Notes under the pieces: model-generated | Database searches by the model: none | What the model was told of the DNA's origin: nothing | What the model saw: only the letters and a program-made list of their open reading frames with translations | Assembly: GCA_964291625.2 (NCBI GenBank) | Contig: OZ220089.1 | Span: 4,640,001 to 4,704,000, forward strand | Source of the DNA: Candidatus Latescibacterota bacterium | Lineage (GTDB): Bacteria > Latescibacterota > UBA2968 > UBA8231 | Direction of reading: 5' to 3' | DNA: 64,000 nt | Position numbers and translations under genes: made by a program | Shown: positions 1 to 64,000 of the stretch, one piece after another | Position numbering within the stretch: the first letter of the stretch is position 1 | How the letters are laid out: each line of letters begins with the position of its first letter

Positions 1-104
1 TGCTTCCCGTGGAGGCGGTTTGGGAAGGCGCGACCACGAACTACGAGGACAAGTTCGTGGGCCAGGGCCGACCGATCCACCGCCGCGTCCTCGAGAAGCC
101 CTGA
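1..104 (+). CDS. trmB: 3' end of probable tRNA (guanine-N7)-methyltransferase (partial, runs off window start)
   Basis: Frame from base 3 reads LPVEAVWEGATTNYEDKFVGQGRPIHRRVLEKP-stop; TxYExKF..G.PI is typical of the TrmB C-terminus. Confidence 0.6.
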   Translation, partial: LPVEAVWEGATTNYEDKFVGQGRPIHRRVLEKP

Positions 105-249
105 CCGCCGGCCAACCCTCTCCCGCGCGCCTCTGCCCCGGGCGTCCGAGGAGGGCGGGATAATCCCTCCCGTATCCTGGCTCAACTGAATAATTAACAG
201 CAAGTTAGATTCTCCCACGGGGGACTGCCCCGCGGGGTCGGATTTGTTC

Positions 250-279
250 TTGACATACCCTGCGTGGGGAAGGTATACT
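250..279 (+). promoter_or_regulatory. sigma70-type promoter of the dcw operon
   Basis: TTGACA (250-255), 18 bp spacer, TATACT (274-279) upstream of mraZ. Confidence 0.8.
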
Positions 280-284
280 ATGCC

Positions 285-320
285 GGGGTGGAAAATGGTG
301 TAATGTGGAGCTTAATGGTT
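285..320 (+). promoter_or_regulatory. MraZ-binding direct repeats
   Basis: GGGGTG/ATGGTG/GTGGAG/ATGGTT at 285, 295, 305, 315 (exact 10-bp period) just downstream of the promoter; matches the known GTGG-type MraZ boxes. Confidence 0.7.
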
Positions 321-350
321 CTTCCGGTTCAATGACCTTCGAGGAGCCCC

Positions 351-794
351 GTGAGCGCTCAATTCCTTGGAGAGTACGAGGTCCCCGTCGACGACAAGGG
401 CCGGATCTTCCTGCCCGCCGAGTTGCGGCGGAATCTCGAGCCGGAGGCGGACGACACCTTCGTGGTCATTCGGGGCCTGGACGGGTGCCTCACCGGGCAT
501 CCACGCAACCTGTGGGCCCAGATCGCGGAGAAGATGCTCCAGCTGCCATGGAAGGAGCAGCGGGTCAGACTGTATACGCGGGCCCTCCTGTCCCAGGCGA
601 CCGAGGTGAGACTCGACCGCCAGGGGCGTGCGTCTCTTCCGAAGAAGCTCCTGGACCGGGCCGGGATCGGCGACCGTCTGGTCGTCATCGGGGCCCTGGA
701 ACATCTCGAGTTCTGGGAGCCGGAGGCTTGGCAGGGATACCTGTCCCAGGCCGAGCCGACCTTGGAGGAAGTGGCCGAGACGCTGGATCTGTGA
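351..794 (+). CDS. mraZ: division/cell-wall cluster transcriptional repressor MraZ
   Basis: 147 aa, two DxKGR/DxQGR SpoVT-AbrB motifs, GAGGAG RBS, first gene of dcw cluster. Confidence 0.97.
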   Translation: MSAQFLGEYEVPVDDKGRIFLPAELRRNLEPEADDTFVVIRGLDGCLTGHPRNLWAQIAEKMLQLPWKEQRVRLYTRALLSQATEVRLDRQGRASLPKKLLDRAGIGDRLVVIGALEHLEFWEPEAWQGYLSQAEPTLEEVAETLDL

Positions 795-1760
795 GTGGCC
801 TACCACGTGCCGGTCATGGTCGAGGAGGTCGTCACCGGGTTGGCAACGGACCCCTCAGGGGTCTATGTGGACGCAACGGCCGGGGGGGGAGGGCACGCGG
901 AGGCCCTTCTTCGGGCTCTCGGAGAGAGGGGGCACCTGCTGGTATGCGATCGGGATGCAGCGGCTGTGAACGAGGCGGGCCGCCGGCTCGATCCGTACCG
1001 CGGACGGGTGACCTTTCTCCAGTGCGCGTTTTCCTCCCTCGGCCGGTCGGTGGCCCCACTCCTGGATCGCCTGGAGCGATCCGGAGTGGACGGGGTGCTC
1101 TTCGACCTGGGGGTCAGCTCCCACCAGATCGACGAGCCTGGGCGCGGATTCAGCTATCACCAGGACGGTCCCCTGGACATGCGCATGGACCGAGGAGCCG
1201 GAGAGCCCGCGGACCAACTGCTGGCGCGGGTCCGCGAGGCCGACCTGGTGGAGTTGATCAGAAGAAATGGTGAGGAACGGCAGGCGAGGCGCATCGCGCG
1301 TTCCATCTGCCGTTCCAGGGACGAAGGCCGCATGCAGACGACGGCGCAACTGGCCCGGGCGATCGAATCGACGCGCCCGGAACGACCGACCAAGACCCTC
1401 GCACGGGTGTTCCAGGCCCTGCGAATCGCCGTCAACGACGAGCTGACCGAGCTCGAGAAGGGGCTCCGGGCGGCCGTCGATCTGCTCGCACCGGGCGGCC
1501 GGCTCGCCGTCATCGCTTACCACTCCCTGGAGGACCGGATCGTCAAGCACAGGATGGGCAGCCTGATAAGGGGCTGTGTCTGCCCGCCGGATCTGCCCGC
1601 CTGTGCGTGCGGACGCAGGCCGACGTTCCTGCGCATCGGCCCGCCCCGCCGGCCCGGCGCCGAGGAGCAGGCCGCCAATTCCCGGTCCCGGAGCGCCACC
1701 CTGCGCCTCTTCGAGAAGGTCCCTCGTGTCTCCGGAGGCACCGGAGGAGCCGTCCGGTGA
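795..1760 (+). CDS. rsmH: 16S rRNA m4C1402 methyltransferase RsmH
   Basis: HVPVM, DATAGGGGH, DLGVSS, PLDMRMD, FQALRIAVN, HSLEDR motifs. Confidence 0.98.
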   Translation: MAYHVPVMVEEVVTGLATDPSGVYVDATAGGGGHAEALLRALGERGHLLVCDRDAAAVNEAGRRLDPYRGRVTFLQCAFSSLGRSVAPLLDRLERSGVDGVLFDLGVSSHQIDEPGRGFSYHQDGPLDMRMDRGAGEPADQLLARVREADLVELIRRNGEERQARRIARSICRSRDEGRMQTTAQLARAIESTRPERPTKTLARVFQALRIAVNDELTELEKGLRAAVDLLAPGGRLAVIAYHSLEDRIVKHRMGSLIRGCVCPPDLPACACGRRPTFLRIGPPRRPGAEEQAANSRSRSATLRLFEKVPRVSGGTGGAVR

Positions 1761-2047
1761 GGGCCTGGTTTCAGGGCGACTGGGTCCGGGCGCTGACCGT
1801 GCTCGCCATGGCGGCGGCGACGACGGCCTACGTGTGGATCAAGGTGCAGATCTCGGAACTGGCGCGCGCCTCCGAGGCGGCAGGGACCAGGGCCCAGGAA
1901 CTGGTGGTGGAGAGCTCCCGCCTCGAGGCCTCCCTCGACCGGGCGAGCCGGTCGAGCCTGCTGCGACAGCGGGCCGAAGGCGAGCTCGGAATGACCTATC
2001 CGGACCCGGGAGCCACGGTCGACCTCCTGGTCAGGGCATCGCGATGA
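1757..2047 (+). CDS. ftsL: cell division protein FtsL
   Basis: 96 aa from GTG overlapping the rsmH stop; one TM helix plus coiled coil ending ELGMxYP; canonical position. Confidence 0.8.
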   Translation: MRAWFQGDWVRALTVLAMAAATTAYVWIKVQISELARASEAAGTRAQELVVESSRLEASLDRASRSSLLRQRAEGELGMTYPDPGATVDLLVRASR

Positions 2048-4098
2048 CGAGCCGCGGCTCCCACGACGACGAACGCCGCCCCTTTGCCCTCGGCCGCCAC
2101 CGCCTGCGGTGGGTCCTGCTCGCCGGAGGTCTGATCTGGTCTCTCATCGGCTTGAGGCTTGTGCAGTTGCAGGCGATCGACCACGGCACCTACCAGCTGC
2201 GCGCCCGCAACCAGCATCAGCGGCAGATCCCGCTGAGCGCACGGCGCGGGGCCATCCTCGATCGCCGGGGCCGCGAGCTGGCATTCGACGTCACCGCCGT
2301 CTCCTTCTACTGCCGGCCCGCACAGGTCCGCGATCCCGACGCGGTGATGGCCCACTTCATGCGGTTTGGCCGACGCTCCGTCGACGCGGTGTCCCAGCTG
2401 ATCAGCGGCGGGCACCCCTTCGTCTATCTCCTCCGTCAGGTCGACGGTGAGCGGCTCCACCAGGTCCGCCAGAAGACCTTCGAAGGGGTGTACGAGCAAC
2501 TGGAGGTCCGCCGTCACTATCCCTACGGCCGCTTGGCCGGACAGCTCCTGGGGTTCACCGACATCGAGAACCGGGGCAAGGAGGGGACGGAGCTGGCCTT
2601 AGACGAGATCCTGGCCGAACGGGCCGGGTCCGCCCGATCCTACGTCGACGGCCTGGGGAACGTTCTTCCCGAGCGTTCGCAGCCGACCGCCGCCCCTCGG
2701 CACGGCGCCAGCGTCCATCTGACCATCGACGCCGCCATCCAGGAAATCCTGGAGGAAGAGCTGGCCCGCACCGTGGCTGAGACCCGGGCCGAGGGAGCCC
2801 TCGGCATCATCGTCGATCCACGGTCCGGGGAGATCCTGGCCATGGCCGGCATTCCCCTCTTCGATCCGAACGATCCGGGCGGAGTCCCCGCCAACCACCG
2901 CCGGAACCGTCTGGTCACCGATCCCTTCGAGCCAGGGTCGATCATCAAGCCCATCACCATGGCGGCCGTCCTCGATGCGGACCCGAGGGTCCTCGAGAGG
3001 AAGGTCTACTGCGAGCAGGGCGCCTACGCCCTGTCCATGGGGGACGTCATCCGGGACGTCAAGCCCCACGGCTGGCTGACACCGGCCGACGTGGTCGCCC
3101 AGTCGAGCAACATCGGGGTGATCAAGCTCGCCCAGGGGCTGGATCGGTCGAGCTACTACCAGTCCCTGCGCAGCTTCGGCTTCGGGACCCGGACCGGGAT
3201 CGGCCTTCCGGCGGAGAGCGCCGGGCTGTTGCGGCACGCCCGCGACTGGTCCAACCGCTCCCTGGAGACGATCTCCATCGGCCAGGAGATCAGCGTCACC
3301 GCGGTGCAGATGGTGCAGGCCTTCGGCGCCATCGCCAACGGGGGCATGCTGATGGCGCCGAAGGTGATCCAGGAGGTCCGGGATCCCGCGGGACAGATCC
3401 TGCGGCGGGAGGAACCGAAGCCCGTGCGCCGGGTCCTCTCCTCCAGAACCGCCTCGGTCCTCAAGGGAATGTTGCGGCGGGTGGTCAGCGACGGAACGGG
3501 GCGCAACGCGGCCATCGAAGGGGTCCAGGTGGCGGGCAAGACGGGGACCGCGCAACGCGCCCTTCCGGGGGGCGGCGGCTACGCCCAGGGCGAGTACATC
3601 GCTTCCTTCATCGGCTTCCTTCCGGCTACCGGGCAACCGCGCTACCTCTGCCTGGTCTCCGTGGAGAACCCGCGGCTCGGGAAGTGGGGGGGCGTCGTGG
3701 CGGCGCCCGCCTTCCGGCGCACCATGGAACGGATCCTCGTCCTCGACGGATCGCTGGCACCCGGCGGCATCCGGCCGGGCGCCCTGGCCGACGCCGCGAC
3801 CGAGGTCCCAGGCGAGGTCATGCCCGATTTCAGGGGGCTGGACGTGCCCCGGGTCAGGGTCCAGGCCCGCCGCCGGGATCTCAACCTCCGCTTCGAGGGC
3901 TCCGGCCCGATCGTGGTCGGCCAGGAGCCGGCGCCCAGGTCGCGCCGCACGGAGGCGGACATCCTGTGCCGTCTCGGCAGCCGGGCCGACCTGCTGGCCC
4001 TGGGGCTGCCCGAGGCGCCAATGCGCCAAGCCGTGCTGGTGCGCAAGCTGCAGGGCCCGCAGCTGGTGGCCCTCGCGCCGGGGGAGGGCGGGAGGTGA
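2044..4098 (+). CDS. ftsI: class B penicillin-binding protein FtsI/PBP3 with C-terminal PASTA-like domain
   Basis: RGAILDRRG, RHYPYG, GSIIK (SxxK), SSN, KTGT; VMPDFRGL PASTA-like tail. Confidence 0.95.
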   Translation: MTSRGSHDDERRPFALGRHRLRWVLLAGGLIWSLIGLRLVQLQAIDHGTYQLRARNQHQRQIPLSARRGAILDRRGRELAFDVTAVSFYCRPAQVRDPDAVMAHFMRFGRRSVDAVSQLISGGHPFVYLLRQVDGERLHQVRQKTFEGVYEQLEVRRHYPYGRLAGQLLGFTDIENRGKEGTELALDEILAERAGSARSYVDGLGNVLPERSQPTAAPRHGASVHLTIDAAIQEILEEELARTVAETRAEGALGIIVDPRSGEILAMAGIPLFDPNDPGGVPANHRRNRLVTDPFEPGSIIKPITMAAVLDADPRVLERKVYCEQGAYALSMGDVIRDVKPHGWLTPADVVAQSSNIGVIKLAQGLDRSSYYQSLRSFGFGTRTGIGLPAESAGLLRHARDWSNRSLETISIGQEISVTAVQMVQAFGAIANGGMLMAPKVIQEVRDPAGQILRREEPKPVRRVLSSRTASVLKGMLRRVVSDGTGRNAAIEGVQVAGKTGTAQRALPGGGGYAQGEYIASFIGFLPATGQPRYLCLVSVENPRLGKWGGVVAAPAFRRTMERILVLDGSLAPGGIRPGALADAATEVPGEVMPDFRGLDVPRVRVQARRRDLNLRFEGSGPIVVGQEPAPRSRRTEADILCRLGSRADLLALGLPEAPMRQAVLVRKLQGPQLVALAPGEGGR

Positions 4099-5546
4099 AG
4101 CTTCGCGACCTGATCGGCGCGATCCGGCCCGTCCACATCGGCGGATCCCTCGACGTGGAGATCGAATCGGTCGTCTCCGATTCGCGCCGGGCCGGCCCCG
4201 GAGCCCTGTTCGTGGCCGTTCGCGGCGGACAGGAGATCGACCGCCATTGTTTCGTCGATGATGCCCTCGCCCGCGGGGCTTCGGCGGTAGTGGTCGAGGA
4301 GGACGATGAGAGTCTGCCGTCGGCACGTATCCGCGTCGACGACTGCCGCCAGGCCCTGGCAGCCCTCGCGGCCCGGCTGCACGGCTGTCCGGCCCGATCC
4401 TTCCGGTGGCGCGTCGGGGTTACCGGAACCAACGGCAAGTCGACGACTGCCCTGCTTGTGCGCCACGTCCTGGAGGCCGCAGGGGCGCGCAGCGCCTACA
4501 TCGGGACCCTGGGATTCTCCTGCGGCGAAGGCATGGAGAGCCTCGACAACACCACGCCCGAGGCCGACCGGCTGCAGGCCCTGCTCGCCAGGGCCCGTGA
4601 CGCCGGATGCGACGCTCTGGTCATGGAGGTCTCCTCCCACGGTCTGGCTCTCCGCCGCGTCGACGGGATCGACTACTCGGTGGCCGTGTTTACCAATCTC
4701 ACGCGTGACCACCTCGACTTCCACGGCACCGAGGAGGACTACCTGGCGGCCAAGGCGACTCTCTTCCGGGGTCTCGGCCAGGGAGGGGCGGCGGTGGTGA
4801 ACGCCGATGATCCCCACGCTCCGGAGGTGGCGGCAAGCACTTCGGCCCGGGTGCTCACCTACGGCGAGAGGGGAGAGGACGTACGTCTCGCCAGCTTCGA
4901 CACCCGAGCGGGCTCCACCACCCTTCTGAAGCTGGAGACGCCGGCCGGAGAGTGGTCGGTGGAGACCAGCCTGGCGGGCCGGTTCAACCGCTGCAACGTG
5001 ATGGCCGCCGTCTGCACCGGCGTCGCCCTGGGGATCGATGCCGACGCCGTGCGGTCGGGAATCGCCGCCGTGTCCCAAGTGCCGGGCCGCTTCGAACGCC
5101 TGGACGAGGGCCAGCCCTTCGAAGTCATCGTCGACTACGCTCACACGCCCGCCGGTCTCGACACGGTGCTGCGCACCGCCAGGGAGTTGACGCGGGGCCG
5201 GCTTCTTTGCCTTTTTGGCTGTGGTGGCGACCGCGACAAGGGCAAGCGGCCTCTCATGGGGCGCGTCGCCGAGGATCTGGCCGATCTCGTCTTCCTCACC
5301 TCCGACAACCCGCGGGGGGAGCCGCCCGAGGAGATCATCGATCAGATCGTCGCCGGCATGCGCGAAGCCGACTCCGCCGTGGTTTGTCCGGATCGGCGCG
5401 CCGCCATCGATGCAGCCCTGCAAGAGGCCGGCGATGGGGACGTGGTGGTGGTGGCGGGCAAGGGGGACGAACCGTACCAGATCCTGGCCGACGGACCCAC
5501 CGACTTCGACGACCGCCAGGTCGTGCGCCAGGTGCTTCGCAAGTAA
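4095..5546 (+). CDS. murE: UDP-MurNAc-Ala-Glu--meso-diaminopimelate ligase MurE
   Basis: GVTGTNGKST, NTTP, MEVSSH, DHLDFH, DYAHTP, DNPR (DAP-specific motif), AGKG. Confidence 0.97.
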   Translation: MKLRDLIGAIRPVHIGGSLDVEIESVVSDSRRAGPGALFVAVRGGQEIDRHCFVDDALARGASAVVVEEDDESLPSARIRVDDCRQALAALAARLHGCPARSFRWRVGVTGTNGKSTTALLVRHVLEAAGARSAYIGTLGFSCGEGMESLDNTTPEADRLQALLARARDAGCDALVMEVSSHGLALRRVDGIDYSVAVFTNLTRDHLDFHGTEEDYLAAKATLFRGLGQGGAAVVNADDPHAPEVAASTSARVLTYGERGEDVRLASFDTRAGSTTLLKLETPAGEWSVETSLAGRFNRCNVMAAVCTGVALGIDADAVRSGIAAVSQVPGRFERLDEGQPFEVIVDYAHTPAGLDTVLRTARELTRGRLLCLFGCGGDRDKGKRPLMGRVAEDLADLVFLTSDNPRGEPPEEIIDQIVAGMREADSAVVCPDRRAAIDAALQEAGDGDVVVVAGKGDEPYQILADGPTDFDDRQVVRQVLRK

Positions 5547-6931
5547 TGTGGCGCGACATCCACATCGAGGAGGTCCGCACCTGGACGAGGGCGGAGTGGA
5601 GAGGAGGGGAGGATCTCAGGGGGCGGCTGGCGACGGGTGTCTCCACCGACACTCGAACCCTCGAGCCCGGCGAGATCTTCGTGGCCCTGGCGGGCGAGCG
5701 CTTCGATGGCCACGACCACGTCTCCGAGGCCTTCGAGAGGGGCGCGAGTTCGGCCATCGTCGATCGCCGGCGGGTGGATGGTCTCCGGTTGACGGGGCCG
5801 GCCAGGGCGGCTTGTCTGATGGTCGTGGATTCTCCGGTGCGGGCCCTGGGCCGGATGGCCCGCCACTACCGCCGGCGATTCGACCTGCCCGTGGTCGCCA
5901 TCACCGGCTCGTCCGGGAAAACGACGGTCAAGGAGATGGTCGCCGCGGTCCTCGGACGGCGGTTCCGGGTCCTGAAGACACCGGAGAACGAGAACAGCGA
6001 GATCGGTGTGCCCCGGGCCCTGCTGAGACTGTCGGCGGATCACTCCGCCGCGGTCCTCGAGCTCGCGGCGAGGCGGGTGGGGGACATCGAGTATCTGTGC
6101 CGGGTCGTGCAGCCTACGGTCGGGGTTCTGCTGAACATCGGCGCGGCGCACGCCGGTATATTTGGATCTGTAGAGAGAGTGGCCAAGGCCAAAGGGGAGC
6201 TCCTGGACGAAATCGTGGATGAGTCTTACGTGGCTCTCGTAAACGCCGACGACTGTGTCATTGCCAGGGAGGCTAAGAGGACAAAGGGGAGACTCCTTGG
6301 CTTCGGTTGGCGGCGTGAGAGCCATTTCAGTGGGGAGGGACTCTTCCTCGACCAGGAGGGCTGCGGCCACTTCTCTCTACAGAAAACCTCCTTCGATCTC
6401 CGCATCCCGGGGCGGCACAATGCGCACAACGCACTGGCGGCCATCGCATGTGCGCGCATGTGCGGCGTGCCCCTGGGGGAAGCCAGCGCCGCCCTGGGTG
6501 GGTTCCAGCCACTGCACATGCGCTCGGCCATTCTGCAGAGACGGGGAGTGCGGGTGATCGACGACTGTTACAACGCCAACCCCGGCTCGGTCCGGGCCGC
6601 CCTGGATCTGACGGCGGAGATCCCCGTCAAAGGCCGCCGGGTGGCCGTCCTCGGGGACATGATGGAGCTCGGCGAGGCGAGCGAATCCCTTCACGAGGGA
6701 ATCGGCCGCCACGCCGCAGACCGAGTCGATGTTCTGCTGGGCACCGGTTCCCAGAGCGTGTACACGGTGCGTGCGGCCCGGGAGGCGGGGCTGGACCCGC
6801 GCCGGGCTCTTCACTTCGAGGACCGGGGCGAGCTGATCCACCATCTGGAGCAGGAGGTTTCCGAAGGCGATCTGGTTCTCGTCAAGGGCTCTCGCGGCAT
6901 GGCCCTCGAATCGGTCGTCGAGGCTTTGTAG
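5546..6931 (+). CDS. murF: UDP-MurNAc-tripeptide--D-Ala-D-Ala ligase MurF
   Basis: TDTR, GERFDGH, ITGSSGKTT, NADD, DCYNANP, LGDMMELG, KGSRG. Confidence 0.96.
   Translation: MWRDIHIEEVRTWTRAEWRGGEDLRGRLATGVSTDTRTLEPGEIFVALAGERFDGHDHVSEAFERGASSAIVDRRRVDGLRLTGPARAACLMVVDSPVRALGRMARHYRRRFDLPVVAITGSSGKTTVKEMVAAVLGRRFRVLKTPENENSEIGVPRALLRLSADHSAAVLELAARRVGDIEYLCRVVQPTVGVLLNIGAAHAGIFGSVERVAKAKGELLDEIVDESYVALVNADDCVIAREAKRTKGRLLGFGWRRESHFSGEGLFLDQEGCGHFSLQKTSFDLRIPGRHNAHNALAAIACARMCGVPLGEASAALGGFQPLHMRSAILQRRGVRVIDDCYNANPGSVRAALDLTAEIPVKGRRVAVLGDMMELGEASESLHEGIGRHAADRVDVLLGTGSQSVYTVRAAREAGLDPRRALHFEDRGELIHHLEQEVSEGDLVLVKGSRGMALESVVEAL
6167..6383 (+). ncRNA. putative long rod-like RNA structure nested in the murF coding sequence
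   Basis: Six nested stems: 6167-6184/6365-6383, 6200-6210/6348-6358, 6217-6225/6339-6347, 6231-6238/6317-6324, 6243-6253/6306-6316, 6263-6271/6293-6301; G-U pairs favour the + strand; local drop in GC at third codon positions. Confidence 0.7.
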
Positions 6932-6950
6932 ATTCCGTCTCCCGGGCCCT

Positions 6951-7065
6951 GCCGCCGTCCCCTCGGCGGCGCCGTTTGACAGGCAGTCCCCGCGCCATCC
7001 CCTGGCGCGGCCCGAGGTTGGTATCACCCTCCCCCGGCGCGTGGTTTCGCGCCCCCCTTTGTCCT
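6951..7065 (+). promoter_or_regulatory. structured murF-ftsW spacer (three hairpins, two with UCCCC loops)
   Basis: GCCGCCG-tcccct-CGGCGGC (6951-6970), CCGCGCCA-tcccc-TGGCGCGG (6990-7010), GGCGCG-tggttt-CGCGCC (7036-7053), followed by CCCCTTTGTCCT. Confidence 0.6.
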
Positions 7066-7081
7066 GACGCTGGCTCGAGTC

Positions 7082-8284
7082 ATGCCGGACGCCTCGCAAC
7101 GTGCAGCTCGCCACGTTCTCCTGATCGCCACGATGCTCGTCGGCATCGGCGTCGTCATGGTGTACAGCTCCAGCTCGGCCCTGGCGGGAGCGAAGTTCGA
7201 GAACAGCGGATTCTTCCTTCAGCGCCAGCTGATGAGGGCCGCCTTCGGCCTGATCATGATGCTCCTCCTCTCGCGGGTGCCCCTCTCTCTGTGGCGTCTG
7301 CTGGCGCGGCCCCTGCTCCTGGTGGGCATCCTGCTCCTCGTCCTGGTGCTCATCCTGGGCGAGGGCCGGGGGGCGCAGCGCTGGCTTCCCTTCGGGCTGC
7401 CCTCCCTCGCCACCCTGTCCTTCCAGCCTTCCGAGTTCGTCAAGCTCGTCCTCGTCCTCTACCTGGCAGACGTGCTGGCACGGAAGCAAAGCGACATGGG
7501 CGACTGGAGACTGGGCCTGGCCCCCCGGCTCGCGGTGATCTCTGTCGTTCAGGTCCTGATCGTCCTGCAGCCCGACCTCGGCACGGCCCTGGCCATCAGC
7601 GCCATCTCCATGGTCATCCTCTGGCTCGGCGGGGCGGGCACCTCCCACCTGGCCCTGGTGGCCTCAGGGGCCGGCTTGGTGGCGGGCTGGTCGGTGCTGT
7701 CCTCGCCCTACCAGCTCGAGCGCGTGCGGACCTTCCTCGTGGGAGCGGATCCGCAGGGGGCCGGCTTCCAGGTGGACCAGGCGCTGCTGGCTCTCGGCAG
7801 CGGGGGCTGGCTCGGCGTCGGCCTCGGCAACAGCATGCAGAAGCACTACCTGCCAGAGCCACATACCGACTTCGTCTTCGCCTTCGTCGGCGAGGAACTC
7901 GGCTTGCTCGGCGCCCTGAGCATCATCTGCCTCTTCGTGGCCCTGTCCGTCCACGGCTACCGGATCGCCACGAGGGCCGCCACCTTCCACGGATTCCTCG
8001 TGGCCTCCGGGATCACGGTGATGGTGGGGACCTACGCTCTGCTCAACGTCGCCGTGGCAACCGGCCTCATGCCGACCACGGGACTGCCCCTGCCCTTCGT
8101 CAGCTACGGCGGATCCTCGCTGCTGCTGAACCTGAGCGGCATCGGCCTTCTCGCCGCCGTGGCCCGCGAGAAGGTACCGGCCGCGTCGACGGCCTGGCGC
8201 CGGCGCGGAGAGCTGTCGCGGCCCCATCCACCAGGCACCGATGACTACTGGGTCCCACGCCCGGCACCGGCGGGCAGCCAATGA
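7082..8284 (+). CDS. ftsW: SEDS peptidoglycan polymerase FtsW
   Basis: Multi-TM; MVYSSS, QRWL, FQPSEFVK, QPDLGT, LPEPHTDF, GLPLPFVSYGGSS. Confidence 0.96.
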   Translation: MPDASQRAARHVLLIATMLVGIGVVMVYSSSSALAGAKFENSGFFLQRQLMRAAFGLIMMLLLSRVPLSLWRLLARPLLLVGILLLVLVLILGEGRGAQRWLPFGLPSLATLSFQPSEFVKLVLVLYLADVLARKQSDMGDWRLGLAPRLAVISVVQVLIVLQPDLGTALAISAISMVILWLGGAGTSHLALVASGAGLVAGWSVLSSPYQLERVRTFLVGADPQGAGFQVDQALLALGSGGWLGVGLGNSMQKHYLPEPHTDFVFAFVGEELGLLGALSIICLFVALSVHGYRIATRAATFHGFLVASGITVMVGTYALLNVAVATGLMPTTGLPLPFVSYGGSSLLLNLSGIGLLAAVAREKVPAASTAWRRRGELSRPHPPGTDDYWVPRPAPAGSQ

Positions 8285-9687
8285 GAATGCCTCTTCGGGA
8301 CCGCGGAGCCCGTGCCGGAGAACCTCTCGGGGCGGGGGTGAAGCGAGTGCACATGGTCGGCATAGGCGGCGCCGGCATGGAGGCCCTGGCACGGCTCCTG
8401 GTCGATCTCGGCTACCGGGTGAGCGGTTCCGACGCGGCCGCTGGCCCCGGGGTCACCGACCTCCAGCAGTCGGGTGTTCCCGTGCGCGTCGGCCACCACG
8501 CATCGCAGGTCGAGGGCGCCGATCTCCTCGTGTACTCCTCGGCCGTGGACGAGGAGAACTGCGAGCGCCGGGCCGCGGCGCGTCTGGGGATCGAGCAGTG
8601 GTCGAGGGCCCGCGCCCTGGGCGCCGTGAGCCGCACCTGCTATACGGTGGCCGTGGCCGGCACTCACGGCAAGACGACGACGGCTTCCCTGATTGTCGGT
8701 GCCCTGCGCTGCGCGGGGCACGAGCCCCGGGTCGCCATCGGCGGCTGGATGGGGGGGCGTCCGCAACCGACGGCCCGGTCCGGAGACCTGCTGGTGGTCG
8801 AGGCGGACGAATATCGCCGCGCCTTCCACGAACTCGAGCCCTGGATCTCGGTGGTCACCAACATCGAGATGGAGCACGTCGACTGCTTTGACGGCCGCGA
8901 CGACCTCGTCGAGGCCTTCGGCGTCTTCCTCTCCCGGTGCCGGCGCGGGGGCGGCGTCGCCGTCAATGGCGACGACGAGCTTTGCCGGGCGGCGGCTGTG
9001 CGGTCGCGGGCGGACGCGTCCCTGACCTTCGGTTTCGGACCCTCCTGCCAGGTGCGCGCCGAAGCCCTGGCGCCGACGGGCACGGGATCGGCCTTCGCCG
9101 TCCACCTGGACGGAGAGCGTCGGCCGGTCGACCTGGGCGTCCCGGGGAGGCATAATGTCAGCAACGCCCTGGCGGCCATCGCCGCGACCCGCCTGATGGG
9201 CCTGGCCTGGGAGCCGGTCTCCTCGGCCCTGCGCCGCTTCACCGGGGTGGATCGGCGCTACCAGTCCCGGGGGGAGGTGGAGGGGGTGGCCATCGTCGAC
9301 GACTACGCGCACCATCCGACGGAGGTCTCGGCCACGGTGGCGACGGCAGCGGCGACCGGGAGAAGGGTGACCGCCGTTTTTCAGCCCCACACCTACTCCC
9401 GTACGCGCCACTTCCACGAGGCGTTTGCCGAGTCCCTGCTCAACGCCCACAGGGTGTGCGTGACCTCCGTCTACGCGGCCCGGGAAAGCCCGGATCTGGG
9501 GGACGAGGGGGATGTCATCGTCGACGATCTGCGGCGCCTGGGACACCATCGGGCGCGCTTCGTGGCCGAGGCCGACCTCGCCCTGTCCCGCTCCCTGGCG
9601 GAGTGCGCCGCCGGTGACCTTCTCCTGGTGATGGGGGCCGGGGACATCGGCGACCACCTCGGGGACCTTCTGGAGGGTACGGCCTGA
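8281..9687 (+). CDS. murC: UDP-N-acetylmuramate--L-alanine ligase MurC (true start may be GTG 8338)
   Basis: GIGGAGM, AGTHGKTTT, EADE, DDYAHHPTE, FQPH, MGAGDI. Confidence 0.96.
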   Translation: MRMPLRDRGARAGEPLGAGVKRVHMVGIGGAGMEALARLLVDLGYRVSGSDAAAGPGVTDLQQSGVPVRVGHHASQVEGADLLVYSSAVDEENCERRAAARLGIEQWSRARALGAVSRTCYTVAVAGTHGKTTTASLIVGALRCAGHEPRVAIGGWMGGRPQPTARSGDLLVVEADEYRRAFHELEPWISVVTNIEMEHVDCFDGRDDLVEAFGVFLSRCRRGGGVAVNGDDELCRAAAVRSRADASLTFGFGPSCQVRAEALAPTGTGSAFAVHLDGERRPVDLGVPGRHNVSNALAAIAATRLMGLAWEPVSSALRRFTGVDRRYQSRGEVEGVAIVDDYAHHPTEVSATVATAAATGRRVTAVFQPHTYSRTRHFHEAFAESLLNAHRVCVTSVYAARESPDLGDEGDVIVDDLRRLGHHRARFVAEADLALSRSLAECAAGDLLLVMGAGDIGDHLGDLLEGTA

Positions 9688-9688
9688 G

Positions 9689-10558
9689 ATGACGCCGCGG
9701 AAGAAGGCCGGGCAGGCCGGAGTGCCCATGGCCTCCCCGGCCGGGGCTCCGGGACACCGGTGGCGGCGGCCTGTGCTGGCGGCGGGCCTGGCGGCGGTGA
9801 CGGCTCTGACTCTCGGCATCCAGGGAGCGCAGTCGACGCCGATGGAGTCTCCCTTCCGCGTCGACATCCTCGAGGTGCGCGGCCTCCGCCTGCTGCACGG
9901 GGACATGATTCTCGCTGCCAGCGGCATCGCGGCGGGGGCGGAACTCTTCGACATCGACCCGGACCGGCTGGCCGAGCGTCTCAGGCGCCTGGTGTGGGTG
10001 CGAGAGGCGCGGGTGGTGCGCAGGCCTCCGGACCGCCTGATCGTCCATCTCGAGGAACGCCGCCGGACCGCCTGGGTCGATTGGCGCGGCGTCCAGTACG
10101 GCCTCGACCCGGAAGGGGTCCTGCTGCCGCCCGAGCGACTGCCCGCGGAGAGCATCGCGGATCTCGATCTGCCGGTGTTGCGGGTACGCTCCCTGGTCGC
10201 CGGGGGGGACACGGTGAGGCCGGGGAAGGTAGTGACCGACAGCACCGCCCTCCGATTGCTGGGGTGGCTGGGTGAGGCCTCGGAGCAGGCTCCCGACCTG
10301 GCCTCGGAGATCTCCCAGCTCACCGACTTCGATGGTCTCAGCCTGGGGATGCGGCTGGTGGCCGACGGGCTCGAGGTCCGGGTCCCTCCAGACCGAGTGG
10401 AGGAGCGGATGGCCGTTCTGCGGGAAGTCCTCAAGCGCGTCTACCGGGAGGTTCCAAACCCCTCCTACGTCGATCTGAGGTTTGCGGGCCAGGCCGTCGT
10501 CGGCTCGCACAAAGAGGCAAGGAACCCAATGGGCGGTGCCCACCACAGGAAGAGATGA
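9689..10558 (+). CDS. ftsQ: cell division protein FtsQ/DivIB
   Basis: Single TM, POTRA-like segment (WVREARVVRRPPDRLIVHLEER), C-terminal YVDLRF. Confidence 0.9.
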   Translation: MTPRKKAGQAGVPMASPAGAPGHRWRRPVLAAGLAAVTALTLGIQGAQSTPMESPFRVDILEVRGLRLLHGDMILAASGIAAGAELFDIDPDRLAERLRRLVWVREARVVRRPPDRLIVHLEERRRTAWVDWRGVQYGLDPEGVLLPPERLPAESIADLDLPVLRVRSLVAGGDTVRPGKVVTDSTALRLLGWLGEASEQAPDLASEISQLTDFDGLSLGMRLVADGLEVRVPPDRVEERMAVLREVLKRVYREVPNPSYVDLRFAGQAVVGSHKEARNPMGGAHHRKR

Positions 10559-10595
10559 CGAGAGCAGAAACCAACAACCGAAGGAGAGCAGGAAC

Positions 10596-11705
10596 ATGAC
10601 TTTCGAGATCATCGACTTCGAGCGCTGCGCGAACATCAAGGTCGTCGGTGTCGGAGGCGCCGGCGGCAACGCCATCAACCGGATGGTGGCCTCGGGTATG
10701 CGCGGCGTGGAATTCGTCGCCGTCAACACGGACAGCCAGGACCTCGAGGCGTCGGCGGCGGATGTCGGCATCTGCATCGGCGAGAGCGTCACTCGAGGCC
10801 TGGGTGCCGGCGCCAAACCAGAGATCGGACGCGCCTCGATCGAAGAGGACCGCGACAGGGTCGCCGAGAGGCTGCAGGACACCGACCTGGTGTTCATCAC
10901 GGCGGGGATGGGAGGGGGTACGGGGACCGGGGCGGCGCCGATAGCCGCCCAGATCGCCAAGGAACTGGGCTCCCTCACCGTGGGAATCGTGACCGAGCCC
11001 TTCCACTTCGAGGGTCTTCCCCGGATGCGCAATGCCCAGGCGGGCATCTCGGAGTTGCAGGAGCACGTGGACACGCTGATCGTGATCAAGAACGAGCGCC
11101 TCCTGTCGATCGTCTCTCGGGACACCACTCTGGAGGAGGCCTTCAACCAGGCCGACGAAGTGCTGTTGCAGGCCACCCGGGGCATCGCCGATCTGATCAC
11201 CATCCCCGGCATGATCAACCTCGACTTCAACGATGTGAGGACGGTGATCACCGAAGGCGGCGACGCGATCATCGCCGTCGGCGCCCACCAGGGGGAGAAC
11301 CGGGCCGTGGAGGCGGCCAAGAAAGCGATCAAGAGCCCCCTCATAGGGGAGATCTCCATCAACGGCGCCCGCGGAGCGCTGATCAACATCACCGCCGGCT
11401 CGAGCCTCACCCTCTTCGAGGCCAACGAAGCGGCGCAGATCATCCAGGAGGCCGCGGGCAGCGAGGCCAACATCATCTTCGGGACGGTGATCGACCCGGC
11501 CATCGAGGACGAGATGCGGGTCACCGTCATCGCCACCGGCTTCCACCTCAACCAGCGGCCCACGCACTTCGATCCCGAGCCGGCCGCACCCCAGGCCCGC
11601 CCGCAGCGCGGCCAGGCCCCTCAGCCGGAGGCGGAGGCGGGGGCGGGGGCTTCCGAGTGGGGCGACCTCGACTACCCGGCCGTCCTGAGGCGTCGAATGG
11701 CCTGA
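10596..11705 (+). CDS. ftsZ: cell division protein FtsZ
   Basis: GVGGAGGNA, GMGGGTGTG tubulin signature, NLDFND, C-terminal DLDYPAVLR; AAGGAG RBS. Confidence 0.99.
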   Translation: MTFEIIDFERCANIKVVGVGGAGGNAINRMVASGMRGVEFVAVNTDSQDLEASAADVGICIGESVTRGLGAGAKPEIGRASIEEDRDRVAERLQDTDLVFITAGMGGGTGTGAAPIAAQIAKELGSLTVGIVTEPFHFEGLPRMRNAQAGISELQEHVDTLIVIKNERLLSIVSRDTTLEEAFNQADEVLLQATRGIADLITIPGMINLDFNDVRTVITEGGDAIIAVGAHQGENRAVEAAKKAIKSPLIGEISINGARGALINITAGSSLTLFEANEAAQIIQEAAGSEANIIFGTVIDPAIEDEMRVTVIATGFHLNQRPTHFDPEPAAPQARPQRGQAPQPEAEAGAGASEWGDLDYPAVLRRRMA

Positions 11706-11722
11706 TTGCATCCCCCGGCGGT

Positions 11723-11751
11723 TTGCGCCGCCGTCTGGCCGGAGCTATTAT
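11723..11751 (+). promoter_or_regulatory. probable sigma70 promoter of purE
   Basis: TTGCGC-17 bp-TATTAT in a lower-GC spacer. Confidence 0.5.
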
Positions 11752-11806
11752 CGGTTTTCGTAACTCCTTGACCAGTGTGAGCTTACCAACCTGGGGCATT
11801 CACGAG

Positions 11807-12259
11807 ATGGATGTGCGCGTCGGCATAATCATGGGAAGCCGCTCCGATGAGCCGGTGATGGCCAAGGCCAGCGTCCTGCTCGAGGAGCTCGGCATCGGCT
11901 CCGAGACCGTGGTCAGTTCAGCCCACCGCAACCCGGAGCGCACCGCCGCCTGGGCGCAAGATGCGGCCGGGCGCGGTCTCAGGGTGCTCATCGCCGGCGC
12001 AGGCATGGCGGCGGCTCTCCCGGGTGTGGTGGCCGCGCACACGACCCTGCCCGTGGTCGGCGTACCCATCGCCTCCGGCGCGCTCAACGGCGTCGATGCC
12101 CTGTACGCCATCGTGCAGATGCCGCCGGGTGTCCCGGTGGCCACGGTGGGAATCGACAATGCCCGCAACGCCGCCCTCCTGGCGGCGCAGATCCTCGCCC
12201 TCGAAGACCGGGCGGTCGCCGACGCCCTGACTCGCTACCGGGAGCAGTGGAACGCGTAG
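11807..12259 (+). CDS. purE: N5-carboxyaminoimidazole ribonucleotide mutase PurE
   Basis: IMGSRSD, SAHR, AGAGMAAALPG, QMPPGVPVATV. Confidence 0.97.
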   Translation: MDVRVGIIMGSRSDEPVMAKASVLLEELGIGSETVVSSAHRNPERTAAWAQDAAGRGLRVLIAGAGMAAALPGVVAAHTTLPVVGVPIASGALNGVDALYAIVQMPPGVPVATVGIDNARNAALLAAQILALEDRAVADALTRYREQWNA

Positions 12260-12321
12260 TGCCGGGGCCGCGCCCAGCCGTCCGCCGAGACCTGCGGATC
12301 CGGCGGCGCGGCCGGTCCGAG

Positions 12322-12345
12322 CAGGAATACCGACAGGAATACCGA
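12322..12345 (+). repeat. 12-bp tandem duplication CAGGAATACCGA x2
   Basis: Exact direct repeat just upstream of the kptA RBS. Confidence 0.85.
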
Positions 12346-12361
12346 AAGGAACGCATGCCCC

Positions 12362-13198
12362 GTGCCTGACCGAAGACGCATCTCCAAGCTCCTCTCCCTC
12401 ATCCTCCGCCATCATCCCGACGAGTTCGGGCTGAACATGGACGAGTACGGATACATGCCTCTCGACGAGGTGGTGGAGGCCGTGCAGCAGCGCTACTCCG
12501 CCGTCGAGGAGGAGGACATCCGCGACCTCATCGATACCTCCCGCCAGCGGCGTTTCGAGATCGTCGACGATCGCATCCGCGCCCTCTACGGCCACACTTT
12601 CTACGTCGAGATGGACGGGGAGCCGATGGATCCTCCCGAGAGCCTGTTCCTGTGCGTCTCGGCGGCCCAGGTGCGGCGCATGAGGGAGGAAGGTATCCGC
12701 TCCGAGGACCGCTCCTACCTGCACCTGTCCCCCACCCGCGAGATCGCCGAGTCGCGCGCCGGAGCGGTGACCGACCCTTGTGTCGTCGAGGTCCATGCCG
12801 AGGCCGCGGCGCGCGAGGCCGAAGTGGAGTTCTGGGACCGCGGAGAGGTCGTGCTGACGCGGCAGACGATCGCCACCGAGTTCGTCGGAGAGGCCATCGA
12901 GATCGAGGCCCCCCCGGCCGTCGACGGGGGACGTGAGTCCCGCGGAGGCCGGCGCGGACGGCGCGGACGCGACGGCCGGGGCAGGGGGGAGCGCTCAGGG
13001 GGCGACTCCGGGCAGGGGCAGCGTCCCCCGCGGGAGCGTCCCCCCGCGGACCGGGCGCCCGTGTCAGGCAGCCCGGCCCCTCGCCGGGAGGCGCCGATGC
13101 TGACGGCCCCGGTACGGGGCAACGGCGAGGCCCCCGGGCGGCAGGAGATCAGCTACGGCCGCCGCCCGAAATTCGAGCAGGGGTCCGGGCGGCGCTGA
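12362..13198 (+). CDS. kptA: RNA 2'-phosphotransferase Tpt1/KptA family with Arg/Gly-rich C-terminal tail
   Basis: SKLLSLILRH, RRFE, IRALYGHT, RSYLHLS motifs. Confidence 0.85.
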   Translation: MPDRRRISKLLSLILRHHPDEFGLNMDEYGYMPLDEVVEAVQQRYSAVEEEDIRDLIDTSRQRRFEIVDDRIRALYGHTFYVEMDGEPMDPPESLFLCVSAAQVRRMREEGIRSEDRSYLHLSPTREIAESRAGAVTDPCVVEVHAEAAAREAEVEFWDRGEVVLTRQTIATEFVGEAIEIEAPPAVDGGRESRGGRRGRRGRDGRGRGERSGGDSGQGQRPPRERPPADRAPVSGSPAPRREAPMLTAPVRGNGEAPGRQEISYGRRPKFEQGSGRR

Positions 13199-13418
13199 GG
13201 CTCGCGGGCAGCCCCGTCCGCCGCCTCCGGCCCTTGGGCCGGACCGTCCCGCCCGGCCCCCGAGGGCCCTTCTGCCAGACAGCCTCCCTCGCCCGGCCGG
13301 GCGACGGTGATTCCGAAGCCCCTTCCGGCCCTCCTGAGGAGGGCCGTCCCGGCGGGTTGCCCCGGGGCGCCCGGTGGTGGAGGTTCACTGCCAAGGACGC
13401 TCGAACCGGGAGGGGACC

Positions 13419-13757
13419 GTGAAGAAGATCGAGGCCTACATCAAGCCCTTCAAGCTGGACGATGTGAAGACGGCGCTGGCCGAGGTCGGCGTGCAGGGGA
13501 TGTCGGTGAGCGAGGTGCGGGGTTTCGGCCGGCAGAGGGGGCACAGCGAAGTCTATCGCGGCGCCGAGTACACGGTCGATTTCATGCCCAAGATCAAAAT
13601 CGAGGTCATCCTCTCTCCGGAGAACCTTCAGGAGGCGGTGGAGGCCATCCTCGAAGGGGCCCGGACCGGACAGGTGGGCGATGGCAAGATCGTGGTCTCC
13701 GATCTACAGGAGGTGATCCGCATCCGCACGGGTGAATCGGGCGAGAACGCGGTGTAG
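13419..13757 (+). CDS. glnB: nitrogen regulatory protein P-II
   Basis: 112 aa; [31 protein letters not shown]. Confidence 0.97.
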
Positions 13758-13759
13758 CC

Positions 13760-16700
13760 GTGGGCGACCCCCTCGGCCTGGCGCGCGCCATCCTCCGAGC
13801 CGAGCCGGGGGCCGCGGCGCTGCTCGGCGAGTCGGGATTCAGGGACCCGGCGTCGGCGGCCCGGTCCCTCGAGCGGCTCTGCCGTCCGGCGGCCGAGCCG
13901 CCGATGCCCGCCGGAGTGCTGGCGGCCATCCTAGCCTCCGGGCGGCCCGGCCGGGCCTTGCATGGCATGGAGCGCTTCGTGGAGGCCTCCGGTGCCCGCG
14001 CCGAGCTCTACCGCCGCCTGGACGCGTCCACCCCCCTGCGCGAGGGGCTCGCCCGCATCCTCGCCCACAGCTCCTTCCTCACCGATCTCCTGGTTCGCAG
14101 CCCCGAACATCTCCACTGGCTGTTCGAGGAGACACCCCACTTGACCGGGCCGCTGGCCGCGGCCGAGCTGAGGGCCCGACAACAGCAATCCCTCCGGGGC
14201 CTCGAGGGGTCCGCCTGGGAGGCCGCCCTGCGCCGCTTCCACGGTCGCGAGCTGCTGCGTATCGGCACGGCCGAGATCCTCGGCTGCAAGGACGTCTCCC
14301 AAGTGGGGCGGGAACTCTCGGAGCTCGCCGACGTCACCGTGGAGGCCGTCCTCGATCACCAGGCGCGGTCCCTTCACCGGAGCCACGGCCGCCCTTCGAC
14401 CGAGCGCGGACGCCCGTCCCCTTTCTGCGTCGTCGGCCTGGGCAAATACGGCGGCCTGGAGCTGAACTTCAGTTCCGACATCGATCTGCTGTTCCTGTAC
14501 GAAGAGGACGGCAGGGTGGTGGACTCGAGGGGCGTCCAGGGGATCGCCAACGGCGTGTTCTTCGACCGCCTGGCCGAGGGGCTGATCCAGGTGCTCACCG
14601 AGGTGACGCCTGAAGGCTTCCTCTATCGGGTGGACATGCGGCTGCGGCCCGAGGGGGAGCGCGGCCCCCTGACCCGCTCCCTGCGCAGCTACTGGATCTA
14701 CTACGAGAGCCGCGGCGAGTTGTGGGAGCGGCAGATGCTGATCAAGGCGAGGCGCGCAGCCGGCTCCTCCGGGCTCTGGCGGCGTTTTCGCGACATGCTG
14801 GTTCCCTTCGTCTATCCCGCCCACTTCACGGTCTCCCCGAGCGAGGAGATCCGGCGGATCAAGGAGCGCATCGAGGCCGAGGCGCGGAACCGGCCGGAAG
14901 GAGGGAACAACATCAAGCTCCAGCCCGGGGGGATCCGCGATATCGAGTTCGCGGTGCAGTGCCTGCAGCTTCTCCACGGCCGGCGAAGCGAGCGCACCCG
15001 GGCCGCCGGCACCCTGCCCTCCATCGAGAGGCTGCGGCAGGCGGGGGCTCTCTCGGCCGGGGAGGCCCGGGCCCTCGGCCAGGCCTACCGCTTCCTGCGG
15101 CGCCTGGAGAACCTGCTGCAGATCGACTCCGGCCGACCGACCTACACCGTCCCGGAGGACGGGTCGGAGCCGGCCGAGGCGCTGAGGGACCGGCTGCAAC
15201 TCGGCGGCCGGAGCCTGTCGTCGTCGGTCGCCTCCCACCTGTCGGCGGTGCGGGGGGTGTACGAGTCCGTCTTCGGAAGCGCCCGGGGGCCGGCGTCGGA
15301 CCCCGGCGCCGAGGACCCCCGGTGGCTTCTCGATGCGCCGGCCGGTTCGGAAGGCGTCCGGCGGTCGTTGGAAGCCGCCGGGTTCCGCCAGGTCGAGACC
15401 GCCCACCGGCTCCTTCGGCAGCTGGGGGGGCCCCCGTTGACCTCCTCGGGGCTCGACAACCTGAAGGAGCTGCTGGTCCCGCTCCTGCCCCAGCTGGCGG
15501 CCACACCCGACCCGGACGGGGCTCTCCTCCGGTTCGTCGGCGTCATCGAGGCCTATGGGGCGCCCGGGGCCTTCTACGGAATGGCTCTCGCCCACCCGCG
15601 GTTCCTGGCCATGCTGGTCACGATCTGCGGCCGGAGCGCGCTCCTGGCGGGGCTGCTGCAGCGCGATCCGGGGCTGCTCGACGAGTTGGTCGGGCTCGAC
15701 TTCAGCGGCCGGATGCCGCGCCTCGAACGGGAGACCCGCGTCGATCTCTCGCGGCTGCGGCGGTACCGCAACAACGCCCTCCTGCGGATCGGCACGGACG
15801 ACCTGCTGGGACTCACTCCGAGCGAGGAGACCTTCCTGCGGATCAGCGATCTGGCCGACGAGGTGGTCTCGGCCGTGGTCGACGACGCCCTGACGGCGGT
15901 CGCCCGCCGGCGGGGCCGGCCCCACAGCGGCCGCCGTCTGGACCGGGACGCCCGGTTCGCCTGCTTTGCCGGCGGCAAGGCGGGTGGTCGGGAGCTGGAC
16001 TTCGCCTCGGATCTCGACCTGTTCTTTCTCTACGAGGGGGAGGGGCGAACCGGCCGGGGAGTCGACAACGCCGAGTACTTCGACGCCGTCGTCCGGCAGG
16101 TCATCCAGGTCCTGGGCGAGGGACTCTTCGAGGTCGACGCACGACTTCGGCCCGAGGGCCGGAGAGCGCCGGTGGTCATCAGCCTGCCCGCCTACCGCAA
16201 ATACCTGCGCACCCGTGCCTCCACGTGGGAGCGTCTCGCCCTTTCCCGGGCCCGCCACATCGCCGGGGACCGGGATCTGGGGCGGCGGGTCCTCCGGGCC
16301 GTGGACGCCTTCGTGTACGGCACTCCCCTGACCCCGGGGATGGTCGACGAGATCGCCGGCATACGGCGCCGGATGCAGCCGAAGGCGGCCTCGGGCCGGG
16401 GGCCTGTCCTCGATGTCAAGCGGGGTCCCGGCGGAATTGTGGATGCGGAGTTTATTGCCCAGATTCTGCTGCTCCATCACGGGGCCCGCCAGCGCGACCT
16501 GAGGGACACGAGCACCCCTGTCGTCCTGGAGCGGCTGATCGCCGCCGGGCTCCTCGATGGCCAGGAGGGCGGCGCCCTGCTGGCCGCCTACGAGCGGCTG
16601 CGGCAGCTTCAGAAGGCCCTGCGCCTCGGCGAGGGGCACTCCAGCCATGTCCTGCCGGCCGACCCCGCGGCGGCCGGGATCCTCGCCCGGGCCATGGGCG

Positions 16701-16834
16701 CGGGCAGCGCCGACGCCCTCGCCGAAGAGGTAACCGACCTGATGGGGCAGACCCGGCGGCTCTTCGACCAGATCGTGGACGGAGTGCGAACCGAGTCGGC
16801 CCGCCGGACCGTGGAAAGGCCAGACCCCGCATGA
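13760..16834 (+). CDS. glnE: glutamine synthetase adenylyltransferase/adenylyl-removing enzyme GlnE
   Basis: Two nucleotidyltransferase domains: GKYGGLELNFSSDIDL/VDMRLRPEG and GKAGGRELDFASDLDL/VDARLRPEG; GGIRDIEF. Confidence 0.95.
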   Translation: MGDPLGLARAILRAEPGAAALLGESGFRDPASAARSLERLCRPAAEPPMPAGVLAAILASGRPGRALHGMERFVEASGARAELYRRLDASTPLREGLARILAHSSFLTDLLVRSPEHLHWLFEETPHLTGPLAAAELRARQQQSLRGLEGSAWEAALRRFHGRELLRIGTAEILGCKDVSQVGRELSELADVTVEAVLDHQARSLHRSHGRPSTERGRPSPFCVVGLGKYGGLELNFSSDIDLLFLYEEDGRVVDSRGVQGIANGVFFDRLAEGLIQVLTEVTPEGFLYRVDMRLRPEGERGPLTRSLRSYWIYYESRGELWERQMLIKARRAAGSSGLWRRFRDMLVPFVYPAHFTVSPSEEIRRIKERIEAEARNRPEGGNNIKLQPGGIRDIEFAVQCLQLLHGRRSERTRAAGTLPSIERLRQAGALSAGEARALGQAYRFLRRLENLLQIDSGRPTYTVPEDGSEPAEALRDRLQLGGRSLSSSVASHLSAVRGVYESVFGSARGPASDPGAEDPRWLLDAPAGSEGVRRSLEAAGFRQVETAHRLLRQLGGPPLTSSGLDNLKELLVPLLPQLAATPDPDGALLRFVGVIEAYGAPGAFYGMALAHPRFLAMLVTICGRSALLAGLLQRDPGLLDELVGLDFSGRMPRLERETRVDLSRLRRYRNNALLRIGTDDLLGLTPSEETFLRISDLADEVVSAVVDDALTAVARRRGRPHSGRRLDRDARFACFAGGKAGGRELDFASDLDLFFLYEGEGRTGRGVDNAEYFDAVVRQVIQVLGEGLFEVDARLRPEGRRAPVVISLPAYRKYLRTRASTWERLALSRARHIAGDRDLGRRVLRAVDAFVYGTPLTPGMVDEIAGIRRRMQPKAASGRGPVLDVKRGPGGIVDAEFIAQILLLHHGARQRDLRDTSTPVVLERLIAAGLLDGQEGGALLAAYERLRQLQKALRLGEGHSSHVLPADPAAAGILARAMGAGSADALAEEVTDLMGQTRRLFDQIVDGVRTESARRTVERPDPA

Positions 16835-17808
16835 CCCAGAGCCAACCCTCCAGCGCCGTCCATCGGCTGCTGCCTCCGGCGGCGGCGGCGGCCCGTATCC
16901 TCATGGGCCTGCTCTTCGTCGTGGCCGGGGCCGCCAAGTCCCTGGACCCCGTCGTGTTCTACTGGGAGGCGGTCTCCTACCTCGAGCTCGTCGACATCGG
17001 CAGGGAGGCATGGCCCCGGATCGGAACGATCGCCCTGGTCCTGGCTCCTCTCGAGGTTCTGGTGGGCGTCGCCCTCCTCATCGGCTGGCGCCCCCGCTTC
17101 ACCCTGCCCGCGGCCACTGGCCTGATGGTGTTGTTCCTGGCGGTCACCGGCCTGGCCTGGTACCAGCAGGCCAACATCGACTGCGGCTGTTTCGGCACTC
17201 TGATCAAGCGCACCCCGGGCGAGGCCTTCATCGAGGACGCCGTCATGCTGGGCCTGCTGCTGGCGGCCTGGCGCTGGGGGACGGAGCGCTGGTCGGCCGC
17301 CGCGTGGAGAGGTTCCACGTCCCTGGTCCTCGGGGCGGGGGCCTTGGTGGGGGCCGTGGTGTTGCTCAAGTTCGCCCCCGAGTCCGACCGGGTGGCCAGC
17401 TCCGACCTCAAGCCCGGCGTGAGGCTCACCGGGATCGAGCTCACCGGCGCCGAGGGGATCGACCTGAGTGAGGGGCGCTACCTGGTGGAGCTGTTCAGCC
17501 CTCGGTGCGGCCGATGCAAGAGTGCCGTGCCCAAGCTCAACCACTGGGCCGACACCCCCGGGGTGCCCACGATCGTAGCCCTGAACGAGTACCCCCCGGA
17601 GGACGACTCACTGAAGGACTTCATCCGCCAGACGCGTCCGCGGTTCGAGGTCGCCTCCATCTCCAGCTCCGACTGGATGCGCCTCACCTGGCGCCACGGC
17701 TGGCCGCGTCTGGCCTACGTCGAGGATGGCGTCATCCAGCGTGTCTGGGAGTACGACCAGATGCCGTCGGCAGCCCAGTTGGCCCGCCTGGGCGGGGGTG
17801 GAGAATGA
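16831..17808 (+). CDS. MauE/DoxX-family membrane protein fused to a thioredoxin-like domain
   Basis: TM helices with AGAAK and DCGCFG motif; C-terminal FSPRCGRC (CxxC) and WPRL. Confidence 0.75.
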   Translation: MTQSQPSSAVHRLLPPAAAAARILMGLLFVVAGAAKSLDPVVFYWEAVSYLELVDIGREAWPRIGTIALVLAPLEVLVGVALLIGWRPRFTLPAATGLMVLFLAVTGLAWYQQANIDCGCFGTLIKRTPGEAFIEDAVMLGLLLAAWRWGTERWSAAAWRGSTSLVLGAGALVGAVVLLKFAPESDRVASSDLKPGVRLTGIELTGAEGIDLSEGRYLVELFSPRCGRCKSAVPKLNHWADTPGVPTIVALNEYPPEDDSLKDFIRQTRPRFEVASISSSDWMRLTWRHGWPRLAYVEDGVIQRVWEYDQMPSAAQLARLGGGGE

Positions 17809-17866
17809 GCCGGCCTGAATGGCGCGAGTTCCGAGTGACCTTGGACGGACGACCGGGAGAGCTGAG

Positions 17867-19152
17867 ATGACGACGACGGCGGTGCAACTGGCGGTTCACG
17901 GAGGCCCGAGGACGCTGACGGCCGACGTGGGAGACCTCTTCACGTGGCCCATCGTCACGGAAGAGGACGAAGCGGCGGTCCTGGAGGTCCTGCGCCGGGG
18001 GGCGATGTCGGGGACCGATGTGACCCACCTCTTCGAGGCGGAGCTGGCCGACTGGTTCGCGGCGGAGCACGTCCTGTGTCACAACACCGGGACCTCCGCC
18101 ATCCACGCCGCCCTGTGGGCCGCTGGCGTGGGCCGGGGCGACGAGGTCATCAGCCAGAGCATGACCTTCTGGGGCTCGAGCCTGCAGCTCTACTCCCTCG
18201 GCGCGACCGTCGTCTTCGCCGAGATGGACCCTCTCACCCTCACCCTCGACCCGGACGACATCGAGCACCGGATCACCGAGCGCACCAAGGCGATCCTGCC
18301 CGTCCACTACTGCGGGCACCCCACCGACATGGACCCCATCCTGGAAATCGCCCGAAAGCACGGCCTCCGGGTCGTGGAGGATGTGTCCCATGCCCAGGGA
18401 GGGCTTTACAAGGGGCGGCTCCTGGGGACGATCGGCGACGTGGGAGCCATGTCGATCATGTCCGGCAAGTCCCTGGCCTGCGGCGAGGGGGGTTCCTGGT
18501 CACCGACGACGAGGAGATCTACGAGAGGGCCGCCGCCTTCGGCCACTACGAACGCACCTCGCGGCTGGGGCATCCGGAGCTGAAGCCGCTGGCCGGCCTG
18601 CCCCTCGGCGGCTGCAAGTACCGCATGCACCAGTTGTCCTCCGCCGTGGGCCGCGTCCAGCTCCGGCACTACCGAGACCGCATCGAGATCATCCAGGAGG
18701 CGATGAACCACTTCTGGGACCGTCTCGAGGGAACCCCGGGGATCCGCCCCCACCGCCCGGCCGTCGGCTCCGGCAGCACCATGGGCGGCTGGTACGCCGC
18801 AAGGGGTCTCTACCTTCCCGAGGAACTCGGGGGTCTTCCGGTGGCCGCCTTCTGCAAGGCGGTGAGCGCCGAGATCGAGGGGGGCGGATTCAGCGTCTCA
18901 CCAGGAGCCAACATCCTGCTGCACCTGCATCCCGTGCTCAACGAGGCCGACGTGTACGGCGACGGCAAGCCGACACGGATCGCCTTTGCCGACCGCGACC
19001 TGCGCCAGCCGCAAGGGAGCCTGCCGGTGACCGAGAGCCTGCCCGCCCGCTGCTACTCCATCCCCTGGTTCAAGCACAACCGGACCGAGGTGATCGATCA
19101 GTTCGCCGACGCCTTCCGCAAGGTCGCCGAGAACGCGGACCAGTTGGCGTGA
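17867..19152 (+). CDS. DegT/DnrJ/EryC1/StrS PLP-dependent aminotransferase, one frameshift at G6 run 18487-18492
   Basis: TGTSAIH, KAILPVHYCG, EDVSHAQG, SGKSLACGEGG, then continues in another frame (FLVTDDEE...KYRM). Confidence 0.85.
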
Positions 19153-19976
19153 CCGGGGCGAAGGACGGTCCCCTCGGCGCCCGCCTCTTCGGGTACGGGA
19201 TCCTCTACCGCGCCCGCCTGAGGGGCGAGGACGCCTCCGCCGCCTGCGATCCGCTGCCCGCGGACCCGGTCGAAGAAGCACGGGCCCTGGCCGATGAGTT
19301 GCGCTGCCACCTGGAGGGTGGTACCTCCGGCACGGGCGAGACCCAGGACGAAGTCGGCCTCTCCGTGCCCTTCGGACGCTGTGGCATCGACGGCCGTCCT
19401 CTCGAGCACGTCCGCCTGTACCACGCGGCCCGGGCCTTCGTCGACGTCCTGACCCCGCGGGCGGCGGCTTCCCGGCCGGTAGAGGAGGGCCGTGCGGTTC
19501 TCGTCTCCCCCGGGTCGGTGGTGCGCTTCCGCGCCGTTCCGCGGCCCGGACACCGCGTGCTGGTGGCATTCCAGACCGAGGACCGCACACCGCTCCACGG
19601 GCATGCGGCGCCGCTGACGAGAGCGGGGGAGCCGCCTCCCGCAGCGGCGGAGGAGCGCCTGCGCCGAACCACCGAGGCCTTCGCGGAGCTGTGGAAGTCG
19701 GACCGGCGATCCGGCCTCGAGTCCTTCTTCAGCGGGATGGCCGCGGCCGTCGCGGAAGACCCCCGGGTCGAGGCCGCGCGCCAGGCCGCGCGGGCCTCCG
19801 GCAGCTACGGGGCGGGCGCCGATCCGGCCCTCTTCGATCGCGCCCAGGCTCTGCTGACCCCCGGCGTCCTGGAGCGGATCGCCGGCGGGGAGGAACCGCT
19901 GTTCCGGTTTCCCGGCATGTTCGGCGCCGTGGCGCCCTTGTTTCCGCTCCTCGACGGAGGGGTTGGCGGCCCCTGA
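19149..19976 (+). CDS. hypothetical protein, possibly degenerate cupin-like
   Basis: GTG overlapping upstream stop; PGSVVRF...RVLVAFQ resembles cupin motif 2 without metal-binding histidines. Confidence 0.5.
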   Translation: MTGAKDGPLGARLFGYGILYRARLRGEDASAACDPLPADPVEEARALADELRCHLEGGTSGTGETQDEVGLSVPFGRCGIDGRPLEHVRLYHAARAFVDVLTPRAAASRPVEEGRAVLVSPGSVVRFRAVPRPGHRVLVAFQTEDRTPLHGHAAPLTRAGEPPPAAAEERLRRTTEAFAELWKSDRRSGLESFFSGMAAAVAEDPRVEAARQAARASGSYGAGADPALFDRAQALLTPGVLERIAGGEEPLFRFPGMFGAVAPLFPLLDGGVGGP

Positions 19977-19992
19977 AGGAAAGAGGCATGAG

Positions 19993-20715
19993 ATGGCACA
20001 GGGACTGAAGGACAAGATCCGCTCCGGGCAGCGGACCATCGGGTTCAGCGCTCCGGTGACGGCTACCGTCGAGCAGCTGACGCGGGCCCGGGAGGAACAC
20101 GGTCCGTACGACTTCGTGGCCACGGACAGCCAGCACTCCCCCTTGAGCGAGCCCGCCCTCGTCGAGTTCTGCGACCGCGCCGACGAGGCCGGCCTCCCCG
20201 TGCGCCTGCGCATCAAGCACACGAGCCACACCTGCCTGATCGGCAACCTCCTCGACCTCGGGCCCACCGGCATCGAGGTGCCCCAGGTAGAGAGCCTGGA
20301 GACGGCGCGCGAGGCCGAGGAGAGCATGTACTACCCGCCGCGAGGCAGGCGCAGCGTCGGGGGCGGGGCCCGCCGCCGGGTGCAGGACTTCGCCGACAGT
20401 CGGGAGTACGCGGACTGGTGGAACGAGAACGGCGTCCTCTGGCTCCAGATCGAATCCCTGAATGCCGTCCTCCACGCCCACAGCTTCGCCCTGCCCGGCG
20501 TCGACTGCTTCTCCTTCGGGCCCACGGACCTGACTTTCGACATCGAGACCCATCCCAACCCCCCGTACCGCCGGCTGGAGGACTGCGTGGAGGCGGTGGC
20601 GCGCAGCGTCGAGGGCTCGCAGACGGCGCTGTGCTACCGCAACGGCACCCCCGACACCCGCCGGCACTGGGCCGATCTGGGGGTATCGGTCTTCCTCGAG
20701 CGGTCCCCGGTCTGA
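19993..20715 (+). CDS. HpcH/HpaI aldolase family protein
   Basis: DSQH, LDLGPTGIEVP, YYPPRGRRS, QIES, GPTDL. Confidence 0.85.
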   Translation: MAQGLKDKIRSGQRTIGFSAPVTATVEQLTRAREEHGPYDFVATDSQHSPLSEPALVEFCDRADEAGLPVRLRIKHTSHTCLIGNLLDLGPTGIEVPQVESLETAREAEESMYYPPRGRRSVGGGARRRVQDFADSREYADWWNENGVLWLQIESLNAVLHAHSFALPGVDCFSFGPTDLTFDIETHPNPPYRRLEDCVEAVARSVEGSQTALCYRNGTPDTRRHWADLGVSVFLERSPV

Positions 20716-20746
20716 GGGCCCTTGCCCGAGCATGGGGAGAGCTGTC

Positions 20747-21379
20747 ATGACCCGTCGTCACCGGAGTCTCCTCGCCGCGGCGCTGGCATGTTGCGCCGGT
20801 TCGGCCGTCCCTTCGCAGTCGGACGTGGGGGCCTTCATCGCCGTCGTCGAGTTCGACGACGCGGCGAACCTGCAGACGGCCCCGGGATTCGGTCTGCGCT
20901 GGGGGCGGTCGAGCGGGACCCTTGGCGCCGAGACCTCCCTGATGGTCTCACGCCCCGACCGCAAGGTGGCGACGGGTCTCTTCAGCACCAGCGAGTCGGC
21001 CACGGCCATCTTCTACGAAGGGCGGCTCTTACTCAACCTGCCGGCGGGCACGATCCGGCCCTTCCTCAGCGCCGGGTACGGAGCGGTCACCATCCTGCCC
21101 GGAGATCTCGAGAGTCCCCTTGCCAGCGAAGACGACCGGCAGACGCTGGCGTCGCTCTCGGAGATCGAGACCAGCCACGCCTTCTCGTACGGAGTCGGAA
21201 CTCGCTGGTCTCTCGACGATCGCCTCGACATCCGCCTCGATCTGCGCCAGTACCAGGTGTTCTCCGTCACCGGTGCCGTGGTGGAGAGGGTGGCGGGGGA
21301 GGCCGCCGGCGCCCTCGTGCAGCGGCAGGGCCGGGTCACCAACGGAGAGTTGTCGGCGGGCATCCTGTTCCGCTTGTGA
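20747..21379 (+). CDS. outer-membrane beta-barrel protein
   Basis: Signal peptide, alternating beta strands (RPFLSAGYG, YGVGTRW), C-terminal ILFRL. Confidence 0.75.
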   Translation: MTRRHRSLLAAALACCAGSAVPSQSDVGAFIAVVEFDDAANLQTAPGFGLRWGRSSGTLGAETSLMVSRPDRKVATGLFSTSESATAIFYEGRLLLNLPAGTIRPFLSAGYGAVTILPGDLESPLASEDDRQTLASLSEIETSHAFSYGVGTRWSLDDRLDIRLDLRQYQVFSVTGAVVERVAGEAAGALVQRQGRVTNGELSAGILFRL

Positions 21380-21433
21380 CCGCGCCGGCGTGCACCGAGG
21401 GCAGGCCTGGCACGGGATGACACGGAGGCTCAG

Positions 21434-22066
21434 ATGAAGAAGCGATCAGGAGGGCTGGCGCAGTGCGTCGTGTGGGCGGCCTGGCTGGCCGCCGCCTGCG
21501 GCCAGAACTACAGCGACAAGCCGGCCGCCGAGGCCCTGGCGGAGAGGAACCTGACCCCCCTCGAGGAGCTGCCCTCCGCCTCTCCTCCGGAGGCGGGAGA
21601 GTCGCCGGTCCAGACCCTGGACGGCGGGGTGACGATCCGGGTCCCGGAGTCCTGGCAGCGGGTGCCGCCGAGCAGTTCAATGCGAATCGCGGAGTACGCC
21701 GCTCCTTTCCCCGAGGGAGGCGAGGGGGCGACCCTGGCGGTCTTCAAGGGGAACATGGGCACCGTCGACGCCAACGTGCGGCGCTGGTTCGGCCAGTTCA
21801 GCCAGCCCGACGGCAGCCCCGCCCGGGGCCGAAGCTGGACCGTGGAGACCGAGGGCGGACTGCGGGCGACGATGGTGGACGTGAGCGGCACCTTCCGCGA
21901 CGGCATGGGCATGGGCGATGCCCCTGTCCGCGAGGGATACCGCATGCTCGGCGCCATCCTCGGGGCCGGAGGCACCACCTGGTATCTCAAGTTCACCGGG
22001 CCCGCCGGGGCCGTGTCGGCCCACGAGGAGGGATTCGACAGCCTGGTGCGCAGCATGAGGAACTGA
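21434..22066 (+). CDS. putative lipoprotein
   Basis: Lipobox-like AAAC; VPESW, MRIAEY, NVRRWFGQF, YLKFTGP. Confidence 0.7.
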   Translation: MKKRSGGLAQCVVWAAWLAAACGQNYSDKPAAEALAERNLTPLEELPSASPPEAGESPVQTLDGGVTIRVPESWQRVPPSSSMRIAEYAAPFPEGGEGATLAVFKGNMGTVDANVRRWFGQFSQPDGSPARGRSWTVETEGGLRATMVDVSGTFRDGMGMGDAPVREGYRMLGAILGAGGTTWYLKFTGPAGAVSAHEEGFDSLVRSMRN

Positions 22067-22068
22067 TC

Positions 22069-22917
22069 ATGGACGGGTACACGCATCTGGAGGACGAGTT
22101 CGGCGATGTCGTCGGCAAGGCCCGCCGCGGCCAGGAACGGTCCGTGCAGGAGGTGGCGGAGAGGACGGGGATCGCCGCCGCGGACCTCGAGCGCCTCGAG
22201 GTCTGCGAGTGGATTCCCGACGGGAGGGTCGTGGAGAGACTCGCCGACGCCCTCTCCCTCCACGGCGGCAGGCTGCGGGCCAGCGCCGAGGCCGCCTACT
22301 TTCCCGCCAATCCCCTGGGCGTGCCGGGGGAGGCCCTCGACGTGAGGATGCTGATACTCGGCGACGACTTCCTGATGAACGGCTACGTCGCCGCCTGCCG
22401 CCGCACCGGCGAGGCGGCCATCGTCGATCCCGGGTTCCAGGGGGACCGGCTGCTGGCGGCGGCGGCGCAGTCGGGGGCGCGGGTGAGGCAGGTCTGGCTC
22501 ACCCACGGCCATGCCGATCACGTGGGCGATCTGCCCCTCGTCCTCGGCGCCACGGGCGCCAGCGCCGCCATCGGCGCGGAGGACCTCGCCCTCACCGGGG
22601 GCCTGGCAGCAAGGATCGAGGGGCGACTGGAGCCGGGGGGCCGCGTCGCTCTCGGCGAGCAGAGCTTCACCGTGGCGCGCACACCGGGGCACACCCCCGG
22701 CGGCGTGTCGCTGATCCACGAGCAGGCCGCCTTCGTCGGCGACGCCCTCTTCGCCGGGTCTCTCGGCGGGACCCGGCGGCGGGTGGACTACGACGGGCAG
22801 CGCCGGGCGGTGCGGCGCGAGCTGCTGTCGCTGCCGCCAGAGACCATCCTCTACCCCGGGCACGGTCCGGCGACCACCGTGGAAGAGGAACGGCGGAACA
22901 ACCCGTTCTTCGACTAG
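22069..22917 (+). CDS. XRE-type HTH fused to metallo-beta-lactamase-fold (glyoxalase II-like) hydrolase
   Basis: N-terminal HTH (QEVAERTGIAAADLERLE); THGHADH, TPGHTPG, GDALF, YPGHG. Confidence 0.85.
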   Translation: MDGYTHLEDEFGDVVGKARRGQERSVQEVAERTGIAAADLERLEVCEWIPDGRVVERLADALSLHGGRLRASAEAAYFPANPLGVPGEALDVRMLILGDDFLMNGYVAACRRTGEAAIVDPGFQGDRLLAAAAQSGARVRQVWLTHGHADHVGDLPLVLGATGASAAIGAEDLALTGGLAARIEGRLEPGGRVALGEQSFTVARTPGHTPGGVSLIHEQAAFVGDALFAGSLGGTRRRVDYDGQRRAVRRELLSLPPETILYPGHGPATTVEEERRNNPFFD

Positions 22918-23726
22918 CCCCCGCCCGGCGGCTGGCGGTTCAGCCTCCAGTCGTACTCCACGAAGTCGATGGGGACCTCCCCGGCCGAACGCAGGGTCCG
23001 GGCCTGCTCCCGGGGCAGGTAGAGGAGCAGGTAGTCGAGGAGGGTGGGGTCCGAAGGCGGGTCTTTCAGACGATGGCGAGGGAACCACTCCACGAAGTCC
23101 GCTCCGTACCAGTCCATGATGCTCGACAGGCGGAGACGGCCATCTTCCAGCTTCAGGTGCGCCGGATCCAGGGCGAAGCGTCGAGTCTGGCGTTCCAGGT
23201 GCTCGTCGAGATCCGCGGCGGCGTAGGCCCGGGAATCCAGGGCGGGGCAGCTCACGGCGGCGCAGTTGACGGCGAAGTGGATGCGCGGATCCCGGTAGCG
23301 GGGCCGGATGATGGTGTGCTCGATCTCGTCGAGGCTCAGGGAATCCCCGCCGGCGACGAACCGGCGGACCCGGAAGAAACCCTCGAGCCCGCCCTCGGCC
23401 TCCTCGACGCTGTCGATGGGGAGGGAATCGAGGACACCGCGCAGCACGAAGGCGTTGTAGGCGTTGATCCAGTAGGCGAGAGCGTCCGCCTCGGAGGGGA
23501 AACGCTCGGGGCCGCTCTCCGGGCTGCAGGCGGCGAGAGCTGCGAGGTAGCGGTCGAGGCGGTGAGGGTTCCGGGCCAGGCCGGAATAGTCGACCCGGCC
23601 GCGGTCGTCGACCCGGTCCGCCAGCAGGCTGTCCAGCAGGCCATGCGAAAAGGGCTCGACGTCGGCTCGGGCCGGGATGGCCAGGAGCAGCAGTCCGGCC
23701 ACGGTGCGGGCACCTGCGTATGTCAT
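22914..23726 (-). CDS. DUF547-family exported protein
   Basis: Signal peptide, GRVDY, LAYWINAYNA, DPRIHFAVNCAAVSCP, DWYGADF, YDWRLN. Confidence 0.85.
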   Translation of the reverse strand: MTYAGARTVAGLLLLAIPARADVEPFSHGLLDSLLADRVDDRGRVDYSGLARNPHRLDRYLAALAACSPESGPERFPSEADALAYWINAYNAFVLRGVLDSLPIDSVEEAEGGLEGFFRVRRFVAGGDSLSLDEIEHTIIRPRYRDPRIHFAVNCAAVSCPALDSRAYAAADLDEHLERQTRRFALDPAHLKLEDGRLRLSSIMDWYGADFVEWFPRHRLKDPPSDPTLLDYLLLYLPREQARTLRSAGEVPIDFVEYDWRLNRQPPGGG

Positions 23727-23815
23727 GGGCGGAATCCCCTCCGGAGGCGGTGTCGGCGGCCCGTCAACAGCCGCCAAGGATCGGTCAGGGGGCGGCCGAG
23801 CGCCATCCTCCACCC

Positions 23816-26002
23816 ATGACGCCGAGCGCGTCGATTCGGTTGCGCGGGGTCCGCGAAGCCACGCTGGCCGGGGCGGACGTGACGATCCCCCTGGGCCGGA
23901 TCGTCTGTCTCTCGGGAGCCATGGGCGCAGGCGTGGAGGCCCTGGCCCACCGGGTCCTGCTGGCCGAGAGCCGGCGTCGCTACCTGTTGTCCATGTCTCC
24001 CTTCGAGCGGGCGCGACTCGGCGGTGTCGGGGTGGCCGCGGCGGTCGACGATATCGAGGGACTGCCGCCTGCCCAGGCCCTGCCCGCCCCGGCAGGCGAG
24101 CAGACCGTGGGTACGCGGTTGCACCTGCCCGGCGATCTCTCCAGGCTCGTCCGCGGCCTCTCGGAGATCCGCTGCACCGGCTGCGGAGGCCGCTGCGCCT
24201 CCCTGGACGAAGAGGGGGTCGCCGGCCTGCTGGAGGAGTGTTTCCCCGGCCAGACGGTCTGGTTCGTGGCGCCGGTGGAGCTGGAGGACGCCGCAGCCCG
24301 GCCCGGGGTTATCGACGAGCTGGCCCGCGCCGGGTTCCGCCGTCTGCGCATCGGGACCCGTCTCCACCGACTCGACGAGGTCGACGAGCAAACCCTCCCG
24401 GGGGGGGGCCTCGAGGTCGTCGTCGATCGCCTCGCGCCCGGGGCGGCGCGGACCCGGGCCCGCGTGGGGGAGGCGGTGCGCAACGCCCGGGCCCTCGCCG
24501 GCGGCGCGAGTCTGCTCGTCGGCGAGGAGGACGGCCTGGAGGTCTGGACGGGGACGCGCCTGACCTGCGGACGCTGCGGAGCCGAGTCCGAGGAGCCGGA
24601 CTGGGAGCGGGTGATCGGCGGGGAGGAGGACGGCCGCCAGCCCATCGAGCTGAAGGGCCGGCCCCTCGGCGACTGGGCCCGGGAGGCGCGGCTCCGGCAG
24701 GTGGCCGATCTGGCGGAGGAGGCGGAGCCGAGCTGGCCCGAGCCGGCCGGCCGCCTGTTGCGAGCCCTTGCAGGGGCCGTCGATCTCGGACTGGAAGAGC
24801 TTCCCCTGGCCAGGCCCGTGGCCGACCTGTCCCACGGGGAGCAGCTGCTCCTGGGACTGGCCGCCGCCCTTGCCGATGGCCTGAGCGGCATCCTGCATGT
24901 GGTGCTGTCCCCGCCTTCCGCCGTCGATCCGTCGACGCGCGACAGGGCGGTCTGCGGGCTACGCCGTCTCGTGGAGCGCGGAAACTCGGTGGTGGTCGTC
25001 GATGGCCATCCAACCGCGGGCGAGTGGGCCGACGAGGTGATCCACATCGGTCCCGTGCCCTCGGGTCCGGCCGCGGCGGTCCGGGGGGCCGTCCGCCCGC
25101 CCGCCGCCCATGGGGCACTGGATCTGGTGGTGGAGGAGGCGCCCTCCGGGTGCGATCCGGGTCCGGTGCCGCCGGGGCCGGAGCTGTGCCTCCCTCTGGG
25201 TCGGCTGGCGCTGCTCGCCGGCCCCACCGGCTCGGGAAAGACCGCCCTCCTTCGCCTGATCGGCAGGGCCCTGTCTCCCGGGCGGGGTGTCCCGGTGCGG
25301 CCGGTTCGGGCGCCGGCGGTGCGGCGCTGCGTCGACATCGGCGCCGAGGCTCGCTCGCCGGCGGGGGAGCAGGCCGTGCTCATGGACCGGCTCGGTGCCA
25401 TGCGCCCCCTGGCGCGGCTGCTGGCCCGGGGGCCGGCGGCCAGGGAGCTCGGTCTCGAGCCCCGGAGCTTTCTCCTCCATCGGCCGGGCGGCCGCTGCAG
25501 CCACTGCGAGGGGGCCGGCGTGGTGCGGCACCGGCTGGAGGTGATGGAGGACTTCGCCGCCACCTGCCCCCGTTGCGAGGGCCGGCGTTTCGGCGAAGAG
25601 GTCCTTCAGGTCACCGGGCGAGGCGTGAACGTGGCGGAGGTCCTGGCCATGACCGTCGAGGAGGGCGCCGCCCACTTCAGGAGGGAGCGCGGCGTGCACG
25701 ACCCCCTCGCGGCGGCGGTACGCAACGGTCTGGCCGGGCGCCGGCTGGGGGAGGGGGTCGACGGGCTCGAAGAGGCGGAGCGTCTGCTGGCCCGGCTCGC
25801 CTGCCACGCGGTGAGGGCGCGGGAGGACGAGCTGCTCCTGTTCGATCGTCCCTCGGCGGGTTGCCGGCCGGAGACGGCGGCGAGGGTTGCCGAGGCCTTG
25901 CTGGCCATCGCCTCCCGAGGGGTCAGCATCCTGGTGGCCGATGCCTCGGGGGATCTCGAGGCCGTGGCGGACTCCGTGGCAAGGCTCCCGGGGGCTCCTT
26001 GA
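23816..26002 (+). CDS. UvrA-like ABC protein with degenerate ATPase motifs
   Basis: UvrA architecture (AESRRRYLLSMSPFER, GLPPA, TVGT, CxxC fingers, CPRCEGRRF, VAEVLAMTVEE) but altered Walker A1, signature and Walker B motifs. Confidence 0.8.
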   Translation: MTPSASIRLRGVREATLAGADVTIPLGRIVCLSGAMGAGVEALAHRVLLAESRRRYLLSMSPFERARLGGVGVAAAVDDIEGLPPAQALPAPAGEQTVGTRLHLPGDLSRLVRGLSEIRCTGCGGRCASLDEEGVAGLLEECFPGQTVWFVAPVELEDAAARPGVIDELARAGFRRLRIGTRLHRLDEVDEQTLPGGGLEVVVDRLAPGAARTRARVGEAVRNARALAGGASLLVGEEDGLEVWTGTRLTCGRCGAESEEPDWERVIGGEEDGRQPIELKGRPLGDWAREARLRQVADLAEEAEPSWPEPAGRLLRALAGAVDLGLEELPLARPVADLSHGEQLLLGLAAALADGLSGILHVVLSPPSAVDPSTRDRAVCGLRRLVERGNSVVVVDGHPTAGEWADEVIHIGPVPSGPAAAVRGAVRPPAAHGALDLVVEEAPSGCDPGPVPPGPELCLPLGRLALLAGPTGSGKTALLRLIGRALSPGRGVPVRPVRAPAVRRCVDIGAEARSPAGEQAVLMDRLGAMRPLARLLARGPAARELGLEPRSFLLHRPGGRCSHCEGAGVVRHRLEVMEDFAATCPRCEGRRFGEEVLQVTGRGVNVAEVLAMTVEEGAAHFRRERGVHDPLAAAVRNGLAGRRLGEGVDGLEEAERLLARLACHAVRAREDELLLFDRPSAGCRPETAARVAEALLAIASRGVSILVADASGDLEAVADSVARLPGAP

Positions 26003-26026
26003 CGCTTGGAGGGGGCGCCGTACATT
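25999..26026 (+). promoter_or_regulatory. probable sigma70 promoter of the CBS-korAB operon
   Basis: TTGACG-16 bp-TACATT. Confidence 0.55.
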
Positions 26027-26047
26027 CTTGCGGTTGTTGATTTTACC

Positions 26048-26085
26048 GTCGATCCCCCCTCGGACTGTCGATCCCCCCTGGGACT
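26048..26085 (+). repeat. 19-bp tandem duplication GTCGATCCCCCCT(C/G)GGACT
   Basis: Two copies with one mismatch, ending just before ATG 26087. Confidence 0.85.
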
Positions 26086-26086
26086 G

Positions 26087-26557
26087 ATGAATCTGGTCGA
26101 AGACCTGCGCGACGAGCGGATCTCCCACCTCGATCTGAGCGGATCCGTTCAGGTTTCGGGCGATCCCGCGGTTGCCGAAGTCCTGGCCGCCATGCGCGAA
26201 GCCCGGGCGAGCGCGGCTCTCATCGTGGGGGACGAGGGCCGTCTCGAAGGGATCTTCACCGAACGGGACGTCCTCCTGAAGGTGGCCGACGCCCCGGCCC
26301 GCCTGAAGGTCCCCGTGCGCGAGCTCATGACGCCCGACCCGCAGACCGTCTCTCCCGACGATACAGCCGGCCACGCCCTGCACTTCATGCGCGCGGGACA
26401 CTACCGCAACGTACCCGTCCTCGACGCCGATGGCCGCGTGGTGGGAAATCTCAGCCAGCACGGCATCATCCGTTTCCTCACCGATCACTTTCCCCGTGAG
26501 GTCTACAACCTCCCTCCCGATCCGGAGTTGATTGCGCGCACCCGGGAGGGAGCCTGA
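26087..26557 (+). CDS. CBS-domain pair protein
   Basis: GIFTERD, LMTPDP, YRNVPVLD. Confidence 0.9.
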   Translation: MNLVEDLRDERISHLDLSGSVQVSGDPAVAEVLAAMREARASAALIVGDEGRLEGIFTERDVLLKVADAPARLKVPVRELMTPDPQTVSPDDTAGHALHFMRAGHYRNVPVLDADGRVVGNLSQHGIIRFLTDHFPREVYNLPPDPELIARTREGA

Positions 26558-26613
26558 CAACCCGTGGCTCCCCAAGGCCCGCGAACCATCCCCGCCCAGC
26601 AGGAGGACCTTTG

Positions 26614-28485
26614 ATGACCGAGACGCCGGCCGCCGAGCCGTCCGCCGTGCGTGACGCGACCACGCGCCGACACGATTCCGTCGTCATCCGCTTCTCGGGC
26701 GACTCCGGTGACGGCATGCAGCTCACCGGGGACCAGTTCACCAACACCTCCGCCGTCCTGGGCAACGACGTGTCGACGTTTCCGGACTTTCCCGCCGAGA
26801 TCCGGGCTCCGGCCGGGACCATTCCCGGGCTGTCCGGGTTCCAGGTCAACTTCTCATCCACCGAGATCTACACCGCCGGCGACGAGCCCCAGGTGCTGGT
26901 GGCCATGAACCCGGCGGCCATCACGGCCAATCTCGAGGATCTGCGGCCCGGAGGGGTAATCATCGTCAACGAGGACGCCTTCACGCGCAACAACCTGCGC
27001 AAGGCGGGGTACGCCTCCTCCCCCCTCGACGACGACAGCCTGCGCGGATACGAGGTGCATCGCGTTCCCCTCACCACCCTGACGCGCAACGCGCTGGCGG
27101 ACGTGGAGGGGATGACGACGCAGCAGAAGGACCTGTGCAAGAACGCCTTCGCCCTGGGGCTGGCGTTCTGGCTCTTCGACCGTCCCCTCGAGACAACGCT
27201 GAACTTCTACGAGAAGAAGTTCGCCAAGCGCCCCCAGGTGGTGGAGGCCAACACCCGGGCCCTGAAGGCGGGATACGCCTTCGGAGAGACGTCGGAGGCG
27301 TTCTCGGGGCGCATGCAGGTGCCGAGCCGCACCGAGGTCGAGGCCGGGACCTACCGCCGGATCACCGGCAACGAGGCAGTCGTCCTCGGCCTCGCGGCGG
27401 CGGCCCACAAGGCGGGCAAGCCGCTGTTCTACGGCAGCTACCCCATCACCCCGGCGAGCCCGATCCTCGAGGGCCTGGCCGCCCTCAAGTCCTTCGACGT
27501 GCGCACCTTCCAGGCGGAGGACGAGATCGCCGCCATCGGCTCGGTCATCGGCGCCGCCTTCGGCGGAGCCTTGGCCGCTACCGCCTCCAGCGGGCCCGGC
27601 ATCGCCCTGAAGAGCGAAGGGATCAACCTCGCCGTGGTCCTCGAGCTGCCCATGGTGATCGTCAACGTGCAGCGCGGCGGCCCGAGCACGGGTCTGCCCA
27701 CCAAGACCGAGCAGGCGGACCTGCTCGAGGTGCTCTTCGGGCGCAACGGCGAGAGTCCGATGCCCGTCCTGGCGGCGGCGACCTCGGCCGATTGCTTCGA
27801 CCTGACCATCGAGGCCTGCCGGATCGCGGTCCGCCACATGACGCCGGTCTTCCTCCTGTCCGACGGCTACCTGGCCAACAACTCCGAGCCTTGGAGGATC
27901 CCCGACGTCGATTCCATCCCCCCCATCGAGGCCGCCCATCGGACCGACCCCGACGGATACCAGCCCTACATGCGCGATCCCCATACCCTCGCCCGGCCGT
28001 GGGTGCTGCCGGGGACCCCGGGGCTGGAGCACCGGATCGGGGGTCTCGGCAAGCAGGACGGCAGCGGCAACGTCTCCTACGACCCCGAGGACCACGAGGA
28101 GATCGTCCGCATCCGCGCCGACAAGGTGGCCCGCGTGGCCGACTCCATCCCCGAGGCGGAGGTCTTCGGCCCCGATCAGGGCGACCTGCTGGTCATCGGG
28201 TGGGGCGGGACCTTCGGGGCCATCCGGGCGGCGACGGAGCACATGCAGCAGCAGGGCCGGTCCGTGGCCAGCCTTCACCTGCGCCACCTGAACCCTTTTC
28301 CGAGGAACCTGGGCAACGTCATCGGCCGCTACCGTCAGGTGCTGGTGCCCGAGCTCAACATGGGGCAGCTGGCGATGCTGCTCCAGGCCCGGTTCCCGGT
28401 GCGGGTGGTGAGCCTCAACAAGGTTCAGGGGCAGCCCTTCAAGATCCGTGAGATCTCCGACAAGATCCGGTCGATCCTCGACTGA
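26614..28485 (+). CDS. korA: 2-oxoacid:ferredoxin oxidoreductase alpha subunit (gamma-alpha fusion)
   Basis: GDSGDGMQ, FPAEIRAP, SYPITPAS, QAEDE, SSGPG, QRGGPSTGLPT. Confidence 0.95.
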   Translation: MTETPAAEPSAVRDATTRRHDSVVIRFSGDSGDGMQLTGDQFTNTSAVLGNDVSTFPDFPAEIRAPAGTIPGLSGFQVNFSSTEIYTAGDEPQVLVAMNPAAITANLEDLRPGGVIIVNEDAFTRNNLRKAGYASSPLDDDSLRGYEVHRVPLTTLTRNALADVEGMTTQQKDLCKNAFALGLAFWLFDRPLETTLNFYEKKFAKRPQVVEANTRALKAGYAFGETSEAFSGRMQVPSRTEVEAGTYRRITGNEAVVLGLAAAAHKAGKPLFYGSYPITPASPILEGLAALKSFDVRTFQAEDEIAAIGSVIGAAFGGALAATASSGPGIALKSEGINLAVVLELPMVIVNVQRGGPSTGLPTKTEQADLLEVLFGRNGESPMPVLAAATSADCFDLTIEACRIAVRHMTPVFLLSDGYLANNSEPWRIPDVDSIPPIEAAHRTDPDGYQPYMRDPHTLARPWVLPGTPGLEHRIGGLGKQDGSGNVSYDPEDHEEIVRIRADKVARVADSIPEAEVFGPDQGDLLVIGWGGTFGAIRAATEHMQQQGRSVASLHLRHLNPFPRNLGNVIGRYRQVLVPELNMGQLAMLLQARFPVRVVSLNKVQGQPFKIREISDKIRSILD

Positions 28486-28506
28486 CGAACCCGGCGGAGC
28501 CAGCAG

Positions 28507-29523
<1,017 letters not shown>

Positions 29524-29529
29524 CCCCCC

Positions 29530-30075
29530 ATGATGGAGGCCGCCTCCCAAGTCGCCTTGTGCCCGGCCTGTGGGCACTCCAACATGGCAGGGACGGACCC
29601 GTGCGAGGAGTGCGGCCAGAGCCTCGTCGCCCCCGCGGAGGTCGAGGAGGGGGAGTCCTCGATCCTGCTGCAACCGCTTCTGAGCCTCAACCCCCGCCTT
29701 CCCGAGAGCGTCGAGCGCCACACCTCGCTGGCAGAGGCGATCTCGCGGCTCAAGGGCCGCAACGTGGGCTGCGTGCTGGTCACCAACCCCGGCGGCGAGC
29801 TCGTGGGGATCTTCACCGAGCGCGACGTGCTCTACCGCGTGGCCGGCCTGATCGAGAACCTGGAGGCGGTGCCGGTGGAGAGCCTGATGACGCCCGGACC
29901 GACGGCGCTGAAGCCCTCCGACCCGGTCAGCCGCGCCCTCCACATGATGGCGGTCCACGGCTTCCGCCATGTGCCGCTGGTGGACGAGGACGGGTGCCCC
30001 GTGGGATTCATCTCCCTGCGGGACATCCTCATCTTCATGGAAGAGAACTTCACGCGCCCCGGGGACGATCGCTGA
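29530..30075 (+). CDS. zinc-ribbon plus CBS-pair protein
   Basis: CPACG...CEECG at the N-terminus; GIFTERD, FRHVPLVD. Confidence 0.9.
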   Translation: MMEAASQVALCPACGHSNMAGTDPCEECGQSLVAPAEVEEGESSILLQPLLSLNPRLPESVERHTSLAEAISRLKGRNVGCVLVTNPGGELVGIFTERDVLYRVAGLIENLEAVPVESLMTPGPTALKPSDPVSRALHMMAVHGFRHVPLVDEDGCPVGFISLRDILIFMEENFTRPGDDR

Positions 30076-30106
30076 GCGTGTCCCCGCGGGGCGAGGGGAG
30101 CAGCCC

Positions 30107-30577
30107 ATGAGGCGGATATCAGGCTTTGCCGCCGCCCTCGGCCTTCTCTTCGGGGCCCTTCCGGCGGCCTCGGAGCTCGCCGACGTCGAGCTGGACAAGC
30201 CCAGGACCGTAACCCAGAGGGAGTGGCTCAGCCTGCGCCTGCAGGTGCTCGGGCTGCAGGTCTCCTATCCCGCCTACCGCGTCGGGCTCGAGCTCGCCGA
30301 GGGCAACAAGGTGCGCTTCGTCCTGTGGATAAGCACCCCCATGGCGGAGCATCTCCAGGAGTCCGGCCGCCGGGAGTCGGCGCGCCTCCTCAGCTACCAT
30401 GCCGAGGGCATTCGCACCCGGGTGGAAGAGATGCTCGAAGCGGACTTCCCGAGCCTGTGGAAGGGCTACCAGGAGCGCTCCGACTTCGGCGGGGAATTCA
30501 TGGCTCCGGGCGACGAGGTGGAGGATCCGCCTCAGCGCTGGGCGCGCTGGCACAAGGGCGCCTTTCGCTGGGACTGA
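30107..30577 (+). CDS. exported hypothetical protein
   Basis: Signal peptide, GGGGAG RBS, high-GC codon pattern. Confidence 0.65.
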   Translation: MRRISGFAAALGLLFGALPAASELADVELDKPRTVTQREWLSLRLQVLGLQVSYPAYRVGLELAEGNKVRFVLWISTPMAEHLQESGRRESARLLSYHAEGIRTRVEEMLEADFPSLWKGYQERSDFGGEFMAPGDEVEDPPQRWARWHKGAFRWD

Positions 30578-30592
30578 AGGCCCTCCGACCCC

Positions 30593-30829
30593 TCACTCGG
30601 GGTCGCGAGTCGATCCGATGCCCTCCACCGATTCGGCCAGGGTGATCGTCTTGTCGATCACCGGCCTCTCGGTGGTGATGATCCAGCCCTCGATCGTCTC
30701 TCCGAAGACGACGATCTGCTTCGGCGCCGCCTCGATCAATCCCGCCTTGCCGCCGTGCCGCTCCCGGTCGACGCAGAAGAAGGTGTGACGGCGGGTCACG
30801 CCTCTCTCTTCGATCTCGGTCCCTGACAT
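30593..30829 (-). CDS. small hypothetical protein (78 aa)
   Basis: GGAGAG RBS, starts 2 bp after the hemE stop, typical codon bias. Confidence 0.6.
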   Translation of the reverse strand: MSGTEIEERGVTRRHTFFCVDRERHGGKAGLIEAAPKQIVVFGETIEGWIITTERPVIDKTITLAESVEGIGSTRDPE

Positions 30830-30831
30830 TC

Positions 30832-31896
30832 TCAGCTCTCCCGGCCGTATCCCTGAACCGTCTCGACCAGCCGGACCACGCTGGCGTACGGGGTCTCCGG
30901 ATGGACCCCGTGGCCCAGGTTGAACAGGTGAGGGTACCCCTCCGTGGTCCGCAGCAGCCGGCCGACCTCCTCCTCCACCCGGTCGGGGTGGGCGAAGAGC
31001 CGCGCCGGGTCGAGGTTTCCCTGCAGGGGGATCCGGCCCTCCCAGCGACGGAACAGGGCGCCCAGGTCGGTGCGCCAGTCCAGGGAGAGGACATCCGCGC
31101 CGACCCGGTCGAGGGCGTCGACGAGGTGGGCGGAGTGGTTGGCGTAGTAGATGGCCGGCACGCCAAGGGCGTCGAGGTGGCGGAAGATGCGCTGTAGACG
31201 GGGGAGGACGACGGACTCGAAGTCGGCCAGCGACAGGCTCCCCACCCAGGTGTCGAACAACTGCAGGGCCTGGGCGCCGGCGCGGACCTGCATGGACAGG
31301 TAGTCGATGCTCACCTCGGTGAGCCTGTCGAGCAGGCCCAGGGCGGTGGACGGGTCGCCGTGCAGCAGCCGCCGGTAGCCGGTGAACTCCCGCGAGCGGG
31401 GCCCGCCCTCGGCCATGTAGGTGGCCAGGGTGAAAGGCGCCCCCGCGAATCCGATCAGGGGGATCCCGGGGGGGAGCCGCTGGCGCACGCGGCCGATCGT
31501 CTCGGCCACGTGGCCGAGGTCGCGCTCCGAGTCGATCTCCCGCAGCCGTGCCAGGTCCGCCGCGCCGGCCACGTGGTACTCGAGGATCGGAGCAGGCGAG
31601 AAGGTGACGGCGCAGCCCATGGGATCGACGGGCGTGAAGATGTCGGCGAAGAGGATGGCGGCATCGACGCCGAGGAGCTCGATCGGCATGAGGGTTACGT
31701 CGGCGGCCACCGCGGGATCCCGGAACATGGCCTCCATCGAGCCGATGCGCTTCTTGAGTTCGCGGTACGGGGACAGGATGCGTCCGGCCTGACGCATGAG
31801 CCAGACGGGCCGCCGGGAGCCGGCGCGTCCGCGGCAGGCGGCGAGAAACAGGGGCTCTTCGGCGGGCGCTTCGAGGCTCGGGGAGGGGAGGGTCAA
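30832..31896 (-). CDS. hemE: uroporphyrinogen decarboxylase
   Basis: PVWLMRQAGR, AAILFADI, LIGFAGAPFTL, QGNLDP, FNLGHG. Confidence 0.97.
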   Translation of the reverse strand: MTLPSPSLEAPAEEPLFLAACRGRAGSRRPVWLMRQAGRILSPYRELKKRIGSMEAMFRDPAVAADVTLMPIELLGVDAAILFADIFTPVDPMGCAVTFSPAPILEYHVAGAADLARLREIDSERDLGHVAETIGRVRQRLPPGIPLIGFAGAPFTLATYMAEGGPRSREFTGYRRLLHGDPSTALGLLDRLTEVSIDYLSMQVRAGAQALQLFDTWVGSLSLADFESVVLPRLQRIFRHLDALGVPAIYYANHSAHLVDALDRVGADVLSLDWRTDLGALFRRWEGRIPLQGNLDPARLFAHPDRVEEEVGRLLRTTEGYPHLFNLGHGVHPETPYASVVRLVETVQGYGRES

Positions 31897-31912
31897 CGCG
31901 CCGGCCGGAGGA

Positions 31913-34705
31913 TCACTTCCCGGGCTCGATCATCCACTCGGGAAGGGTGATGCGGTAGCGGCAGACATCCTCCTGGGGCGCCAGGCGGATGCCCTCCGCC
32001 GAGGCGTTGGCCGACACGACCTCCGGCTCCTCCGCATCGTCCCGGAAGGCGAGGACCCGCAGGGGCGGCATGCGGCGGTCCTTCCACAGGTGGGTGGGGT
32101 CGACCTCGAGGGGCTCCTCGCAGTCGAGGGGGTAGACGTCGATCACCCAGTCCTCGTGGGTGAGGACGGCGGCGCCGTCGAGGGTCAGGGGGCCCATGGT
32201 CATGCGTTGGCCCCGGGTGTCGCAGTAGAGATACTCGGCACAGGCGGCGTAGTCGATCCGCCCCGATCCGGCATCGGCCGAATAGACGAGGAGGCCGCCG
32301 GGGCCCCGGGCGAGGAAGGAGGCCGGCGGCAGACGGTAGGCAGTCTCCTCGTCCGCCTGGATGACCCAATCCTCCTCGCGGGCGCCGTTGACGTGGACCT
32401 GCAGGCCGTTGGCGTAGACCACGCGGATCTGGCTGAGCTCGTGGGCGCCGGCCACCAGGGCCTCGGTGGTCTCGAGCAGGTTGCCGCCGCGCTGGTAGTG
32501 GATCGATTCGGGCTTCACCCCCAGGTAGTGGTCCTGGAGAGCGTGCAGCATGTAGTAGGTCTTGGCCACCGCCGGCAGGCCCCATCGCTCCAGGTCGGGC
32601 AGCAGCCCGGCGTGGCCGTAGGCGATGACGGCGGCCAGGTAGCGGTCGAACCAGGCGCTGCGGGCGTGGCGTTCCTCCGTGGGGATCGTCTCGCCGAAAT
32701 ACTCCTCCGGGGCGCCGAGGCCGGCGTCGGTCTGGCGGTCGTGCAGCCAGCCCAGGGCGAAGTCGACGAGGAGCGGCTGCTGCGCCGGGGACTCGCCCCG
32801 GAGACAGCCCACCGCGCCCGAGAGCTGGCCGGCGTACAGCCAGTGGTTGCCGCCGTCGGCCACCACCGGAACGTCCTGCCGGCTGAGGGCGGCGAGCAGC
32901 TCCTGCTCGCACTGCCAGGTGTGGCGGAAGCTCGCGGGCGCCGCCAGGCGGACGTCCCGGTCGAGACGGGCCCAGGGCGGCGCGGCGGCGTGATCGGTGA
33001 GGTACACCGCCGAGGCCCCGTAGCGCTCGACGAGCCGCTCGACGCGTCCCGGGGCCAGGGACGCGGCCGCGTCCGGCTTGAGCAGGTAGCGCCCCGGGCC
33101 GGTCACCGTGTAGTCGCCCGACTCGTCGAGGGCGGCGGGGGCCTCCGGCCACGCCTCGTCGAGGGGGGAGATCTGCCGGAAGGAGGCGTTCACGGCGTAC
33201 TCGTAGCCGAGCTCGCGGACCGCCTCGAGGTACTCCAGGAGGGCGTCGTCGCCGCCCTTGGCCTCGGCTCCCACCGTGTCGATGGCCGGGCCCCCGAGGC
33301 CGTCGTGCCAGGTCGACTCGGGATGGAGCACGAGCAGGTCGCGCAGGCCGACCTGGCGGTACATGCGCAGGCGCTCGTAGGCCTCGATGTAGGCCTCCTC
33401 CCCCGCTTCCATCTCCGGCAGCTGGCACCAGATCGACCGCTTGGAGAGCGGCGCCGGCCCCTTGGCCTCGTCCACCTGGGGACGGGACGGCAGGACCTCC
33501 TCGAACCGCCGCGACACCGTGAGGAGCCAGCGCTCGTGCAGGGTGGCCCGGCGGCCGTCGGAAGCGGGCAGGTACCGGCAGCCGCCGTTCAGGTGCATGA
33601 GCTGGTCGGCCTCGGCGGGGGCGGCGTGCAGGGAGGAGGCCCGGGACCGGCACCAGTCGAGACAGCTGCTGACGAAGACGCCGGAGGTGCACAGCACGTT
33701 GGGCTGCCGGTCTCCGAGATTGAGGTAGGGGACCTGAATCAGGCGCGGATGGATCGCTCCCACCACGTACCCGAGCTCGACACCGGAGGCCCGGCCGCCG
33801 CCGCCTTCGAGCTCGACGACGAGCGACTTGCTCTGGATGTGGATCCGGTAGAGAAAGTCTGCCAGCTCGCTCCCCCGGCGAAACTGCCACCGCGCCTCGA
33901 CGGCGTCGCCCACCCGCTCGCAGCTGACGAAGTGGCGCTCGATCTCCTCGTCCTCGGGGCTCCACTCCCGCCCTTCCATGGAGACGGTGATGCCGCCGTC
34001 CTCGGCCAGCTTGATGGCGTCGCTGTTGTTGATCTCCACCTCGAAGTCGGAGAGGTTCCCCTCGATCGGGGTGTACACGTAGCGCACCACCGCCGACAGG
34101 GAACGCGCCTCGAAGACGAAGGAGATGCCGTCCTTCTGGATGGAATTCGTCACCTCCTCGGAGGTGGAGGGCTGCATCGAGGCGGGCTCTCCCGAGGCCG
34201 CCGGCGGGAGGGGCTGGGTGTCCTCCGCCTCGAAGGCGAGCCCCGAGAGGGTGATGTCGGCGGTCTCGCGGTGAAAGATGCCGCGGATCGCCAGCCCGGC
34301 GACGCTCGCCCCCGAGGGCAGGGTGCGGCGCAGCAGGTGACGGCCGGAGAAGTCGAGCCGGCCCATCGAGCGCTCCCGGCCTTCGCCCAGGAGGACGAAG
34401 AGCTCGGGCGCCTGGGCGTCGCCGGGGCCGGGGGCCTCGATCCACAGCCGGAGGGCGGCCGTGCCGGCGGGAACGGGGAGTGGGTGCGGGGCTCCGACGA
34501 CGGCTTCGCCGGCGCCGGTGCAGGAGATGAGGAGGCCGGTCTCACCCTCGGGCGAGGCCTCGCCCGACAGTCCTTCCCGGAAGTCGACCTCCCAGGAGCC
34601 GGCATCCTCCACCGGGGAAAGGCCGGGCTCCGGCTCCGGTCCCGCCTCGGCGGGACCGGGACGTCTGGCAGTCTCGATCTCCTCGCCGAGGTGAGAAAGC
34701 GTCAT
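31913..34705 (-). CDS. large hypothetical protein, possible glycoside-hydrolase-like TIM barrel (DUF5696-like)
   Basis: 930 aa ORF with strong codon bias and GGA RBS; family call is by resemblance only. Confidence 0.55.
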   Translation of the reverse strand: MTLSHLGEEIETARRPGPAEAGPEPEPGLSPVEDAGSWEVDFREGLSGEASPEGETGLLISCTGAGEAVVGAPHPLPVPAGTAALRLWIEAPGPGDAQAPELFVLLGEGRERSMGRLDFSGRHLLRRTLPSGASVAGLAIRGIFHRETADITLSGLAFEAEDTQPLPPAASGEPASMQPSTSEEVTNSIQKDGISFVFEARSLSAVVRYVYTPIEGNLSDFEVEINNSDAIKLAEDGGITVSMEGREWSPEDEEIERHFVSCERVGDAVEARWQFRRGSELADFLYRIHIQSKSLVVELEGGGGRASGVELGYVVGAIHPRLIQVPYLNLGDRQPNVLCTSGVFVSSCLDWCRSRASSLHAAPAEADQLMHLNGGCRYLPASDGRRATLHERWLLTVSRRFEEVLPSRPQVDEAKGPAPLSKRSIWCQLPEMEAGEEAYIEAYERLRMYRQVGLRDLLVLHPESTWHDGLGGPAIDTVGAEAKGGDDALLEYLEAVRELGYEYAVNASFRQISPLDEAWPEAPAALDESGDYTVTGPGRYLLKPDAAASLAPGRVERLVERYGASAVYLTDHAAAPPWARLDRDVRLAAPASFRHTWQCEQELLAALSRQDVPVVADGGNHWLYAGQLSGAVGCLRGESPAQQPLLVDFALGWLHDRQTDAGLGAPEEYFGETIPTEERHARSAWFDRYLAAVIAYGHAGLLPDLERWGLPAVAKTYYMLHALQDHYLGVKPESIHYQRGGNLLETTEALVAGAHELSQIRVVYANGLQVHVNGAREEDWVIQADEETAYRLPPASFLARGPGGLLVYSADAGSGRIDYAACAEYLYCDTRGQRMTMGPLTLDGAAVLTHEDWVIDVYPLDCEEPLEVDPTHLWKDRRMPPLRVLAFRDDAEEPEVVSANASAEGIRLAPQEDVCRYRITLPEWMIEPGK

Positions 34706-34771
34706 GACATCCTTCTGATTTGCGGGGGCTGCCGGGCGGCAGGTGAATTCGGTTCCGAACAGAAACAGAGG

Positions 34772-34799
34772 AAGCTAGACGTTCTCCTCGGGGTGTCAA
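34772..34799 (-). promoter_or_regulatory. probable promoter of the minus-strand operon (hypothetical-hemE)
   Basis: Minus strand TTGACA (34799-34794), 16 bp, TAGCTT (34777-34772). Confidence 0.5.
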
Positions 34800-34914
34800 G
34801 CAGATCGGACCCCGAGGAGCCTCATCCCGGGGTCTCCTCCATTTGTCGACAAGGTTGATATGCAGGGGGCTAATCGATTGCGGAAGAATGAATTGAACGC
34901 ATGTCGATACTGGT

Positions 34915-34943
34915 TTGACAGGAGCGGGGGACACCCATAGACT
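34915..34943 (+). promoter_or_regulatory. sigma70 promoter of lepA (probably leaderless transcript)
   Basis: TTGACA-17 bp-TAGACT ending 7 nt before ATG 34951. Confidence 0.7.
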
Positions 34944-34950
34944 CGCTGTC

Positions 34951-36753
34951 ATGGATCGCTCCCGCATCCGCAACTTCTGCATCATCGCCCACATCGACCA
35001 CGGCAAGTCCACCCTCGCCGACCGCCTTCTGGAGAGGACGCAGACCCTGGGCGCCGAGCAGATGCAGGCCCAGGTCCTCGACAGCATGGACCTCGAGCGC
35101 GAACGCGGGATCACGATCAAGGCCCACGCCGTGCGCATGCAGTACCGGGCCGCCGACGGCGGGGAGTACCAGCTGAACCTCATCGACACGCCGGGGCACG
35201 TCGATTTCACCTACGAGGTCTCCCGCAGCCTGGCCGCCTGCGAGGGCGCCATCCTCGTCGTCGACGCCACCCAGGGCGTCGAGGCGCAGACGGTGAGCAA
35301 CCTGCTGCTGGCCATGGACCACGACCTGGCGGTCATCCCCTGCGTCAACAAGATCGACGTGGCGGGGGCCGACGTGGCCGCCGTGGAGCAGCAGATCCTC
35401 GATCTCATCGGCGGCGACCGCGCCGAGATCCTGCCGATCAGCGCCAAGGAGGGAACCGGCGTCGAAGAGGTGCTGGCGGCGGTGGTCGAGCGCATCCCGG
35501 CGGCGGCGGGCTCGGCGGAGGCCCCGCTCCGGGCGCTGGTCTTCGACTCCCTCTACGACAACTTCCGCGGCGTGATCTGCTTCATCCGCATCGTCGACGG
35601 CTCCATCAGGAGGGGGCAGCGCGTGCGCTTCCACTCCACGGGCCGCGAGTACGAGGTGGAGGAGATCGGCATCCTGCGCCTGGGTCGGTTCGCCGCCGAG
35701 GAGATGGGGACGGGCGAGGTCGGCTATCTCATCGCCGGAGTGCGCGATCTCGGCGAGGCCCGTGTCGGAGACACGGTGATGGAGGCCGGGAGTCCCGGCG
35801 AGATCGAGCCCCTGCCGGGGTACCAGCCCCTCAAGCCGATGGTGTTCTCGGGCCTCTTCCCGGTCGACGCCGACGCCCACGCCGATCTGCGGGGCGCCCT
35901 GGAGCGCCTGCGGCTCAACGACGCGGCCTTCACCTTCGAGCCCGAGAACTCGCCGGCCCTGGGCTTCGGCTTCCGCTGCGGCTTCCTCGGTCTCCTGCAC
36001 ATGGAGATCGTGCAGGAGCGCATCGACCGGGAGTACCGGATCGACCTGATCACCACCCTGCCCAACGTCCGTTACGAGGTCCTGCGCACGGACGGCAGCA
36101 GGCTCGAGGTGGAGAACCCCGCCCACCTGCCGCCTCCCGGCGAGATCGACGAGATCCGCGAGCCGATCCTCGAGGCGCAGATGCTGGTGCCCGCCGGGTA
36201 CATCGGCCCGGTGATGCAGGTCTGCAACGAGCGCCGGGGCTCCTACCGGAACACGGAGTACCTCGACGCCAGCCGCGCCATCCTCCACTACGACCTGCCC
36301 CTGGCCGAGGTCGTCGTCGACTTCTACGACCGACTCAAGTCCGTGTCCCGGGGATACGCCTCCTTCGACTACGAGCACAAGGAGATGCGGGCCGGGCCCC
36401 TGGTCCGCCTCGACATCCTGATCAACGGCGACCTCCTCGACGCCCTGGCGGTGATCATCCACCGCGACAAGGCCTACGAGTGGGGCCGGCGCCTGTGCTC
36501 CAAGCTCAAGGAGCTGATCCCGCGGCAGATGTTCGAGGTGGCCATCCAGGCGGCCATCGGCAACAAGATCATCTCCCGGGAGAGCGTGAAGCCCTTCCGC
36601 AAGAACGTGATCGCCAAGTGCTACGGAGGCGACGTGACGCGCAAGCGCAAGCTCCTGGAGCGGCAGAAGGAGGGCAAGAAGCGGATGAAGCAGGTGGGCA
36701 GCGTGGAGATTCCGCAGGAAGCCTTCCTGGCGGCCCTGCAGCTCGAGGAATAG
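34951..36753 (+). CDS. lepA: elongation factor 4 LepA
   Basis: IRNFCIIAHIDHGKSTLADR, RERGITIK, DTPGHVDF, GFRCGFLGLLH, KCYGGD. Confidence 0.99.
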   Translation: MDRSRIRNFCIIAHIDHGKSTLADRLLERTQTLGAEQMQAQVLDSMDLERERGITIKAHAVRMQYRAADGGEYQLNLIDTPGHVDFTYEVSRSLAACEGAILVVDATQGVEAQTVSNLLLAMDHDLAVIPCVNKIDVAGADVAAVEQQILDLIGGDRAEILPISAKEGTGVEEVLAAVVERIPAAAGSAEAPLRALVFDSLYDNFRGVICFIRIVDGSIRRGQRVRFHSTGREYEVEEIGILRLGRFAAEEMGTGEVGYLIAGVRDLGEARVGDTVMEAGSPGEIEPLPGYQPLKPMVFSGLFPVDADAHADLRGALERLRLNDAAFTFEPENSPALGFGFRCGFLGLLHMEIVQERIDREYRIDLITTLPNVRYEVLRTDGSRLEVENPAHLPPPGEIDEIREPILEAQMLVPAGYIGPVMQVCNERRGSYRNTEYLDASRAILHYDLPLAEVVVDFYDRLKSVSRGYASFDYEHKEMRAGPLVRLDILINGDLLDALAVIIHRDKAYEWGRRLCSKLKELIPRQMFEVAIQAAIGNKIISRESVKPFRKNVIAKCYGGDVTRKRKLLERQKEGKKRMKQVGSVEIPQEAFLAALQLEE

Positions 36754-36768
36754 CGGCCGGGGACCGCC

Positions 36769-37457
36769 ATGGCGAAGAGGAAGTCCTCCCGCACCCGGCG
36801 CCGGAGATCGAAGGGGTCCCGTTCCCGCCGGCGTTCCCTCCTCCGGACCCTGGTCCTGGCCGGCCTCGGCCTGGTGGTGGTGAACACCCTCTTCCTGGGA
36901 GGGCATCCCGTGCGCGCCGGGGGCATGGAGGACACCCTGATGCCCGGGGACCGCCTGCTCTTCGAGAGGGTGACCTACGGCATGCCCATCCCCCTCGTCG
37001 GCGCCCTGCCCGCCCTCGGAGAGCCGTCGCCCGGAGACCTCGTCCTCTTCCGCGTCCCGGGCGAGCCGTACCGGACCTACCTGCAGCGCTGTGTCGCCGT
37101 GGCCGGTCAGAGCGTCGAGATCAGGGACAAGGCGGTATTCGTCGACGGCGAGCGGTTCCCGGACCCCCCCCGGTCCAAGCACCTCGACCCCCGCATCCTG
37201 CCCGGCGGGGCAGCCGCCGGGACAACCTGGGCCCGGAGCGGGTGCCGCCGGGCCACCTCTTCGTCATGGGCGACAACCGCGACCGCAGCCGCGACAGCCG
37301 GCAGTGGGGGTTCCTGCCGGTGGCCAACGTCGTCGGCCGGCCCCTGGCCGTCTGGTTTTCGGCCGAGCCCGCCGCCACGGATGGGCGCCTGCTGGCCGGC
37401 CTGGCGAGCCTGCCCGGCCGCCTGCGCTGGGGCCGGCTCGGGGCGGCGGCGCGATGA
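36769..37457 (+). CDS. lepB: signal peptidase I homolog lacking the Ser/Lys dyad; one frameshift at G4 run 37207-37210
   Basis: TM, AGGMEDTL (canonical SGSMxPTL), YLQRC (canonical YIKRV), MGDNRDRSRDSR.WG box E in the second frame; follows lepA. Confidence 0.8.
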
Positions 37458-38617
37458 CGGCATCCCCCCGGCGGCCCTTCGGCCTCTACGTCCACGTCCC
37501 CTTCTGCCCGCAGCGGTGCCCGTACTGCGCCTTCTCCGTGGTCACCGGGCGGCGGGCCGAGGAGGGTCTCTACGTCGACCGCCTGTGCGGCGAGATCGAG
37601 ACCTGGGCCCGCCTCGGGGACCGCGGCGGGCTCGATACCGTGTTCTTCGGGGGCGGCACCCCCAGCCGCCTGGACCCGCGCCTCCTGGGCAGGATCCTCG
37701 AGACCGCCGACCGTTTCCTGGGCCTGCGCCGCGGTGTCGAGGTTACCTGCGAGGCCAACCCCTCCACGGCGGAGGCCGGCCGCTTCCGGGACCTCCGGCG
37801 CGCCGGGGTGACCCGGCTGAGCCTCGGCGTGCAGTCCCTGCGCGACAGCAGCCTGCGCCGGCTGGGCCGCGCCCACGACGCCGCCGAGGCCGGGCGCGCC
37901 TACGGCGTCGCCCGCGCCGCCGGCTTCGACAGCGTCGGCATGGACCTCATCTTCAGCATCCCCGGGGCCGCCGCCGCCGACTGGGAGCATACCGTCAAGC
38001 GGGCCATCGCCCTGGCCCCGGACCACCTCTCCGCCTACGCCCTGACAGTGGAGGAGGGCACGGCCTTCGCCCGGCGCCGGGCCGCGGGAGACCTGCCGGA
38101 GGTCGGCGAGGCCGAGGACGAGGAGGCCTGGTTCCACGCCGTGGAGAGCTTCGCCGCCGCCGGGTACGAGCACTACGAGATCTCCAATTTCGCGCGTCCG
38201 GGCCACCGCTGCGCCCACAACTGGGACGCCTGGACGGGCGGCGAGTACGTCGGCGTGGGGGTGTCGGCCCACAGCTTCCTCGAGGGCCGGCGGTTCTGGA
38301 ACACCCCCGACTTCGACGACTACCTCCAGCGGATGGCCGCCCGGGGCAGCGCCCGCGCCGGGGAGGAGCCTCCGGACGAGGAGCGATGTCGCCGCGACCG
38401 GCTGTGGCTCGGGCTGCGGACCTGCGCCGGCGTCGAGCTCGAGGCGGAGGAGAGCCGCAGGCTCGCCGCCTCGGCCCTGTGGCCGCGGCTGCGAGCCCAC
38501 GGCCACGCCACCCTCGATGGCCGGTGCCTCCGGCTGACGGAGCGCGGCTTCGCCGTGGCCGATGCCGTCGCCGCGGCGGTTTCCGACGAGGTGCGCTCCC
38601 GGGCCGAGGCGGCCTGA
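37454..38617 (+). CDS. hemW: radical SAM heme chaperone HemW
   Basis: LYVHVPFCPQRCPYCAF, GGGTPS, EANP, HYEISNF. Confidence 0.92.
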   Translation: MTASPRRPFGLYVHVPFCPQRCPYCAFSVVTGRRAEEGLYVDRLCGEIETWARLGDRGGLDTVFFGGGTPSRLDPRLLGRILETADRFLGLRRGVEVTCEANPSTAEAGRFRDLRRAGVTRLSLGVQSLRDSSLRRLGRAHDAAEAGRAYGVARAAGFDSVGMDLIFSIPGAAAADWEHTVKRAIALAPDHLSAYALTVEEGTAFARRRAAGDLPEVGEAEDEEAWFHAVESFAAAGYEHYEISNFARPGHRCAHNWDAWTGGEYVGVGVSAHSFLEGRRFWNTPDFDDYLQRMAARGSARAGEEPPDEERCRRDRLWLGLRTCAGVELEAEESRRLAASALWPRLRAHGHATLDGRCLRLTERGFAVADAVAAAVSDEVRSRAEAA

Positions 38618-38626
38618 CGGGGACCG

Positions 38627-39559
38627 GTGTCCGAGATCCGCATCCGCGTGCCCGCCACCAGCGCCAACCTCGGCCCGGGGCTCGACGCCTTCGGCCTGGC
38701 CCTGGGGCTGTATCTCGACCTGACGGTGCAACGGCTGGAGTCCCGCAGCCGCCCGGCGGCCATCACCGCCGCCCTCGAGGGAGAGGGGGCGGAGGACCTG
38801 CCGACGGGGGAGCGGAACGCCGTCGTCAGGGCCCTGCGCGCCGCCCTCCGGGCGGGGGGCTACGAAGGGCCGGACCTGGGCCTGCGCTCGGCGAACGGGA
38901 TCCCCCTGGCGCGCGGACTCGGCAGCAGCGCCGCCGCCGTGGTGGCCGGCGCCGCGGCGGGGCAGATGCTCTGCGCCGGCCGCGTGGACGCCCACTGGCT
39001 GCTCGAGCACGGCCGGGGATCGGAGGGGCACGCCGACAATGTCGGGCCCTGCCTGTACGGGGGGTTCACCATCGTCTCCGGGTCGGGTCCCGGCCTCGCG
39101 TGCACGCGCTTCGAGCCGCCGGGCGGCCTGGCGGTGGCCGTGGCCGTTCCCGAGTTCGAGTTGCCCACGGCCGACTCCCGCCGGTCCCTGCCGGCCGTCG
39201 TTCCCCGGGCCGACGCGGTGAACGCCGCCGCCCGGGCCAGCCTGGTGGCGGCGGCCCTGGCCACGGGCCGCCTCGACCTGCTGGGGCCCGGCATGGAGGA
39301 CGAGCGACTGCACGAGCCCTACCGCAGCGGCCAGGTGCCGGGTCTGGCGGCGGTGCGCACCGCCGCCCTCGGCGCCGGCGCCTTCGGAGCCGCCCTCAGC
39401 GGCGCCGGTCCGTCGGTCCTGGCCTTCGTGCCCGAGGGCGCCCAGGAAGGAGTGGGAGCCGCCATGGAGGCGGCCTGGGCGGAGGCGGGTGTGAGGTCGC
39501 GGGCGCTGAGCCCGGCCGTGGACACGGAGGGCCTGCGGGCCGAAGAGCGGCAGGAGTGA
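38627..39559 (+). CDS. thrB: homoserine kinase
   Basis: VPATSANLGPG, IPLARGLGSSAAA, EGHADN, LSGAGPS. Confidence 0.96.
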   Translation: MSEIRIRVPATSANLGPGLDAFGLALGLYLDLTVQRLESRSRPAAITAALEGEGAEDLPTGERNAVVRALRAALRAGGYEGPDLGLRSANGIPLARGLGSSAAAVVAGAAAGQMLCAGRVDAHWLLEHGRGSEGHADNVGPCLYGGFTIVSGSGPGLACTRFEPPGGLAVAVAVPEFELPTADSRRSLPAVVPRADAVNAAARASLVAAALATGRLDLLGPGMEDERLHEPYRSGQVPGLAAVRTAALGAGAFGAALSGAGPSVLAFVPEGAQEGVGAAMEAAWAEAGVRSRALSPAVDTEGLRAEERQE

Positions 39560-39563
39560 CGGC

Positions 39564-41273
39564 ATGACCGGCTGCAACCGATCCTGGATTCCCTTCGGGC
39601 TGTCCCTGGCGGCCCTCGTCATCGCCCCGGGGCCGGCCCCCGGCCAGGAGGTCAGGACGATCCGCATCCCCGCCGGCGCCGAGGGGGCGGAGGTGCAGGT
39701 GGAGGAACCGGAGGAGCCGGAGGAGCCCCTGCCAGAGGCGCTGATCGGGATCGACGCGTACGAGGAAGTCCTGCGCAGCGGCGGGTATCTCGTGGGCCCC
39801 GGCGACCGGTTCCTGGTCAAGATGCCCGAAGCGGAGGCCCCGGTGGAGGTCCGGGTCCTGGCCGAGGGCGGCCTGTTCATCCCGCGGATCGGCCGCGTCC
39901 AGGTGGGGGCGCGCCGGCTGCGCGAGGTCCGCGCCGTCCTGGACAGCGCCTATCGCGCCAACTTCATCGAGGGCCGGATCACGGCCGAGTTGAGCGCCCT
40001 GCGGCGCTTCCCGGTGACCGTCACCGGACTCGTGGAGGAACCCGGCGTCACCGTCGCCAACGGCGTGCTGCGGGTCGATGCCGTCCTCCGCCAGGTGAAG
40101 GGCCTCCTCGACGACGGCTCCAGGCGCAACATCCAGCTGATCCGCACCCACGGCCAGACGCCGGAGCGGCGGCGGCAGCTGCAGGCGTGGGCCCGGTCCG
40201 GGGACCTGGAGATCTTCGCCCGGATCGAGTCGAGGCGGGTCGATCTCGACTACTTCGAGCTCACGGGTATGTCGCGGTACAACCCCTTCGTCGAGGACGG
40301 GGACATCATCGTCGTGCCCTCCAGGCAGTACCCGGTGCGCACCATGGAGGCCTGGGTCAACCCGAGGATCGTCGAGTTCGTGCAGGGCGACCGGATCAGC
40401 GACCTGGCGACCTTGTCCATGGGGCCGGCGCCCAACATCGATCCGCAGGGAGTCTTCCTCTTCCGGTTCCACGACGACGGCCGGCGCCAGGCCTCCCGGC
40501 CGGTCGACCTGCAGGCGGCCTTGGCCGGCGATCCGGCGGCCGACCTCCCCCTGCAGCCCGGGGACTGGCTGGTGGCGCGCATGCGCCAGGGCTACCTGCA
40601 GGAGTCCACGGCCACGGTGACGGGCGAGGTGACGAGGCCGGGTCCCTACATCGTCGGGGTGGAGGGGGTGTCGCTGGTGCAGGTCATCGAGTGGGCCGGC
40701 GGGTTCACGCAGGAGGCCTCCCTCCCGGAGGCCCGTGTCGTGCGCCGTCTGCAGGAGGTCGACCGGGGCGACCCGGAGTTTCAGCGCATCCTGGCCATCC
40801 CCCCCGAGGCCTGGGACAAGGAGGAGAAGAGCTACTTCAACATGAAGAGCCGGGAGAAGAGGGGGCAGATGGTGGTCGACTTCGTGGCTCTCTTCCAGGA
40901 GGGCGACGAGTCCCAGAACATCCTCGTGCGCCGCGGGGACGTGATCACCATCCCGGCCTCCCGGCGGACGGTGCTGGTCTCCGGGCAGGCGGCCTATCCG
41001 GGGGCCGTTCCCTACGTCGAGAGCTACACCGTCACCGACTACATCACCCGCGCCGGCGGCTTCGGCTGGCAGGCGTCGGGAGAGGTGGAGGTCATCAAGG
41101 CGCGCACCGGAGAGCGGATGGGGGTGGAGGACGTGGAGAGGATCGAGCCGGGGGACCGCATCTGGGTCAAGGAGCAGCCGGCGCGGGACTACTGGCTGCT
41201 GTTCACCCAGGGAATCCAGGTCGCCAGCCAGGTGGCCACGGTGCTGCTCCTCTTCGTGACCTTGAGCAACTGA
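39564..41273 (+). CDS. polysaccharide export protein with multiple SLBB domains (Wza/KpsD-like)
   Basis: Signal peptide, YLVGPGD, GEVTRPG, AGGF repeats, PGDRIWV, C-terminal helix. Confidence 0.85.
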   Translation: MTGCNRSWIPFGLSLAALVIAPGPAPGQEVRTIRIPAGAEGAEVQVEEPEEPEEPLPEALIGIDAYEEVLRSGGYLVGPGDRFLVKMPEAEAPVEVRVLAEGGLFIPRIGRVQVGARRLREVRAVLDSAYRANFIEGRITAELSALRRFPVTVTGLVEEPGVTVANGVLRVDAVLRQVKGLLDDGSRRNIQLIRTHGQTPERRRQLQAWARSGDLEIFARIESRRVDLDYFELTGMSRYNPFVEDGDIIVVPSRQYPVRTMEAWVNPRIVEFVQGDRISDLATLSMGPAPNIDPQGVFLFRFHDDGRRQASRPVDLQAALAGDPAADLPLQPGDWLVARMRQGYLQESTATVTGEVTRPGPYIVGVEGVSLVQVIEWAGGFTQEASLPEARVVRRLQEVDRGDPEFQRILAIPPEAWDKEEKSYFNMKSREKRGQMVVDFVALFQEGDESQNILVRRGDVITIPASRRTVLVSGQAAYPGAVPYVESYTVTDYITRAGGFGWQASGEVEVIKARTGERMGVEDVERIEPGDRIWVKEQPARDYWLLFTQGIQVASQVATVLLLFVTLSN

Positions 41274-41275
41274 GC

Positions 41276-42457
41276 ATGGAGCAGCGCAACCTTCTCGACT
41301 ACCTGCCGGTCCTGGTGAAGTGGCGGCGTCTGCTGATCGCCGGGACCCTGGCGGCGACGGCCGCGGCAGCCGGAGTCAGTCTGCTTCTGCCCGAGCGCTG
41401 GACGGCGCGCACCAGCCTCCTGCCCCCGGAGGAGGAGGCGGTGGGGATCGGCCGCTCCCTGCTGCCGGGGGCCGGCGGTCTGCCCCTCGGGCTGGCCGGC
41501 CTGGTGGGCCTGCCGATCCCCTCGGAGCGGCTCCTCACCCTGCTGCAGAGCCGCCGGCTGCTCGGCCTGGCCGTCGACCGCCACGAGCTGGTGCGCGTCT
41601 ACGAGGCCCCGCACCGGGACGCCGCCGTCGAGTGGCTGTCGGAGGCGGTGGAGTCGGAGCTCGGCGACGACGGCAGCCTGGTCCTGCGGGCGACGGCGGC
41701 AACGCCGAAGCTGGCGGCGGACCTGGCCAACACCCTGGCCGCCCTCCTCGACAGCCTCAACCGCGAGTATCGCCAGCGGCAGGCGTCCTCCCTGCGCGGG
41801 TTCCTCGAGGGCAGGGTGCGCAGCACCCGCGAGGAGCTGGGCGCCGACGCGTCGCGCCTGCGCGACTTCCAGGACGCCCACGGGGTGGTCGACATCGAGG
41901 CGCAGACCGCCGCCGCCGTCGACGTGGCCAAGGGCCTCGCCTTCGAGCTCTCCCTGAAGCAGGCCGAACTCGGCGTCCTCTCCCGGCAGGTGGCATCCGA
42001 CCACGCCGACCGGCAGGCCCTGGCCATGAGGGTGGAGGAGCTCGACCGGCAGCTGCGGGGGCTGGTGGGCGACCTCTCGCGCCGGGTGGGCGGCGCTCCC
42101 GGCGCCTCCGAGCGTCCCCTGGGCCCGCCCCTGAAGGAACTGCCCGGGCTGATGCAGGACTACGCCGCCCTGACCCTGCAGGTGAAGATGCGCGAGGAGG
42201 TCCTGCTCTTTCTCGGGGCCCAGCTCGAGGAGGCCAAGCTCCGCGAGGCTCGCGACACCCCGACCCTGCAGGTCCTCGATCCGGCGACTCCGCCGAAGGC
42301 GCGCAGCGCTCCCCGCCGGGCCCTGCTCACCGCCGCCGCCGGCGGCTCGGCCGCCGTCCTCCTCGTCCTGCTGGCCTTCCTGCTGGAGGCGTGGCAACGC
42401 GACGGCGCCGCCCATCGGGAGCGCCTGGAGGCGATCCGCGGCCACCTGCGAAAGTGA
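41276..42457 (+). CDS. polysaccharide co-polymerase (Wzz/GumC family)
   Basis: Two TM helices flanking a coiled coil; QVLDPATPP.ARSAPRR. Confidence 0.85.
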   Translation: MEQRNLLDYLPVLVKWRRLLIAGTLAATAAAAGVSLLLPERWTARTSLLPPEEEAVGIGRSLLPGAGGLPLGLAGLVGLPIPSERLLTLLQSRRLLGLAVDRHELVRVYEAPHRDAAVEWLSEAVESELGDDGSLVLRATAATPKLAADLANTLAALLDSLNREYRQRQASSLRGFLEGRVRSTREELGADASRLRDFQDAHGVVDIEAQTAAAVDVAKGLAFELSLKQAELGVLSRQVASDHADRQALAMRVEELDRQLRGLVGDLSRRVGGAPGASERPLGPPLKELPGLMQDYAALTLQVKMREEVLLFLGAQLEEAKLREARDTPTLQVLDPATPPKARSAPRRALLTAAAGGSAAVLLVLLAFLLEAWQRDGAAHRERLEAIRGHLRK

Positions 42458-42515
42458 GCCGCCGGCCGGTGGGCCGCGGGGTGCTGTCGTGGAAGTGGGT
42501 GGCGGAGCAGGGAAG

Positions 42516-42601
42516 TGGTGGGGAGAGCAGGATTCGAACCTGCGAAGGCGTACGCCAGCAGATTTACAGTCTGCCCCCGTTGACCGCTTGGGTATCTCCC
42601 C
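42516..42601 (-). tRNA. tRNA-Tyr (GTA)
   Basis: GGGGAGA acceptor stem, anticodon arm GACTGTAAATC, long variable arm, GGTTCGAATCC, encoded CCA. Confidence 0.97.
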
Positions 42602-42671
42602 CCGATGGACCGCTCGCCCGGGGCCGGGCGAGCACGCAAACCTCGCCCCGCCTCACGGATCTGTCAACACG

Positions 42672-43841
42672 TCAGGGGTGGTCCTGCTCCGAGTTGCGGT
42701 AGTCGCCGAGATCGTCCCAGGAGGGGCGGCTGCGGCCGTTCAGATCCCACACGATCCGCCCGGCCCGCAGGGTGAGCTCGCACTCCAGCCTGCGGCCGCC
42801 GTCCATGCGGGCCCGGCCCGAGTCGACGAAGCCGAAGTTCCCCTCGTGAACGGCAAGGACGGCCACGTCCGCCTCGGAGCCCGGCGTCAGATCGCCCAGC
42901 TCCGGCCGGCGGACCGCTTCGGCCGCCTTCCGCGTCGAACGGTCGATCACCTCCTGCAGCGGCATGCCGAGGGCGAGGTACTTGGACATGGTCACCGGCA
43001 TGGTGGCGTTGGGCAGCATGCGGCTGGCCTTGTGCAGGTCGGTGCTGATCGTGTCGGGCGGGAAGCCCTGCTCCATGGCGGGCACGGCGATGCGGAACCA
43101 GAAGCTGCCGTTGCCGTGCCCGGTGTCGAAGAGGACGCCGCGCTCGCGCGCCTCCCTCACGTAGTCGTTGACCTTCGATTCCTCGTCCAGGAGGGGGATG
43201 TGGGCGGCGTAGAGGTGGGTGTGGATGTCGCCCGGGCTCATGCGCTCGAGCAGCTCCCGGTAGCTGCGCGTCGGCTGGGGGGCGAAGTCGATCATGGCGA
43301 TCGAGTCGGAGAGCCGGGCGGCCTCGATGGCGCCTCCCGCCGACTCCCACCCGGGGCCTCCGAAGTGGGCGGACTTGGTGCCCACGCAGTGCTCGGGATG
43401 GCGGCGCACGGCCTCGGCGCAGGGCCCGGGCTCCATCTCGCGGACATCCTGCTCGGGGGCTCCCGTCATGCCGGCGCCGACGATGTTGACGAAGGCCAGG
43501 ACCCGGGTGGAGGCGGGTTGGATGATGGTGGCCACGAAGTCGTCGAGGTCCTGCCACCCGGCGCCGCCGGTGTCGACGACGGTGGTCACGCCGTTGGGCA
43601 GGGAGTGGGGGTCGGGGAACATCCATCCCCCGTAGCCGCCGTACACGTGGACGTGGATGTCGATCAGCCCCGGGGTGACGTAGAGGCCGCTCACGTCGAT
43701 CCTCTTGTCGGCCTCCAAGCCGAGGCCGGGTCCTACGGCCTGGATCACGCCGTCGACGACGGCCACGTCGGCCGGGCCGTCGACGCCGTTGCGCGGGTCG
43801 ATCACATGCCCGCCGCACAGCAGAAGGGAAGGTGGCGCCAT
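42672..43841 (-). CDS. dihydroorotase-like amidohydrolase/deacetylase
   Basis: [38 protein letters not shown]. Confidence 0.88.
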
Positions 43842-44029
43842 GGTGGGGTCGTCCTTTCGCCTGGGTTGGGCCACAGTATAGGCAGGGCCCCCGGCAGCCG
43901 ATAGCGGCGGCGGCCTTCTTGCCTGCGGAGGGGACTGGGTGGATTTTCTGTCCCCCTCCCGCAGCCCTCGGCGCGGTTCCCGGCCCGCCGGATGGGCCGC
44001 GCCCCAACCACGACAGGAGCTCGCACCGC

Positions 44030-45016
44030 ATGCCACGCACCGTACGCGTTGCCGTCACCGGCGCCGCCGGACAGATCGGATACGCCATCCTTCCCCGCCT
44101 GGCCTCCGGGGAGGTCTTCGGCCACGACACCCGCGTGGCCCTGCACCTGCTCGAGATCACGCCGGCCCTGCCGGCCCTCGAAGGGGTGGTGATGGAGCTG
44201 CAGGACTGCGCCTTCCCCCTCCTCGACGACGTCCGGGTCACGGACGACGCGAGCGAGGCCTTCGAGGGCGTCAACTGGGGGCTGCTGATCGGCTCGAAGC
44301 CGCGGGGCCAGGGCATGGAGCGGGGCGACCTGATCCGCGAGAACGGTCCGATCTTCGTCGGCCAGGGCCAGGCCCTGGCCCGCGCTGCTTCCGACGTGCG
44401 CGTTCTCGTCGTCGGCAACCCGGCCAACACGAACTGCCTCATCGCCATGCATCACGGGGTGCGCGGCGGGATCCCGAAGGAGCGCTTCCACGCCATGATG
44501 CGCCTCGACCAGAACCGGGCCCAGGCCCAGCTGGCGATCAAGGCGGGGGTCCGGGTGGCGGAGGTGACGAACATGGCCATCTGGGGGAACCACTCCGCCA
44601 CCCAGTACCCCGACGCGGAGAACGCCAGGGTCCGCGGACGGCCTTGCACCGAGGTCATCGGCCACGTGGGCTGGCTCCAGGGCGAGTTCATCCGCACCGT
44701 GCAGCAGCGCGGCGCCGAGGTGATCGCCGCCCGAGGGCTGTCGAGCGCCGCCTCGGCGGCCAACGCCGCCCTCGATCACGTGCGCAGCGTCCTGCGGGCC
44801 ACGCCCGAGGGGGAGTTCTTCTCGGCGGCGGTACCCTCCACGGGCAGCTACGGCATCGACGAGGGCCTGGTGTTCTCCTTCCCGGTGCGTTCCGACGGCC
44901 GGGGCGGCATCGAGGTCGTGGAGGGCCTGGAGCTCAGCGAGTTCGCCCGCGGCAAGATCAAGGCCACCGAAGACGAGCTCCTCGAGGAGCGCGCCGTGGT
45001 CGAGGACCTTCTCTGA
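44030..45016 (+). CDS. mdh: malate dehydrogenase
   Basis: [45 protein letters not shown]. Confidence 0.97.
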
Positions 45017-45828
45017 GCGGGGACGCCGCAGGTGGCGGGTACTCCGGGCCGCTGGCCCGCCACTACGACCGCTACGACACCGGCCTTCCCGGCGAGGTCG
45101 AGTTCTACCGCGCCCTCGCCGTCGAGTGCGGGGGCCCCGTCCTCGAGCCGGGCTGCGGCACCGGCCGCACCCTCTTCCCGGTGGCCGCCGCCGGCCTTGC
45201 GGCGACCGGCCTCGAGCTCTCTCCCGAGATGCTGGCCGCCGCCCGGAGCCGGGCCGCCTCCCTGCCCCCGGAGGCCGCCGCGCGCGTCACCCTGCTCCGG
45301 GGGGACATGCGGGACCCGCCGGAGCTGCCCGGCCCCTTCCGGCTCGTCAGCCTGCCGTACCGCACCTTCCAGCACCTGCTCACCCCCGACGACCAGTTCG
45401 CCGCCCTCGCCGGCTTCCACGATCTGCTGGAACCCGGGGGGCGTCTGGCCCTCAACCAGTTCGATCCCACCCTCGACCTGGAGGCCGTGGTCCTGCGCGG
45501 GCCACCGGCGGACACGCCGGTCGACCGGCTTCCCGTGGACACGGAGTTCACCGACGGGGAGGGGAGGACGGTCCGCGTCCGCTACCGGCGGGAGTACGAC
45601 CTGGCCGAGCAGCTCCTGCGGCAGGAGTTCCACTTCCAGAGCCTCGACGCCGGCGGCGGGGTCGCCGCCACCGAGCGCGGCGAGCTGGTGCTGCGCTACA
45701 CCTTCCGCTACGAGATGGAGTGGCTCCTGGAGGCGGCCGGCTTCCGGCCCGTCGCCCTGTGGGGCGGCTTCGACGGGCGGCCGTACCCCGGCCACGGCGA
45801 GCAGGTCTGGGTGGCCGAGGCGGTGTGA
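45013..45828 (+). CDS. class I SAM-dependent methyltransferase (start uncertain, CTG overlapping the mdh stop)
   Basis: LEPGCGTGR motif I, GDMRD, LEPGG, LLEAAGF. Confidence 0.85.
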
Positions 45829-45831
45829 CCT

Positions 45832-47070
45832 TCAGCGCTCGATCTGGTCCGCCTGGCTGAGGATCCGGGCGCTGACGCCGAGGACGCCGAGGAAACCGGT
45901 CGAGTCGCGGTGGTCGAAGTCGCCCACCGCTTCCATGGAGGCGGCGTCCTCGCGGTAGAGGGAGTGGGGCACGTCGGCGGCCGAGGCGAACTGCACCGTC
46001 CCCTTGTAGAGTCTGACGCGGATCGTGCCCGTGGCCAGCCGGGCGAGGTGATCGACGAGGGCGCGGCAGGCCTGCGTCGCCGTGTCGAACCAGTAGCCCT
46101 GGTAGACCTGCTCGGCGATCCACCCGCTCACCTGGGAGTGGCACCGGCGGCTGCGCCGGTCGAGGACCAGCTGCAGCAGGTACTCGTAGCACTGGCCCAG
46201 GAGCTCCAGGCCGGGGGCCTCGTACACGCCCCGGGACTTGAGGCCGACGAAGCGGTTCTCCACGGCGTGCAGCCCGATGCCGACGCCGTGGGCGCCGGCG
46301 ACCTCGTTGGCCGCCCGCATCATGTCGAAGCCCTCCAGGGCGGCTCCGTCGAGAGCGACGGGCCGGCCCTCCTCGAAGCGGACCTCGACGCCGCGGGCCT
46401 CGTCGGGCGCCCGGGCGGGGAAGACGCCCATGCCCGGCTCCACGAGGGCCGGCGACGTCTCCAGGGACTCGAGCTCCCCGGCCTCGTGGGTCAGTCCGAG
46501 GACGTTGGCGTCGGTGGAGTACGGCTTCTCGAGGGTGGCTTTCACCGGCAGTCCGTGGGCCTGGCAGTACTCGATCATCTCCCTGCGTCCGCCGAAGGCC
46601 TCGAGGAAGGCGGGGTCCCGCCACGGGGCGTAGACGCGGAGGTCGGGGCTGAGCATCTGGGCCGCCAGCTCGAACCGCACCTGGTCGTTGCCGCGGCCGG
46701 TGGCGCCGTGGCAGAGCAGGGTGATGCCGCGGCGCTCCATCTCCGGGACCATGCCGGCGACGACGACGTGGCGGGCGATGCCGGTGGTGTTCCAGTAGCC
46801 TCCCTCGTAGCGGGCGCCGCAGCGCAGCAGCTGGAATCCGGCTTCGGCGATCTCGGGCCGCAGGTCGGCGAGGATCATCTCCCGGGCGCCGCAGGCGAGC
46901 ATGCGCTCGCGCACGTCGTCCATGTCGTCCTCGTCGGGCTGGCCGAGGTCGGCCGTGTAGGCCACCACCTCGACGCCGTGGCGGGTGAGCCAATGGGTGA
47001 TGGTGCAACTGTCGAGGCCGCCGGAGGCCGCCATGAGGAGGCGGCTTCCGTTCAGATCCTGGAGGTTCAT
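45832..47070 (-). CDS. argG: argininosuccinate synthase
   Basis: ASGGLDS, HGATGRGNDQVRFE, YSTDAN, ENRFVGLKSRGVYEAPG. Confidence 0.97.
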   Translation of the reverse strand: MNLQDLNGSRLLMAASGGLDSCTITHWLTRHGVEVVAYTADLGQPDEDDMDDVRERMLACGAREMILADLRPEIAEAGFQLLRCGARYEGGYWNTTGIARHVVVAGMVPEMERRGITLLCHGATGRGNDQVRFELAAQMLSPDLRVYAPWRDPAFLEAFGGRREMIEYCQAHGLPVKATLEKPYSTDANVLGLTHEAGELESLETSPALVEPGMGVFPARAPDEARGVEVRFEEGRPVALDGAALEGFDMMRAANEVAGAHGVGIGLHAVENRFVGLKSRGVYEAPGLELLGQCYEYLLQLVLDRRSRRCHSQVSGWIAEQVYQGYWFDTATQACRALVDHLARLATGTIRVRLYKGTVQFASAADVPHSLYREDAASMEAVGDFDHRDSTGFLGVLGVSARILSQADQIER

Positions 47071-47119
47071 GGGTTGCCGCAGCTCCGGTCTCGGGGGAAC
47101 GGTGGAGACGGCAGAAGGT

Positions 47120-47158
47120 ATGGAATAATTATGCCAATGACAATAATAATTATTCCAT
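47120..47158. promoter_or_regulatory. tandem ARG boxes (ArgR operator) upstream of argG
   Basis: Perfect 13-bp inverted repeat ATGGAATAATTAT/ATAATTATTCCAT; two AATAATTAT cores 21 bp apart, the spacing of tandem ARG boxes. Confidence 0.75.
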
Positions 47159-47168
47159 TTCGGGATTC

Positions 47169-47197
47169 TTGACACCCCGTGGGGAGCGGGGTAGGTT
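47169..47197 (+). promoter_or_regulatory. probable sigma70 promoter of the antiporter operon
   Basis: TTGACA-17 bp-TAGGTT. Confidence 0.55.
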
Positions 47198-47287
47198 CAG
47201 CGCCCCTTTTCCCCGAGTCCATCCCACCTCAAGGCATCCCCGCCCCGGGCCGCGGCCCGGGGGAAGACCCGACGCGAGCGAGGTCGA

Positions 47288-47329
47288 ATGGAGTGGCTCA
47301 CATCACAGATGGAGTGGCTCACATCACAG
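47288..47329 (+). repeat. 21-bp exact tandem duplication containing the start codon
   Basis: ATGGAGTGGCTCACATCACAG x2 (MEWLTSQ x2). Confidence 0.9.
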
Positions 47330-48301
47330 GGCGTATGGGGTGCGCTGGTCCTGATGGCGGGCTGCTTTGCCATCCTGGTGAAGTGCGCCGACTGGATGGT
47401 GGACGGGGCCGCCGACATGGCCAGGCGCCTGCGGGTGCCGCCGATCCTGATCGGCATCGCCGTGGTCAGCCTCGGAACCACCTCGCCGGAGCTGGCCGTC
47501 TCGGTGCGCGCGGCTCTCGAGGGCAAAGCGGAGATCGCCCTCGGCAACGCCGTCGGCTCGGTGATCTACGACGACGGCCTGGCCCTGCCCATGGTGGCCC
47601 TGTTCTCGCCGGTGGTGGTGATGATCGACCGCATCGTCCTGCGCTCGGCGGCCACCTTCCTCATCGCCGCCCACCTCGGGGCCTACTGGATGAGCGCCGA
47701 CGGGGCCCTCGTGCGATGGGAGGGCGGCCTCCTCGTCCTCGGGTTCTTCGCCTACCTGGTATACGCCTACTGGGAGCGCCGCCAGCACCCGGTGACCGAG
47801 GAGCTGGATCTGAGCGAGCCTCCCCGCTCCTGGCCGCGCCTGCTGCTGCTGCTCGTGATCGGCCTAGCCGGGGTGCTGATCAGCAGCGAGGGGATCGTCG
47901 TCTCGGCGCCGGTCCTGGCCGACGCCATGGGCGTCTCGAGGGTGATCATCGCCCTCCTCGTCGTCGCCCTGGGGACGTCGATCCCCGAGGTCGCCACCTG
48001 CATCGCGGCGGCCCGCAAGCGGCAGGGGAGCCTGGCGGTGGGCAACATCCTCGGGGCGGACATCCTCAACATCTGCTGGATCGCCGGGGCCTCGGCGGTG
48101 GTGAACGACCTCGTCGTCGAAGAGGACGTGATCCACTTCATGTTCCCCGCCATGCTGATCATCGTCTTCGCCATGCTGGGCCTGATGCGGATGGGGCACA
48201 GCTTCGAGCGCTGGAAGGGGATCGTTCTGCTGGTACTGTGCGCCGTCTACGTGACGGCGCTCTTCACGGTCAACCCGGGGGCGCTGCAGACCCACGGGTA
48301 A
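47288..48301 (+). CDS. calcium/sodium antiporter (YrbG/CaCA family)
   Basis: Alpha repeats GTTSPE...GNAVGS and GTSIPE...GNILGA. Confidence 0.9.
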   Translation: MEWLTSQMEWLTSQGVWGALVLMAGCFAILVKCADWMVDGAADMARRLRVPPILIGIAVVSLGTTSPELAVSVRAALEGKAEIALGNAVGSVIYDDGLALPMVALFSPVVVMIDRIVLRSAATFLIAAHLGAYWMSADGALVRWEGGLLVLGFFAYLVYAYWERRQHPVTEELDLSEPPRSWPRLLLLLVIGLAGVLISSEGIVVSAPVLADAMGVSRVIIALLVVALGTSIPEVATCIAAARKRQGSLAVGNILGADILNICWIAGASAVVNDLVVEEDVIHFMFPAMLIIVFAMLGLMRMGHSFERWKGIVLLVLCAVYVTALFTVNPGALQTHG

Positions 48302-48323
48302 GGACAACTGCGAGGGAGAGAGA

Positions 48324-49094
48324 ATGGACCTGGGACTGAAGGACAAGTCGGTGCTGGTGAGCGGCGCCAGCCGGGGCATCGGCAACCGCATCGCCCTCGC
48401 CTTCGCCGCCGAGGGGGCCAGGCTCTGCCTCAGCGGCCGCACCGAGGAGACCCTGACGGCCGCGGCCGAGGCGGTGGCCGAGGCCGGCGCCGCGGACGTG
48501 GCCCACCACGTCGGCGACATGTCGCGCACCGAGGACGCCGGGGGGTTCGTCGAGACCGCCGTCTCCCGCTTCGGCGGGATCGACGTCCTGGTGAACAACG
48601 TGGGCGGGTCGGTGTGGACCCCCTTCGCCGAGATCTCCGACGACGAGTGGCTCCACGTCTTCAACCTGAGCTTCTTCTCCGCCGTGCGCGTCTCCCGGGC
48701 CGCCTTCCCGGCCCTGGAGCAGGGCGGGGGCAGCATCGTCAACGTCTCCTCCATCTTCGGGCGGGAGACCGGCGGGCCGGTGAGCTACAACGCCGCCAAG
48801 GCGGCGATGATCAGCATGACGGCGAACCTCGCCCGCGAGGCGGCGGCCAAGGGGGTGCGCGTCAACAGCGTCGCCCCGGGGTCGATCCTGTTTCCCGGGG
48901 GCAGCTGGGAGCGCCGCCAGAAGGCGGACCCCGAGGGCATCGGCCGCTTCGTGGAGGAGAACATCCCCTTCGGCCGCTTCGGCACGCCGGAGGAGGTGGC
49001 GGACGTCGTGGTCTTCCTGGCCTCCGGGCGGGCGAGCTGGGTGACGGGCGCCTGCCTCAACGTCGACGGCGGGCAGTCGAGGTCGAACACCTGA
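48324..49094 (+). CDS. short-chain dehydrogenase/reductase
   Basis: SGASRGIG, NNVG, YNAAK, VRVNSVAPG, VDGG. Confidence 0.93.
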   Translation: MDLGLKDKSVLVSGASRGIGNRIALAFAAEGARLCLSGRTEETLTAAAEAVAEAGAADVAHHVGDMSRTEDAGGFVETAVSRFGGIDVLVNNVGGSVWTPFAEISDDEWLHVFNLSFFSAVRVSRAAFPALEQGGGSIVNVSSIFGRETGGPVSYNAAKAAMISMTANLAREAAAKGVRVNSVAPGSILFPGGSWERRQKADPEGIGRFVEENIPFGRFGTPEEVADVVVFLASGRASWVTGACLNVDGGQSRSNT

Positions 49095-50134
49095 TGAACC
49101 GCCGCCGGATCGCCGGCATCGACGGCCGCGGCCAGGGGGTGCTGATCGAGGAGGAACTCGGCGCGCCGCCCGCCGGACGGGTCGAGGTAGAGGTGCGGGC
49201 CTCCCTGATCAGCCCGGGCAGCGAGCTGGGGAGGGTCCCGGACGTGCGGCGGAATCCGCGGCCGGAGCAGCCCCCCAGGCCCTTCGGGTACGCCAACGCC
49301 GGCGTCGTCCGCGCGGTCGGGGCGGGGGTGGAGGGGTACGGCGTGGGGGATCGGATCGCCTGCATGGGAGGCGGATACGCCCAGCACTCCGACCGCTGCC
49401 ACGTGCCCGTCCATCTCAGCGTGCCGATCCCCGAAGGCGTGAGCTTCGAGGCCGCCGCCTTCGCCCACCTGGCGGCCACCGCCCTGCACGCCATCCGCCG
49501 CGCGGCCCCGGTCTTCGGCGAAAACGGCCTGGTCGTGGGACTCGGCCTGGTGGGCCAGCTCACGGCCGCCTTCGGACAGCTATGCGGCTGTCACATGATG
49601 GGCGCGGACCGCTTCGAGCTGCGCCGGCGGCTGGCGCGGGAGATGGGCGTCGAAGCGGTCGCCGGCGAGGAGGACGACCTCGAAGGCCTGGCGGCCGGGT
49701 TCACGGGCGGCTACGGCATGGACTTCGGCGTCATCGCCTTCGGCGGCGACGGGACCGCCGCCTTCGAGCGGATCGCCGCCACCCTCAAGCGGGCCCCGGA
49801 CACGCACCGCATGGGCCGCATCGTCATCGTCGGCGGGGCCCGCGTCAGCCACGGCTTCGCCGCCGCCCTGGGCAACGTCGACGTGCGCAGCGCCGCCCGC
49901 ACCGGCCCCGGCTACCACGACGAGGAGTACGAGCACGGCGGCGCCTACCCGCCGGTCTTCGTGGAGTGGCCGACGCGGCGCAACCTGGCCGAGTGCCTGC
50001 GGGCCATGGCCGACGGCCGCCTGCGGGTGGAGCCGCTGATCACGCACCGCTTCGGGCTCGACCAGATCGCCGCCGCCGTGGACGAGCTGGTGGAGCGCCC
50101 CGAAAGCGCCCTCGGGGTGGTGCTGCGGCCCTGA
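49094..50134 (+). CDS. MDR-family (zinc-binding-type) dehydrogenase
   Basis: SLISPGSE, GYANAG, GLGLVG, LITHRF. Confidence 0.85.
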   Translation: MNRRRIAGIDGRGQGVLIEEELGAPPAGRVEVEVRASLISPGSELGRVPDVRRNPRPEQPPRPFGYANAGVVRAVGAGVEGYGVGDRIACMGGGYAQHSDRCHVPVHLSVPIPEGVSFEAAAFAHLAATALHAIRRAAPVFGENGLVVGLGLVGQLTAAFGQLCGCHMMGADRFELRRRLAREMGVEAVAGEEDDLEGLAAGFTGGYGMDFGVIAFGGDGTAAFERIAATLKRAPDTHRMGRIVIVGGARVSHGFAAALGNVDVRSAARTGPGYHDEEYEHGGAYPPVFVEWPTRRNLAECLRAMADGRLRVEPLITHRFGLDQIAAAVDELVERPESALGVVLRP

Positions 50135-50146
50135 GGCCGCCGCAGG

Positions 50147-50917
50147 TCAGACCGGCTCGTTGGTGATCATGTGGGTGCGGCCGCCGGCGCGGAAGGTCAC
50201 CGGCGGCTGGTCCACCTCCTCGCCGGCGATCATGCGCTCCACGACGCGGGCCACGCCGGCCACGGCGGGCTCCAGCAGCTTCTCTCCCTTCTCGCGGCTG
50301 GCAACCTTCGACGCCTCGTCCTCGATATCCCCGGCGTGAACGCGCTCGGGCGCCAGCACGAGCATGGTGGAGGTCTCGAACTCGTCGGCGTGCCCCGGCA
50401 GGCGCTGGTGGTCCATGGTGGCGCTCACGAGGGCCGGGTCGTACACGTCCCAATACGACTGGAACCTCAGGTTCACCTCCGCGCCCAGGCGGTCCCGGTA
50501 CTCGTCGAGGCGGCGCATCAGGGGCTTCACGTTACCGCCGTGGCCGTTGAGGATCAGGACGTTGCGCACGCCGGCGCGAGTCATGGAGTGGCAGATGTCG
50601 AAGACGTACTCGCAGAAGATCTCGGGGCGCACCGTCAGCGTCCCCCGGTGGGCCATCCAGTGCTCGGAAACGCCGACGCAGACGGGCGAGGTGACCACCG
50701 CCCGGGGGTAGAGCCGCAAGGCGGCCTGTTCGGCCATCCAGGTGGCGTGCAGGGAGTCGTGGATCATCTCGAGGTGCTCGTTGTGCTGCTCGGTGGCGGC
50801 CGTGGGGACGATGGCCGCCTCCAGAGTGCCGGCTTCCAGGCGCTGGCGGAACTCCTTGCGCGACAGGTCGCCGACGAAGACGCGGCGCTCCCGGTCGCCG
50901 CTGGTGACGAGATTCAT
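50147..50917 (-). CDS. creatininase-family amidohydrolase
   Basis: TEQHNEHL, SEHW, NGHGGN, GHADEFETS. Confidence 0.9.
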   Translation of the reverse strand: MNLVTSGDRERRVFVGDLSRKEFRQRLEAGTLEAAIVPTAATEQHNEHLEMIHDSLHATWMAEQAALRLYPRAVVTSPVCVGVSEHWMAHRGTLTVRPEIFCEYVFDICHSMTRAGVRNVLILNGHGGNVKPLMRRLDEYRDRLGAEVNLRFQSYWDVYDPALVSATMDHQRLPGHADEFETSTMLVLAPERVHAGDIEDEASKVASREKGEKLLEPAVAGVARVVERMIAGEEVDQPPVTFRAGGRTHMITNEPV

Positions 50918-51093
50918 GGCGGGGTCCGGTCCTTTCGATTCTCGGGGAAGGTGGCGTCGCTCCGCATGCGCCGGGCGGCGCGAGCGGGGCTCGCGAACAA
51001 GGATAGGAGCCGTCCACTCCGGCGGCGAGACCGCTTGACACGTTTGCCGCCGTCTCTCACCGTTGCCTGCCGCTTCAAGGGGGGAGGAGAGGA

Positions 51094-51966
51094 ATGAAGA
51101 TCGGGACGCGACTGCCGGGCTTCGCCCGGGACCTCGGCTTCGACGGGTACTGCAAGTGGCTCGCCGAGAACGGCTTCGACGCCGTCGACACGCCGCCCCT
51201 GACGGCGCAGATGGCGAGGACCTGCGCGGAGCTGACCCTGACCATCGGCACCTGCGACGTCCGCGGCGGGGGCCTGCTGTCCAACGACGCGGCGCAGCGC
51301 CGCAAGGCCCTGAACGCGCTCAAGAGGGACCTGACCGCCATCGCCCGCCACGGCGGCACGACGTGCTTCACGGTACTGGCGCCGGCGGAGCCGACGCAGA
51401 GCCGGGCGGAGACCTTCGAGATCTTCGAGAAGGTCTACCCCAAGGTGGCGAAGCACGCCGAGAAGGTGGGGGTGAAGATCGCCATCGAGCCTTGGCCCGG
51501 GGGCGCTCCCTGGTACGGCAACCTGGGCTGCACCCCGGAGAGCCTGCGGCGCATCTTCGAGGCCGTGCCGTCCCCCAACCTGGGGATCTGCTACGACCCC
51601 TCCCACTTCGTCCGCCTGCGGATCGACCACCTGCGCCTGCTCCACGAGTTCAGCGACCGGGTCCATCACGTGCACCTGAAGGACACGGAGATCCTGCCGG
51701 AGAAGCTCTACGAGAGCGGCATCCTCGGGGAGAGCTACTCGCGCACCTACGGCTTCGGGGAAGGCTGGTGGCGCTACACGATCCCCGGCGAAGGGGTGGT
51801 GGACTGGCAGGTCGTGGTACGCCGCCTGCAGGAGATCGGCTACGACGGCGTGCTCAGCGTCGAGCTGGAGGACCACCACTTCTGGGACACGCCCCTGCTG
51901 CAGCAGGAGGGTCTGATCCGGGGACGCGACCACGTGGCCCAGTTCTTCAAGGGCGGAGTCCTCTGA
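51094..51966 (+). CDS. sugar phosphate isomerase/epimerase (xylose-isomerase-like TIM barrel)
   Basis: AIEPW, YDPSH, HVHLKD, PGEG.VDW, SVELE. Confidence 0.9.
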   Translation: MKIGTRLPGFARDLGFDGYCKWLAENGFDAVDTPPLTAQMARTCAELTLTIGTCDVRGGGLLSNDAAQRRKALNALKRDLTAIARHGGTTCFTVLAPAEPTQSRAETFEIFEKVYPKVAKHAEKVGVKIAIEPWPGGAPWYGNLGCTPESLRRIFEAVPSPNLGICYDPSHFVRLRIDHLRLLHEFSDRVHHVHLKDTEILPEKLYESGILGESYSRTYGFGEGWWRYTIPGEGVVDWQVVVRRLQEIGYDGVLSVELEDHHFWDTPLLQQEGLIRGRDHVAQFFKGGVL

Positions 51967-52955
51967 TGCCGGGCTTCGCCGTCGTCGGCCTCGGCATGGG
52001 GCGCGGCCGGGCCCGCCTGATCCACGAGACGGGGGGCGCCGAGCTGCGCTGCGTCTGCGACCTCCGCGAAGAGCTGGCCCGCGAGGTCGGCGAGGAGCTC
52101 TCCTGCGACGCCGTGACCGATCTCGACGACGTCCTCGGCCGCGGCGACGTGGACGTGGTCATGGTCATGACCCCGAGCGGCCTCCACGGCGAGCTGGGGG
52201 TACGCTGCGCCGAGGCCGGCAAGCACGTGGTCACCACCAAGCCGATGGACGTATCGACCGAGGCCTGCGACCGACTCATCGCGGCCTCCGACGCCGCCGG
52301 GGTTCAGCTGGCCGTCGACTACCAGAGCCGCTACGTGGACACCAACTTCCGCGTCGCCACGGCCCTGCGCGAGGGCTGGCTCGGGCGGCCCCTGCTCGGC
52401 GAGGTGCGCTTCAAGTGGTACCGCTCCGACGACTACTTCGCCCACGGCGGCGGCTGGCGGGGCACCTGGAGGATGGACGGCGGCGGCTCCCTGGCCAACC
52501 AGGGGTCGCACCTCATCGATCTCCTGGTGTGGTTCATGGGCGATCCCGAGCAGGTCTACGGCGAGGCGGCGGTCCTGAATCACGAGATCGAGACCGAGGA
52601 CGTGGGCATGGCGATCCTGCGCTACGCCAACGGCGCCCGCGGCGGCATCGTCGGCACCACCACCTTCCCCGAGAGCGCCTACTTCAGCGCCGAGGTCCAC
52701 GGCACCGAAGGCGGCGTCCTCATCGACGCCGTGCTCAGCGGCGAGGCCCGCTGCTTCGGCGACGGCCTGGAGGAGAAGCTCGCCTCGGTGGACAACCCCT
52801 TGCACAACATCGTCGAGGACGTCGTCTCCTGCCTGGAGAAGGGCACCCCCGTGCGGGTCGACGGCCGCGAGGGCCGGCGCACGGTGGCCCTCCTGGAAGC
52901 GATCTACCGTTCCTCCCGCGAAGGCCGCCCCGTCGCCATGGAGTCCGCCCCATGA
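51966..52955 (+). CDS. Gfo/Idh/MocA oxidoreductase
   Basis: VGLG, TPSGLH, KHVVTTKP, GGGSLANQGSH. Confidence 0.9.
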   Translation: MPGFAVVGLGMGRGRARLIHETGGAELRCVCDLREELAREVGEELSCDAVTDLDDVLGRGDVDVVMVMTPSGLHGELGVRCAEAGKHVVTTKPMDVSTEACDRLIAASDAAGVQLAVDYQSRYVDTNFRVATALREGWLGRPLLGEVRFKWYRSDDYFAHGGGWRGTWRMDGGGSLANQGSHLIDLLVWFMGDPEQVYGEAAVLNHEIETEDVGMAILRYANGARGGIVGTTTFPESAYFSAEVHGTEGGVLIDAVLSGEARCFGDGLEEKLASVDNPLHNIVEDVVSCLEKGTPVRVDGREGRRTVALLEAIYRSSREGRPVAMESAP

Positions 52956-54022
52956 CTGAGTCCGAAGCCACCGGCAAGCCCCTGACCCTGGCCCTGGTCG
53001 GTCTGACCGCCCCCCACAGCCGGGGTTGGCTGGAGACCCTTCACACCCTGCCGGAGGCCGGACGGCTGCTGGTCTGCGACGTCGACGGGCTCGGCGCCCG
53101 CCCGGAGGTCCCGGCGGAGGCCGAGGCCGTCTCGGCCGAGGATCTCCTCGAGCCTTCCTGCCGGCCCGACGCGGCCCTCGTGTCGGTGCGCAACGATCAG
53201 GCCGCGGACATCGGCTCGAAGCTGCTGGCCGGGGGCCTGCCCTGCCTCGTCGAGAAGCCGGCCGGGCGCACCAGCGGCGACATCGAGCGCCTCAACGACG
53301 CAGCCGCCCGGGGAGGCACGATCTGGGCGCCCGGGTTCCTCAACCGCCTGCAACCGGCGGCGCGCCGCATCCGCCGCCTCGTGGTGGAGGAGCAGGCGAT
53401 CGGGCGGGTCCAGTCGATCGAGGCGCGCATGGTCACCAGCTCGGTGCGCCAGCGAGACCCCGGGCACTGGCTGTTCCGCAGGGAGGTCGCCGGCGGCGGC
53501 ATCCTGCACTGGCTGGCCATCCACCACATCGACCTCGTGCGCTACCTGACGGGCCAGGAGTACGGCTCGGTCTCCGGCTTCACGGCCACCTTCAACCGCG
53601 AGATCGACGTGGAGGACATGGCCGCCGTCTCCTTCACCCTCCAGGGCGGCGCCCTCGGCAGCCTGCACGCCGGCTACGTGCTGCGCCAGCGCTACGGGGA
53701 CATCGGCATCACCCTGCGCGGCGACCTCGGCGAGATCGTCTGGCCCCACTTCGACTTCGTGGGCCGGCAGAACACCCTGTACATCCACAGCGAGGGTCCG
53801 CGCAGCGAGGGCCCCGGGCCCGAGGTGGTCACCCTCGAGCCGCCGGAGGGGACCGGGTACGGCGGCGGCCTGGGGTGGGAGTTCGTGCGCCGCTTCGCCG
53901 CCGCGGCGCGCATGGGCGGCGCCTTCGTCACCGGCGGCGACGACGCCCTGCGGGCGATGCGCTTCGTCGAGGCGGCCTACGCCGCGGCCCGGAGCGGCGG
54001 CCGCGTGGAGGTGGGAACATGA
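52952..54022 (+). CDS. Gfo/Idh/MocA oxidoreductase
   Basis: VEKP, GGGILHWLAIHHID, VED. Confidence 0.88.
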   Translation: MTESEATGKPLTLALVGLTAPHSRGWLETLHTLPEAGRLLVCDVDGLGARPEVPAEAEAVSAEDLLEPSCRPDAALVSVRNDQAADIGSKLLAGGLPCLVEKPAGRTSGDIERLNDAAARGGTIWAPGFLNRLQPAARRIRRLVVEEQAIGRVQSIEARMVTSSVRQRDPGHWLFRREVAGGGILHWLAIHHIDLVRYLTGQEYGSVSGFTATFNREIDVEDMAAVSFTLQGGALGSLHAGYVLRQRYGDIGITLRGDLGEIVWPHFDFVGRQNTLYIHSEGPRSEGPGPEVVTLEPPEGTGYGGGLGWEFVRRFAAAARMGGAFVTGGDDALRAMRFVEAAYAAARSGGRVEVGT

Positions 54023-55305
54023 GAATCGTCGACGTCGAGCGGATCGTGGTGGACGTGCCCTTCACCGGGCGCCAGCAGAAGATCACCGCCCGCGAGGTCT
54101 ACAACTGGTCGATCCTGGAGCTGTGCCGGGTCACCTCCGACAGCGGCCACGTGGGCTGGGGCGAGACGGTGGTGCACTACACCTGGGCCCGGGTCTCCGA
54201 CGACGCCGTGGAACGCGTCAAGGGGAGGCCCGCCGCCGAGGTGATGAACGACGACAGCCTCGGCAGCGGCCTGCAGATGGCGGTCTTCGACCTGATGGGC
54301 CAGGCCCTGGAGGTCCCCGTGCACCGGCTCCTCGGTACGATCCAGCGGGACTGGGTGCCGATCAGCTGGTGGTCGATCGACGCCTCTCCCGAGGACTGGG
54401 CGGCCGAGGCCGCCGACGCCGTGGCCGCGGGCTACACCAGCTTCAAGAACAAGCCGCGCCCCTGGTGGGACATCGTCGCCCAGGTGGAGGCGATCTCCCG
54501 GGTCGTCCCCCCTCACTTCAAGCTCGACCTCGACCCGAACGGCACCTGGCAGAACGCGGCCGCCGCGATCCCCATCATCGGCCGCCTCGAGCCCTTCGGG
54601 AACGTGGCCATGTTCGAGAGCCCGATCCCCCAGGGCGACCTGCTCGGCAACCGCCAGATCCGCCGCGCCACCTCCCGCCCCATCGCCATGCACTTCGGGG
54701 GGCCTCCGTACATCACCTGCGTCCGCGAGGAGGTCTGCGACGGCTTCGTGGTCTCAGGCGGCAAGAGCGCGGTCCTGCGCCAGGGGGAGCTGTCCGCCGA
54801 GGCCCAGATGCCCTTCTGGCTGCAGCTGGTGGGCAACGGCCTGATGACGACCTGGGCGGCCCATCTGGGGGCCGTCCTCAGCCACGCCACCTGGCCGGCG
54901 ATCACCTGCCTCAACCTCTACAGCCACCACCTGCTGAAGAAGCCGATCGAGGTCGTGGGCGGGTTCCACAAGGTCCCGGAGGGCCCGGGCCTCGGCGTCG
55001 AGGTCGACGAGGAGGCCGTCGAGCGCTTCCGCGTCCCCGACTCCGAGATCGAGCCCTTCGCCAGGCGGGGCCAGCCCTACGAGCTGCCCAGGCCCCGGCT
55101 GCTGAGCACCGTCGTCTGGCCCGACGGCAGCTGTCTGCACATGGCCAGTCCGAACCAGGGATACTCGTACTTCGGCTCCGGGAACGGACCGGCCCAGATG
55201 GAGGGCACGCGCCTGGAGATCACCCCGGACGACGGCTCGAAAGAGTGGGCCCGGCTCTTCGCCCGCGCCGAGGCGGGCCCCGTCCGGGACCGCCGGGGGC
55301 GTTGA
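54019..55305 (+). CDS. mandelate racemase/muconate lactonizing enzyme (enolase superfamily)
   Basis: GWGE, KNK, DLDPN, FESP, VPEGPGLGVEVD. Confidence 0.88.
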   Translation: MRIVDVERIVVDVPFTGRQQKITAREVYNWSILELCRVTSDSGHVGWGETVVHYTWARVSDDAVERVKGRPAAEVMNDDSLGSGLQMAVFDLMGQALEVPVHRLLGTIQRDWVPISWWSIDASPEDWAAEAADAVAAGYTSFKNKPRPWWDIVAQVEAISRVVPPHFKLDLDPNGTWQNAAAAIPIIGRLEPFGNVAMFESPIPQGDLLGNRQIRRATSRPIAMHFGGPPYITCVREEVCDGFVVSGGKSAVLRQGELSAEAQMPFWLQLVGNGLMTTWAAHLGAVLSHATWPAITCLNLYSHHLLKKPIEVVGGFHKVPEGPGLGVEVDEEAVERFRVPDSEIEPFARRGQPYELPRPRLLSTVVWPDGSCLHMASPNQGYSYFGSGNGPAQMEGTRLEITPDDGSKEWARLFARAEAGPVRDRRGR

Positions 55306-55338
55306 CCCGGTTTCGACCGAGGCTCTTCTTCTTCGGCA

Positions 55339-55413
55339 GGGCCGGTAGCTCAGTGGTAGAGCAGTGGCCTTTTAAGCCATTGGTCGTGGGTTCGATCCCC
55401 ACCCGGCTCACCA
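55339..55413 (+). tRNA. tRNA-Lys (TTT)
   Basis: GGGCCGGTAGCTCAGTGGTAGAGC, anticodon loop CTTTTAA, GGTTCGATCCC, encoded CCA. Confidence 0.97.
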
Positions 55414-55486
55414 CACCCGCCATCATCCGCCCGCCGTCCCTGGCCGTGGCGGCCACCGGGACCCCCCGCGCCTCAGTTCCGATGCC

Positions 55487-57766
55487 ACCTGCCCGCGGGC
55501 ATGACCGGGGCGATCACCGGGATCGATGCTTGTGCTTCACCTCGCCCCAGCTGGAGGCCGGCGTTGCCGTCTCTCCCGGCAGCAGGGGCGACCAGGCGGG
55601 ATAGTGAAACCAACCAGAGTGCTCCAGGAGAACACGTGGGTTGCTTCCGTCCACGTCGACAACCTTGAGGGCACGGGTCCCCCCGTCCTCATCGACCCCG
55701 ACGAAGGCGATCCGCCGGGAATCGGGCGACCAGCAGGGCTCAGTGCCCTCTACCAGGAACCTCTCGTTGGAGCCGTCGATATCGACCAATCGAACCTGCA
55801 GCACGTTTCGCCCTGTTTCCGGGTCCTTGTGGCTGGCATAGGCGATCCGGCTCCCGTCCGGCGACACCTGCACCCGGGTTACGACTCCCTCGTGAATCAC
55901 CCTCTCCGGCCCAAGAGTCCCTGGAGTCCCACCCACCTCGACGATCGCAATCCCGTCCGCGCTACTGTACTGATGGACGATGTGACGACCGTCCGGAGTC
56001 CAGTCGAGAAACACTCCGAGTGTCCCGCGTACACCCGGGCACCTTGCCACGACGCCATCCGGTCGCACGAAGCAGAGCCTGCCTGGCAACTGGATCTTGA
56101 CGGCAATCAATGAACCATCGGGCGACCAAGCCGGGTTCTCGATCAGTGGGAGCACATCATGCCACCCTTCCACGCGTTCCTGGCGAAGGATCTCCCGGTC
56201 ATTGGAGCCGTCGGCGCCGATGATCCAGATGTCCACGTAGTGCTTCGCACCCCTCGTCTCATGCCATCTGTACACGATCTCGCTGCCGTCGGGCGACCAA
56301 TCAGGGTCACCACCCCCCTTGAGCCAGCCTTCGTGTGACAGGTAACCCTCCTTCAGGAGGATCGGCGTGGAACCTGGTACCGCGTCCATCACATAGAGCC
56401 CCCCAACAAACCCGCCCCCACCCATCTCGAAAGCGATCTTGCTCGTCTGGGCTCCCACAGAAGACACCAGACCCAGGACGCAGACGACAACCATGCCCAA
56501 AGGAGCCCACCGCTTCGATGGGTCCCATGCTCCTACCGACATGGTGATCCTCCTCCTGCAGCTGGATTCGCGAGGGTGCTGTGAATCCGTGTATGCGACT
56601 CGACGGATCAGGTCGAGGGCGCCTGAACCCGCAGCACACCCTAAGCCATGGTGGTGGTCCCGGAGCCACCGGTGGAGGCCCGTCGGCAGCCCGGCCCGCT
56701 ACCTGCCCGTCGACAGGACCGTGACGATCACCGGGATCGATGCTTGTGCTTCACCTCGCCCCAGCTGGAGACCGGCGTTGCCGTCTCTGCCGGCAGCAGG
56801 GGCGACCAGGCGGGAGAGCCGACCCAACCAGAGTGCTCCAGGAGAACACGCGGGTTGCTCCCGTCGGCGTCGACAACCTTGAGGGCACGGGGCCGCTCGT
56901 CCTCGTCAAGGTCGACAAAGGCGATCCGTCGGGAATCGGGCGACCAGCAGGGATCAGTGCCCTCTGCCAGGAACCTCACATTGGAGCCGTCGAGATCCAT
57001 GACCCCAACCTGCCATCGGGATCTCCCCGTTTCCGGATCATACGGGCCGGCAAAGGCGATCTGGCTGCCATCCGGCGATACCTGCACCCAGATTCCGACT
57101 TCCTGGTAGATCACACGTCCTCCCTCATAGGGCGTAGAGTACTCTCCATAGCTATCAGGCACCTCGACGATCCCCATTCCGCCTGCCCAGCTACTTGAGG
57201 AATAGACGATGTGACGACCGTCCGGTGTCCAGTCGACATCCAGTCCAAATGATGTCCCGTCTACATCCAGGCACCTTGGCAGGACACCGTCCGGTCGCAC
57301 GAAGCAAAGCCTTTGTGGGAGACTCAACACAACGGCAATGACTGAGCCATCAGGCGACCAGGCCGGGTACCAGACCAATGGGAGCACATCATGCCGCCCT
57401 TCCACGCGTTCCTGTCGAAGGATCTCCCGGTCATTGGAGCCGTCGGCGCCGATGATCCAGATGTCCACGTAGTGCTTTGCACCCCTCGTCTCATGCCATC
57501 TGTACACGATCTCGCTGCCGTCGGGCGACCAATCAGGGTCACCACCCCCCTTGAGCCAGCCGTCGTGTGACAGATAACCCTCCTTCAGGAGGATCGGCGT
57601 GGAACCCGGTACCGCGTCCATCAGATAGAGCCCCCCAACATACCCGCCCCCACCCATCTCGAAAGCGATCTTGCTGGTCTGGGCTCCCACAGAAGACACC
57701 AGACCCAGGACGCAGACGACAACCATGCCCAAAGGAGCCCACCGCTTCGATGGGTCCCATGCTCCT
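55487..57766. repeat. ~1.05-kb tandem gene duplication (about 55487-56534 and 56701-57766)
   Basis: Near-identical DNA at both ends of each copy, divergent middle. Confidence 0.9.
55514..56542 (-). CDS. secreted TolB-like PD40 beta-propeller protein, copy 1
   Basis: Signal peptide, repeated WSPDG motifs, GGAGG RBS, C-terminal SSWGEVK. Confidence 0.85.
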   Translation of the reverse strand: MSVGAWDPSKRWAPLGMVVVCVLGLVSSVGAQTSKIAFEMGGGGFVGGLYVMDAVPGSTPILLKEGYLSHEGWLKGGGDPDWSPDGSEIVYRWHETRGAKHYVDIWIIGADGSNDREILRQERVEGWHDVLPLIENPAWSPDGSLIAVKIQLPGRLCFVRPDGVVARCPGVRGTLGVFLDWTPDGRHIVHQYSSADGIAIVEVGGTPGTLGPERVIHEGVVTRVQVSPDGSRIAYASHKDPETGRNVLQVRLVDIDGSNERFLVEGTEPCWSPDSRRIAFVGVDEDGGTRALKVVDVDGSNPRVLLEHSGWFHYPAWSPLLPGETATPASSWGEVKHKHRSR

Positions 57767-57795
57767 CGAAACTTGGTAGTCCTCTCCTTTGGCAT
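56728..57795 (-). CDS. secreted TolB-like PD40 beta-propeller protein, copy 2 (start 57795 or 57726)
   Basis: Paralog of 55514-56542 with near-identical termini. Confidence 0.82.
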   Translation of the reverse strand: MPKERTTKFRGAWDPSKRWAPLGMVVVCVLGLVSSVGAQTSKIAFEMGGGGYVGGLYLMDAVPGSTPILLKEGYLSHDGWLKGGGDPDWSPDGSEIVYRWHETRGAKHYVDIWIIGADGSNDREILRQERVEGRHDVLPLVWYPAWSPDGSVIAVVLSLPQRLCFVRPDGVLPRCLDVDGTSFGLDVDWTPDGRHIVYSSSSWAGGMGIVEVPDSYGEYSTPYEGGRVIYQEVGIWVQVSPDGSQIAFAGPYDPETGRSRWQVGVMDLDGSNVRFLAEGTDPCWSPDSRRIAFVDLDEDERPRALKVVDADGSNPRVLLEHSGWVGSPAWSPLLPAETATPVSSWGEVKHKHRSR

Positions 57796-58013
57796 CTGGA
57801 TTCGCGGCGTCCTGAGCCGTGTTCGCCCCCGACGCTTTGGCCAAGGGCGACCTATCGCTGAGGTCGTTCCGGGTCGTTCTTTGCCTTGATCTGGGTCCAC
57901 AGGGCCTGAGCCTGCTCGTCCGTACCGTCCGCTATCAGACCACTGCCGTACTGCAGCTGGGCCAGCGCCCGGCTCCCCGACACCTTGTTGCGTTGTCCAT
58001 CTGACCCATCGGC

Positions 58014-59138
58014 CTAGATGTCCGAGACGGAGCCGTCCTCGGCTGACCGGCGCATCGCCCGCAGCGGCCAGTCGGTGAGCCGGTGGGCCTCCAGGCCCGC
58101 CGGATCGATCTCGATCCCGAGGCCGGGGCCCTCGGGCAGGGCGACGAACCCGTCCTCGAAGCGCAGGGGCTCGGTGAACAGGCCCTCGCCGGTGCCGCCG
58201 CCGAACTCCTGGATCAGGAAGTTGGGGGTGGCGGCCATGGCCTGCAGGGAGGCGGCCACGCCGACGGCGTCGGCGGCCGAGTGGGGGGCCACGGCGAGGT
58301 AGTGGACCTCGGCGTAGGCGGCGATGCGGCGCATCTCGAGGATGCCGCCGCAGTGGCGGATGTCGGGCTGCAGGACGGCGGCCGCCTTCTTCTCGCAGAT
58401 CTCCCGGAAGCCCCAACGGGTGGTGTTGCGCTCGCCGGTGGCGATGGGGATCGACGTGGAGCGCGCGATCTCCAGGAGGGCGTCCACGTTCTCCGGGTGG
58501 GTCGGCTCCTCGACGAACATCGGCCGCAGGGGCTCCAGCTCCTTCACCAGGATCCGGGCCATGGCCGGGCTCACGGCGCGGTGGAAGTCGATGGCCACGT
58601 CGACGCCGGCGCCGACCGCCTCCCTCACCGCGGCGACCCGGGAGACGACGTCGTCGACCACGGCCGGCGTATCGATGTAGCGCACGGGGTCCGGGAAGGG
58701 GGTCATCTTGACCGCCGTGAACCCCTTCGCCACGACCGCCCGGGCGTTGGCCGCGTACTCCCCGGGCGAGGGGCCGCCGACGGAGGAGTAGACCCGGATC
58801 CGGTCGCGGACCGGGCCGCCCAGGAGCCTCCAGACCGGCGCGTCGAGGGACTTGCCGAGGATGTCCAGGCAGGCCATGTCGAGGCCGCTGAGGGCCGAGA
58901 GCAGGATCGGCATCTGGCGGCTGTAGGACGAGCGGAACAGGGCCTGCCAGTGGTCCTCGATCCGGCGCGGGTCCCGGCCGACGAGGTAGTCGGCCATGTC
59001 CATCAGGGCCCGCTCGACGGTGCGTCCGTGCTCGTAGTTCATCGGCGAGCCGTACCCGACCAGGCCCTCGTCGGTGTGCACCTGCAGCAGCAGGCCCCGG
59101 GGCCGGATGGGGGTCACCTCCAGGCGGGTGATCTTCAC
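58014..59138 (-). CDS. dgoD: galactonate dehydratase-like enolase-superfamily enzyme
   Basis: SALSGLDMA, GGPVRDRIRVY, IDFH, FVEEP, ATGER, QPD, APH, PGLGIE. Confidence 0.75.
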   Translation of the reverse strand: MKITRLEVTPIRPRGLLLQVHTDEGLVGYGSPMNYEHGRTVERALMDMADYLVGRDPRRIEDHWQALFRSSYSRQMPILLSALSGLDMACLDILGKSLDAPVWRLLGGPVRDRIRVYSSVGGPSPGEYAANARAVVAKGFTAVKMTPFPDPVRYIDTPAVVDDVVSRVAAVREAVGAGVDVAIDFHRAVSPAMARILVKELEPLRPMFVEEPTHPENVDALLEIARSTSIPIATGERNTTRWGFREICEKKAAAVLQPDIRHCGGILEMRRIAAYAEVHYLAVAPHSAADAVGVAASLQAMAATPNFLIQEFGGGTGEGLFTEPLRFEDGFVALPEGPGLGIEIDPAGLEAHRLTDWPLRAMRRSAEDGSVSDI

Positions 59139-60063
59139 GATGCCGTTCCCTCCAGGAAGGAGTCCACTTCCGCACGCCGCGGAATCGCGTCTCGGGCCCC
59201 CGGCCGGGTGACGCACAGGGCGGCCGCGGCGGCGGCCCGGCGCAGGCAGGTCTCGCCGCCGGCGCCGGCCAGGCGGGCGGCCAGGAAGTAGCCGATGAAG
59301 GTGTCGCCGGCGCCGGTGGTGTCGACCGCGGCTCCGGCCGACAGGGCGGGACAGGAGAGCCTTCCGGCGGGACCGTCGAGGACGGCGCCCCCGGCGCCGA
59401 GGGTGAGCAGGACTCTCGGTCCGGGCCGGCACCCGGGACCGCACGCCGGCCAGCAGCTGATCGGCCGCGGTCTCCTCCGCGCCGGCCGGGTCACCCGCCA
59501 GACCGGCCGCCTCGGTGCGGTTGACGATCAGGAGATCGACTTGATCCAGGGGAAAGGCGGCCACCTCGGGCCCGTACGGGGCCGGGTTCAGACACCTCGC
59601 CAGACCGCGGGAAGCGGCCTCCTCGAGGATGTGAGGCACGTCGTTGATCTCATTCTGCAACAGAAGGATATCTCCGTCATCGAAAGAGTCGAGGCAGGTC
59701 CGGACCTGGTCCCGGGCGATGCGCTGGTTGCAGCCGGGGAAGAGGACGATGGCGTTCTCCCCGCCCTCCTCCTCGACCTGGATGACGGCGTGGCCGGTCG
59801 GTTCGTCCTCGTCGACGACGACATTGGCCACGTCGACGCCGAGGGCCGACAGGCCGTCCACCAGCCAGCGGCCGTCGCGCCCGACGCGGCCGGCGTGGGC
59901 CACCGGCGCCCCGGCCAGGGCCAGGGCCGCCGACTGGTTCGCCCCCTTGCCGCCGGCGAAGACCCGGTAGCTGCGGCTGGCCAGGGTCTCCCCCGGGCCG
60001 AACCACGTGATCGACGTGGTAGACGTGGTCGATGTTGAGGGAGCCGAAGTTGAGGACCGCCAT
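59135..60063 (-). CDS. rbsK: ribokinase (PfkB family) with two +1 frameshifts (~59992 and ~59415)
   Basis: GSLNID; GGKGANQ, LLQNE, NPAP; DTTGAGDTF, in three successive frames. Confidence 0.8.
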
Positions 60064-60198
60064 CTGCCCTTCCGGGGTGTGCGGCGCGGTGTCACCGCTT
60101 AGGATAGACCGGACCCCGGAAGGATGCGAGAGCCTGCCAGACCCTTGACGGCTCCGGTCCCGGCCGGCGGAGAGGACCTTCGCGCCCCCGGGTGCACG

Positions 60199-61968
60199 AT
60201 GACGAGAGACCCGCAGTCAGCGGACGCCCGCACCCGGGCCGAGGAGATCGCCCGCGGCCTCTTCCCGCACCAGGTGGAGGGTCTCGCCTTCCTCCTCGGC
60301 CGGCGGCGCTCGATCCTGGCCGACGACATGGGGCTGGGCAAGACCCGCCAGTCGATCCACGGCCTCACCCAGGCGGCTCCCGAGGGCCCCTGGCTCGTCG
60401 TCTGCCCGGCCTCGGTGAAGCGCAACTGGGAGCGCGAGATCCTCGCCGTGCACCCCGGCGCCCGGACCTGCGTGGCCGGGCCCGAGCCGCCCCCGGAGCC
60501 CGGGTACGACGGCTGGGTGATCGTCAACTACGACATCCTCGCCAGGCACGTGGAGGCCCTCCTCGCCCACGGCTGGTCGGGTCTCGTCTTCGACGAGGCC
60601 CACTACCTCAAGAACCACCGCTCCATCCGCAGCCGCCTGTCGACGCGCCTGGTCTCCGAGTGCCCGGGAGACCCGGTGGTCCACGCCCTGACGGGCACGC
60701 CCCTGACGAACCGCCCCCGGGACCTGTTTCCGCTGCTGCAGCTCGTCGACCACTCCCTCGGCCGGAGCTTCCTCGGCTTCGCCCGGCGCTACTGCGACGC
60801 CCACCGGAACGAGCACGGCCACTGGATCACCAGCGGCGCCAGCCGCCTCGACGAGCTGGCCGTGCAGCTCCACGGGATCATGCTGCGCCGCACCAAGGAC
60901 GAGGTGGTCGACCTGCCGCCGAAGATCCGCACCTGGATCGAGGTCGACGTGCCCGAGCGGGTCGTCGACGAGCTGGGCGACCTGGCGCGGCGCTTCGTCG
61001 ACCCCGACTTGGAGCGCATGTCCTTCGGAGGCCGCCAGGGGCGCAACGAGTTCTCGTCGGCCCGCCGGCAGCTGGCCGAGGCCAAGGCCGCCAGCACCCT
61101 GGAGTACCTGCGGGGCGCCGTCGACCAGGGGGAGAAGGTGCTCGTGTTCTCGGGGTTCGCCGAGCCGGTGCGGCGCTTCGCCCGGCACTTCGGGGAACAG
61201 GCGGTGGTGATCAGCGGCGACGTGCCGGCGGCGCGGCGCCAGGAGCTGGTCGACCGCTTCCAGGAGGACGAGGGGGTGCGCCTCTTCGTCGGGCAGCTGC
61301 ACGCGGCCGGCACCGGCATCAACCTGACGGCGGCGCGGCTGGTGGTCTTCAACGACCTCGACTGGGTCCCGGCCAACCACTGGCAGGCCGAGGACCGGGC
61401 CCACCGCATCGGCCAGACCGGCACGGTGAACGTCGTCTACATGGTGGCCCGGGGAACGATCGAGGAGTTCATCCGCGGCCTGCTCGAGGCCAAGGCGCGC
61501 CTGGTGGACGACGTGGTCGAGGGCCGGTCCCTCGGGGAGGAGGCCGGCGGCGACGTGCTCGTCGAGCTGCGGCGGGCCCTGGAGGGCCTGAGGCGGCGGC
61601 TGGGGACCCTGGACCCGGACCGGCTGAGCGCCGGCGAGCTGCAGCGGTTGCTGGGCGAGGCCGGGCAGGAGTACGTGGCCGGGCAGCCGCGGGGGGCCGA
61701 CCCGTCGGCCATGGGCCGGCTCGCGCCGGTCTCGGAGAAGGCGATCCGGGCGCTGGCCGCGGTGCTCGGCGGTCCCCGGCGCCTGGTCTACCGCGTGGCC
61801 AGCTCGACGGACCCGGGTCTCCACTACCGGGTCGAGGTCGTGGGCACCGACGTGGTCTGCGAGTGCAAGGGGTTCTCGTACCGCGGCGCCTGCGCCCACG
61901 CGCGGGCCCTGAAGGAGGCGCTCGTCTCGGGCCGGCCGCCGCCCGCGAGGTTCGTGGCCGTGGAGTGA
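60199..61968 (+). CDS. SNF2-family helicase with C-terminal SWIM zinc finger
   Basis: LADDMGLGKT, DEAH, LTGTP, LRRTK, QAEDRAHRIGQ; CECKGFSYRGACAH. Confidence 0.9.
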   Translation: MTRDPQSADARTRAEEIARGLFPHQVEGLAFLLGRRRSILADDMGLGKTRQSIHGLTQAAPEGPWLVVCPASVKRNWEREILAVHPGARTCVAGPEPPPEPGYDGWVIVNYDILARHVEALLAHGWSGLVFDEAHYLKNHRSIRSRLSTRLVSECPGDPVVHALTGTPLTNRPRDLFPLLQLVDHSLGRSFLGFARRYCDAHRNEHGHWITSGASRLDELAVQLHGIMLRRTKDEVVDLPPKIRTWIEVDVPERVVDELGDLARRFVDPDLERMSFGGRQGRNEFSSARRQLAEAKAASTLEYLRGAVDQGEKVLVFSGFAEPVRRFARHFGEQAVVISGDVPAARRQELVDRFQEDEGVRLFVGQLHAAGTGINLTAARLVVFNDLDWVPANHWQAEDRAHRIGQTGTVNVVYMVARGTIEEFIRGLLEAKARLVDDVVEGRSLGEEAGGDVLVELRRALEGLRRRLGTLDPDRLSAGELQRLLGEAGQEYVAGQPRGADPSAMGRLAPVSEKAIRALAAVLGGPRRLVYRVASSTDPGLHYRVEVVGTDVVCECKGFSYRGACAHARALKEALVSGRPPPARFVAVE

Positions 61969-62093
61969 CGCCCGGCTCGGGCCTCCGGCGCCACCGGCCC
62001 CCGAGCCGGCCTTCGCGCGCGTGCCCTGACGGCCGGCGCGGCCTCGCCGCGGCGCCATCCAGACGGGGTCCGCCGGGGTCGACAGCCCCGGCT

Positions 62094-62834
62094 TCAGGTC
62101 AGGGCGGCTCCCCGCTCCGCCTCGGCCGCCTGCTGCAGGAAGCGGAAGTCGTTGGCCAGGTCGATGAACAGGAAGCCCTCGGCGATCCGCCGCCTCGCCG
62201 CGGCCCCGTCCGCCGCGGGGATGCCCGAGTGGGTTCCCGCCCGGGCGCAGCCCTCGCGGAACCGCTGCAGGGCGGCCTCGTGCTCGCCGCTGCCCGGCTC
62301 CACGCCCATGGCCAGGGCCAGGTCGCTGGGCCCCAGGAAGCCGATGTCGACCCCCTCGACGCGGGCGATCGCCTCGGCCTTGTCGATGCCCTCGGGGTCC
62401 TCGATCTGGGGGATGCAGAGCACGTCGTCGTCGGCCAGGGACCGGTAGGCGGGATCGAGGGTGACGCAGCGGCCGGTGCCCGAGGAGCGCGTGCCCCGCG
62501 GCGGGTAGCGCATCGCCCGGGCCAGGGACTCGGCCTGCTCCGGGTTGCTCACGTGGGGGAAGCAGATCCCCCGGGCGCCGGCGTCGAGGAGCCGGCCGGC
62601 GGTCACCGGGTCGTGGTCCCAGGCGCGCACCAGGGGGAAGGCCCCCCGCGACTCGATGGCGCGCAGGGAGTGGGCGATCGACTCCATGTCGTAGGCGGCG
62701 TGCTCGGCGTCGACGCACAGCCACGGGAAGCCGGCGCCGGCCATGACCTCCGCCGCCAGCGGCGACGCCAGGTTGAGCCACGAGCCCACCGAGGGGCGAC
62801 CGGCGGCCAGGTCCTCGCGGATCGGGTTCCTCAT
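62094..62834 (-). CDS. HpcH/HpaI aldolase family protein
   Basis: DAEH, LDAGA, RYPPRGTR, QIE, GPSDL. Confidence 0.9.
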   Translation of the reverse strand: MRNPIREDLAAGRPSVGSWLNLASPLAAEVMAGAGFPWLCVDAEHAAYDMESIAHSLRAIESRGAFPLVRAWDHDPVTAGRLLDAGARGICFPHVSNPEQAESLARAMRYPPRGTRSSGTGRCVTLDPAYRSLADDDVLCIPQIEDPEGIDKAEAIARVEGVDIGFLGPSDLALAMGVEPGSGEHEAALQRFREGCARAGTHSGIPAADGAAARRRIAEGFLFIDLANDFRFLQQAAEAERGAALT

Positions 62835-63568
62835 CTCGAGCCCTCCATCATCTCCGTCATCCGCCCCGCCACCCACTCGACGGCGTGGTCGATCATGACC
62901 CGGCCCTTTTTGGGGGTGGCGAAGTCGCGGGCGGCGTAGTGGTAGGGCGCGTCGCGGTCGCGGTAGCCCTCGCGCTGGATGTCGAAGGTCTCGGCGTCGT
63001 AGTCGACGCCCTCCCAGTGGACGTTGCCCGGGAAGGCGGCGAGGGCGACGGAGGTCTCGAACTCGGCGGCGTGGGCCGGGCAGTCGCCGGACTCCAGGTG
63101 CTGCTGCACGAACTCCGGGGAGTAGGCCTCCCAGTAGGAGTGGAACTGCACGTCGATGCCGAGCTTGTCGCTGAAGCCGGCGACCTGGTCCCGCAGCGGT
63201 CCGTTGCCGGCGTGGCCGTTGCAGATCAGCACGTGCTCCACGCCGTGGCGGGCGAGGCTCTCGCAGGTGTCGTAGGCGACGGCGAAGAAGGTCTCTGGCC
63301 GCAGGCTCAGGGTGCCGGGCCACTCCATCCAGTGCTCGGAGATGCCCACCGGGATCGGCGTGGCCACCACGACCTTCGGGTACAGGCCGAGGGCCGCCTG
63401 GCAGGCGACGTGGACGGCGCTGGCCGTGTCGTGCTCGATCTCGAGGTGCTCGTTGTGCTGCTCGGTGCTGCCCGTGGGCAGGATGGCGCCCTTGATCTGA
63501 CCCGCCGCCAGACGTTCCCGGATCTGCTTGCGGGTCAGCTTCCACTGTCTCACTTCTCCCGTGATCAT
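62831..63568 (-). CDS. creatininase-family amidohydrolase
   Basis: GSTEQHNEHL, SEHW, NGHAGN, HAAEFETS. Confidence 0.9.
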   Translation of the reverse strand: MITGEVRQWKLTRKQIRERLAAGQIKGAILPTGSTEQHNEHLEIEHDTASAVHVACQAALGLYPKVVVATPIPVGISEHWMEWPGTLSLRPETFFAVAYDTCESLARHGVEHVLICNGHAGNGPLRDQVAGFSDKLGIDVQFHSYWEAYSPEFVQQHLESGDCPAHAAEFETSVALAAFPGNVHWEGVDYDAETFDIQREGYRDRDAPYHYAARDFATPKKGRVMIDHAVEWVAGRMTEMMEGSR

Positions 63569-63705
63569 CTCCTGTCGCCTTTCGTTGACCGTTCTGAGAG
63601 GGCCGCCTATTATGCGAAAAACCCCCGCCCGAAGCGACGGCCCGGAGGATCCGGCGGCCCGGGGGCGGCGGTTCCCCACGCACATCGGTACCGAAGAAGG
63701 AGTGG

Positions 63706-64000
63706 ATGGTGACGCAGGATCTGCGCCAGCAGTTGAAGGATGTGCACGCCTACGCGGTCACGCCCTTCCGCGCCGGCGACCTGCTGAGCGTCGACTGGGA
63801 GGGCTTCGCCGGCAACCTGCGGTTCCTCGTCGACTCCGGCGTGCGCGTGATCAACGTCGGCGGCGGCACGGGCGAGATCGACGCCCTGAGCGCCGAGGAG
63901 CTGGGAAGGCTGGGGGAGGTGGCCCTGGAGACCGCGGGCGACGCGGCCCTGGTGACCCCCACCCTGCCCGGCAACTGCGCCGCCGCCGTGGAGCTGGCCC
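63706..64000 (+). CDS. DapA/KDG-dehydratase-like class I aldolase family protein (partial, runs off window end)
   Basis: MVTQDLRQQL...VTPF...VD...N...GGGTGE; AAGGAG RBS. Confidence 0.8.
   Translation, partial: MVTQDLRQQLKDVHAYAVTPFRAGDLLSVDWEGFAGNLRFLVDSGVRVINVGGGTGEIDALSAEELGRLGEVALETAGDAALVTPTLPGNCAAAVELA

What the first reader, a model, noticed from the sequence alone, without database searches (positions are those of the whole stretch)
6167..6383. 217-nt rod-shaped RNA encoded inside the intact murF reading frame
Seen: TCTGTAGAGAGAGTGGCC (6167-6184) pairs with GGCCACTTCTCTCTACAGA (6365-6383), 18 bp with one bulge. It encloses five further perfectly nested stems: 6200-6210/6348-6358 (10 of 11), 6217-6225/6339-6347 (8 of 9), 6231-6238/6317-6324 (8 of 8), 6243-6253/6306-6316, and 6263-6271/6293-6301. 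The G-U pairs only work on the sense strand. Exactly this interval abandons the genome's G/C-ending codon bias (ATA, TTT, TCT, GTA, AGA, CTA), yet the MurF protein (FGS...AKGE...NADD) stays normal. Inference: synonymous sites are under selection for a dual-coded RNA element, such as an RNase III processing stem, a translation switch or a nested 6S-like RNA. I know of no described structure of this kind in murF.
Basis: partly seen in the sequence, partly recalled or inferred. Interest (0 to 1): 0.92.

Follow-up and report, generated by a model that had tools for sequence, protein, structure and literature searches.

The report
Conserved rod-shaped RNA inside murF
A 217-base stretch in the middle of the essential cell-wall gene murF also folds into a long RNA hairpin that is kept almost letter for letter across a whole class of uncultured bacteria, so an unknown RNA function lies inside a protein-coding gene.

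Summary
Window 6167-6383 folds into a rod (-111.2 kcal/mol, z -5.8) inside an intact murF (5546-6931).

It is not a local accident. The same interval is the only part of murF that still matches at DNA level in distant relatives. It occurs in 124 of 131 genomes of the window's class, against 1 of 36 (a 47-nt partial match) in the rest of the phylum.

Codon identity among synonymous pairs rises from 0.3-0.5 to 0.72-0.92 exactly between 6164 and 6394. Of 61 modelled pairs, 21 show compensatory changes, against 10.9 in shuffles (0 of 500 reach the observed value). Invariant U-G pairs and folding energies point to the sense strand. No other reading frame is open. The element is single copy and matches no Rfam family.

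In one sponge metatranscriptome, contigs on the element have k-mer depth of about 10^3-10^4, against 1-30 on the flanks.

Best reading: a selected, dual-coded structured RNA. It is probably released from the cell-division operon mRNA as a stable ~200-nt RNA that displays invariant G-rich motifs. Its partner and function are unknown.

The parts
5546..6931 (+). murF (UDP-MurNAc-pentapeptide synthetase), 461 aa, intact; host gene of the element
   Evidence: Pfam Mur_ligase, Mur_ligase_M (aa 119-303) and Mur_ligase_C. Orthologs at 46-98% identity lie in all 80 loci.
6167..6383 (+). The whole 217-nt rod-shaped RNA element (codons 208-280 of murF)
   Evidence: MFE -111.2 kcal/mol, z -5.81. Synonymous-codon identity is 0.72-0.92 here and 0.3-0.5 elsewhere in murF. 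Model R1 scores 234.1 bits, the only match in the genome.
6167..6184 (+). P1, 5' strand (UCUGUAGAGAGAGUGGCC); pairs with 6365-6383
   Evidence: Helix 1 is 94.1% paired in 49 sequences. Compensatory G-C to A-U occurs at cols 15/215 in 8 sequences. P1 forms in the MFE of 49 of 49 sequences. An adapter-bounded fragment end lies at 6179 in run X16.
6187..6190 (+). P2, 5' strand (GGCC); pairs with 6359-6362
   Evidence: cols 27-30 with 199-202.
6191..6199 (+). One-sided bulge with G-rich motif 1 (AAAGGGGAG); AAAGGGGA is invariant
   Evidence: Invariant columns A31-A38 in 49 of 49 sequences. Unpaired in the consensus folds.
6200..6206 (+). P3, 5' strand (CUCCUGG); pairs with 6352-6358
   Evidence: 98.8% paired. 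C-G to U-A on both sides in 5 and 4 sequences.
6217..6227 (+). P4, 5' strand (GGAUGAGUCUU); pairs with 6337-6347
   Evidence: 95.4% paired. U-G pairs at cols 66/178 and 67/177 in 47 and 49 of 49 sequences.
6228..6263 (+). Central part of the 5' arm; sequence varies, mostly paired with 6301-6336
   Evidence: Helices 4-6 are 78-80% paired over all 49 sequences. Different registers are found in the two subgroups.
6264..6300 (+). Apical hairpin: stem 6264-6271 with 6293-6300; 21-nt loop 6272-6292 with invariant motif 2 (AAGGGGAG, 6284-6291)
   Evidence: 95.7% paired. Three pairs carry compensatory changes in 7, 11 and 17 sequences. The hairpin is also kept in the out-of-class relative L129. Fragment ends lie at 6286/6287 in X16.
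6330..6342 (+). G-rich motif 3 (GUGGGGAGGGACU), 12 of 13 positions invariant; its 3' half is the 3' strand of P4
   Evidence: Columns 170-179, 181 and 182 are invariant in 49 of 49 sequences; column 180 (the A of GGGACU) is nearly invariant at 90% or more. Unique in the genome.
6337..6347 (+). P4, 3' strand
6352..6362 (+). P3 and P2, 3' strands (CCAGGAG, GGCU)
6365..6383 (+). P1, 3' strand (GGCCACUUCUCUCUACAGA); bulged U at 6371
3684..5546 (+). murE (upstream gene; its end abuts the murF start; true start not fixed)
   Evidence: Pfam Mur_ligase_M and Mur_ligase_C.
7082..8284 (+). ftsW (downstream gene of the same cluster)
   Evidence: Pfam FTSW_RODA_SPOVE.

Best explanation
Window 6167-6383 is a functional, sense-strand RNA structure laid over the murF coding sequence.

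Shown:
- A ~217-nt rod (P1-P4, a variable paired centre and an apical hairpin) is held by purifying selection on nucleotides, synonymous sites included.
- It is inherited vertically with murF throughout one class of the phylum. Most of these MAGs are labelled Candidatus Latescibacterota.
- The segment still encodes conserved MurF motifs.

Inferred:
- The element has no conserved promoter or terminator of its own, so it is made as part of the ftsI-murE-murF-ftsW-murC-ftsQ-ftsZ transcript.
- When ribosomes do not keep it open, the rod folds and is cut out at its base. RNase III acting in the 22-bp P1/P2 stem is the obvious candidate.
- The excised rod persists as a very stable ~200-nt RNA.
- It displays two identical single-stranded motifs (AAAGGGGAG in a bulge, AAGGGGAG in the apical loop) and a third G-rich block. 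These are binding sites for a conserved partner, either a protein or the pyrimidine-rich 3' end of 16S rRNA.
- Each excision destroys one murF message. RNA output and cell-wall or division gene expression would therefore be coupled.

I put about 0.95 on 'selected sense-strand RNA structure' and about 0.45 on the full statement, which includes release as a stable trans-acting RNA.
For: - Fold: -111.2 kcal/mol, z -5.81. Codon-shuffle z runs from -2.4 to -6.3 with codons permuted within the region, in 13 of 13 orthologs tested out of 30 held.
- Distribution: in same-class genomes only murF nt 588-897 still match by blastn, mostly 616-837. The element is found in 124 of 131 class genomes and 1 of 36 elsewhere in the phylum, the latter a 47-nt partial match. 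Five of the 7 class genomes without it were examined and show no murF ortholog at all.
- Wider databases: 89 stretches in the species-genome collection, of which the 80 listed are all in murF on the sense strand. A further 69 stretches occur in metagenome contigs. None occurs in viral contigs.
- Synonymous constraint: identical-codon fraction is 0.72-0.92 between 6164 and 6394 and 0.29-0.51 elsewhere. Third-position identity in the most divergent pairs is 0.68 against 0.36.
- Covariation: 91.9% of cells are paired. 21 pairs change on both sides, against 10.9 +/- 1.8 in shuffles (0 of 500 as high) and 6-10 for slid partners.
- Strand: sense beats antisense in 13 of 13, and the U-G pairs are invariant.
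- No other explanation for the constraint: other frames are open in 0-1 of 49 sequences. The element is single copy. Element identity tracks flank identity, Spearman 0.77.
- Controls: the orthologous segment in 4 of 5 out-of-class genomes has z from -1.0 to +1.3 and R1 scores of 8.5 bits or less.
- No promoter-like or terminator-like site lies in 5900-6700, and there is no synonymous constraint just upstream.
- RNase III is encoded.
- RNA data (contigs only). In X16, summed contig depth is 7670, 16680 and 2562 in bins 6048-6251, 6252-6455 and 6456-6659, against 0-31 in the other bins. Depth is 20871 at position 6246. Adapter-bounded fragment ends lie at 6179 and 6286/6287. By my recall of Illumina adapters, their orientation puts read 1 on the minus strand, which means a plus-sense RNA in a dUTP library. 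By my arithmetic this is roughly 1% of the run's letters.
Against: - All RNA evidence comes from assembled contigs. The tool states that contig depth is one figure per contig, sums other organisms and is a poor measure of expression.
- The enrichment is seen in one run only. In X2 a single 1679-nt contig (4782-6460, depth 13.4) runs through the element with no more than about twofold excess. X17 shows only 29.6 against 7.7-8.6. That could simply reflect several co-occurring relatives sharing the conserved stretch.
- The 405-nt X16 contig with depth 2562 reaches 6661, so the abundant species may be longer than the rod.
- The 3' end of any released RNA was not seen, and the strandedness of the library is not documented.
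- No partner was identified. CsrA and Ro are not found in the genome.
- In two orthologs the fold is barely better than gene-usage codon shuffles (L032 z -0.8; L021 z -2.1).
- Covariation is modest because most pairs hardly vary. The 49 sequences are related, so the shuffle test overstates significance (tool caveat).
Confidence: 0.45

Rival explanations
1. A purely cis-acting mRNA element. The rod is a processing or decay switch for the cell-division operon. When murF is poorly translated the rod forms and is cleaved, for example by RNase III. This uncouples ftsI-murE from ftsW-murC-ftsQ-ftsZ or lowers MurF. The excised rod has no function of its own and piles up only because it resists nucleases.
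For: The element sits mid-operon inside a gene with no intergenic room upstream, since murE abuts murF. The P1/P2 stem has 22 bp and RNase III is present. A fragment end lies inside P1 at 6179. There is no promoter or terminator of its own. In X2 a contig runs unbroken through the element.
Against: A double-strand cleavage site needs shape, not sequence. Here 77 columns are invariant in 49 sequences, including single-stranded AAAGGGGA, AAGGGGAG and GUGGGGAGGG. That calls for a sequence-specific partner. If real, the very high depth in X16 is unusual for a decay by-product.
Confidence: 0.3
2. A 6S-type RNA nested in murF: an abundant rod that binds RNA polymerase holoenzyme and tunes transcription with growth state.
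For: It is a rod of about 200 nt with a long closing stem. Abundance may be very high. No Rfam 6S or 6S-Flavo match exists anywhere in the 5.9-Mb genome at E<=1. No 6S match was found in 0 of 114 class genomes, while 2 of 36 out-of-class genomes give full-length sub-threshold matches of 43.2 and 33.5 bits.
Against: The element itself has no 6S match at E<=10. The consensus has no large two-sided central bubble. The biggest loops are a 9-nt one-sided bulge, a 10-by-4 loop and the 21-nt end loop. The Rfam model misses 6S in most of this phylum, so absence elsewhere in the genome means little (it also rings in only 4-5 of 14 control genomes). The region upstream of the 5-formyl-THF cyclo-ligase gene, the classical 6S site (recalled), gave no answer.
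Confidence: 0.08
3. A translation-level signal. The structure and the three Shine-Dalgarno-like G-rich motifs slow or pause ribosomes inside murF, for co-translational folding or recoding.
For: AAAGGGG can pair with CUCCUUU at the 3' end of this genome's 16S rRNA (GGAUCACCUCCUUUCU). Rare A/T-ending codons cluster here.
Against: murF, ftsW and murC have no Shine-Dalgarno sequence upstream, so this organism seems to use the anti-SD little (3 clear cases of 8 starts looked at). No alternative frame is open, and MurF is colinear with orthologs. Pausing needs neither a 200-nt rod nor compensatory pairs 200 nt apart.
Confidence: 0.05
4. Not an RNA function. The constraint comes from an overlapping or antisense gene, from a DNA-level signal (cruciform or protein site), or from a mobile inverted repeat or recent horizontal spread of this gene segment.
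For: The window's high-GC DNA shows long open frames on both strands over this region.
Against: Across 49 sequences the five other frames are open in 0-1 of 49. G-U pairs and the energy gap favour one strand. The element is single copy by blastn and by covariance model. There is no length insertion relative to orthologs outside the class, which are 213-216 nt. Element divergence follows gene divergence, Spearman 0.77. Viral contigs hold none.
Confidence: 0.03

Closest known systems
6S RNA (Rfam RF00013, RF01685)
   Same: Size of about 200 nt, rod shape with a long closing stem, and possibly very high abundance. It is made by processing of a longer transcript (this last point is recalled for E. 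coli 6S).
   Different: No covariance-model match. No two-sided central bubble. It lies wholly inside an essential ORF, whereas known 6S genes are intergenic. It has invariant G-rich single-stranded motifs.
Cis-acting RNA elements inside viral ORFs, found as regions of excess synonymous constraint (FRESCo approach, PMC4376164; I saw only the search listing and the start of the abstract)
   Same: Dual coding. Synonymous variation drops sharply and the drop coincides with a conserved RNA structure.
   Different: Those are in RNA virus genomes and serve replication or translation of the virus. This one is in a chromosomal housekeeping gene of bacteria and is conserved at class level.
Bacterial mRNA-derived small RNAs cut from coding regions or 3' ends of operon transcripts (recalled general knowledge; no paper read here)
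   Same: No promoter of its own. It would be released by endonucleolytic processing of an operon mRNA.
   Different: Known cases are mostly 3'-UTR-derived, short, Hfq-dependent and conserved over genera. This one is a 217-nt near-perfect rod entirely inside the ORF, and its release would destroy the message.
RNase III processing stems in operon mRNAs (recalled: rnc and pnp leaders, phage T7 sites)
   Same: About two turns of nearly perfect duplex at the base (P1/P2, 22 bp). RNase III is encoded.
   Different: Those stems are short hairpins in untranslated regions and are conserved in shape rather than sequence. Here the stem closes a 180-nt structured domain with invariant loops.
CsrB/RsmZ-type protein-sponge RNAs
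   Same: Several exposed GGA-containing motifs on a structured, possibly abundant RNA.
   Different: No CsrA gene was found in the genome. There are only two or three motifs, and the RNA is not an independent gene.

Membership tests
6S RNA | Match to the Rfam covariance models RF00013 / RF01685 | tested here: not met
   No 6S match at E<=10 on 5000-7500 or 6150-6400. None in the whole genome at E<=1.
6S RNA | Rod of about 180-200 nt with closing stem and terminal stem | tested here: met
   217-nt rod. P1 forms in 49 of 49 MFE folds, and 27 of 49 are single hairpins.
6S RNA | Large two-sided central bubble that mimics an open promoter (feature recalled) | tested here: not met
   The consensus loops are a 9-nt one-sided bulge, a 10-by-4 internal loop and a 21-nt end loop.
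6S RNA | Binds RNA polymerase holoenzyme and templates product RNAs | not testable with these tools
   Needs biochemistry.
RNase III processing stem | About 20 bp or more of nearly continuous duplex | tested here: met
   P1 (18 bp, one bulge) plus P2 (4 bp), 94.1% paired in 49 sequences.
RNase III processing stem | RNase III encoded by the organism | tested here: met
   PF14622 match of 113.5 bits in the genome.
RNase III processing stem | Staggered cuts on both strands of the stem | tested here: inconclusive
   One adapter-bounded fragment end at 6179 lies inside P1 in X16. No matching 3' end was seen, and the data are contigs only.
CsrB/RsmZ-type sponge | Cognate CsrA/RsmA protein present | tested here: not met
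   PF02599 was not found in the genome at E<=0.01; the genome is 95% complete.
Miniature inverted-repeat mobile element (MITE/REP) | Multiple copies in the genome, and an insertion relative to orthologs | tested here: not met
   Single copy. Orthologs inside and outside the class have the same segment length, and the segment encodes conserved MurF motifs.
Overlapping or antisense protein gene | A second frame kept open across relatives | tested here: not met
   Other frames are free of stops in 0-1 of 49 sequences.
Y RNA / Ro particle | Ro (TROVE) protein encoded | tested here: not met
   PF05731 not found.
SRP RNA | Is the cell's signal-recognition-particle RNA | tested here: not met
   A canonical small SRP RNA lies elsewhere in the genome at 75.6 bits. 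The element has no SRP match.

The most novel reading that the evidence does not exclude
An abundant housekeeping-grade regulatory RNA is encoded entirely inside the open reading frame of an essential cell-wall gene. This could be a new ribonucleoprotein RNA, or a functional stand-in for 6S RNA, in a lineage where no 6S can be found. It is cut out of the cell-division operon transcript at the cost of that message. A whole bacterial class would then tie a global RNA regulator directly to murein and division gene expression.
Probability: 0.3. Interest if true: 0.9.

Novelty: new variant of a known kind. Interest (0 to 1): 0.8.

Why it matters
Conserved structured RNAs in bacteria have been sought almost only in intergenic DNA. 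Class-wide dual coding of this size inside a core gene is something I found in no Rfam family.

- It shows that an RNA can dictate the protein sequence of an essential enzyme. Positions that vary in MurF elsewhere are frozen here.
- It gives a clean, testable candidate for a new RNA class in a phylum with no cultured member.
- It suggests that scans for excess synonymous constraint in bacterial core genes could find more hidden RNAs.
- If the RNA is really excised and abundant, it links cell-wall and division gene expression to an RNA-based regulator.

Tried and rejected
- Rfam scans of 5000-7500 and 6150-6400 at E<=10 gave only chance-level matches: Actino-pnp, archaeal sR47, sR30 and sR4, and a human lncRNA fragment, all far below their cut-offs.
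- ARAGORN found no tRNA or tmRNA in 5900-6700.
- The consensus promoter and terminator scan found none. It covers only sigma-70-type promoters, which may not apply to this phylum.
- I saw TATATTTG just upstream of the element in the window. It is not conserved in relatives (alignment), so I dropped it as a promoter.
- CsrA, Ro and SRP ideas are covered in the membership tests.
- 6S by complementary distribution is inconclusive. The Rfam model finds almost nothing in the whole phylum.
- I looked beside the 5-formyl-THF cyclo-ligase gene for a classical 6S. There was no match and no clear intergenic space.
- A regulon of similar hairpins was not found. The longer motifs occur once in the genome, and the 9-mers occur no more often than composition predicts by my estimate.
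- I scanned metagenome contigs hoping for short transcript-like contigs. All 69 hits lie on contigs of 1 kb or more, so nothing can be said about discrete RNAs.
- Run X18 (poly-A library) covers only 6065-6397 of the 6.1-kb stretch laid, and X17 covers 14 of 30 bins. I do not use this.
- X17's 144-nt contig starts at 6178, next to the X16 fragment end at 6179. Relatives differ at 6176 and 6178, so an assembly break is as likely as an RNA end. No DNA run was laid.
- murF of L018 and L020 shows frame breaks about 45-60 nt upstream of the element. They are different indels at different places, most likely assembly errors and not recoding.
- G-quadruplex formation by the four invariant G-runs was considered. 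In the rod they are 20-50 bp apart, and no tool here folds long-loop quadruplexes, so this is untested.
- Supplementary files of papers were closed and none was needed.
Full report
**What is there**

The window carries a compact cell-division and cell-wall cluster: ftsI, murE, murF, ftsW, murC, ftsQ, ftsZ. murF is 5546-6931 on the plus strand and encodes 461 aa with all three Mur-ligase domains. The interval 6167-6383 covers codons 208-280, inside the middle domain. As RNA it folds into one long hairpin of -111.2 kcal/mol. Dinucleotide shuffles average -80.1 +/- 5.4, so z is -5.81, and none of 200 shuffles folds as well.

- P1: 6167-6184 with 6365-6383, with one bulged U at 6371.
- P2: 6187-6190 with 6359-6362.
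- P3: 6200-6206 with 6352-6358.
- P4: 6217-6227 with 6337-6347.
- A paired centre.
- An apical hairpin, 6264-6271 with 6293-6300, closing a 21-nt loop.

Local GC falls to 0.57-0.59, against 0.67-0.72 around it. GC3 is 0.68 in the element and 0.84 elsewhere.

**It is conserved, and only there**

A blastn search with the whole gene in 40 relatives matched 39 of 41 genomes, counting the window's own. In genomes of the same class but other families, the only part still recognisable as DNA was murF nt 588-897, mostly 616-837. That is the hairpin.

Across the 168 genomes held for the phylum:
- The 229-nt query matched 124 of 131 genomes of the window's class: family f1 71/75, f2 28/31, f3 3/3, f4 22/22, not counting the window's genome.
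- It matched 1 of 36 genomes of the ten other families, and that one match covers only 47 nt.
- Five of the seven class genomes without a match were examined. None shows a murF ortholog, only 27-30% matches to other Mur ligases or nothing. Their lack of the element therefore reflects missing sequence, not loss of the element.

A three-motif pattern was scanned over one genome per species (185,579 species).
- It hit 89 stretches.
- By my count, the 80 listed are MAGs labelled Latescibacterota/-bacteria (52), Gemmatimonadota/-etes/-aceae/-as (21), Handelsmanbacteria (1), Planctomycetota (1) or unnamed (5).
- In all 80 the element lies in murF on the coding strand.
- Metagenome contigs gave 69 more stretches, and viral contigs gave none.

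In the window's genome the element is single copy, both by blastn and by a covariance model built here (R1, 234.1 bits, no second match at E<=1).

**Selection acts on nucleotides, not only on the protein**

I used a codon alignment of 27 orthologs (30 minus three near-identical ones). I measured the share of identical codons among pairs with the same amino acid. It is 0.29-0.51 along murF and 0.72-0.92 in every 12-codon window from 6164 to 6394. It falls back to 0.43 in the next window.

In the most divergent pairs (flank identity 0.5-0.6, n=347), third positions are 36% identical in the flanks and 68% identical in the element. The element's GC stays at 0.48-0.59 while the host gene ranges from 0.51 to 0.69.

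Element and flank identities are correlated (Spearman 0.77 over 435 pairs). The segment is therefore inherited with the gene and evolves more slowly. It has not been spread sideways.

No other reading frame explains the constraint. The five other frames are free of stops in 0-1 of 49 sequences.

**The pairing is selected**

RNAalifold on 30 sequences gave 49 pairs, 11 of them with compensatory changes. I then assembled a non-redundant set. Of 109 sequences held, 49 were kept at 96% identity or less, and one truncated locus had been dropped first.

On that set I counted a 61-pair model:
- 91.9% of cells are paired, against 88.4% in shuffles.
- 21 pairs change on both sides, against 10.9 +/- 1.8 in shuffles (0 of 500 as high). 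Partners slid by 1-3 columns give 6-10.
- Examples: G-C to A-U at cols 15/215 (8 sequences); C-G to U-A at 42/196 and 43/195 (5 and 4 sequences); A-U to C-G or G-C at 106/138 (17 sequences).

The sequences are related, so the shuffle count is not a probability. The structure was derived from these sequences, which favours it over the slid versions. Both caveats come from the tool.

Two U-G pairs in P4 are kept in 47 and 49 of 49 sequences. The sense strand folds 10.8-37.5 kcal/mol better than the antisense in 13 of 13 orthologs tested. The structure therefore belongs to the mRNA strand.

Synonymous-codon shuffles give z from -2.4 to -6.3 with codons permuted within the region. With codons drawn from the rest of the gene, z runs from -0.8 to -5.9. 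The weakest cases are L032 (-0.8) and L021 (-2.1).

P1 forms in the single-sequence MFE of 49 of 49 sequences, and 27 of 49 are unbranched rods.

As a control I took the orthologous segment of five genomes from other families of the phylum.
- Four have z of +1.3, -1.0, +1.0 and +0.4, and R1 scores of 8.5 bits or less.
- The fifth is L129, family f9, with z -2.8 and 81.7 bits. It keeps the apical hairpin with its loop motif, but P1, P3 and P4 are broken.
- The apical hairpin may therefore be the older core.

**More than a shape**

Seventy-seven columns are invariant in the 49 sequences. They include single-stranded stretches:
- AAAGGGGA, in a one-sided bulge (6191-6198).
- AAGGGGAG, in the apical loop (6284-6291).
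- GUGGGGAGGG (6330-6339), whose 3' part pairs weakly with GAGUCUU.

The longer forms of these motifs occur nowhere else in the genome. Such sequence invariance points to a specific partner. AAAGGGG could pair with CUCCUUU at the 3' end of this genome's 16S rRNA. However, murF, ftsW and murC lack Shine-Dalgarno sequences. CsrA and Ro are not found, and RNase III is present.

**RNA data**

Twenty public runs hold part of murF, many of them from sponges, and six are on record as RNA. Four RNA runs were laid on 3600-9700, and all are kept as contigs only.

Run X16:
- Summed contig depth is 7670, 16680 and 2562 in the bins 6048-6251, 6252-6455 and 6456-6659. It is 0-31 in all other bins.
- At position 6246 the depth is 20871.
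- Flanking contigs at 98-99% identity to the window have depths of 21.2 (5875-6208) and 8.0 (6722-7326).
- Contig ends carrying sequencing adapters lie at 6179 (inside P1) and at 6286/6287 (inside the loop motif).
- Their orientation is uniform among those shown. By my recall of Illumina chemistry this corresponds to a plus-sense RNA in a dUTP library.
- The bin averages cannot come from that one fragment alone, by my arithmetic. A single amplified molecule is therefore unlikely. The total is roughly 1% of the run.

Against this:
- X2 has one 1679-nt contig (4782-6460, depth 13.4) running through the element with at most a twofold excess.
- X17 shows only 29.6 against 7.7-8.6. Several co-occurring relatives sharing the conserved stretch could produce that.
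- A 405-nt X16 contig with mean depth 2562 runs to 6661.
- The tool warns that contig depth cannot rank parts of a gene.

I take the RNA data as a strong hint from one library, not as proof, that the rod accumulates far above its mRNA.

**Interpretation**

It is shown that this is a sense-strand RNA structure under purifying selection. It shares its letters with MurF, is inherited vertically and is universal in one class wherever murF is seen.

The rest is inferred. There is no promoter-like or terminator-like site and no constraint just upstream. The RNA should therefore arise from the operon transcript. The 22-bp base is a plausible RNase III site, and excision would cost the message. The rod would then persist and display its G-rich motifs to a partner.

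The main rival is a purely cis-acting processing or decay switch whose product merely survives. A 6S-type role is possible but fails the model match and the bubble test. The apparent lack of 6S in these genomes is uninformative, because the model finds only 2 sub-threshold matches in 151 genomes of the phylum.

**Novelty**

I found no Rfam family and no paper in three full-text searches. The searches used the terms murF, synonymous, RNA secondary structure and coding region; murF, small RNA, intragenic and processed; and Latescibacter with noncoding RNA. The nearest analogues are constraint-defined RNA elements in viral ORFs and bacterial mRNA-derived small RNAs. A class-wide 217-nt rod wholly inside an essential bacterial ORF is a new variant of these.

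Noticed in passing
window 12362-13198 (+): A Tpt1/KptA RNA 2'-phosphotransferase gene (PF01885, E 8.4e-24) lies just downstream of ftsZ. From recall, the substrate of bacterial KptA is unknown. No link to the murF RNA was tested.
   Followed up: no
window 3684-11705: The division cluster is compact: ftsI, murE, murF, ftsW, murC, ftsQ, ftsZ. No mraY, murD or murG lies between murF and ftsW. A 150-nt GC-rich spacer (6932-7081) follows murF.
   Followed up: partly
L129:2038-2263 (genome G050, family f9, other class): murF here keeps the apical hairpin and the loop motif AAGGGGAGACUCCUUGG, and the bulge motif as AAAGGGGAA. The outer helices P1, P3 and P4 are not complementary. R1 scores 81.7 bits and z is -2.8. 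This is a possible ancestral or decayed form.
   Followed up: partly
L018 (about 2171-2173) and L020 (about 1989): Two MAGs have a frame break in murF 45-60 nt upstream of the element. One has a ~14-nt deletion and the other an extra C. These are different events and probably assembly errors.
   Followed up: yes
genome G155 (family f1, 6.1 Mb in 2 contigs, 95% complete): No murF was found with the window's MurF as query and no element was found, in an almost closed genome. It is not known whether the region is missing from the assembly or whether murF is truly absent or divergent.
   Followed up: partly
L140 (G070:C134:1588-1767) and L141 (G064:C35:15051-15226): These are the only 6S-like matches in 151 genomes of the phylum. 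Both are full-length but below the Rfam cut-off (43.2 and 33.5 bits), and both are in families outside the window's class.
   Followed up: no
window 5516-5545, 7052-7081, 8251-8280: No Shine-Dalgarno-like sequence lies upstream of murF, ftsW or murC, although the 16S rRNA ends in the usual CCUCCUUUCU. The lineage may use the anti-SD little.
   Followed up: partly
window 6445-6464: A short overlapping palindrome (CGCATGTGCGCGCATGTGCG) lies in murF downstream of the element (I23). It was not examined further.
   Followed up: no

Follow-up and report, generated by a model that had tools for sequence, protein, structure and literature searches.

A long conserved hairpin inside murF of Candidatus Latescibacterota and its loop complementarity to the ftsW leader

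In the coat-replicase 'Min Jou' interaction of phage MS2, an upstream coding sequence pairs with the initiation region of the downstream cistron, and the passage of ribosomes alters access to that region. In Staphylococcus aureus, RNAIII (rot/spa/coa) and RNAs of the RsaE/RoxS type use C-rich loops to pair with G-rich mRNA sites: UCCC pairs with GGGA in or close to ribosome binding sites, and in some cases several loops act together. UpsM of Rhodobacter sphaeroides is reported to be a dcw-derived small RNA that binds ftsW and mraY mRNA (PMC8266604). It is described there as abundant and as released from the dcw operon transcript by ribonuclease processing; the processed form of 130 nt base-pairs with the ftsW and mraY mRNAs and lowers their levels (PMC5089854, PMC8266604). 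UpsM is further reported to derive from the 5' UTR upstream of mraZ, to have a Rho-independent terminator at its end, to require Hfq and to bind in the middle of the ftsW mRNA (PMC5089854, PMC8266604).

The DNA studied here comes from an uncultured sponge bacterium, Candidatus Latescibacterota; the whole stretch that was analysed (64,000 nt, called the window) has a G+C content of 70.7%. To our knowledge, no member of the Latescibacterota has been cultured and no riboregulator is known from the phylum; in the parts of the literature covered by our search, neither an RNA inside murF nor a Latescibacterota riboregulator was described. The window contains mraZ (351-794), murF, which codes for the UDP-MurNAc-pentapeptide synthetase (5549-6931, + strand), and ftsW (7082-8284, + strand). 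The likely start of murF (MWRDIH...) lies after the murE stop codon, and the Pfam domains Mur_ligase, Mur_ligase_M and Mur_ligase_C were found on the open reading frame 4952-6931. ftsW was recognized as a member of the FTSW_RODA_SPOVE family (Pfam, E 1.1e-97), and its ATG at 7082 is the earliest start codon in the frame. The two genes are separated by a spacer including the ftsW leader (6932-7081), which carries many C-motifs on the sense strand. They were adjacent on the same strand, with a spacer between them, in 29/30 and 101/119 related loci. The hairpin, the spacer elements and the RNA-library piece described below all lie on the + strand.

The initial annotation had drawn attention to a 12-mer in the apical loop of a murF hairpin, to its exact reverse complement near ftsW, and to the lack of an obvious Shine-Dalgarno sequence before the ftsW ATG. 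Direct reading and a repeat finder confirmed the pair. The murF-side 12-mer AGGACAAAGGGG (6278-6289), read in the murF frame as AGG ACA AAG GGG (R T K G), is complementary at 12 of 12 positions to CCCCTTTGTCCT (7054-7065), 764 nt away. The leader-side 12-mer, which begins with the conserved core CCCCTTTG (7054-7061), is separated from the ATG by 16 nt. The description of the start was also correct, GAG being the only Shine-Dalgarno-like core in these 16 nt.

Folding and the consensus of relatives placed the murF-side 12-mer in a single long imperfect hairpin RNA of about 217 nt inside murF (6167-6383). Its minimum free energy is -113.2 kcal/mol (z -6.36), and none of 200 shuffles was equally stable. 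The base helix, helix 1 of the consensus, is formed by TCTGTAGAGAGA (6167-6178) and TCTCTCTACAGA (6372-6383), which make an exact 12-nt inverted repeat. At the tip, an apical hairpin (6263-6301) has a stem of 9 bp including one G-U pair (6263-6271 with 6293-6301) and the purine-rich 21-nt loop GCTAAGAGGACAAAGGGGAGA (6272-6292). The stem corresponds to consensus helix 7, in which both partners of three pairs have changed, from A-U to G-C as well as to C-G. The letters CAAAGGGGAG are present twice in the hairpin, in different codon phases: once in an unpaired bulge (6190-6199; codons AAA GGG GAG), whose alignment columns 40-47 show no variation and no pairing in the consensus, and a second time in the apical loop (6282-6291). 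A third G-rich block, GTGGGGAGGGAC (6330-6341; columns 179-188, invariant), is partly paired.

The consensus of 29 relatives contains 49 pairs, and 98.0% of the cells are paired as against 44-50% with slid partners. Compensatory change was seen at 11 pairs, compared with 4.4 +/- 1.1 in shuffles, none of which reached this number (0/500), and the fold was better on the sense than on the antisense strand in 29/29. Codon identity of murF is 0.8-0.92 within the hairpin and 0.5-0.6 elsewhere in the gene. The synonymous constraint extends over approximately 6150-6385; about 220 nt of murF are synonymously frozen throughout the class, in which protein divergence reaches about 50% identity. Of the 168 genomes of the phylum, 115 carry the hairpin, each in a single copy; they belong to four families, all in one class. 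The sequence AGG ACA AAG GGG AGA is unchanged in 21/23 loci of the family, and AAG GGG AGR CTY CT was found in all 29 loci. With pairing conserved beyond the controls, the hairpin is a structured RNA element in the generic sense, acting in cis or in trans, and it is the hairpin itself that is novel. Its frozen synonymous sites, its covariation and the possibly strong accumulation of its RNA make it notable regardless of any pairing with the leader, and searches for structured RNA that are limited to intergenic regions overlook such elements.

Other sources of the constraint were considered and rejected. An overlapping protein gene does not lie behind it, as each of the five other frames contains at least one stop codon in almost all 29 sequences. 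In family f1, the pattern X XXY YYZ of -1 frameshift sites is matched by A AAG GGG (6283-6289); in family f2, however, the letters at this place are GTT AAG GGG. A stop codon ends the -1 frame after 11 codons, and the motif copy at 6190 is in a different codon phase. No internal start following the Shine-Dalgarno-like motifs is conserved, and the TTG at 6297 is replaced by CTG or CTC in relatives. A cmscan search of 5400-7400 on both strands gave no match to Rfam 15 families, including 6S RNA, Y RNA, self-cleaving ribozymes and the mraW motif, with E up to 1.

The loop is invariant throughout the class irrespective of the leader sequence. Moreover, the loop motif is also retained in a second class (family f9), where mraY, which has a strong Shine-Dalgarno sequence of its own, sits between murF and ftsW. 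Since the motif is retained where ftsW is not adjacent, the conservation of the loop is not due to the ftsW leader, and loop-leader pairing cannot account for the conservation of the hairpin. These facts suit an explanation without any functional pairing, which we regard as quite possible. The hairpin would be conserved for other reasons, for example because it governs processing or stability, or because a protein or the 30S subunit binds to it; the leader would be C/U-rich independently, for Shine-Dalgarno-independent initiation or because of terminator-like hairpins; and the 12-mer would be a coincidence, favoured by purine-rich loops standing opposite pyrimidine-rich leaders. The leaders agree with this. 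Only 12 of the 72 spacer clusters have a core resembling a Shine-Dalgarno sequence between -18 and -4 of ftsW, thus pyrimidine-rich, Shine-Dalgarno-poor leaders are a general trait.

The spacer contains several local elements. Right after the murF stop codon, the hairpin GCCGCCG-TCCCCT-CGGCGGC (6951-6970) was predicted by folding, with a stem that is kept in the genus with compensatory change; its C-rich loop TCCCCT is, on reading the sequence, complementary to AGGGGA within the invariant motif. It is followed by a second predicted hairpin with a C-rich loop, GCGCCA-TCCCC-TGGCGC (6992-7008), and by GGCGCG-TGGTTT-CGCGCC (7036-7053), immediately 5' of the leader 12-mer. CCCC-loop hairpins made up 23 of 124 hairpins in the spacers (GGGG loops: 1), compared with 375 of 19,970 genome-wide. 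A genome-wide family of UCCCC-loop hairpins was rejected, there being 58 TCCCC loops and 77 GGGGA loops among the 19,970 hairpins. The core CCCCTTTG is retained in 9/10 genomes of the genus at -29 to -34 from the ATG, and the rest of the spacer can hardly be aligned. The last four letters of the leader 12-mer vary within the genus (TACT, CCCT, TGCC, TGCT, CGTT and others). As the complement of the invariant motif, the leader carries CCCCUUUG in the genus and CUCCCCUU in some other lineages.

Both arms of the 12-mer pair are predicted to lie in conserved, single-stranded RNA. The leader core is unpaired in the local consensus fold of the genus, and the leader 12-mer has a predicted unpaired probability of 0.81. 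The computed cost of opening is 0.07 kcal/mol for the loop and 0.62 kcal/mol for the leader, and the predicted duplex energies are -21.3 kcal/mol for loop and leader, -11.8 for the 8-nt core alone and -17.3 for the bulge copy of the motif with the leader.

The complementarity was then followed through the relatives. In the four nearest ones it shrinks from 12 nt to 9, 8, 9 and 6 nt; the murF side is unchanged. The leader reads TACT in L002, CCCT in L003 and TGCC in L004 at the variable end, and in L005 the core is altered to TCCTCCTG, in no case with a compensating change in murF. The full 12-nt extent is species-specific and partly luck. As the murF side is invariant, loop-leader covariation is not possible, and the compensatory covariation between the 12-mers that the initial annotation had proposed to look for was not found, the leader varying and the murF side being fixed. 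The finding that it had named beforehand as speaking against pairing, relatives with the hairpin but without the complement, applies to most of the relatives that keep the hairpin. Its proposal of a coupling between loop and leader is supported in part: the predicted accessibility of the arms, the core conserved in the genus and the shifted complements of some other lineages speak for it, these relatives against it. Duplex energy was clearly beyond dinucleotide shuffles (0/200) in only 2/10 genomes of the genus; the fraction of shuffles was 0.015-0.03 in four others and 0.1-0.36 in the remaining four.

Some other lineages have complements of 9-10 nt to the invariant motif in a shifted register. 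Spacers complementary to their own loop over at least 9 nt were found in 10 of the 72 clusters, compared with none for the reversed seed, and outside the genus in 5 of 65, again compared with none. For complements of at least 8 nt outside the genus, the numbers were 8 of 65 clusters and 5 for the reversed seed, and mean duplex energy there was no better than in the reversed control (-12.87 and -12.78, Wilcoxon p 0.93). Complements of 6 nt numbered 35 (reversed 42), of 7 nt 21 (reversed 18) and of 8 nt 13 (reversed 5). Since the 6-mers and 7-mers are not more frequent than the reversed words, a large share of the signal simply reflects leaders rich in C. This result, like the uncompensated shortening in the closest relatives, argues for the absence of functional pairing. 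The longer words argue against it. CTCCCCTT, the joint commonest 8-mer of the spacers, occurs in 9 of the 72 clusters, its reversal in 1, and 300 shuffles gave 0.81 with a maximum of 5; all the cluster counts overstate independence, because the spacer clusters are related to each other. The density of CTCCCCTT is 0.72 per kb in the spacers, 0.009 in the rest of the loci (+ strand) and 0.017 in the genome. The leader 8-mer of the genus is, moreover, the exact complement of the invariant motif. The position of the leader motif, on the other hand, is spread from -9 to -83, which speaks against pairing. Mimicry of 16S rRNA was rejected: the 16S 3' end of the genome is the standard GGATCACCTCCTTTCT, the leaders have no copy of this tail, and the anti-Shine-Dalgarno-like CCTCCTT was present in only 2 spacer clusters. 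The leader motif fits the complement of the hairpin motif and not the 16S tail.

Estimates of chance also point both ways. The window has 30 distinct exact inverted repeats of at least 12 nt within 1 kb (1,530 12-mer pairs in all), so the 12-mer by itself is weak evidence. For the two places in question, with 10 loop 12-mers, 139 spacer 12-mers and the genome's own pair rate at 500-1000 nt, the expected number of matches of at least 12 nt is 0.0009, or 0.00024 for 12-mers with at most 7 G+C, both for a pair picked post hoc. Taken together, we tentatively regard it as plausible that the G-rich motif and the C-rich motifs of the leaders pair functionally, in cis or in trans, with coincidence nearly as likely.

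The initial annotation had envisaged a pseudoknot spanning about 770 nt, in which ribosomes translating murF melt the hairpin and thereby switch the pairing between loop and leader, so that murF translation is coupled to initiation at ftsW. The neighbourhood of the two genes on one strand and the predicted accessibility of both arms are compatible with this arrangement, as are RNA contigs that bridge the spacer (6722-7326 in run X16 and 6985-8002 in run X2). It inherits, however, all weaknesses of pairing as such; in addition, a hairpin under translation would be unable to present its loop, and a 12-bp helix formed from a 21-nt loop would probably be sterically tight. The RNA libraries also speak against it. 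Run X16 contains a very deep contig matching 6179-6286 without mismatch, a 108-nt piece whose end at 6286/6287 falls inside the 12-mer. Its depth is 20,871, and the neighbouring contigs of the run have depths of 21 (5875-6208) and 8 (6722-7326, reaching into the spacer); these depths come from contigs of one strongly enriched run, contigs cannot rank the parts of a gene, and the high value is possibly inflated by PCR duplicates or by summing the conserved core over several species. Illumina adapter sequence was found before 6179 and behind 6286 and 6287. In run X17, from a separate study, a contig starts at 6178 with a depth of 29.6 compared with about 8. Some parts of the stretch lack contig cover, for example 5585-5818 and 7340-7690 in X16 and everything outside 6065-6397 in run X18; no meaning was attached to these gaps.

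These data hint that RNA of the hairpin region accumulates well above the flanking mRNA. The contig end and the drop in depth suggest that the leader is absent from most of the hairpin RNA, and with much of this RNA apparently separate, any pairing would largely be in trans and not in a 770-nt pseudoknot, which we hold to be improbable. The 108-nt piece was rejected as a stable fold of its own (z +0.85), and its ends may have arisen where a very stable hairpin was cleaved or broken, in the single-stranded loop and at the base.

A further explanation operates on DNA: the word CAAAGGGGAG and its complement, 8-10 bp long, would be the site of a regulator, with two auxiliary copies in murF and a third in the region of an ftsW promoter; the copies would perhaps act together through looping. 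The word does occur three times within 900 bp (6190, 6282 and inverted at 7054) and is kept in two codon phases, and operators within coding regions are known, lac O2 for example. Such a site leaves unexplained the 49 conserved hairpin pairs with their compensatory changes, the advantage of the sense strand in folding, seen in every relative, and the strictly opposite orientation in the spacers (CTCCCCTT in 9 clusters, AAGGGGAG in 0). A consensus scan of 6100-7200 detected neither a promoter of the sigma-70 type nor a terminator, internal or for ftsW. TTGACA at 6976-6981 was rejected as a promoter element since it is lost in the nearest relatives. TATATTTG (6157-6164) has what we take to be a resemblance to the Bacteroidetes -7 box; it was rejected as such because it is not conserved and is 15 nt away from the end of the RNA. 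An MraZ operator was rejected as well, because the repeats upstream of mraZ, presumably MraZ-box-like, are of the GTGG type, unlike the CAAAGGGGAG word. We consider action at the DNA level very improbable.

The pairing that we tentatively prefer could operate as follows. The murF hairpin displays CAAAGGGGAG single-stranded twice, in the bulge and in the apical loop, and this G-rich motif would pair with the C-rich motif of the ftsW leader. The two partners could belong to one operon transcript; more probably, a fragment of the hairpin that has accumulated would pair with the ftsW mRNA. UpsM is a precedent for an RNA from the dcw cluster that binds this mRNA. Pairing would modulate either nuclease cleavage or the access of the 30S subunit to the start of ftsW, which is poor in Shine-Dalgarno sequence, and would thereby link the murF message to ftsW output. 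We infer the pairing itself, the direction of its effect and its occurrence in cis or in trans. It would be an add-on in some lineages and not the reason for the existence of the hairpin. Should the pairing prove real, a gene essential for making the peptidoglycan precursor bears an in-frame structured RNA that addresses the leader of the septal polymerase, a compact means of balancing precursor supply against septum synthesis.

A broader proposal, rather unlikely in our judgement, is that the murF hairpin is an abundant, Latescibacterota-specific regulatory RNA cut from the coding sequence, whose twin CAAAGGGGAG seeds act in trans on C-rich, Shine-Dalgarno-poor leaders of ftsW and other genes. 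The cell-wall precursor gene would then also be the source of a riboregulator for division and envelope genes. The genome has 94 sites complementary to the loop over at least 10 nt, the hairpin itself included. The longest elsewhere, a perfect complement of 15 nt at contig 1 position 4,095,110, overlaps the predicted Shine-Dalgarno sequence and TTG start of another gene, which could be one such target. Past this top match, no obvious excess of sites at gene starts was seen genome-wide, as judged without gene calls. A protein sponge of the CsrB/RsmZ type was rejected: AGGA and GGGGA motifs are present, but the genome gave no match to CsrA (PF02599).

In comparison with the systems mentioned at the outset, the murF hairpin is like UpsM a dcw-encoded RNA, and ftsW mRNA is its candidate partner. 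It differs in being a single long hairpin inside a coding sequence, with its candidate site in the ftsW leader, in another phylum and without sequence likeness, and Hfq (PF17209) was not found in the Latescibacterota genome, which is 95% complete. By location it was not counted as a member of the UpsM type, since the element lies inside murF (6167-6383) and 6100-7200 contains no terminator-like site. The RNAIII type is similar in that AAGGGGAG in the loop and bulge would face the UCCCC(U) loops of the spacer and CCCCUUUG; the polarity is reversed, however, with a G-rich regulator-like RNA and a C-rich target leader, both encoded in one operon. As in the Min Jou interaction, a sequence within an upstream coding region (murF) is complementary to the initiation region of the downstream cistron (ftsW). 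The Min Jou partner is ordinary coding sequence melted by ribosomes, whereas here it is the loop of an independently conserved hairpin that may accumulate.

The identities of murF and ftsW were established with Pfam. The two genes belong to a cluster with the order mraZ-rsmH-ftsI-murE-murF-ftsW-murC-ftsQ-ftsZ (351-11705), from whose usual places mraY, murD, murG and ftsA are absent. Two MraY-family genes are located outside the cluster (contig 2, ~717 kb, and contig 1, ~4,155 kb). A sigma-70-like promoter (TTGACA-18 nt-TATACT) at 251-280 is followed, just upstream of mraZ and within 251-310, by GTGG-type repeats (GTGGGG, GGTGG, GGTG, GTGGAG), which look like MraZ boxes.

The initial annotation had described an exact complementarity between murF and the ftsW leader, and a poor ftsW Shine-Dalgarno sequence. 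Both were confirmed by direct reading: AGGACAAAGGGG (6278-6289) has its reverse complement CCCCTTTGTCCT at 7054-7065, and GAG is the sole Shine-Dalgarno-like core ahead of the ftsW ATG (7082), the earliest start codon in its frame. The repeat finder reported the pair (I12) as 12 nt, 100% complementary, with a separation of 764 nt. The murF 12-mer, in frame the codons AGG ACA AAG GGG, falls in the 21-nt loop (6272-6292) of a hairpin with a 9-bp closing stem. By itself, the 12-mer is not more than chance. The window (G+C 70.7%) contains 30 distinct exact inverted repeats of at least 12 nt and at most 1 kb apart, and one of them, I11, the base helix of the murF hairpin, falls within the same 2.5 kb as I12. 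From the rate at which such pairs occur in this genome, 0.0009 would be expected between this loop and this spacer, or 0.00024 when limited to equally A+T-rich 12-mers. Since the earlier reader was free to pick any interesting pair, the decision must rest on relatives. A second long inverted repeat (16 nt at 94%, 13 nt exact) connects the coding sequences of murF (6477-6492) and ftsW (7375-7390).

Thirty ftsW loci from the same genus, family and class were oriented and codon-aligned. murF is immediately upstream of ftsW in 29 of them, the remaining locus being cut short. The codons AGG ACA AAG GGG AGA are identical in 21/23 family loci, and AAG GGG AGR CTY CT is present in 29/29 loci although MurF identity is just 47-60% in the more distant loci; these conserved loop codons are rare codons in a 70% G+C genome. 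Codon identity, computed among sequences with the majority amino acid, is 0.8-0.92 at ~6150-6385 vs ~0.5-0.6 elsewhere, indicating synonymous constraint. No other reading frame stays open across this region. The segment 6167-6383 folds into one long hairpin (MFE -113.2 kcal/mol, z -6.36), and none of 200 shuffles was equally stable. The RNAalifold consensus of the 29 aligned sequences has 49 pairs, with standard pairs in 98.0% of 1,421 cells vs 44-50% with slid partners. Both-side changes occurred in 11 pairs, a number reached by 0/500 shuffles (4.4 +/- 1.1). The sense strand folded better than the antisense strand in 29/29 sequences (mean -98.0 vs -77.4 kcal/mol); beside these folding results a DNA operator is very improbable, ranking even after the strict cis pseudoknot considered below. 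CAAAGGGGAG is invariant and unpaired at two places: one copy forms a 9-nt bulge (6190-6199, codons AAA GGG GAG), and the other lies in the apical loop (6282-6291, codons AAG GGG AGA); the different codon phases of the two copies point to selection on nucleotides. Thus, the murF hairpin is a real, conserved RNA element. The region had no match in Rfam, no description of a murF-internal hairpin element was found in the literature searched, and the element is apparently new.

Of the 168 phylum genomes, 115 had a single match to a 25-base pattern spanning both motifs. By family, it was present in 67/75, 23/31, 3/3 and 21/22 genomes of f1 to f4, respectively, and in 0/36 from ten other families; with the pattern reversed as a control, the phylum genomes gave no match. 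Carriers in a scan of named genomes were labelled Candidatus Latescibacterota, some being filed as Gemmatimonadota or Handelsmanbacteria, and the three odd matches are roughly the number expected by chance, the pattern being looser in that scan. The element was absent from 4/5 hand-inspected genomes of other classes. In family f9, from another class, the first motif, ATAAAGGGGAGACTCCTTGG plus the closing stem (the apical hairpin), is kept inside murF (L154 2154-2175) without the hairpin's outer helices, and may represent an ancestral or reduced form. Other classes have one gene between murF and ftsW, which in f9 reads as mraY. This f9 mraY has a strong Shine-Dalgarno sequence; a single CTCCCCTT occurs inside it (L154 3331). 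With mraY between the two genes, the f9 motif indicates that the loop motif predates the juxtaposition of murF and ftsW; the hairpin loop is conserved for reasons beyond ftsW.

Both 12-mers of the window are predicted to be accessible, with opening costs of 0.07 (loop) and 0.62 kcal/mol (leader) and an unpaired probability of 0.81 for the leader. Predicted duplex energies were -21.3 kcal/mol for the 12-mer, -11.8 for its 8-nt core and -17.3 for the bulge copy with the leader. Within the genus, FtsW is ~70% identical between the two subclades and the spacers barely align. CCCCTTTG was nevertheless found in 9/10 genomes, 29 to 34 nt before the ATG and unpaired in the local consensus fold; in L005 the core itself is altered. 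In relatives with 93-98% identity in MurF, the other four letters of the leader 12-mer are replaced by TACT, CCCT or TGCC. The predicted loop-spacer duplex always fell at the core site, but it was outright better than 200 dinucleotide shuffles only in 2/10 genomes, with shuffle fractions of 0.015-0.03 in four others and 0.1-0.36 in four more. The variation of the leader had no compensating change on the murF side. The strict ~770-nt cis pseudoknot originally proposed, driven by ribosome traffic through murF, is unlikely and ranks after coincidence.

Across the class, 128 spacers were grouped into 72 clusters, and the 115 nt immediately preceding ftsW were searched for the longest stretch complementary to the 17-nt loop seed of the same genome. 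Complements of at least 8 nt were found in 14 clusters (reversed-seed control, 5) and of at least 9 nt in 10 (control, 0); for the 65 clusters outside the genus the corresponding numbers were 8 (5) and 5 (0). Outside the genus, duplex energies were no different from those of the control (p 0.93), and the complement, where it occurs, is in a shifted register, TCTCCCCTT(T) facing (A)AAGGGGAGA, from -9 to -83. CTCCCCTT was present in 9/72 clusters (reversal, 1; shuffles, 0.81) and tied for commonest spacer 8-mer, with a density per kb of 0.72 in spacers, 0.009 on the + strand of the loci outside the spacers and 0.017 genome-wide. (G)CTCCCACCG was equally frequent among spacer clusters. The 16S-like CCTCCTT was found in 2 clusters, and a Shine-Dalgarno-like core ahead of ftsW only in 12/72. 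CCCC-loop hairpins numbered 23/124 in spacers (GGGG-loop, 1) and 375/19,970 genome-wide. In the loci of the genus with ~51-nt spacers (L038-L131), a shared hairpin GCTCG-CTCCCAC-CGAGC precedes an (A/T)TCCCCTA block.

Among 6- and 7-mers the complement was no commoner than its reversal, so much of the signal is general C-richness. Coincidence, helped by purine-rich loops standing opposite pyrimidine-rich leaders, is nearly as likely as the reading we tentatively favour. Against it, the leader motif of the genus and a few other lineages complements the invariant word of the hairpin beyond reversed controls at 9 nt or more. This complementarity is patchy, and the combination tentatively favours a true, lineage-limited contact, in which the G-rich hairpin motif(s) would pair with the C-rich leader motif(s) and act on ftsW initiation or mRNA processing, probably largely in trans.

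The longest loop complement in the genome outside murF, a perfect 15 nt with AAGAGGACAAAGGGG, is on the + strand of contig 1 (4095110-4095124; L150 811-825), where it overlaps the Shine-Dalgarno sequence and the TTG start codon predicted for a 172-residue protein. The protein matched no Pfam family, and its N-terminus, judged by eye from the translation, appears signal-peptide-like. In one close relative the site matches at 14/15 positions, another lacks it, and the gene was found in only 3/26 genomes searched. The site may be targeted in trans by the hairpin RNA, or the match may be due to chance. The window's genome also contains perfect 6-bp-stem hairpins with loops GAAGCT/CGAAGCTG (~70 copies) and TGAACG/GTGAACGC (~45 copies), both far outnumbering other loops of equal length, which suggests two dispersed repeat families.

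The stretch was found in sponge and marine metagenomes and in some RNA libraries; the RNA evidence consists of assembled contigs in every run and was taken as a hint only. One metatranscriptome run (X16) yielded a 108-nt contig (6179-6286, no mismatches, depth 20,871), flanked by Illumina adapter immediately ahead of 6179 and after 6286 and 6287, and a contig at 6260-6661 (depth 2,562); neighbouring contigs had depths of 21 (5875-6208) and 8 (6722-7326). A contig in X17, a run from a different study, begins at 6178 and has a depth of 29.6 vs ~8 alongside. These depths cannot rank gene parts, may be inflated by duplicates and include a conserved core common to several species per sample. The adapter orientation matches that on a murE contig, suggesting a sense transcript provided that the library was stranded. 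The 108-nt piece folds poorly alone, and one of its ends is inside the murF 12-mer; the two ends, at the loop and at the base of a very stable hairpin, may be products of cleavage or fragmentation.

Searches of the window's genome for Hfq and CsrA found neither. Among known systems, UpsM of Rhodobacter sphaeroides comes closest: an sRNA derived from the dcw cluster, it is abundant and, once processed, binds the mRNAs of ftsW and mraY (PMC5089854, PMC8266604). It differs from the murF hairpin in its 5' UTR origin, terminator end, Hfq dependence and mid-gene binding.

Follow-up and report, generated by a model that had tools for sequence, protein, structure and literature searches.

A conserved rod-shaped RNA structure within the murF coding sequence and its possible relationship to the ftsW leader

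In the RNA phage MS2 a long-distance contact, the 'Min Jou' interaction, couples the translation of a downstream gene to that of the gene upstream of it. Regulation of the RNAIII/Rsa type employs UCCC(C) sequences in hairpin loops, which pair with GGGA-type sequences and make more than one loop-loop contact for each pair of RNAs; RNAIII, for instance, makes two such contacts with the rot and coa mRNAs. Two accounts (PMC2837412, PMC3961350) describe Staphylococcus aureus RNAIII and the C-rich small RNAs, such as RsaA and RsaE, as pairing with G-rich regions of mRNAs. The C loops of these systems reside on a trans-acting small RNA and their targets are ribosome-binding sites. The CsrB/RsmZ RNAs, in turn, display several GGA-containing unpaired motifs on one structured molecule, the motif in their case being A(N)GGA in short hairpin loops.

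Here we compare with these systems a locus from a Candidatus Latescibacterota bacterium, the window analysed being a stretch of 64,000 nucleotides in which murF is followed by ftsW. As in the RNAIII/Rsa type, UCCC(C) is exposed in the loops of spacer hairpins, of which there are two in the window and which recur in 14 of 34 lineages. In contrast to that type, the two candidate partners would share one mRNA at a distance of about 600-900 nt, the G elements form part of a rod-shaped structure within the murF coding sequence, 700-900 nt upstream, rather than of the ftsW ribosome-binding site, and the host belongs to a different phylum. A likeness to MS2 may lie in a segment of the upstream coding sequence with complementarity to the start region of the following gene, a region that crossing ribosomes would free; the window has an 11-nt exact complement that ends 17 nt before the ftsW ATG. 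The MS2 contact, however, is a single duplex, whereas the murF rod is a conserved structure with three loops, and a complement of at least 8 nt within 45 nt of the ftsW start is found in only 7 of the 34 lineages. With CsrB/RsmZ the rod shares the presence of several GGA-containing unpaired motifs on one structured RNA; it differs in that its motif is GGGGA(G), situated within a coding sequence, and in that CsrA is absent from the window genome and patchy in the class.

A conserved RNA structure inside murF

The gene, the structure and its G-rich elements are as follows:

5546..6931, + strand: murF coding sequence (UDP-MurNAc-pentapeptide synthetase), 461 aa, from the open reading frame, its translation and Pfam
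6167..6386, + strand: rod-shaped RNA structure of about 220 nt, in frame within murF
6190..6199, + strand: G loop 1, CAAAGGGGAG, a 9-nt bulge; AAAGGGGA invariant in alignment A1
6279..6291, + strand: G loop 2, GGACAAAGGGGAG, the 3' part of a 21-nt apical loop; AAGGGGAG invariant
6330..6339, + strand: G loop 3, GTGGGGAGGG, an internal loop whose last GGG forms G-U pairs with CUU

The murF product matches the Pfam families Mur_ligase, Mur_ligase_M and Mur_ligase_C (E 1e-6 to 1e-39), and homologues are present in 41 of 41 related genomes. The rod is a genuine conserved RNA structure of the mRNA strand, lying in frame inside murF. Its 74 pairs make up an almost continuous duplex with a minimum free energy (MFE) of -113.8 kcal/mol, which none of 200 shuffles equals (-90.4 +/- 4.8; z -4.89), and over it the GC content falls to 0.54-0.59. 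The covariance model R1 finds it at 240.6 bits as the sole match in the window genome. Searches of the window with Rfam release 15 at gathering thresholds recovered only two tRNAs, rod and spacer being without a match, and permissive filters applied to 6100-7150 added two chance-level matches (E 3.2 and 3.4) that fall on neither element. None of the papers listed by a literature search on RNA structure in the murF coding region proved relevant.

Across 30 murF loci the frequency of identical codons at consensus residues is about 0.60 elsewhere and reaches 0.81-0.87 only over 6179-6388. In A1, an alignment of 91 distinct sequences, 82.5% of 6586 cells pair in the rod structure as against 41.5-52.0% for slid controls, over which the structure has the advantage of having been derived from one of the aligned sequences. 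Changes on both sides are seen in 29 of the 74 pairs, compared to 12-18 in the slid controls and 16.6 +/- 1.7 in shuffles, none of 500 of which attains that number. In helices 1, 2, 3 and 7 pairing is possible for 93.9% of cells on the sense strand versus 82.3% on the antisense strand, and the 553 G-U cells as opposed to 42 A-C cells in these good helices make an antisense RNA unlikely. Rare codons account for 19 of 75 codons in the rod, compared to 20 of 206 and 19 of 180 in its flanks, and include AGA (1.7% of Arg codons) and CTA (0.4% of Leu codons). The original prediction that the rod is a structured RNA is thus borne out by the fold statistic, the covariation and the synonymous constraint. 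An overlapping gene was rejected as an explanation, the five other frames being closed in 89-91 of the 91 sequences and the other sense frames in all 91.

Within the window's class the rod recurs in 124 of the 131 other genomes, the family values being 71 of 75, 28 of 31, 3 of 3 and 22 of 22. A blastn search of 37 genomes from other families gave a single partial match of 44 nt, and model R1, applied to five genomes from outside the class, detected only a diverged copy in the f9 genome G050. The out-of-class murF genes are of the same length, and four of these five show no excess of folding (z +1.4, +1.3, -0.5 and +0.7). An insertion or mobile element in murF was also rejected on account of the normal length of MurF, the 219-222 nt of the corresponding out-of-class segment and the single copy in the genome.

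The rod carries GGGGAG at 6194-6199, 6286-6291 and 6332-6337, and CAAAGGGGAG occurs twice, at 6190-6199 and 6282-6291, exactly as had been proposed. The accompanying proposal that all three motifs are unpaired stands for motifs 1 and 2 and for most of motif 3: in the MFE fold 6191-6199 constitutes a 9-nt bulge and 6286-6291 the 3' end of the 21-nt apical loop, and in the third motif the unpaired part is confined to UGGGG (6331-6335), AG(GG) being G-U paired with CUU. G loop 1 is unpaired in the folds of six sequences, namely the window and five diverse relatives, and G loop 3 encompasses GGGGAGGG at 6332-6339. All three GGGGA motifs present GGA in unpaired regions of the folds. In the sense strand of called coding sequences of the window genome GGGGAG occurs at 0.75 per kb, which predicts about 0.17 in 227 nt, where 3 are present. 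This rate, like the genome-wide counts of hairpins, Shine-Dalgarno (SD) sequences, CCCCTTTG and C-rich leaders given below, is based on 4353 approximate gene calls from a simple codon-usage ORF picker, which places the ftsW start at 7133, whereas homology supports 7082.

The GGGGA cores (AAAGGGGA in loop 1, AAGGGGAG in loop 2 and GUGGGGAGGG in loop 3) are identical in the 30 murF loci, which were found by protein search alone, and in all 91 sequences of A1, from genomes of 41-71% GC, the search pattern for A1 having included motifs 2 and 3 and excluded motif 1. The Gly codons of the three motifs are GGG in every A1 sequence, GGG comprising 25.7% of the Gly codons of the genome. What selection keeps is GGGG, and not the best match to an SD sequence. 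The invariance of the cores in both sets supports strong selection on the G-rich unpaired motifs of the rod, which exceed chance.

The murF-ftsW spacer and its matches to the rod

The elements downstream of murF are the following:

6932..7081, + strand: murF-ftsW spacer, 150 nt, C-rich, with a GC skew of -0.14 to -0.19
6951..6970, + strand: hairpin 1, GCCGCCG-TCCCCT-CGGCGGC, with a 7-bp stem and its loop at 6958-6963
6990..7010, + strand: hairpin 2, CCGCGCCA-TCCCC-TGGCGCGG, with an 8-bp stem and its loop at 6998-7002
7027..7034, + strand: CCCTCCCC tract, an 8-nt exact complement of GGGGAGGG (6332-6339) in loop 3
7036..7053, + strand: hairpin 3, GGCGCG-TGGTTT-CGCGCC, from the spacer fold
7054..7064, + strand: C box, CCCCTTTGTCC, 11 nt, ending 17 nt before the ftsW start
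7082..8284, + strand: ftsW (SEDS family), Pfam FTSW_RODA_SPOVE, E 1.1e-97

The two hairpins with the loops TCCCCT and TCCCC, which had been described from the sequence beforehand, are present both in it and in the MFE fold of the spacer, which as a whole has a z of only -2.02; the previously noted complementarity of the CCCTCCCC tract to loop 3 likewise proved exact over its 8 nt. Across the window's genus, hairpin 1 is preserved together with its C-rich loop, and hairpin 2 keeps its C-rich loop on a variable stem. GGTTTC, contained in hairpin 3, is the most enriched k-mer in the spacers of relatives (12 of 34 versus 2.4 expected). The C box, which had escaped the original prediction, is the exact complement of 6279-6289 in the apical loop of the rod (2 matches in the window, 0.04 expected), it is unpaired in the centroid fold of the spacer, and its CCCCTTTG portion is preserved in 8 of 9 spacers of the genus. 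Among the 4353 called genes of the window genome, 9 have CCCCTTTG no more than 120 nt before them, compared to about 8.8 by a hand estimate from base composition. Inspection of the sequence upstream of the ftsW ATG revealed no SD sequence. A terminator in the spacer was rejected, there being no terminator-like site in 5500-8500 and no T run after hairpins 1 or 2, as was a promoter, a consensus scan having found no promoter-like site.

murF and ftsW may be co-transcribed, as indicated by overlapping contigs of a single RNA library (X1), possibly containing DNA, that tile 5546-7400. Two other libraries have contigs confined to the rod, one of 207 nt in X10, wholly on 6172-6378, and one of 144 nt in X3, on 6178-6321, with a depth of 29.6 compared to 7.7-8.6 for its neighbours. 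The libraries consist of contigs and not of reads, so that contig ends cannot show RNA ends, and each depth is a total to which co-occurring relatives contribute, the conserved rod being common to them. Moreover, X1 and X4 have one and the same foreign flank attached at 6167, which points to assembly breaks among such relatives. For these reasons the X10 and X3 contigs were not counted as evidence for a separate rod RNA or for its level, and stretches left uncovered in X4 and X10 were given no weight.

Hairpins with a TCCCC loop are scarce in the window genome, where they number 7 among 743 hairpins downstream of called genes, two of the seven being hairpins 1 and 2. Over the 205 nt that follow the stop codon of murF a CCCC loop is found in 29 of 180 hairpins and a GGGG loop in none of the 180, as against 40 and 73, respectively, of 4016 hairpins in the rest of the loci. 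The expectation raised by the original prediction, that relatives would carry UCCCC loops on variable stems, was confirmed: 14 of 34 lineage representatives possess a C-loop hairpin after murF compared to 1.5 +/- 1.2 in dinucleotide shuffles, none of 300 of which reaches that number, and among 16 such hairpins 12 read TCCCC, the stems varying and the loops being kept. A perfect C-loop hairpin is absent from the other 20 of the 34 lineages, all of which have invariant G loops, and in genus g17 it is lacking from the representative and likewise from nine species, all of which have short spacers. Hence, the C-loop hairpins are not the sole or universal partner of the G loops, for which another ligand must exist. 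Clusters of CTCCCC also occur in a few other intergenic regions of the window genome, and the genes with at least two CTCCCC or at least three TCCCC upstream (50 of 2300) displayed no common function by eye.

The original prediction further envisaged a multi-point tertiary RNA in which G loops and C loops meet as kissing loops. Part of this is upheld by an excess of exact complementarity: 12 of 34 spacers contain a loop complement of at least 8 nt, as opposed to 4.97 +/- 2.12 in shuffles, and 7 of 34 one of at least 9 nt, as opposed to 1.53 (none of 200 shuffles attaining either value), with 1 of 34 in each of two flanking coding controls. Of the 12 sites of at least 8 nt, 7 are within 45 nt of the ftsW start. 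Reversed decoys of the loops also find matches, however, namely 8, 3 and 0 at thresholds of 8, 9 and 10 nt versus 12, 7 and 3 for the true loops, and much of the signal therefore reflects C/U-rich composition. The other comparisons lend the tertiary contact little or no support. With RNAduplex, the loops do not pair better with their own spacers than with shuffled ones (mean z -0.27; 5 of 34 below -1.64), and against reversed-loop decoys they are better in 16 cases and worse in 17. In the exchange of own for foreign loops, loop 2 favours its own spacer in 25 of 34 cases, a result matched by 8 of 60 shuffled spacer sets (38 of 60 for loop 1), and covariation of the partners is accordingly not supported. 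For kissing, a loop size of 5-6 nt is small, and only one of the three G elements is a hairpin loop, the other two being a bulge and an internal loop.

Candidate functions of the rod

Judging from these sequence comparisons, we tentatively favour a cis-acting, long-range device in the murF-ftsW mRNA that would tie the expression of ftsW to the translation of murF, a reading that we consider plausible while placing it somewhat short of probable. When murF is untranslated the rod would form, and its G loops could pair with the C-rich leader of ftsW; ribosomes crossing murF would melt the rod, and the initiation of ftsW, or else cleavage of the junction, would thereby become dependent on murF translation. 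We infer both the pairing of rod and spacer and its effect. An improbable variant is a split ribosome-binding site, in which rod and ftsW leader would relate to each other in cis as a private counterpart of SD and anti-SD. By docking on the C box immediately upstream of the ftsW start, which lacks an SD sequence, one G loop would bring the other loops, including loop 3 with its canonical GGAGG, beside the start codon, such that the SD function would be supplied from about 750 nt away and only by a folded murF rod.

A different partner for the invariant loops is conceivable, if on balance doubtful: the rod might be a platform for a trans-acting ligand that recognizes unpaired GGGGA, such as an RNA-binding protein, the 30S subunit via the 3' tail of 16S rRNA or a C-rich small RNA, with the C-rich spacer elements belonging to the ftsW leader in their own right, where they might act, for instance, as a pyrimidine tract in initiation without an SD sequence or as binding sites of a poly(C)-specific KH protein. 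The invariance of the G loops in 91 of 91 sequences beside C-loop hairpins in only 14 of 34 lineages favours this, as do the energy and decoy tests, which do not single out the spacer, and the CTCCCC clusters in a few other intergenic regions. As regards the 30S subunit, the genome does use SD sequences, with a GGAG peak at -12 to -9 and GGGGAG upstream of 124 called genes versus 34 in a control zone; its 16S rRNA ends in the canonical CACCTCCTTTCT, which the G motifs match in part, and loop 3 contains GGAGG. Against an SD-like role, which had been offered as an alternative from the outset and is now weakened, the three Gly codons are fixed as GGG though GGA would improve the pairing (AGGAG), and none of the G motifs is followed at SD distance, 5-10 nt, by the start codon of an open frame, the other sense frames being closed in 91 of 91 sequences. 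More generally, a trans ligand has no candidate protein, the genes with C-rich leaders share no common function, and the clustering of C loops after murF (29 of 180 versus 40 of 4016) and the 11-nt match of 7054-7064 to 6279-6289 are left unexplained by it. The protein suggested at the outset, CsrA (or RsmA), would bind the GGA of each unpaired motif and render the rod a CsrB-like sponge or murF a CsrA-regulated mRNA. This is close to refuted: the proposed check for csrA, as Pfam PF02599, gave no match in the window genome (G000, 95% complete), and within the class 42 of 132 genomes encode a member of the family, as against 124 of 131 with the rod; the family is present in 1 of 9 genomes of the window's genus, 0 of 15 of g20 and 0 of 21 of another genus (probably g17), many of them single-contig genomes.

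Some readings dispense with contact to any partner of the loops. The rod could determine the processing or stability of a long cell-wall and division transcript, and with it the levels of murF relative to ftsW, either as a long imperfect duplex cleaved by RNase III or another double-strand-specific RNase or by impeding decay. Its near-continuous 74-pair duplex within an operon would suit such a role, and the rod-bearing class has a rearranged cluster, with murF followed by a long structured spacer and then ftsW, while the five out-of-class relatives retain murF beside mraY with short spacers, four of them lacking the rod and G050 having its diverged copy. Although the 207-nt contig on 6172-6378 in one RNA library could be viewed in the same light, contig ends cannot show RNA ends and the shared foreign flank at 6167 points to assembly breaks; furthermore, a cleavage substrate has no need of three invariant G-rich loops, and we regard this role as having a low probability. 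The finding that G runs rather than SD-like sequences are under selection, with invariant GGG Gly codons, might instead suggest that four G runs, the GGGG of each loop and the GGG of loop 3, fold as an intramolecular RNA G-quadruplex held by the rod. This is very improbable, since the runs are spread along the rod, at about 24 bp and about 45 bp above its base and at its apex, and the A after each run, which a quadruplex does not require, is also invariant. Finally, MurF is well conserved in the part encoded here and the spacers are C-rich, so G-rich loops match them easily; yet the idea that protein conservation and chance composition account for everything is contradicted for the rod and overall retains hardly any probability, given that synonymous positions are constrained only there, rare codons are kept, compensatory pairs are in excess, out-of-class MurF of the same length lacks the fold and the excess of C-loop hairpins survives dinucleotide shuffling.

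Implications

The rod lies inside the gene of an essential enzyme, whereas conserved RNA structures are usually sought between genes, and it is maintained in the face of codon preference across an entire class of largely uncultured bacteria with genomes of 41 to 71% GC. It is situated where murF, for the synthesis of peptidoglycan precursors, adjoins ftsW, for the polymerase of the division site, in a lineage in which the usual gene order is broken. If the G and C loops pair, the locus would represent a cis version of the logic by which C-rich loops of Gram-positive small RNAs recognize G-rich targets, and would provide an RNA-based link between two steps of envelope growth; were the split site to hold true, a cell-wall gene would gate a division gene. 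Even without such pairing, the rod constitutes a well-supported new RNA motif.

A structured RNA within murF

The finding covers the central part of murF and the spacer upstream of ftsW, in the following setting:

5546-6931, + strand: murF, from its ORF, translation and Pfam Mur ligase domains
7082-8284, + strand: ftsW, from its ORF, translation and Pfam FTSW_RODA_SPOVE (E 1.1e-97)

The motifs named in the original prediction, read directly in the window, all lie where it had placed them. Folding of the window sequence turned 6167-6386 into an almost unbranched rod of -113.8 kcal/mol (z -4.89; dinucleotide shuffles -90.4 +/- 4.8, with 0/200 matching its energy), and the GC content of this segment is 0.54-0.59 against 0.63-0.74 in the surrounding region. 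The rod contains three GGGGAG motifs, or G loops, all of which had been described as unpaired. In the fold the first, AAAGGGGAG at 6191-6199, is a bulge and the second closes a 21-nt apical loop; for the third, in which UGGGG is unpaired and the last bases form G-U pairs, the description mostly holds.

A protein search of 40 related genomes recovered murF in all of them (41/41 with the window's own), and 30 loci were aligned codon-wise. The fraction of identical codons at consensus residues was 0.81-0.87 in intervals spanning 6179-6388, as against mostly 0.53-0.69 elsewhere in murF and 0.59 immediately after the rod. The GGGGA cores of all three motifs were identical in 30/30 loci despite the divergence of MurF, whose identity in this genome set falls as low as ~49%. 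Across the genomes of 185,579 species, 95 stretches matched a pattern made of motifs 2 and 3; 93 of these had a readable flank, all 93 lay in murF in the same frame, and the genomes with such murF stretches range from 41 to 71% GC.

Base pairs were counted in an alignment of 91 distinct sequences, with the window's own fold as the structure. In the rod 82.5% of 6586 cells were paired, compared with 41.5-52.0% when partners were shifted by 1-3 columns, and double-sided changes affected 29 of 74 pairs, compared with 12-18 in the slid controls; as the structure derives from one of the aligned sequences, this comparison is biased in its favour. Shuffles gave 16.6 +/- 1.7 double-sided changes, and 0/500 reached 29. 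Helices 1, 2, 3 and 7 were 88-99% paired and the two middle helices, which vary among clades, 56-67%. RNAalifold alone retained 40 pairs, with double changes in 9, and five diverse sequences, folded independently, also adopted this rod and left loop 1 unpaired. When the good helices are read as sense, 93.9% of their cells pair, compared with 82.3% for antisense, and G-U cells number 553 against 42 A-C cells; the rod structure is on the mRNA strand.

An overlapping reading frame was rejected, each of the five other frames being open in just 0-2 of the 91 sequences. In this 70%-GC genome, rare codons make up 19/75 of the rod, as against 20/206 upstream and 19/180 downstream; those kept include AGA (1.7% of Arg), CTA (0.4% of Leu), GTA (2.1% of Val), TCT (2.0% of Ser) and AAA (5.4% of Lys). 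It is well supported that the rod is a class-wide RNA structure within an essential gene, and not an accident of one genome. It matched no Rfam family, and a limited literature search yielded no description of it.

Contigs of a sponge-labelled metatranscriptome tile all of 5546-7400, and the rod region occurs in three other RNA runs; these data are contigs, possibly including DNA, and hence indicate presence only. Contigs of two RNA libraries from different studies (X1 and X4) join the rod at 6167 to one shared foreign upstream flank, so that a relative with an identical rod and a different upstream sequence co-occurs in the samples.

Phyletic distribution and gene order

Among 168 genomes of the phylum, blastn found the rod in 71/75, 28/31, 3/3 and 22/22 members of the families of the window's class, and in 1/37 members of ten other families, where the match is partial and 44 nt long. 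The covariance model derived from the 91-sequence alignment had a single match in the window's genome, at the murF site (240.6 bits). It had none in three out-of-class genomes, and in a fourth gave two chance-level matches (E about 0.03) on contigs without murF. The murF of G050, an out-of-class genome of family f9, carries a diverged rod copy scoring 71.6 bits, with a fold z of -3.7. This copy (G050:C1:2404330-2404558, locus L127) still has loops 1 and 2 but has lost the outer stem and loop 3, and could represent an intermediate stage or a form in decay. Four of five out-of-class MurF segments showed no fold excess (z +1.4, +1.3, -0.5 and +0.7), and the segment is equally long there (219-222 nt), which rules out an insertion. 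Rod positions 17-53, where loop 1 lies, have a second match of 37 nt (84-86% identity) elsewhere in the genome in thirteen genomes of genus g14 (e.g. G141:C187:1198-1234), which may represent a paralogous Mur ligase.

In 5/5 out-of-class relatives (loci L127-L131) an MraY-like start lies a few bases 3' of murF; in the rod-bearing class the next gene is ftsW, across a long spacer. The other contig of the window's genome carries mraY together with a 690-aa murG-like gene (G000:C2:717114-720300). The cell-wall/division cluster is thus rearranged in the rod-bearing class (window 5546-8284). Record titles of rod-bearing genomes are mostly Candidatus Latescibacterota, with one Planctomycetota and one Handelsmanbacteria. 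Records with nearly the same murF segment bear either title, 'Gemmatimonadaceae' or 'Candidatus Latescibacterota' (loci L032, L075, L100 and others), and we therefore take the labels to be inconsistent, not to indicate two phyla.

C-rich elements of the ftsW leader

The spacer (6932-7081) folds into hairpins with TCCCCT and TCCCC loops and a third hairpin at 7036-7053, with a z of only -2.02 for the entire spacer. By rough gene calls of our own making, 743 perfect hairpins lie within 250 nt after a gene in the window's genome; 24 have a CCCC sense loop and 7 a TCCCC loop, two of the latter being the murF-ftsW pair. The 205 nt that follow the murF stop contain a perfect CCCC-loop hairpin in 25 of 91 distinct loci from relatives, and a GGGG-loop hairpin in none. 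CCCC loops account for 29/180 hairpins in this interval, and the rest of these loci (~590 kb) contains 40 CCCC and 73 GGGG loops among 4016 hairpins.

The proposed search in relatives for UCCCC loops conserved on variable stems proved positive. With lineage representatives defined by rods mutually <93% identical, 14/34 have a CCCC-loop hairpin (16 hairpins in total, 12 of them TCCCC); dinucleotide-shuffled spacers gave 1.5 +/- 1.2 such representatives, and 0/300 reached 14. Stems differ wholly among genera while the (U)CCCC loop is retained, and within the genus the stem of hairpin 2 (6990-7010) is altered through compensatory steps. The other 20/34 representatives have no C-loop hairpin, including that of genus g17, nine species of which, all with short spacers, have none. 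As a companion motif the C-loop hairpins are real, in roughly two of every five lineages. The most over-represented k-mer of the murF-ftsW spacers is GGTTTC (12/34 representatives, 2.4 expected), frequently within or next to a hairpin; it makes up the hairpin 3 loop of the window.

Results on rod-spacer complementarity beyond composition are mixed. Exact Watson-Crick complements between a representative's own loops and spacer of at least 8, 9 and 10 nt occur in 12, 7 and 3 of 34, against 4.97 +/- 2.12 (0/200), 1.53 (0/200) and 0.39 (1/200) in shuffles; length-matched controls from murF 3' and ftsW 5' coding sequence gave 1/34 each at 8 nt or more. Seven of these 12 spacers have the complement no more than 45 nt from the ftsW start. 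The window's CCCCTTTGTCC (7054-7064), which stops 17 nt upstream of the ftsW ATG, exactly complements GGACAAAGGGG in the apical loop (6279-6289), an 11-mer match found at just these two places in 64 kb (0.04 expected). CCCCTTTG is retained in 8/9 spacers of the genus, and TCTCCCCTT(T) in distant lineages complements the invariant AAGGGGAGA. However, reversed loops gave 8, 3 and 0 matches at these lengths, so much of the excess comes from C/U-rich tracts in either polarity. RNAduplex energies of own spacers were no better than shuffled (mean z -0.27), nor was there a gain over reversed loops (16 better, 17 worse). The best fit of own loop to own spacer was reproduced with shuffled spacers, and there is thus no partner covariation. 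The putative kissing interaction of G and C loops is plausible.

C-rich sites also occur elsewhere in the window's genome. The only other site with a pair of TCCCC-type-loop hairpins is a 531-nt intergenic region (G000:C1:1025137-1025667, minus strand) between 611-aa and 3043-aa genes, whose transcribed strand has 8 CTCCCC, counting those of the two hairpins. A 161-nt spacer directly after a RecA-like gene (G000:C1:3319308-3319468, minus strand) has 6 CTCCCC, and a TCCCC-loop hairpin lies right upstream of that gene (G000:C1:3320866-3320884, minus strand). CCCCCCCTTTGAC, resembling the ftsW box, lies 33 nt before the start of a gene (G000:C1:1862140-1863243, minus strand) called Ddl-like (D-Ala-D-Ala ligase, maker of MurF's substrate) from its N-terminal sequence alone. 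This 8-mer is not enriched genome-wide, with 9 occurrences within 120 nt upstream of 4353 called genes and about 8.8 expected by hand calculation from base composition.

Possible roles of the G loops

Two protein- or ribosome-based readings of the loops had been offered. The organism uses SD sequences (GGAG peak at -12 to -9) and its 16S tail is canonical, but SD-like sites are disfavoured: no start codon follows the loops, and the three Gly codons are invariably GGG, where GGA would yield AGGAG. The selected feature is a GGGG run followed by A, the complement of UCCCC. Binding by CsrA is highly improbable, as the gene is missing here and present in only 42/132 class genomes.

The main rival, possible though somewhat unlikely, is that the G loops bind a trans ligand and the C-rich leader is an independent feature; this would better account for loop invariance in lineages without C-loop hairpins. 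A role of the rod in processing or stability is improbable, a G-quadruplex very much more so, and chance is scarcely credible.

We tentatively favour a cis long-range RNA-RNA device made of the rod and the ftsW leader. In phage MS2 long-distance pairing links replicase translation to coat translation, a coupling among the closest known logics to such a device. Also among them are the staphylococcal RNAIII/Rsa RNAs, whose C-rich hairpin loops pair loop-loop with G-rich targets (PMC2837412, PMC3961350). In the putative cis device, the rod would form when murF mRNA is free of ribosomes, and its G loops would touch the C-rich parts of the ftsW leader, both the hairpin loops and the start-proximal box. 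Ribosomes translating murF would melt the rod, and the production of FtsW, or else cutting of the RNA at the junction, might then track MurF synthesis.
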